Source: Candidatus Hadarchaeales archaeon (GTDB taxonomy: Archaea > Hadarchaeota > Hadarchaeia > Hadarchaeales > Hadarchaeaceae). Taken from it: DNA of 13,359 nt. The notes under the pieces were generated by a model, which had not been told where the DNA came from, made no database searches, and saw only the letters and a program-made list of their open reading frames with translations. The position numbers were made by a program, and so were the translations under genes. The stretch's first letter is position 1. Every line of letters starts with the position of its first letter. The stretch lies in assembly GCA_038872135.1 (NCBI GenBank), contig JAVZGN010000018.1, forward strand, positions 8,302 through 21,660, given 5' to 3'. Positions 1-13,359 of this stretch are shown one piece after another.

Positions 1-2
1 AA

Positions 3-842
3 GTTGCAACAGGCCTTCGGCCAGAGGAGTTGGTCGAGAAAATCAGAAATTTTGATGTTTTGGTCGTGAGGAGCGCGACCAAGGTGACGAGAGAAGTTAT
101 TGAGGCAGGGAAAAATCTCAAAATAATCGCAAGAGCTGGGGTCGGGCTAGACAACATTGATGTGGACGCGGCGAAGGAAAGGGGAATAACAGTGATCAAC
201 GCCCCAGAGGCCCCAACGATAGCTGTGGCGGAACTCACCATCGGCCTCATGCTTTCATTTGCGCGGAAAATCCCGAGGGCCGATAAAGGGATGAAAGAAG
301 GAAAGTGGGAAAAGGGGGAGCTGATGGGGAATGAACTGAGGGGAAAAACCCTCGGGATCATCGGGACGGGGAGGATAGGGAAGGCGGTGGCTCAGAGGGC
401 GAGGGCTTTCGAGATGACCCTCCTTCTTTACGATGTGATGAAGGATGAGGACTTTGCAAAGGCTGTTGGAGGAAAATATGTCTCTTTAGAGGAGCTGCTC
501 AAGAATTCTGATTTTATCACAATTCATGTTCCTCTCATCCCCCAGACCCGCCACATGATTGGTGAAAGAGAATTTGAGCTGATGAAACCTACAGCGGTCG
601 TAATCAACACTTCTAGAGGAGAGGTCATCGTTGAGGCCGCGCTCGTAAAAGCTTTGAAAAGTGGGCGGATAGCCGGGGCATGCTTGGATGTTTTTGAAAA
701 GGAGCCACCAGAGGCGAGCGAGCTTTTGGCCCTCCCAAATGTTGTGCTCACCCCCCATATAGGTGCATCGACCAAAGAGGCGCAGAGGGAGGCGGCATTG
801 ATAATAGCAAAGAAAATAAAAGAAGCGGTGAAGGAGAAGTAG
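3..842 (+). CDS. serA: D-2-hydroxyacid dehydrogenase, D-3-phosphoglycerate dehydrogenase-like (5'-partial, no ACT domain)
   Basis: Motifs [19 protein letters not shown]-binding GTGRIG, INTSRG, DVFEKEP and LTPHIGAST. The frame is open from the window edge ([10 protein letters not shown]...), so the true start is upstream. Substrate is uncertain. Confidence 0.8.
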
Positions 843-847
843 AAACC

Positions 848-1375
848 ATGGAGAGATGGGTGCAGGAGAGGATGTCTGAATGGAAAAGCGGACCGGCCAT
901 CGTAAGAGTTGAAAGGCCCACAAAGATAAAGAGAGCCAGAGCTCTAGGGTATAAGCCAAAACAGGGAATTATTGTAGTTAGGGTAAGAGTCAGAAAGGGT
1001 GCGAGGAGGAAGATTAGACCAACTAGAGGGAGGAGACCAAAGAGGATGGGAGTTCTGAAGATAACCCCTAAGAAGAGCCTCCAACTCATCGCCGAGGAAA
1101 GAGCGGCGAGAAAGTTCCCCAACCTAGAAGTTTTGAATTCATACCATCTTGCCTCTGCCGGGACCCACGAGTTTTTTGAGGTGATAATGGTCGATCCCCA
1201 TCACCCGGTGATAAAATCAGACCCAAACCTAAACTGGATTTGCGAGTCCCACCACAGGGGGAGGGCTTTCAGAGGCCTAACGAGCGCTGGAAAGAAAGTC
1301 AGAGGGCTGAGGAGAAAGGGAAAAGGAGCGGAGGACATCCGGCCAAGCGTGAGGGGACGGGGAAGAATAAAATAA
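848..1375 (+). CDS. rpl15e: 50S ribosomal protein L15e (eL15)
   Basis: [57 protein letters not shown] and [19 protein letters not shown] and GGAG upstream at 827-836. Confidence 0.97.
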
Positions 1376-1408
1376 TTGTTTTAATCGCCCCCAGAAAATA
1401 GAACTCTG

Positions 1409-2215
1409 ATGAGGTTCGGTTTTCTCCTTGGATACGATGGTGAGAGATATTTTGGCTATGTGAGACAGCCTGGAAAACCGACCGTTGAAGAAGAACTCCT
1501 GAAGGCGCTAAGGTCTGCTGGAGTTATTGATAGCCCTAAGCAGGCTAGGTACAGGGTTGCTGCGAGAACAGACAGGAATGTTAGTGCAATTGGCCAAGTG
1601 ACAGCTTTGGACACCCTTCGACCGCCGGACCCTCTGCAGATAAATAAGCTTCTTCCACCCGATATCGCTCTCCTTGCGGTCGATGAGGTGGAGGATGATT
1701 TTGACCCGAGAACTCATGCGATAAACAAGCATTATCGGTATGTCTGTGAAACGCCCGAAAATTTCGACCTCAATGCCGCTAGAAAAGCAGCAGAACTCCT
1801 CGAGGGCAAACATGACTTCACGAAATTTTGTAAAATAGAGCCCGGAAGACCAACTGTAACGACAGTCCGAAAGATTATCGTTAAGTTGGATGATTTTCTC
1901 ACTTTCGACTTTGTTGCTCCAGTCTTTCTCCGCCAGCAGGTGAGAAGGATGGTAACTGGGATTTTGAAGGTTGGGAAGAAAGAAACAAGCCTTGAGGAGC
2001 TAAAATTGGCTCTTGAAGGAAAGACGAAACACTCGCTGCAACCCGCGCCACCAGATGGACTTTTCCTAGTTTCGGTAATGTTCAAGAGAAGGATTTTCTC
2101 ATCCCATAGAAAACTGGCGGAAAAATTTCTCAATCATCTCCAGGCGAAAAATGATCTCAGGAGCAGAGAGATGGCTCGGCTGCTCTCTGGCATGTTGCTT
2201 GATGTAAATTTTTGA
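1409..2215 (+). CDS. truA: tRNA pseudouridine(38-40) synthase TruA
   Basis: GYDG..YFGY.RQP, catalytic RTD (AARTDRNVSA), YRY, GKHDFTKF, FLRQQVRRMV and APPDGLFL. Confidence 0.93.
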   Translation: MRFGFLLGYDGERYFGYVRQPGKPTVEEELLKALRSAGVIDSPKQARYRVAARTDRNVSAIGQVTALDTLRPPDPLQINKLLPPDIALLAVDEVEDDFDPRTHAINKHYRYVCETPENFDLNAARKAAELLEGKHDFTKFCKIEPGRPTVTTVRKIIVKLDDFLTFDFVAPVFLRQQVRRMVTGILKVGKKETSLEELKLALEGKTKHSLQPAPPDGLFLVSVMFKRRIFSSHRKLAEKFLNHLQAKNDLRSREMARLLSGMLLDVNF

Positions 2216-2232
2216 ATTACCATTCTCGGAAT

Positions 2233-2574
2233 TTATCGTTTTCCCACGATCATTTTCATAACTCTTCTGCCATACGGGGTCAAGCTAAAGATGATGAAGT
2301 TTCTCACTTTCTTCGCTTTTATCAGCCCGGCTCTCTTCAACAACCGGAGATGATATGAGAGTCTCGGATAGTCGTATTTCGCCAAGGAGACAAAAACGCA
2401 TACGCATAGCTCCCTGACCTCAAGCGCCCTTAAAATTTTCAATCTGATCGGGTGGGAAAGAACCTCGAGCAACTTGAGAGGTTCACTTGGTGTTTCCCTC
2501 AGCCTTTTCTTTATCTTCAAGATCTCTCTCTTAGAAAGCTTATAGTCCGGTGGAAACCTGCACCTGAGTGACAT
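2233..2574 (-). CDS. arsR: ArsR/SmtB family metalloregulator (As(III)-sensing type)
   Basis: LSHPIRLKIL, ELCVC metal-binding motif, LSYHLRLLKRAGLI helix-turn-helix; adjacent to acr3. ATG at 2574 preferred over TTG at 2577. Confidence 0.88.
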   Translation of the reverse strand: MSLRCRFPPDYKLSKREILKIKKRLRETPSEPLKLLEVLSHPIRLKILRALEVRELCVCVFVSLAKYDYPRLSYHLRLLKRAGLIKAKKVRNFIIFSLTPYGRRVMKMIVGKR

Positions 2575-2580
2575 CAAATT

Positions 2581-3627
2581 CTATTGCTTTTTTGCTCCAA
2601 AAAATCCTCTAGTTTTTCTGCACAGCCATACGAGGAAGAGCATGATGGGGACTTCGGTTAGTACTCCTACAACCGTGGCGAGGGCAGCCCCAGACTTCAC
2701 CCCAAAGAGAGTTGTGGCCACAGCAATCGAGACCTCAAAGTGGTTACTTCCGGCGATTATTGCCGTTGGCGCAGCGTCTTCATATCCCAGATGAATCGCC
2801 CTTGCAACCAGATATGTTATCGCGAATACCAGGATAATGTTCACAAAAATTCCGGTGGTGATCATGGCGATTATCCCTGGAAGCTCCAAAATTATTTTTC
2901 CCTGATATGAGAAGAGGATGACAAGGGTTATGAGAAGCGCTGCTATCGCCATTTTGCCCAGTTTTGGTAGAAGCTTCTTCTGAAACCACTGCATGCCCTT
3001 TTTCTTTATGGCTAATCGTCTCGTGAAATACCCAGCCACAAGTGGTGTGCAGATGTAGATAGCTACTGCGAGAGCGATCGTGAGCCACGGGACAACTATC
3101 CCGGAAATCCCGAGGAGGAAAGTAGCAAGAGGTGCATAGAGGAAAACCATTGAAAGGGAGTTTATGGCCGTCATCACGAGGGTATGAGCCATATTTCCCT
3201 CCGCCAGGTAGCTCCACATCAGAACCATTGCCGTGCATGGGGCAACACCCAAGAGAATCATCCCGGCCTTATATCCTTGGGCCTGTTCCGGGGAAATGAA
3301 GGAACCAAACATCAGTGAAAGGAAGAACCACGCGAAGAGTGCCATTGTAAACGGCTTCACGGCCCAGTTCATGAAAAGCGTTAGTCCAATTGGTTTTGGC
3401 TCTCTCACAGCTTTTTTCACTTCGCTGAAAGGGATTTGAACCATTATTGGATAAATCATGGCGAACAGGCATATCGCGATTGGGATTGAGATGTTTGCGA
3501 TTTCCAGCGTAGCTAAAACCTCAGAAATTTCTGGCAACACTTTTCCAAGAAAAAGCCCGGCAAGTATACATAGAAATACCCAGATGCTAAGATATTTTTC
3601 CCATAATCCTAGCGATTTCTTCTGCAT
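2581..3627 (-). CDS. acr3: Acr3 family arsenite efflux transporter
   Basis: EKYLSIWV, MIYPIM, NWAVKPFTM, GVAPCTAMVLMW with the conserved Cys, SNHFEVSIAVA and VVGVLTEVP; about 10 hydrophobic segments. Confidence 0.95.
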   Translation of the reverse strand: MQKKSLGLWEKYLSIWVFLCILAGLFLGKVLPEISEVLATLEIANISIPIAICLFAMIYPIMVQIPFSEVKKAVREPKPIGLTLFMNWAVKPFTMALFAWFFLSLMFGSFISPEQAQGYKAGMILLGVAPCTAMVLMWSYLAEGNMAHTLVMTAINSLSMVFLYAPLATFLLGISGIVVPWLTIALAVAIYICTPLVAGYFTRRLAIKKKGMQWFQKKLLPKLGKMAIAALLITLVILFSYQGKIILELPGIIAMITTGIFVNIILVFAITYLVARAIHLGYEDAAPTAIIAGSNHFEVSIAVATTLFGVKSGAALATVVGVLTEVPIMLFLVWLCRKTRGFFGAKKQ

Positions 3628-3632
3628 AGTAT

Positions 3633-3660
3633 TTAAAAATATTTTTAACTATTATTTAAA
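3633..3660 (-). promoter_or_regulatory. acr3 promoter (TATA box TTTAAATA, 3660-3653) with 16-bp palindromic operator (3633-3648)
   Basis: TATA box about 26 bp upstream of the acr3 ATG (leaderless spacing). Perfect palindrome TTAAAAAT/ATTTTTAA lies between the TATA box and the start. Confidence 0.6.
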
Positions 3661-4193
3661 CATTTAGAAATGATACATGTAGGAGGGATCTCTTTTGCTA
3701 AATATACCTCCTCCGAGGCTTTCAGTATCTTTACGCCAAGTTCCTTTGCTTTTTTCACATCAATCTTTAGCACCACAGGATTTTTTGAGTGCCTTTTTGC
3801 AACTTTTAGGGCTTCCGCGGGAGTTCTGGAAAGATGGACCATAAGTCTTCTCATAGGCTTCAGCCCCTCCTTCATGATTTTTTCTAGCATTTCTGATGCG
3901 GTACCATGGTAGAGAACATCGACTTCAGCTTCAGGTAGATTTATCCGAACTGGGACCGAGTGCCCATACTTTGCCCTTATAAAACCCTCCTTTCTCTCGT
4001 ACCTTCCTTTTTTGTCAAGGTTCACGATTTCTATAAGATGGTCAGAAGTTACCCACGGAAACCTTCTCCTGAGCCTTTCGAGCACCTCTTTCTCAGAAAC
4101 AAACCCATTATCCGATCTGCGCACGCCGATATCGTGCCTTAGGATATACGCCAATGATTTGCTCAGCCTTTCCCTGAGCTTAGGCTCAAGCAT
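3645..4193 (-). CDS. kptA: RNA 2'-phosphotransferase Tpt1/KptA (NAD-dependent)
   Basis: SKSLAYILRH, KGRYE, IRAKYGHS, LYHGT and GLKPMRRLMVHLS; the catalytic Arg/His/Arg/Arg set appears present. Confidence 0.94.
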   Translation of the reverse strand: MLEPKLRERLSKSLAYILRHDIGVRRSDNGFVSEKEVLERLRRRFPWVTSDHLIEIVNLDKKGRYERKEGFIRAKYGHSVPVRINLPEAEVDVLYHGTASEMLEKIMKEGLKPMRRLMVHLSRTPAEALKVAKRHSKNPVVLKIDVKKAKELGVKILKASEEVYLAKEIPPTCIISKCLNNS

Positions 4194-4194
4194 C

Positions 4195-5340
4195 TTATCT
4201 CTTCCTGTAGCTCTTCCTGTAGACCGCTCTGTACTTCCCTGTCTTCTTGGGCTTCCTTAAGAACTCCTCCGGAAGCTCCTCGGTTTCCTCCCGGCAGGTT
4301 GGGCAGAGGAGAATAAGGTTTGATAAATCATCTCCCTCTTCTGGGTTTATCCTGTAAACCTTCACTCCATCCTCAGCCATGCACATCTCGCATCGCCCAC
4401 CCAAAATTTCGGACGCAAACATGAAAAAGAGCCTATCGGCCAGCATCTCCAGCTTGTCCCTCTTCTCAAGTTTTTCCAGCCACTCTCCAGGAATGGAATC
4501 CTCCCCGAGAAACGCCCCAGCGAGTCCGCCAGCCATGGAGGCAATTGTGTCAGCGTCTCCCCCCAACGCGGCAGAATTGAGGACAGTTTTTCTGAAGTCA
4601 GCGGGAAAAGAGAGGAAGAAGAAGATGGCAGCTGGAACGGAGTTCTGGGCCCCCCCGCCATTTCCAAGTCTCTCCACAATTTCCCGCTGGTCGAATGGTT
4701 TCGAGAGCAGAGAACCGATTTCATTCAGCTTTGTCAAGTACTCTTCACACCTTCCCGCCTCAACGAGCCTTCTCAAAAACTCATCCCTAGAAATCTCCTC
4801 GGTGATGCCACTTCTCGTGGCCATAGCAACTCCAAGAGCCTGCAAAACTGCTCCTTCAACCCCAAGGATGTGTGTGTGGGTAACTCTGCTTGTCGCTTCT
4901 GCCACCTCCCTCACTTTATCCAAATCATTGTTGTAGAGAAGGCCCACTGGAACTACTCTCATGGCCGCTCCATTCCCATACGACCCTTTGCCCCCCATCA
5001 CTTCTTTCGCAGGGACATCCCACCTTTCTCCAGCCTTAAGTCTCTGAATGACTATCGATGTTGTGTAACCATAGCCCCTCAAAGGATTGAAGTTGCTGAC
5101 GAAAGTCCTCGCCATGTCCTCTCCATTGAAGCCCTTGCATCTCACCAGAGATTCTGCAACGCCGATCGTCATCTCCGTGTCGTCCGTGAACTCCAGCCTT
5201 TCCCTCGAACCGGCGCTCTTCTCTACCTCTTCCAGGGAAGTCGGGGATCCACCCTCAAAGGGCGCACCAATCGCATCCCCAACAGCGACGCCCAGCATCG
5301 CCCCGCGAAATTTTTTTCTATAGTCAATTTTCGAAATCAT
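4195..5340 (-). CDS. ADP-ribosylglycohydrolase (DraG/ARH family) with C-terminal CxxC...CxxC HNH-like extension
   Basis: GAMLGVAVGDAIGAPFE, FTDDTEM, SYGNGAAMR, SRVTH and GGDADTIASMAG, with metal-binding Asp residues intact. Tail CEMC...DDLSNLILLCPTC followed by a basic terminus. Confidence 0.92.
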   Translation of the reverse strand: MISKIDYRKKFRGAMLGVAVGDAIGAPFEGGSPTSLEEVEKSAGSRERLEFTDDTEMTIGVAESLVRCKGFNGEDMARTFVSNFNPLRGYGYTTSIVIQRLKAGERWDVPAKEVMGGKGSYGNGAAMRVVPVGLLYNNDLDKVREVAEATSRVTHTHILGVEGAVLQALGVAMATRSGITEEISRDEFLRRLVEAGRCEEYLTKLNEIGSLLSKPFDQREIVERLGNGGGAQNSVPAAIFFFLSFPADFRKTVLNSAALGGDADTIASMAGGLAGAFLGEDSIPGEWLEKLEKRDKLEMLADRLFFMFASEILGGRCEMCMAEDGVKVYRINPEEGDDLSNLILLCPTCREETEELPEEFLRKPKKTGKYRAVYRKSYRKR

Positions 5341-6125
5341 AGAATCTCCGTCTCTTTTTGAACATCCAGTTCTCTCTCTTTCCCGAGAGCCCTTTCTATT
5401 GCAGCAAGTAGCTCAACTATTCCGCTGTTATGGGTGGCGGAAACCGCCAGGAGCTCGCCGGAAAAGCTCATCTTCTCGATGCTTTCTAAAATCCCGATGG
5501 CAGTCTCTCTCTCAAGAGGATTCGGCTCTTCCATGAGAGCCTCGAGTAACATACTTTTTTTCTCCATCCATCCCGCAGTCCTTTCCAGGACAGCCGGCTC
5601 AACAGCATCAGATTTCGTAAGAACATTTAACTGAGGTCTTCTGAACCTTGCGATAACCGAGGATGCGAGCATTAGCATCGAAACAAAGGAGCTGGGATTT
5701 TTTGCAAAAAATGAATCTATCAGAAACAGGACCATTGAATCTCCAGCTGGGCTAAGGCTCTCGACAACGGCGGGTCCGGTTTCCCTGAAGGCAAAGAGCT
5801 CCATCTGGCCAGGGGTGTCGACAATCACATAATCAACGTTCCACTTCTCCACCATCTCCCTGATCTCTGGAAGATGGTTGACAACAAGATCTACAGCCAC
5901 TATCAAAGCACCATTTGGACCCAACCGGAACTCTTTCATCACATCTGAAAGGGAGACATAGGTCCTGATGTCTATGTCTGGTGTGTAGGGGAGCCATTCA
6001 ACTCCTGGATCAAGATTGATCGTGATGGAATCTAGCTCTTGGGCGGAGATTGCATCGTGGAGGGCGGAAGTCAGGGTGGACTTCCCACATCCCGCCGGGC
6101 CCATGAGATATATGAGAGACGGCAT
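5337..6125 (-). CDS. GPN-loop GTPase
   Basis: GPAGCGKST P-loop, NLDPG, LGPNG signature, DTPGQME, TKSD and VSA. Stop overlaps the next start (ATGA). Confidence 0.93.
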   Translation of the reverse strand: MPSLIYLMGPAGCGKSTLTSALHDAISAQELDSITINLDPGVEWLPYTPDIDIRTYVSLSDVMKEFRLGPNGALIVAVDLVVNHLPEIREMVEKWNVDYVIVDTPGQMELFAFRETGPAVVESLSPAGDSMVLFLIDSFFAKNPSSFVSMLMLASSVIARFRRPQLNVLTKSDAVEPAVLERTAGWMEKKSMLLEALMEEPNPLERETAIGILESIEKMSFSGELLAVSATHNSGIVELLAAIERALGKERELDVQKETEIL

Positions 6126-6151
6126 TTCATCACATAAATTCCCAGCAGATG

Positions 6152-7240
6152 TTAAGGCTTTTTCTCCCAGAACAGGAGGGCCTCCCTCATTTTACCGATT
6201 TTTTTCCTTGAGGGGGTTGTGCACCACCGCTCGTTGACAACGAGAATTTTTTTCACTTTGAACCCGACTTCCTTTGCGATCTCACCGGTCTTTTCGCACA
6301 CCTCCACAACGCCATCTCTCGAGCCACCATCTGAGACAACGAAGCAAACTCTCGCCCCCGCCCCGCAAGCATCAAACAGTCTTGCGATGGCGATTTCGAG
6401 ATTTTGAAAATATCTCTCTGCAGTTTCTTCAAGGGTGCTCCCTGAGGAAGAAAAGTTGAGAAAGAGTTCTTTATTCTGGACGGGTGTTCTGAAAAGCCAT
6501 TCCTCCAGCCCATACACTGAGATGTATTCCTCTTTCATAAGATAGGGAGGAGAGGTAATGATTGCCGATACAGGTTTCTCCGGCTTCATCTCCCTTGCAT
6601 CTTTGAACTCAAGTTTCGTCGAGCATTCTTTTCGCCGGAAAATTTTCAGATCTCCGATCATCCTCTCAATCTCTTTTTTGAGGGCAACCTTCAGATTCCC
6701 CCCTCCTCCACTTTTTCTCAAAACCGCGCCATCTTTGGAAACTCCTCCAGCCCGCAAGGCGGCGTTTCGGAGAGCCAAAAGAAGAAGCCCTTGAACATCT
6801 TCCCTATCGATTTCAGAGATTTTTTGCATGAAAAAAGCGATGTCCTCCAGTAAACCTCTTGGGAAAACTCTCTCCAGTTTTCGAGCCGTGTCGATCTCCA
6901 CTTTTTCAAATTTACTACTCAAAATTTCATTTGCAAACTTTTGAATACCAGCAATCTCATACTCTCTCGTTTTTACCTTCGAGATGAAAAAAAGGACCGG
7001 ATGGACATCGCATCCAAGACAGTCGATTCCTCGCTCCTGGCATGCAAGCAGAACAGTTCCGGCCCCACAGAAAGGATCATAAACAAAATCTCCCTTCCCG
7101 AGGCGCCAAGAGTCTGCTAAAAGATGTACAAGGGCGCTTGAGAAGGATTCTTTCATCAAAAACCAGCGATAAACAGGCCTGCGCCTGTCTGTGAGAGGTG
7201 TCACCAGATTCTTTAACCTAAAATTTTTTGTGATTTTCAT
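6152..7240 (-). CDS. SAM-dependent amino-methyltransferase (N4-cytosine/N6-adenine DNA methylase-like), orphan
   Basis: Motif I VYDPFCGAGT, motif IV ITSPPY, N-terminal PVYRWFLMKESFS. Start moved to ATG 7240 because the longer ORF call runs antisense through the RNase P RNA gene. Confidence 0.8.
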   Translation of the reverse strand: MKITKNFRLKNLVTPLTDRRRPVYRWFLMKESFSSALVHLLADSWRLGKGDFVYDPFCGAGTVLLACQERGIDCLGCDVHPVLFFISKVKTREYEIAGIQKFANEILSSKFEKVEIDTARKLERVFPRGLLEDIAFFMQKISEIDREDVQGLLLLALRNAALRAGGVSKDGAVLRKSGGGGNLKVALKKEIERMIGDLKIFRRKECSTKLEFKDAREMKPEKPVSAIITSPPYLMKEEYISVYGLEEWLFRTPVQNKELFLNFSSSGSTLEETAERYFQNLEIAIARLFDACGAGARVCFVVSDGGSRDGVVEVCEKTGEIAKEVGFKVKKILVVNERWCTTPSRKKIGKMREALLFWEKKP

Positions 7241-7276
7241 CAAAAACTTATTATCCGCTTGGATGTAAATTATACT
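7241..7276. promoter_or_regulatory. Overlapping divergent promoters for rnpB (+) and the methyltransferase operon (-)
   Basis: On +, CAAAAA-C-TTATTAT (7241-7254) lies about 25 bp before the RNA 5' end at 7277. On -, TATAATTTA (7274-7266) lies about 26-34 bp before ATG 7240. Confidence 0.5.
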
Positions 7277-7574
7277 GCCGGCGAGCTGGTGGGCGATCAC
7301 GGGCGAAAGCCTGAGGAAACTCCGCCCATCCGGCAGCAGCGCAGCCCCCCAAGGGGTCCGGCCGAGAGGCTGGCAAGCGAAAAAAGAAACGGAACCCCGC
7401 GGTCCGTGGCAAGGATGCTGTAAAGCTGAGGTCGGGCCGATTGGGGATGAAACGGTTCGCTTGGCGTGGATGCAAGGGCAAGCTTCCACCGATGAGCGCT
7501 GCCTGAGGTGGGTGGTGGCCCGCTTAGACAGATGTCGCCTAAAACAGAAGGCGGGTTACGGCCAGCACGCCGGC
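7277..7574 (+). ncRNA. rnpB: Archaeal RNase P RNA, type A
   Basis: CR-I GAGGAAACUCCGCC (7313-7326) and CR-V AACAGAAGGCGGGUUA (7543-7558) form P4. P1 GCCGGCG.GCUGGU/GCCAGC.CGCCGGC, P3 CGGGC-GAAA-GCCUG, P5 CAUCC/GGAUG, P6 GGCAGC/GCUGCC, P8 GCCCC/GGGGU, P9 CCGGCC-GAGA-GGCUGG, P10/11 CAAGCGA/UCGCUUG, AGAAAC and UGAAAC in CR-II/III, P16 CCACC/GGUGG. Confidence 0.96.
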
Positions 7575-7583
7575 GTAATCGCA

Positions 7584-7623
7584 GAAAATAAAATATGAAA
7601 AAGTAATATAAAAAACAACAAAT
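7584..7623 (-). terminator. Oligo-T-rich archaeal terminator region after the carbamoyltransferase gene
   Basis: The minus strand reads TTTGTTGTTTTTTATATTACTTTTTCATATTTTATTTTCT directly after the stop codon, convergent with rnpB. Confidence 0.5.
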
Positions 7624-8679
7624 TTATTTGCCCATTACCATTGCCATTACTGCTTTTTGTACATGAAGCCTGTTTTCAGCCTCTTCAAAGTACAGTGAGC
7701 GCTTGTAGGTGTCAAGGACTTCATCGGTGACTTCCTGTCCCCTGTCTGCCGGGCCACAGTGCATGTAGTAAGCTTTGTTTGTGACATCGAGCAGCTCCAT
7801 CGTTGTTATCCAGTTCTTGAACTTATCTTGGTACTTTGAAGCTCCCTCCTTGTCCACGGTTTTGTTATAGGGTGGAACGAACTGCTTTGGAGACCAAGCT
7901 TTCGGGTAGACGAAGTCGGCTCCTTCAAAAGCCTCCTTCATATCGTTGCAGATTTCAAAGCTTCCACCGTACTTATCCGCATTTTCCTTTGCCGCCTTGA
8001 TTACGCTGTCTTCCAGCTCAAAGCCCTTCGGATGGGCCAGCACCACATCCATCCCCATCTGGGTTGTTATGAGGACCTCGCTCTGTGGGACGGCCAGCGG
8101 CTTCAGACCCCCAGAGTATGCATAAGAAACAACGAATTTCTTTCCCTGAAGCTTTGGCTCAACCTCTCTGGCCGCCTGTATGTCCGCGAGCGCCTGGAAT
8201 GGATGGTATAGGTCATCTTCCATGTTGAGGACTGGGATGTCCCCCCACTTCGCGAATTCCTCGATCACCCTGTGTCCCCTCCCGATTGTCCATTTTGCTG
8301 CGTCACCGTAGATTCTTATCGCGATTGCATCCCCGTACCTGCTGAGAACTCTTGCAACATCTGAGATGGCCTCGGTAGCATACGGCACCATGTCTTCTGG
8401 AAGGGTCGGTGTATAGAGGTCCTGAGGGCTGAGGAAGTGTGCATGCCCCCCAAGCTGGTAAATCCCTGCCTCAAAAGAGTTTCTCGTCCTGAGAGACCTG
8501 TTGTAGAAGATCATGAACAGGGTCCTCCCAGGCAGATAGTTGGTTGGCTCCCGGCTGTGGAATTTTTTCTTCAGGTCGTCTGCAGCGTCCAGGATTTTGA
8601 TTATCTGCTCTTGGCTGAAGTCCTGGGTGTTCAAGAAGTCCTTTCCCTTCATTGCGCCCACGTATTTTGGTACCGCCAT
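7624..8679 (-). CDS. Carbamoyltransferase, ornithine carbamoyltransferase superfamily (N-acetylornithine/YgeW-like knotted subgroup)
   Basis: KDFL..QDFS, SLRTRNSFE, HPFQALAD, YAYSGGLKPLAVPQS, DFVYPKAW, YMHCGPADRG.EV and EAENRLHVQKA. Strong RBS GAGGTGA at 8690-8684. Confidence 0.85.
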   Translation of the reverse strand: MAVPKYVGAMKGKDFLNTQDFSQEQIIKILDAADDLKKKFHSREPTNYLPGRTLFMIFYNRSLRTRNSFEAGIYQLGGHAHFLSPQDLYTPTLPEDMVPYATEAISDVARVLSRYGDAIAIRIYGDAAKWTIGRGHRVIEEFAKWGDIPVLNMEDDLYHPFQALADIQAAREVEPKLQGKKFVVSYAYSGGLKPLAVPQSEVLITTQMGMDVVLAHPKGFELEDSVIKAAKENADKYGGSFEICNDMKEAFEGADFVYPKAWSPKQFVPPYNKTVDKEGASKYQDKFKNWITTMELLDVTNKAYYMHCGPADRGQEVTDEVLDTYKRSLYFEEAENRLHVQKAVMAMVMGK

Positions 8680-8710
8680 TTTCTCACCTCTTTAAACGCT
8701 TTGCAGTCCC

Positions 8711-8772
8711 CTATTTAATTCTTCCTCTCAGAGTGCTTGCGATAGGTATTTATATAATGGATATATAATCCA
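8711..8772. promoter_or_regulatory. Divergent promoter region with candidate operator
   Basis: Minus-strand TTAAATA (8718-8712) for the carbamoyltransferase. Plus-strand TTTATATA (8749-8756) followed by palindrome TGGAT-ATATA-ATCCA (8758-8772). Confidence 0.55.
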
Positions 8773-8779
8773 ACTAACC

Positions 8780-9427
8780 ATGCTAAGAGTGTGCAGTACG
8801 AAAAACATGGAAAAAGTCCTGTCGGTTAGGATAAAAATATTTGTAATCGTTGGGCTGATACTTGCCGCGACAAGCAAATTTCTGTATATCTCTCGTTTAA
8901 CCCCATTTCCAAATTTTGAGTTGATTATTCCAACACTTGTGGTGATTGGCTCATTTTCTCTTCCTTGCGGTCCCAGTAAATCTTGGCGCCTAGTTACCAG
9001 GTATTTTGGAGCTTTTGCTCTTCTCGGCGTTTTTCTTGCTGACTTGGCTATCTGGGGCCCGCTTCCAATCTATGCTTTTACATGGTCCGGCTTTCTCGTG
9101 TGTTGGTTGATAGGAATGCGGAACAGACTTTCCCTGTTTGATCGTTTTAAAAAGTTGCTGTGGCGAACGACTCTCGCAGCGGCAATAGCAATTCTCATCT
9201 TTGATATCTGGACAGCTTTCGGAAGCTGGCTTGGATGGGGAGAGAAGTCGCTTCCTGGGCTAGTAGCGATATATCTGGCCCAGATTCCGTTTACTATCTA
9301 CCACCTCACCTCGCTCGTGTTTGTTCCTCCGCTTGTTGGATTGGGAAAGCTCATGGTAAAAATCAAAATTCCGGTTTCAGCCTCGGTAGCCGTTCACGCT
9401 AAAACTTCCCAGGAGGTGAAAAGATGA
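8780..9427 (+). CDS. Integral membrane protein, ECF S-component-like (DUF6580/CbrT-like), possible cobalamin transporter
   Basis: About 6 hydrophobic segments, PNFELI after TM1, and IFDIWT.FG.WL...GL...Y..QIPF near the C-terminus. The start could be ATG 8780 or 8807. Confidence 0.6.
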   Translation: MLRVCSTKNMEKVLSVRIKIFVIVGLILAATSKFLYISRLTPFPNFELIIPTLVVIGSFSLPCGPSKSWRLVTRYFGAFALLGVFLADLAIWGPLPIYAFTWSGFLVCWLIGMRNRLSLFDRFKKLLWRTTLAAAIAILIFDIWTAFGSWLGWGEKSLPGLVAIYLAQIPFTIYHLTSLVFVPPLVGLGKLMVKIKIPVSASVAVHAKTSQEVKR

Positions 9428-9795
9428 AAAGAGAAATTGTTGCAGAGGTCGCCGCTCTTGTCGTGGTAGTCGGTTTCGTAGCTTTCGGCGCCGGTTACAT
9501 GGTTGGCGGTGGAGGGTCAGTGATGAAAGGCCAGGTTGGCGAGAACATCACAGTTTACGTAAAGGCACCAGGGGCTGCTACATACACTGAAGTAAAACTG
9601 CGTTCAGGAATGACAGTCCTTGATGCAGTGAGCTGGGTAATTCCCATCCAAACCGAGCTCTATCAGATCGGCCCAGCAGTAAAAACAGTCGATAACAGAT
9701 GGCTGCTTTATACAGTGAATGGCTCGGCCCCTCCAGTAGGCTTTGCCGACTACCAACTGAGTGGCAACGAAAACATTGAGCTTAGCGTGTATTAG
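9424..9795 (+). CDS. Membrane-anchored beta-grasp protein, DUF4430/transcobalamin C-terminal-like
   Basis: N-terminal TM helix, G.TVLDA, and WLLYTVNG..PPVG.ADYQL...E.I pattern. RBS GGAGGTGA at 9412-9419 and ATGA overlap with the upstream stop. Confidence 0.65.
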   Translation: MKREIVAEVAALVVVVGFVAFGAGYMVGGGGSVMKGQVGENITVYVKAPGAATYTEVKLRSGMTVLDAVSWVIPIQTELYQIGPAVKTVDNRWLLYTVNGSAPPVGFADYQLSGNENIELSVY

Positions 9796-10351
9796 TCGAT
9801 CTCAGAAGTGCAGCCGCTCTGGCTCCAGCTTCGGCCGAATAGAAATCATCGCCGGTTCCAATTATGATCAGATCTCCATCGGCTGGATGAAGAGCAGAGA
9901 TTATCTCTGTGGCTGCTTCAGGGTCAATCTCGCAGACATTTCCTGGAACCATCAACTTCCCCTTCCTGAAAACGAGAACGGTAGCTCCCCTTGCTCCCAC
10001 CTTTATGGCTTCGTCCCTTTCCTCTAGACCCAGCTTCACCTTTTTTGCCCCACCTCTTACTAAAGTTGCCACGTTTGCTTTTCCAACGGTGAGACCCTTG
10101 GCCTTTACTCTCACGAAAACCTCTTTCTCTAGAACCTTTTTACCTGCTAGCGTAATTACGTGCCCACCTCTTGAGGAGGAGATTAGACCCTCCTTCTCAA
10201 GGCGATTAAGAATAGTCCTTATACTCCCTTCTCCTATCTTGAGCTCTTTTGCCAAATGCTTTCTCCCTATCCTCCCATGAGCAGCTATTGCTCGCAGCAC
10301 TATACTTGGATATACTTCGGCAAATTTTGGCAATGGGCCTCTCCTGCGCAA
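9782..10351 (-). CDS. Winged-HTH plus DUF4443-like domain protein, putative regulator
   Basis: RGPLPKF start, IGRKHLAKELKIGEGSIRTILNRL HTH, and GLEERDEAIKVGARGAT C-terminal motif. TTG 10351, just after the carbamate kinase stop, is preferred over the overlapping ATG 10468. Confidence 0.75.
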   Translation of the reverse strand: MRRRGPLPKFAEVYPSIVLRAIAAHGRIGRKHLAKELKIGEGSIRTILNRLEKEGLISSSRGGHVITLAGKKVLEKEVFVRVKAKGLTVGKANVATLVRGGAKKVKLGLEERDEAIKVGARGATVLVFRKGKLMVPGNVCEIDPEAATEIISALHPADGDLIIIGTGDDFYSAEAGARAAALLRSTNTR

Positions 10352-10359
10352 TGGAATCC

Positions 10360-11325
10360 CTAATCTGGAACGATGTGAGTGCCCGTTTTGCCATCCAGTG
10401 CTTCCGTTACTTTGTCCAGAGCAGAGATTATCGCCCTCTTGCCGCCCCATTTCAAGAACCGAATACATGCCTTTACCTTTGGCCCCATGCTTCCAGCTAA
10501 AAAGTGTCCTTCTGCGAGATATTTTTCAGCCTCTGAAACAGTCATGCGGTCGATTTCTTTTTCATTAGGTTTCCCAAAGTTCAGCTTCACTTTTTCAACA
10601 TCCGTGAGGATCAGGAAGGTGTCGGCTCCAACAACCTCTGCCAACTTCTCTCCCGCCAGATCCTTGTCTATAACCGCTTCAACGCCTCTCCTGTGCCCGT
10701 CGGGATCTAGAACAACTGGTATTCCCCCACCACCTGAAGCGATCACTATAACACCGCTGTCAACAAGCCTTCTGATGGCCTCCGCCTCAACATTGGCTTT
10801 TGGGTCTGGCGATGGAACCACTCGTCTCCAAACCCTCCCCTCTCCCGGTTTCACTTTTTTGAATATATACTCTGGATGCTCTTGTTTGATTTTTTTAACT
10901 TCTTCTTCGGTGAGGAAGTTCCCAACGGGTTTTGATGCATTTTCTCCGACAAACTCTGGGTCATCTCTGCTCACTTCCACCCGGTTCACAACAGCGATCA
11001 CCGGGATATTTAGGCCGAGATCTCTGAGCTGGTTGTCGAGCATCTGTTGCAGCATGTAGCCGATCTGCCCTTGGGTCATCGCTCCGAGGACATCCAGGTC
11101 CTGCGGGGGGATGACATCTCTGGCAATATCGTTTTGGACGGCAAGATTTCCAACTTGGGGTCCGTTGCCGTGGGTGATTATTAGCCTATCCTCAGGTCCC
11201 ATGCGCTTCACGACCTTTGCGAGCAGTGTTGCTGTCTTTTTGCAGTTTAGGAATTGCTCCAGCGTTGTGCCCTTTTCATGCGCCTGCTTGATTGCATTTC
11301 CGCCAAGAGCCACCAGTAGCCTCAT
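10360..11325 (-). CDS. arcC: Carbamate kinase
   Basis: VALGGNA, ITHGNGPQVG, SKPVG, WRRVVPSP, GGGGIPV, EAVIDKD, LTDV and GSMGPKV. Confidence 0.95.
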   Translation of the reverse strand: MRLLVALGGNAIKQAHEKGTTLEQFLNCKKTATLLAKVVKRMGPEDRLIITHGNGPQVGNLAVQNDIARDVIPPQDLDVLGAMTQGQIGYMLQQMLDNQLRDLGLNIPVIAVVNRVEVSRDDPEFVGENASKPVGNFLTEEEVKKIKQEHPEYIFKKVKPGEGRVWRRVVPSPDPKANVEAEAIRRLVDSGVIVIASGGGGIPVVLDPDGHRRGVEAVIDKDLAGEKLAEVVGADTFLILTDVEKVKLNFGKPNEKEIDRMTVSEAEKYLAEGHFLAGSMGPKVKACIRFLKWGGKRAIISALDKVTEALDGKTGTHIVPD

Positions 11326-11435
11326 CCAACCGTATTTTTCCTAAAATTTCATAAATAAAAACATTAACGTTCGAGGAAAATCGCCATCTCGACACATCTG
11401 CCCTTACACGTCAACCTAAGTCATTTAGGATAGCT

Positions 11436-11984
11436 CTATCTAGCTTTTGCCATTGCACTTTTGAGCAATTCTACCAGCTTTCTGAGCAGGGTTTCTCGTT
11501 CAGCCCCCACGACTTGAAACAACACCACATCCTTTCTCGCCTTAACGTTTCCTATGAAGCCGGAGGTTGTCCATTGGTGAATGGCGGCCAGTAGGGGCTT
11601 CTCAGAATCTAGCGCGCGCTCAACTGCCTGCACAAACTTTTCGCTGTATCCCTCCATCGGGGCAATCTCGTCTATGACTAGAAAATCTGCGGCTTGCAGA
11701 GCCTTTTCTATCGCTACCACCCCTATTGATTCTAGATCTTGAATGTTAACTCTGTATTTGCTGACAGTTGGGCCAAAGGGCTGTTTTACGTGCGCCAATA
11801 TCCCCTCTTTTCCGTCCATGACATCGATGATTTTGAATCCGACCCTCTCTCCGGCGACCCTTATCTCTGGGCAATACACGCCTCCAGCTTTAAATCCATC
11901 ACTCTCCAAAATCTTCACTGTCCTGTGGATGATAGAGCTTTTGCCGCAGCCTGGTGGGCCGGTTATCAGAAAGTTGTTTGGCAT
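11436..11984 (-). CDS. Nucleoside-triphosphatase, THEP1/NTPase_1 family
   Basis: ITGPPGCGKSS Walker A, EIR..GERVGFKI, VSKYRVN, VIDEIAPME Walker B, and AAIH. Confidence 0.9.
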   Translation of the reverse strand: MPNNFLITGPPGCGKSSIIHRTVKILESDGFKAGGVYCPEIRVAGERVGFKIIDVMDGKEGILAHVKQPFGPTVSKYRVNIQDLESIGVVAIEKALQAADFLVIDEIAPMEGYSEKFVQAVERALDSEKPLLAAIHQWTTSGFIGNVKARKDVVLFQVVGAERETLLRKLVELLKSAMAKAR

Positions 11985-11999
11985 TTAAGCGCTCGGAAC

Positions 12000-13076
12000 T
12001 CAAACAGTTGGAATGAGGATCACATCCATGGTGCCGCTCTGATAGAACTCGTATTTGTATATCTCTTCTCCGATTGTGTCAGAAACTTTTATGACATAGA
12101 TAACATTGATATCGTAGTTTCCGACATTTGCATCAAGTGCGCTGCTCATCAGTTTCTGGCCATAATCTTTGAGCGAAATGGCACTAGCTGAAGCACTTCC
12201 GCCAGCTGTGGCCTTCAGGGTTTCCCATACATCAAGCGAATAAGATGTCAGACCATCTGGAGATGTCCAAGAAATGGTTCCAATATCGGTAGCCGAGTAA
12301 ATCACATACTCAACCGTGGCGTTCAAAAACATCAGACGCATGTTGTCGGTAGTTCTATCATATCCATAGACTTTTACGACAGAGCCCTCTTTTAGAGTGG
12401 GCGCTCTTCTGAAGGTGTCGATGACCGGAACCATCACAGTTGCTTTTTCAAACTTTAGCTTTCTGAGAACTGTCCAATCGCTGGAATTCACAAATGAAAT
12501 GGCATTTTCTTTACTCAAAAATTCACCATAGGGGGGACTATTAACCGTCATGCTTACATTTTCCCCGCTTATTTGGTTTATTATTCCACTCATTAACGTG
12601 CGCCAGACGCTTGTGGCCTTCGTGTCGAGCTCAGCCCGATAACTCTCAAGCTCAGGCAATGTTTGTTTTGAGTTTATGTCACTTTCCAGCGTACTCTGTA
12701 ACTGCGCAAGTTCTGTGTTTGCGGTGGCATTGTAGAATGTGCCGTTTGCAGCTGTGGCCGCTAGTGCCAGCAGCTCCTTCCTCTTCTGTTCGCGAGTGAT
12801 TGCCGCACTCACTTGAGATAGAATTGAATCAACTTCTGCTTTTGATCCAGCTGCCCTTATGCTCGCAGAATATGTTGAAGCATCTGAAATAGCTTTGGAA
12901 GTTCCGATTGAGCTGAGCTGGTTTACTGTAGATAATGCAGATAGCTTGGCTGATTCTAGGGCTTCCGCCGCAGGCTTCAGCACAATGAAGTAAATAGCAC
13001 CGAATACAACAGCACCGATTATGAGAAAGATTACTGCGGCGCCAATAATCGCTCTAGTATCCACTTTCTTCGCCAC
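12000..13076 (-). CDS. DUF515-like bitopic membrane protein (family associated with archaeal type IV pilus loci)
   Basis: RAIIGAAV... single TM, then ALESAK helical region and C-terminal VP.......LKEGSVVKVY. Start is probably GTG/TTG at 13076-13085 (GGTGA upstream, TTTTAAATA at 13117-13109), not 13250. Confidence 0.6.
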   Translation of the reverse strand: MAKKVDTRAIIGAAVIFLIIGAVVFGAIYFIVLKPAAEALESAKLSALSTVNQLSSIGTSKAISDASTYSASIRAAGSKAEVDSILSQVSAAITREQKRKELLALAATAANGTFYNATANTELAQLQSTLESDINSKQTLPELESYRAELDTKATSVWRTLMSGIINQISGENVSMTVNSPPYGEFLSKENAISFVNSSDWTVLRKLKFEKATVMVPVIDTFRRAPTLKEGSVVKVYGYDRTTDNMRLMFLNATVEYVIYSATDIGTISWTSPDGLTSYSLDVWETLKATAGGSASASAISLKDYGQKLMSSALDANVGNYDINVIYVIKVSDTIGEEIYKYEFYQSGTMDVILIPTV

Positions 13077-13115
13077 TTTCACCAACCAATAAAATGGGGC
13101 TGTGGTAGTATTTAA

Positions 13116-13270
13116 AATGTGGGCTTGGGCGAAGATGTTGCAGCCCAACCGCCAGAGATGCGACCGGATTGTCCGTAAGGTCGGTGAATGTGAAGTTTCC
13201 AAGTTACACTCAGTATCTTCGACAGAAAACAGCTTCCTGCTGTGTTGCATAACTTCCCAATGTGGGCTTG
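13116..13270. repeat. 12-bp direct repeat AATGTGGGCTTG (13116-13127 and 13259-13270)
   Basis: Exact duplicate 143 bp apart, in a region with no convincing CDS. Confidence 0.55.
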
Positions 13271-13359
13271 ATTTTTCTCTTCCGTCACCTCCCTCATGCT
13301 CCAGTCACCCATGGTGGCTGGGTGGTCTTGTCATACCTTATAACCGAGTTGTAGAAGAG

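What the first reader, a model, noticed from the sequence alone, without database searches (positions are those of the whole stretch)
3645..5340. Coupled Tpt1/KptA + ADP-ribosylglycohydrolase: candidate writer/eraser module for nucleic-acid ADP-ribosylation
Seen: the ARH stop (4195) and kptA start (4193) are 1 bp apart and both proteins keep their catalytic motifs. Established: Tpt1/KptA uses NAD+ to remove RNA 2'-phosphates through an ADP-ribosylated intermediate, releasing ADP-ribose 1''-2''-cyclic phosphate. Some homologs, including archaeal ones, also cap 5'-phosphorylated RNA/DNA with ADP-ribose, and ARH3-type enzymes can remove such caps. Inference: this ARH reverses Tpt1-made caps, resolves stalled intermediates or recycles the by-product. 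That would give an archaeal ARH a nucleic-acid substrate in a housekeeping RNA-processing locus.
Basis: partly seen in the sequence, partly recalled or inferred. Interest (0 to 1): 0.8.

Follow-up and report, generated by a model that had tools for sequence, protein, structure and literature searches.

The report
Tpt1/KptA gene behind tailed ADP-ribosylhydrolase
A small archaeal genome places an RNA 2'-phosphotransferase gene directly behind an ADP-ribose-removing enzyme, but this pairing occurs in only two genera, and the hydrolase is more constantly partnered with an upstream GTPase and carries a DNA/RNA-binding-type tail.

Summary
An ARH3-type ADP-ribosylhydrolase (4195-5340, minus strand) ends 1 nt before a Tpt1/KptA gene (3645-4193), and both keep their catalytic residues.

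The writer/eraser reading is only partly supported. Of 59 genomes examined that hold both genes, 4 have them adjacent, all in two genera of one family. None of 160 ARH loci outside the phylum had kptA nearby, and no fusion was found. Each gene also persists without the other in sister lineages. Tight spacing is normal in this compact genome.

The older unit is GPN-loop GTPase followed by ARH, start and stop overlapping or at most 10 nt apart. It occurs in 9 of 9 genomes whose ARH has a roughly 70-residue C-terminal extension. That extension is a nuclease-dead HNH-type zinc finger plus a basic tail. In other genera of the phylum the same extension sits on a HAD hydrolase instead.

Best reading: the ARH is a hydrolase tethered to a macromolecule, and its core job does not depend on KptA. 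Where kptA is co-expressed, the ARH may also clear KptA's ADP-ribose side products. This is a lead, not a demonstrated module.

The parts
5337..6125 (-). GPN-loop GTPase gene (262 aa). Its stop overlaps the ARH start by 4 nt (ATGA).
   Evidence: PF03029 at 196.3 bits; NCBIfam GTPase NF010340 at 287.6 bits, just under its cut-off of 293. The G69-P70-N71 motif is invariant in 8 of 8 orthologues. The gene lies directly upstream of the tailed ARH in 9 of 9 genomes.
4195..5340 (-). ARH3-type ADP-ribosylhydrolase gene (381 aa, stop codon included).
   Evidence: PF03747 at 231.4 bits. Best solved relatives are ARH3 (2qty, E 1.3e-44), ahead of MJ1187 (5.3e-28) and DraG. AlphaFold2 model pLDDT 86.6. 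Foldseek best hits are ARH3 (E 2.3e-18, TM by target 0.81-0.86).
4486..5304 (-). ADP-ribosylglycohydrolase catalytic domain (residues 13-285) with metal-site motifs T52-D53-D54-T55 and D262-A-D264-T265, plus E29.
   Evidence: Pfam stretch 13-285; invariant columns in 12 of 12 orthologues; residues read out.
4276..4404 (-). HNH-derived zinc finger (residues 313-355). It has C317-x2-C320 and C346-x2-C349 and retains N341. The two His positions of true HNH enzymes are Y329 and R350 here.
   Evidence: The four Cys and N341 are invariant in 9 of 9 tails. Sub-threshold PF01844 hits, E 0.0035-0.0092, in 3 of 3 tails tested. Of the 19 weaker profile hits scanned, 14 are true HNH proteins. The model shows a beta-beta-alpha unit with pLDDT 82-86. 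Compared with the true HNH protein P0019.
4198..4275 (-). Basic C-terminal tail (residues 356-381), 11 Lys/Arg in 26 residues, with the conserved core K-x-G-K-Y-R-A-V-Y-R-K.
   Evidence: K366, G368, K369, Y370, R371, Y374, R375 and K376 are invariant. Composition. Modelled with pLDDT below 50. It is the only such motif in the genome's six-frame ORFs of 100 aa or more.
3645..4193 (-). Tpt1/KptA RNA 2'-phosphotransferase gene (182 aa). It starts 1 nt after the ARH stop.
   Evidence: PF01885 at 115.6 bits. Best solved relatives are archaeal Tpt1 structures (8tfi, E 5.4e-40; 1wfx, 1.5e-34). Tetrad R19/H20/R73/R116 is invariant in 9 of 9.
6152..7240 (-). Context: SAM-dependent methyltransferase homologue upstream of the GTPase gene. 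The true start is probably near 7240.
   Evidence: PF01555 and PF01170 hits. Homologues are 354-415 aa and sit upstream of the GTPase gene in six of the seven ARH-bearing genomes of the window's two genera. The first part of the 445-aa ORF overlaps the RNase P RNA gene. The 7240 start is inferred from the sequence.
2233..3627 (-). Context: ACR3-type transporter homologue (2581-3627) and ArsR-family regulator (2233-2577). They follow kptA after gaps of 17 and 3 nt.
   Evidence: PF01758 and PF01022. The same order is found in G004 and G015. This shows that tight spacing and conserved order here also cover functionally unrelated genes.

Best explanation
Proposal.
- The two genes are real, intact and almost certainly co-transcribed, but kptA is an accessory added to an older two-gene unit.
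- That unit is a GPN-loop GTPase gene followed, start and stop overlapping or at most 10 nt apart, by an ARH3-type hydrolase.
- The hydrolase acquired a C-terminal, nuclease-dead HNH-type zinc finger and a Lys/Arg-rich tail.

Likely mechanism.
- The tail docks the ARH on nucleic acid or on a nucleic-acid-bound protein complex.
- There its two-metal active site hydrolyses ADP-ribose joined through its 1'' oxygen. This is the linkage class ARH3 handles, including ADP-ribose on terminal phosphates of DNA and RNA.
- This job does not need KptA.
- KptA performs its ordinary NAD+-dependent 2'-phosphate removal, from RNA 2'-phosphates or NADP(H).
- In the two genera where kptA sits behind the ARH, co-expression lets the ARH also clear KptA's dead-end 5'-phospho-ADP-ribose caps.
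- The relationship is therefore a loose 'producer plus clean-up' association, not an obligate writer/eraser switch.

Shown: gene structure, family membership, intact catalytic residues, the distribution of adjacency, and the tail architecture.
Inferred: co-transcription, tail function, every substrate, and any action of the ARH on KptA products.
For: - Structure and residues.
- GTPase->ARH adjacency, overlapping or at most 10 nt apart, in 9 of 9 genomes with the tailed ARH. These span three genera in two families. In one genus the run is PolD-DP2 -> GTPase -> ARH in 3 of 3 genomes.
- The tailed ARHs form one group in a 49-row tree built on the catalytic domain only (SH-aLRT 94).
- The tail profile found only ARH-tail and HAD-tail proteins at E <= 1e-10 among 1.84 billion representatives. 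The next strongest tail-bearing hit was a second HAD-tail protein, P0014, at E 1.4e-5.
- The same tail sits on a HAD hydrolase in 9 genomes of four other genera, and no kptA was found in any of them.
- ARH->kptA coupling is kept in 4 genomes of 2 genera at about 50% protein identity.
- In vitro precedent that ARH3-type enzymes remove KptA-made phosphate-end ADP-ribose: PMC8883491 and PMC11833690.
- No SIR2 homologue in 5 of 5 genomes tested, so O-acetyl-ADP-ribose is an unlikely substrate.
Against: - No experiment or expression data exists for any step.
- The tail's partner is unknown. It could bind a protein rather than nucleic acid.
- A stand-alone macrodomain protein is present in 5 of 5 genomes tested. 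It could handle KptA products by itself.
- The Glu corresponding to the ARH3 Glu-flap is not conserved in all orthologues; it is Val in G004 and Gly in a short form.
- Conserved order in the two genera also covers unrelated genes (ACR3, ArsR), so kptA's position may carry no functional meaning.
- The genomes are 65-95% complete, so 'not found' is not 'absent'.
Confidence: 0.42

Rival explanations
1. Dedicated writer/eraser module. KptA deliberately caps 5'-phosphate RNA or DNA ends with ADP-ribose, and the ARH is its cognate eraser, so the two form a regulatory cycle.
For: - A 1-nt gap, with tight coupling kept in 4 genomes of 2 genera.
- An ARH3-type enzyme with a nucleic-acid-type finger.
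- In vitro capping by archaeal Tpt1 and its reversal by ARH3-type enzymes.
- No ArkI-like kinase was detected in the four kptA-bearing genomes, so KptA's known archaeal tRNA substrate may be missing here.
- KptA is the only ART-fold family found among those searched.
Against: - Only 4 of 59 genomes with both genes have them adjacent.
- The tailed ARH is kept in 5 genomes where no kptA was found, and kptA is kept in 7 where no ARH was found.
- ARH-linked KptAs are not one clade. One groups with a KptA from a genus without ARH (support 98/96).
- No fusion was found.
- 0 of 160 ARH loci elsewhere have kptA nearby.
- The physiological relevance of phosphate-end ADP-ribosylation is itself unsettled (PMC11833690).
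Confidence: 0.12
2. No functional link. Two NAD/ADP-ribose-related genes lie side by side because the genome is compact and local gene order is inherited between two related genera.
For: - 7 of 12 same-strand junctions in the window are 17 nt or less.
- The conserved block also contains ACR3, ArsR and TruA homologues.
- In the same genus, a DUF89 damage-control phosphatase gene takes kptA's place behind the ARH in G002 and G003.
- The two genes are gained and lost independently.
Against: - With one kptA, one ARH and one macrodomain gene found in this 1.08-Mb genome (roughly 1100 genes, my estimate from its size), direct adjacency of two ADP-ribose enzymes by chance is unlikely in any single genome. 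This is my rough estimate, not a computed one.
Confidence: 0.33
3. The ARH works with the GPN-loop GTPase on a protein client. It would remove ADP-ribose from a subunit of a polymerase or another complex whose assembly the GTPase assists, with the tail docking on that complex. KptA would be irrelevant to it.
For: - GTPase->ARH coupling in 9 of 9 genomes.
- DP2 -> GTPase -> ARH in 3 of 3 genomes of one genus.
- The GPN GTPase (PACE12) is known to co-localise with DP2 and other replication genes in other archaea. The same paper speculated about ADP-ribosylation in archaeal replication (PMC2643942, passages).
Against: - No protein ADP-ribosyltransferase was found (SIR2, PARP and DarT each 0 of 5; the PARP and DarT controls were silent).
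- HAD-tail genes are not next to the GTPase gene. 1 of 12 loci has it, 1.1 kb away on the opposite strand.
- No literature links GPN GTPases with ADP-ribosylation (8 papers hold both terms; only PMC2643942 was opened, and there the two topics are not linked; the other 7 were judged from titles and abstract openings only).
Confidence: 0.2
4. Small-molecule recycling. [quoted passage not shown]
For: [quoted passage not shown]
- ARH3 accepts small 1''-O-linked substrates (PMC8883491).
- A damage-control phosphatase gene lies next in the row in three genomes of the genus.
Against: - A macromolecule-docking tail is unnecessary for soluble substrates.
- The ARH persists in genomes where no KptA was found.
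- The known route for the cyclic phosphate uses 2H/cyclic phosphodiesterase and macrodomain enzymes, and a macrodomain is present.
Confidence: 0.08

Closest known systems
Archaeal Tpt1/KptA (Pyrococcus horikoshii and Aeropyrum pernix enzymes; PDB 8tfi, 1wfx)
   Same: Same family, same length class (182 aa against 177-186 aa), about E 1e-40 similarity, and the full Arg-His-Arg-Arg tetrad.
   Different: No activity data. No ArkI-type kinase was detected in the kptA-bearing genomes, so the tRNA 2'-phosphouridine substrate may be lacking. The gene context behind an ARH was not seen in 49 other archaeal genomes holding both genes.
ARH3 (ADPRHL2) and the bacterial ARH3-like SCO5809
   Same: Nearest solved relatives by sequence and fold, with the same metal-site motifs. 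ARH3-type enzymes remove phosphate-end ADP-ribose made by KptA-like enzymes in vitro.
   Different: This protein adds a roughly 70-residue HNH-derived zinc finger and basic tail, absent from ARH3 and from 160 related loci outside the phylum. It is translationally coupled to a GPN-loop GTPase gene. The Glu-flap position is variable among its orthologues.
ArkI-KptA writer/eraser pair for tRNA 2'-phosphouridine 47
   Same: It involves archaeal KptA as an NAD+-dependent eraser (PMC9095486).
   Different: There KptA is the eraser, not the writer, and the partner is a kinase. No ArkI-like ORF was found here. There was no ORF with the HGQ and DFE kinase motifs reported for ArkI (PMC9095486), and only Bud32 and Rio1 kinases were found.
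Operon-encoded ADP-ribosylation writer/eraser pairs (DraT/DraG, DarT/DarG)
   Same: A transferase-fold gene and a hydrolase gene sit side by side. DraG belongs to the same PF03747 family.
   Different: Those pairs are described as co-occurring systems; this is recalled, plus review passages. Here the two genes occur separately in most related genomes and are adjacent in only 4 of 59 with both.
GPN-loop GTPase (PACE12) clusters with replication genes in archaea
   Same: A GPN GTPase gene lies behind the PolD large-subunit gene, as reported for Thermoplasmatales (PMC2643942). It was seen here in 3 of 3 genomes of one genus.
   Different: An ARH gene appended to the GTPase gene is not mentioned in that paper or in the archaeal GPN structural paper (terms not found).
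Yeast Tpt1 by-product pathway (cyclic phosphodiesterase, then the macrodomain Poa1p)
   Same: It deals with ADP-ribose derivatives released by Tpt1.
   Different: It uses 2H and macrodomain enzymes, not an ARH. A separate macrodomain gene exists elsewhere in this genome.

Membership tests
Tpt1/KptA RNA 2'-phosphotransferase (PF01885) | Profile match above the curated cut-off over the whole domain | tested here: met
   115.6 bits against 26, profile positions 3-176 of 177. NCBIfam RNA 2'-phosphotransferase models match at E 4e-52 but below their equivalog cut-offs.
Tpt1/KptA RNA 2'-phosphotransferase (PF01885) | [quoted passage not shown] | tested here: met
   R19, H20, R73, R116, invariant in 9 of 9. 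The tetrad is described in PMC10622864.
Tpt1/KptA RNA 2'-phosphotransferase (PF01885) | NAD+-dependent 2'-phosphate transfer, with 5'-phosphate capping in a subset | not testable with these tools
   Needs an enzyme assay.
ADP-ribosylglycohydrolase family (PF03747), ARH3 type | Profile match and all-helical ARH fold, nearest to ARH3 | tested here: met
   231.4 bits. ARH3 E 1.3e-44 against MJ1187 5.3e-28 and DraG about 1e-16. Foldseek TM by target 0.81-0.86 to ARH3.
ADP-ribosylglycohydrolase family (PF03747), ARH3 type | Two-metal site Asp/Thr motifs (TDDT and DxDT) | tested here: met
   T52 D53 D54 T55 and D262 D264 T265 are invariant in 12 of 12.
ADP-ribosylglycohydrolase family (PF03747), ARH3 type | Glu-flap residue (ARH3 E41; numbering recalled) | tested here: inconclusive
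   E29 is present in the window protein but is Val in G004 and Gly in G037.
HNH endonuclease (PF01844) | Profile match above cut-off, with the catalytic and metal-binding His residues | tested here: not met
   16.6-17.9 bits against cut-off 21.4. The His positions of the true HNH protein P0019 are Tyr/Cys/Val/Ala and Arg/Lys/Met in the tails. I read this as a nuclease-dead derivative. The roles of the His residues are recalled.
GPN-loop GTPase (PF03029) | Profile match, P-loop and Gly-Pro-Asn motif | tested here: met
   196.3 bits. GPAGCGKS and G69-P70-N71 are invariant in 8 of 8.
Obligate ADP-ribosylation writer/eraser operon | Writer and eraser co-occur and stay adjacent across the lineages that have them | tested here: not met
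   Adjacent in 4 of 59 genomes with both genes. In the window's own phylum, 12 genomes have ARH and no kptA found, and 7 have kptA and no ARH found.
Obligate ADP-ribosylation writer/eraser operon | The eraser hydrolyses the product of the adjacent writer | not testable with these tools
   Only precedent from other organisms exists.
ArkI-KptA tRNA phosphorylation system | Presence of an ArkI kinase (ePK-like, with HGQ and DFE motifs) | tested here: not met
   No HGQ...DFE ORF in G000. PF06293 and PF00069 find only a Bud32 homologue in G000, G001, G004 and G015, and the other kinase-like ORF is Rio1. No ArkI sequence was available for a direct search, so a divergent ArkI could be missed.

The most novel reading that the evidence does not exclude
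The tail (dead HNH finger plus the K-x-G-K-Y-R-A-V-Y-R-K peptide) is a portable address label. It would send an ARH3-type hydrolase in some genera, and a HAD phosphatase in others, to nucleic-acid ends at the replication/transcription machinery served by the GPN-loop GTPase. Together they would form an archaeal end-cleaning system for ADP-ribose and phosphate adducts. KptA would be the endogenous source of 5'-phospho-ADP-ribose caps in the lineages that keep it in the operon. That would make phosphate-end ADP-ribosylation physiologically real in archaea.
Probability: 0.13. Interest if true: 0.8.

Novelty: new variant of a known kind. Interest (0 to 1): 0.45.

Why it matters
Whether ADP-ribose caps on RNA/DNA phosphate ends have any role in cells is unsettled. 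The reports read here describe them mainly from in vitro work, apart from one report of RNA ADP-ribosylation in human cells (abstract only), and the 2025 paper calls the physiological relevance unclear.

A natural operon joining a Tpt1 to an ARH3-type hydrolase with a nucleic-acid-type finger gives a compact pair of thermophile-style proteins on which to test the idea. The comparative data, however, say the link is young and dispensable, which tempers expectations.

Two by-products may be more useful:
- a previously undescribed tail module, shared by an ARH and a HAD hydrolase;
- a conserved GTPase-ARH operon that offers a new handle on the poorly understood archaeal GPN-loop GTPases.

Tried and rejected
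1. Complex prediction of a GTPase dimer plus the ARH (after repeated queue-full answers): no answer. It counts neither for nor against binding.
2. Search for longer KptA fusion proteins: 3 proteins of 399 aa with PF01885 only and no ARH fusion. The tool warns that this search is weak evidence.
3. Long open frames around kptA in other archaeal phyla. Three contain a 5-formyltetrahydrofolate cyclo-ligase domain, one a weak 2-thiouracil-desulfurase-like match, and one nothing else. None contains an ARH.
4. The metagenome scan with the tailed-ARH alignment returned only untailed relatives at 49% identity or less. It did not enlarge the set of tailed ARHs. The tool may leave out records close to the window's genome.
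5. ArkI search by published motifs and by kinase families: negative, but indirect, because I had no ArkI sequence.
6. PARP and DarT family searches: 0 of 5. The control genomes were also silent, so these are weak negatives. Other ART families were not searched.
7. Protein Atlas look-up of the tail: the nearest clusters are HNH proteins at scores of about 0.86. These are leads only.
8. Literature searches.
   - 'GPN-loop' + 'ADP-ribosyl': 8 papers, none relevant; 7 of them were judged from titles and abstract openings only.
   - A guessed phylum name + 'ADP-ribosylglycohydrolase': 0 papers. The phylum name came from my own guess, not from a tool.
   - 'Tpt1' + 'ADP-ribosylglycohydrolase' + 'gene neighborhood' and 'KptA' + 'ADP-ribosylhydrolase' + 'operon'. 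No listed title or abstract describes an archaeal kptA-ARH operon.
   - Three of the listed papers (PMC9503650, PMC8883491, PMC11833690) were opened, as passages only.
   - Supplements were not read, including the distribution figure of PMC9095486.
9. I considered that the C-terminal extension might be a separate small gene. This is rejected: the frame is continuous in 9 of 9 genomes.
Full report
**1. What is in the window**

The minus strand carries a run of six closely spaced genes:

| Gene | Coordinates | Gap to the next gene |
|---|---|---|
| SAM-dependent methyltransferase homologue | 6152 to about 7240 | 26 nt |
| GPN-loop GTPase (PF03029) | 5337-6125 | 4-nt ATGA overlap |
| ADP-ribosylglycohydrolase (PF03747, 381 aa) | 4195-5340 | 1 nt |
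| Tpt1/KptA (PF01885, 182 aa) | 3645-4193 | 17 nt |
| ACR3-type transporter homologue | 2581-3627 | 3 nt |
| ArsR-family regulator | 2233-2577 | end of run |

- The ARH/kptA junction reads TAA-g-ATG.
- The window lies in a 1.08-Mb archaeal genome, 91% complete, with one copy of each of the two families.
- The 1-nt gap is not special here: 7 of the 12 same-strand junctions in the window are 17 nt or less.

**2. Are the enzymes intact?**

- KptA is most similar to the solved archaeal Tpt1 enzymes (8tfi, E 5.4e-40; 1wfx, 1.5e-34).
[quoted passage not shown] The tetrad is described in PMC10622864 (passages).
- The ARH is closest to ARH3 by sequence: 2qty E 1.3e-44, against 5.3e-28 for MJ1187 and about 1e-16 for DraG.
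- The ARH is also closest to ARH3 by fold. The AlphaFold2 model has pLDDT 86.6, and the best Foldseek hits are ARH3 with TM by target 0.81-0.86.
- The motifs T52-D53-D54-T55 and D262-x-D264-T265 are invariant in 12 of 12 orthologues.
- E29, at the position of the ARH3 Glu-flap (numbering recalled), is present here but is not conserved in all orthologues.

**3. Is the adjacency conserved?**

Inside the window's phylum and close relatives, 61 genomes were searched:
- kptA was found in 17 and an ARH in 22. Ten genomes have both.
- In four of the ten, ARH is followed directly by kptA. These are G000 and G001 of the window's genus and G004 and G015 of a second genus of the same family.
- In the other six, all from one genus of another family, the genes lie on different contigs. 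One of these assemblies (G054) is too fragmented to be sure.
- Twelve genomes have an ARH match and no kptA found. They include two of the window's own genus (G002, G003) and one 27-residue remnant (G009).
- Seven genomes have kptA and no ARH found.

Outside the phylum:
- In a second archaeal phylum, 32 of 201 genomes have kptA. Eight of these also have an ARH, and none has the two adjacent.
- In a third phylum, 122 of 251 genomes have kptA. I searched the first 80 of those 122: 41 have an ARH and none has it adjacent. The closest pair is 16.7 kb apart.
- Looking from the ARH side, 0 of 80 genome loci (flanks up to 3.5 kb) and 0 of 80 metagenome loci (flanks up to 3 kb, many shorter) encode a KptA.
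- Of five genomes carrying these external ARH relatives, one has any kptA.
- A search for longer KptA proteins found no ARH fusion.

In all, 4 of 59 genomes with both genes show adjacency.

**4. What the ARH is really tied to**

- In all nine genomes where the ARH has a C-terminal extension, the GPN-loop GTPase gene lies directly upstream. These are four genomes of the window's genus, two of the second genus, and three of a genus in another family.
- In most of the nine, the GTPase stop and the ARH start overlap or abut. G015 has a 10-nt gap, and the ARH start in G002 is unclear.
- In the third genus the run is PolD large subunit -> GTPase -> ARH in 3 of 3 genomes, and no kptA was found in those genomes.
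- A GPN GTPase (PACE12) next to DP2 is a known archaeal pattern (PMC2643942, passages).
- ARHs without the extension (about 310 aa) lie next to neither the GTPase gene nor kptA.
- On a tree of 49 catalytic domains (tail columns dropped), the nine tailed ARHs fall on one side of a branch (SH-aLRT 94).
- On a small KptA tree (9 rows), the ARH-linked KptAs are not one clade. The G015 KptA groups with a KptA from a genus without ARH (98/96). In that genus kptA lies convergent with the methyltransferase homologue.
- In G002 and G003 a DUF89 damage-control phosphatase gene follows the ARH where kptA would be. In G001 the order is ARH-kptA-DUF89.
- The data fit either one gain of kptA behind the ARH with one loss, or an older presence with two losses. 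I could not decide between them.

**5. The C-terminal extension**

- Residues 313-355 hold C-x2-C ... N ... C-x2-C. The four Cys and the Asn are invariant in 9 of 9 tails.
- Pfam gives sub-threshold HNH matches in 3 of 3 tails tested (E 0.0035-0.0092).
- The model shows a beta-beta-alpha unit at pLDDT 82-86.
- Where a true HNH protein from the search (P0019) has its two His positions, the tails have Tyr/Cys/Val/Ala and Arg/Lys/Met. I read this as a nuclease-dead finger. The catalytic role of those His residues is recalled.
- Residues 356-381 are a basic tail with 11 Lys/Arg in 26 residues and an invariant K-x-G-K-Y-R-x-x-Y-R-K core. It is modelled at low confidence.
- A profile of the nine tails was run against 1.84 billion representative proteins. 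It gave 66 hits at E <= 0.001, of which 5 were at E <= 1e-10. The 5 are two tailed ARHs, two fragments and a HAD-family hydrolase carrying the same tail.
- A second HAD-tail protein scored 1.4e-5. Of the 19 other weak hits I scanned, 14 are true HNH proteins.
- Within the phylum the HAD-tail fusion occurs in nine genomes of four other genera, and no kptA was found in any of them.
- In the genus whose ARH carries the tail, the HAD orthologue lacks it. In one genus whose ARH lacks the tail, the HAD carries it.
- The tail therefore behaves as a portable module whose target does not depend on KptA.

**6. What KptA may do here**

Documented activities of archaeal Tpt1/KptA:
- erasure of the ArkI-written 2'-phosphouridine 47 mark of tRNA (PMC9095486, passages);
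- NADP(H) 2'-phosphate transfer and NAD+ glycohydrolysis (PMC10622864; abstract, introduction and passages);
- 5'-phosphate capping (PMC6182162, abstract).

What the genomes show:
- I found no ArkI-like kinase in the four kptA-bearing genomes. There is no ORF with the published HGQ and DFE motifs in G000.
- The only ePK-like ORFs are a Bud32 and a Rio1 homologue. This test is indirect.
- No SIR2 was found in 5 of 5 genomes. A stand-alone macrodomain was found in 5 of 5.
- PARP and DarT were each found in 0 of 5, with silent controls.

**7. Reading**

ARH3 and a bacterial ARH3-like enzyme remove phosphate-end ADP-ribose made by KptA-type enzymes.
- The comparative evidence shows that kptA is a dispensable addition to an older GTPase-ARH(tail) unit.
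- The conserved order in the two genera also covers unrelated genes.
- I therefore favour a tethered ARH whose core role is independent of KptA, with clean-up of KptA side products as a plausible secondary role where the two are co-expressed (confidence about 0.4).
- The rivals are pure coincidence of position (about 0.33), a protein-directed role with the GTPase (about 0.2), a dedicated writer/eraser cycle (about 0.12) and small-molecule recycling (about 0.08).
- An earlier unchecked note of this scan reports KptA, HAD, NADAR and ARH genes in one bacterial cluster (e1-2663614). It slightly raises the odds of a thematic link, but I did not test it.

**8. Limits**

- All genomes other than complete ones are 65-95% complete, so absences are 'not found'.
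- Gene starts come from a first-start-codon rule and are uncertain by a few codons. Examples are the kptA start in G004 and the ARH starts in G001, G002 and G003.
- My KptA and GTPase profiles were built from 9 sequences each. The KptA profile did recover KptAs of other phyla at E 1e-45 to 1e-75.
- No transcript data were examined.
- The complex prediction gave no answer and is not used.

Noticed in passing
window 7281-7570 (+): An archaeal RNase P RNA gene (RF00373, 162.3 bits, full length). It lies divergent from the methyltransferase-GTPase-ARH-kptA run and overlaps the first ~70 codons (7281-7489) of the 445-aa methyltransferase ORF, so that ORF's true start is probably near 7240.
   Followed up: partly
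L180-L188 (for example L180:1501-2526, L181:1399-2433): A HAD-family hydrolase carrying the same dead-HNH finger and basic tail as the window's ARH. It occurs in nine genomes of four other genera of the phylum. The tail seems to sit on either the ARH or the HAD, not both.
   Followed up: partly
L006:4846-5664, L007:1-483, L003:5197-5853: A DUF89/ARMT1-type damage-control phosphatase gene follows the ARH directly in two genomes of the window's genus where no kptA was found. It follows kptA in a third.
   Followed up: partly
L008:3430-8000, L009:3033-7999, L010:3-4838: In another family of the phylum the order is DNA polymerase D large subunit -> GPN-loop GTPase -> tailed ARH on one strand, in 3 of 3 genomes. 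One DP2 gene carries a LAGLIDADG (intein-type) domain.
   Followed up: partly
L011, L013, L018: In the genus where kptA and the short ARH are unlinked, kptA lies beside and on the opposite strand to a replication factor C large-subunit homologue in 3 of 3 genomes.
   Followed up: no
L195:729-2141, L196:368-1726, L197:1156-2607: In three genomes of another archaeal phylum, KptA shares one open frame with a 5-formyltetrahydrofolate cyclo-ligase-family domain, in either order. It is not decided whether these are fusions or abutting genes.
   Followed up: partly
L194:1137-1920 (G000 contig 28): The genome's only macrodomain gene is followed, with overlap, by a small ORF matching the C-terminal domain of lipoate-protein ligase.
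   Followed up: no
L015:3775-5582: In a genus that has kptA but no ARH found, kptA lies convergent with a homologue of the window's methyltransferase. This hints that the locus is a rearranged remnant of the same block.
   Followed up: no
L009 and L010, just downstream of the ARH stop: The sequence after the ARH in two genomes looks like the 5' half of a tRNA gene by eye. It was not scanned.
   Followed up: no
window 7624-8679 and 10360-11325 (-): A carbamoyltransferase (OTCace domains) and an amino-acid-kinase-family gene (possibly carbamate kinase) lie within 3 kb of each other, suggesting an arginine/carbamoyl-phosphate pathway.
   Followed up: no
G009:C50:5141-5221: A 27-residue match to the start of the ARH family in a 48-aa open frame, possibly a gene remnant.
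   Followed up: no
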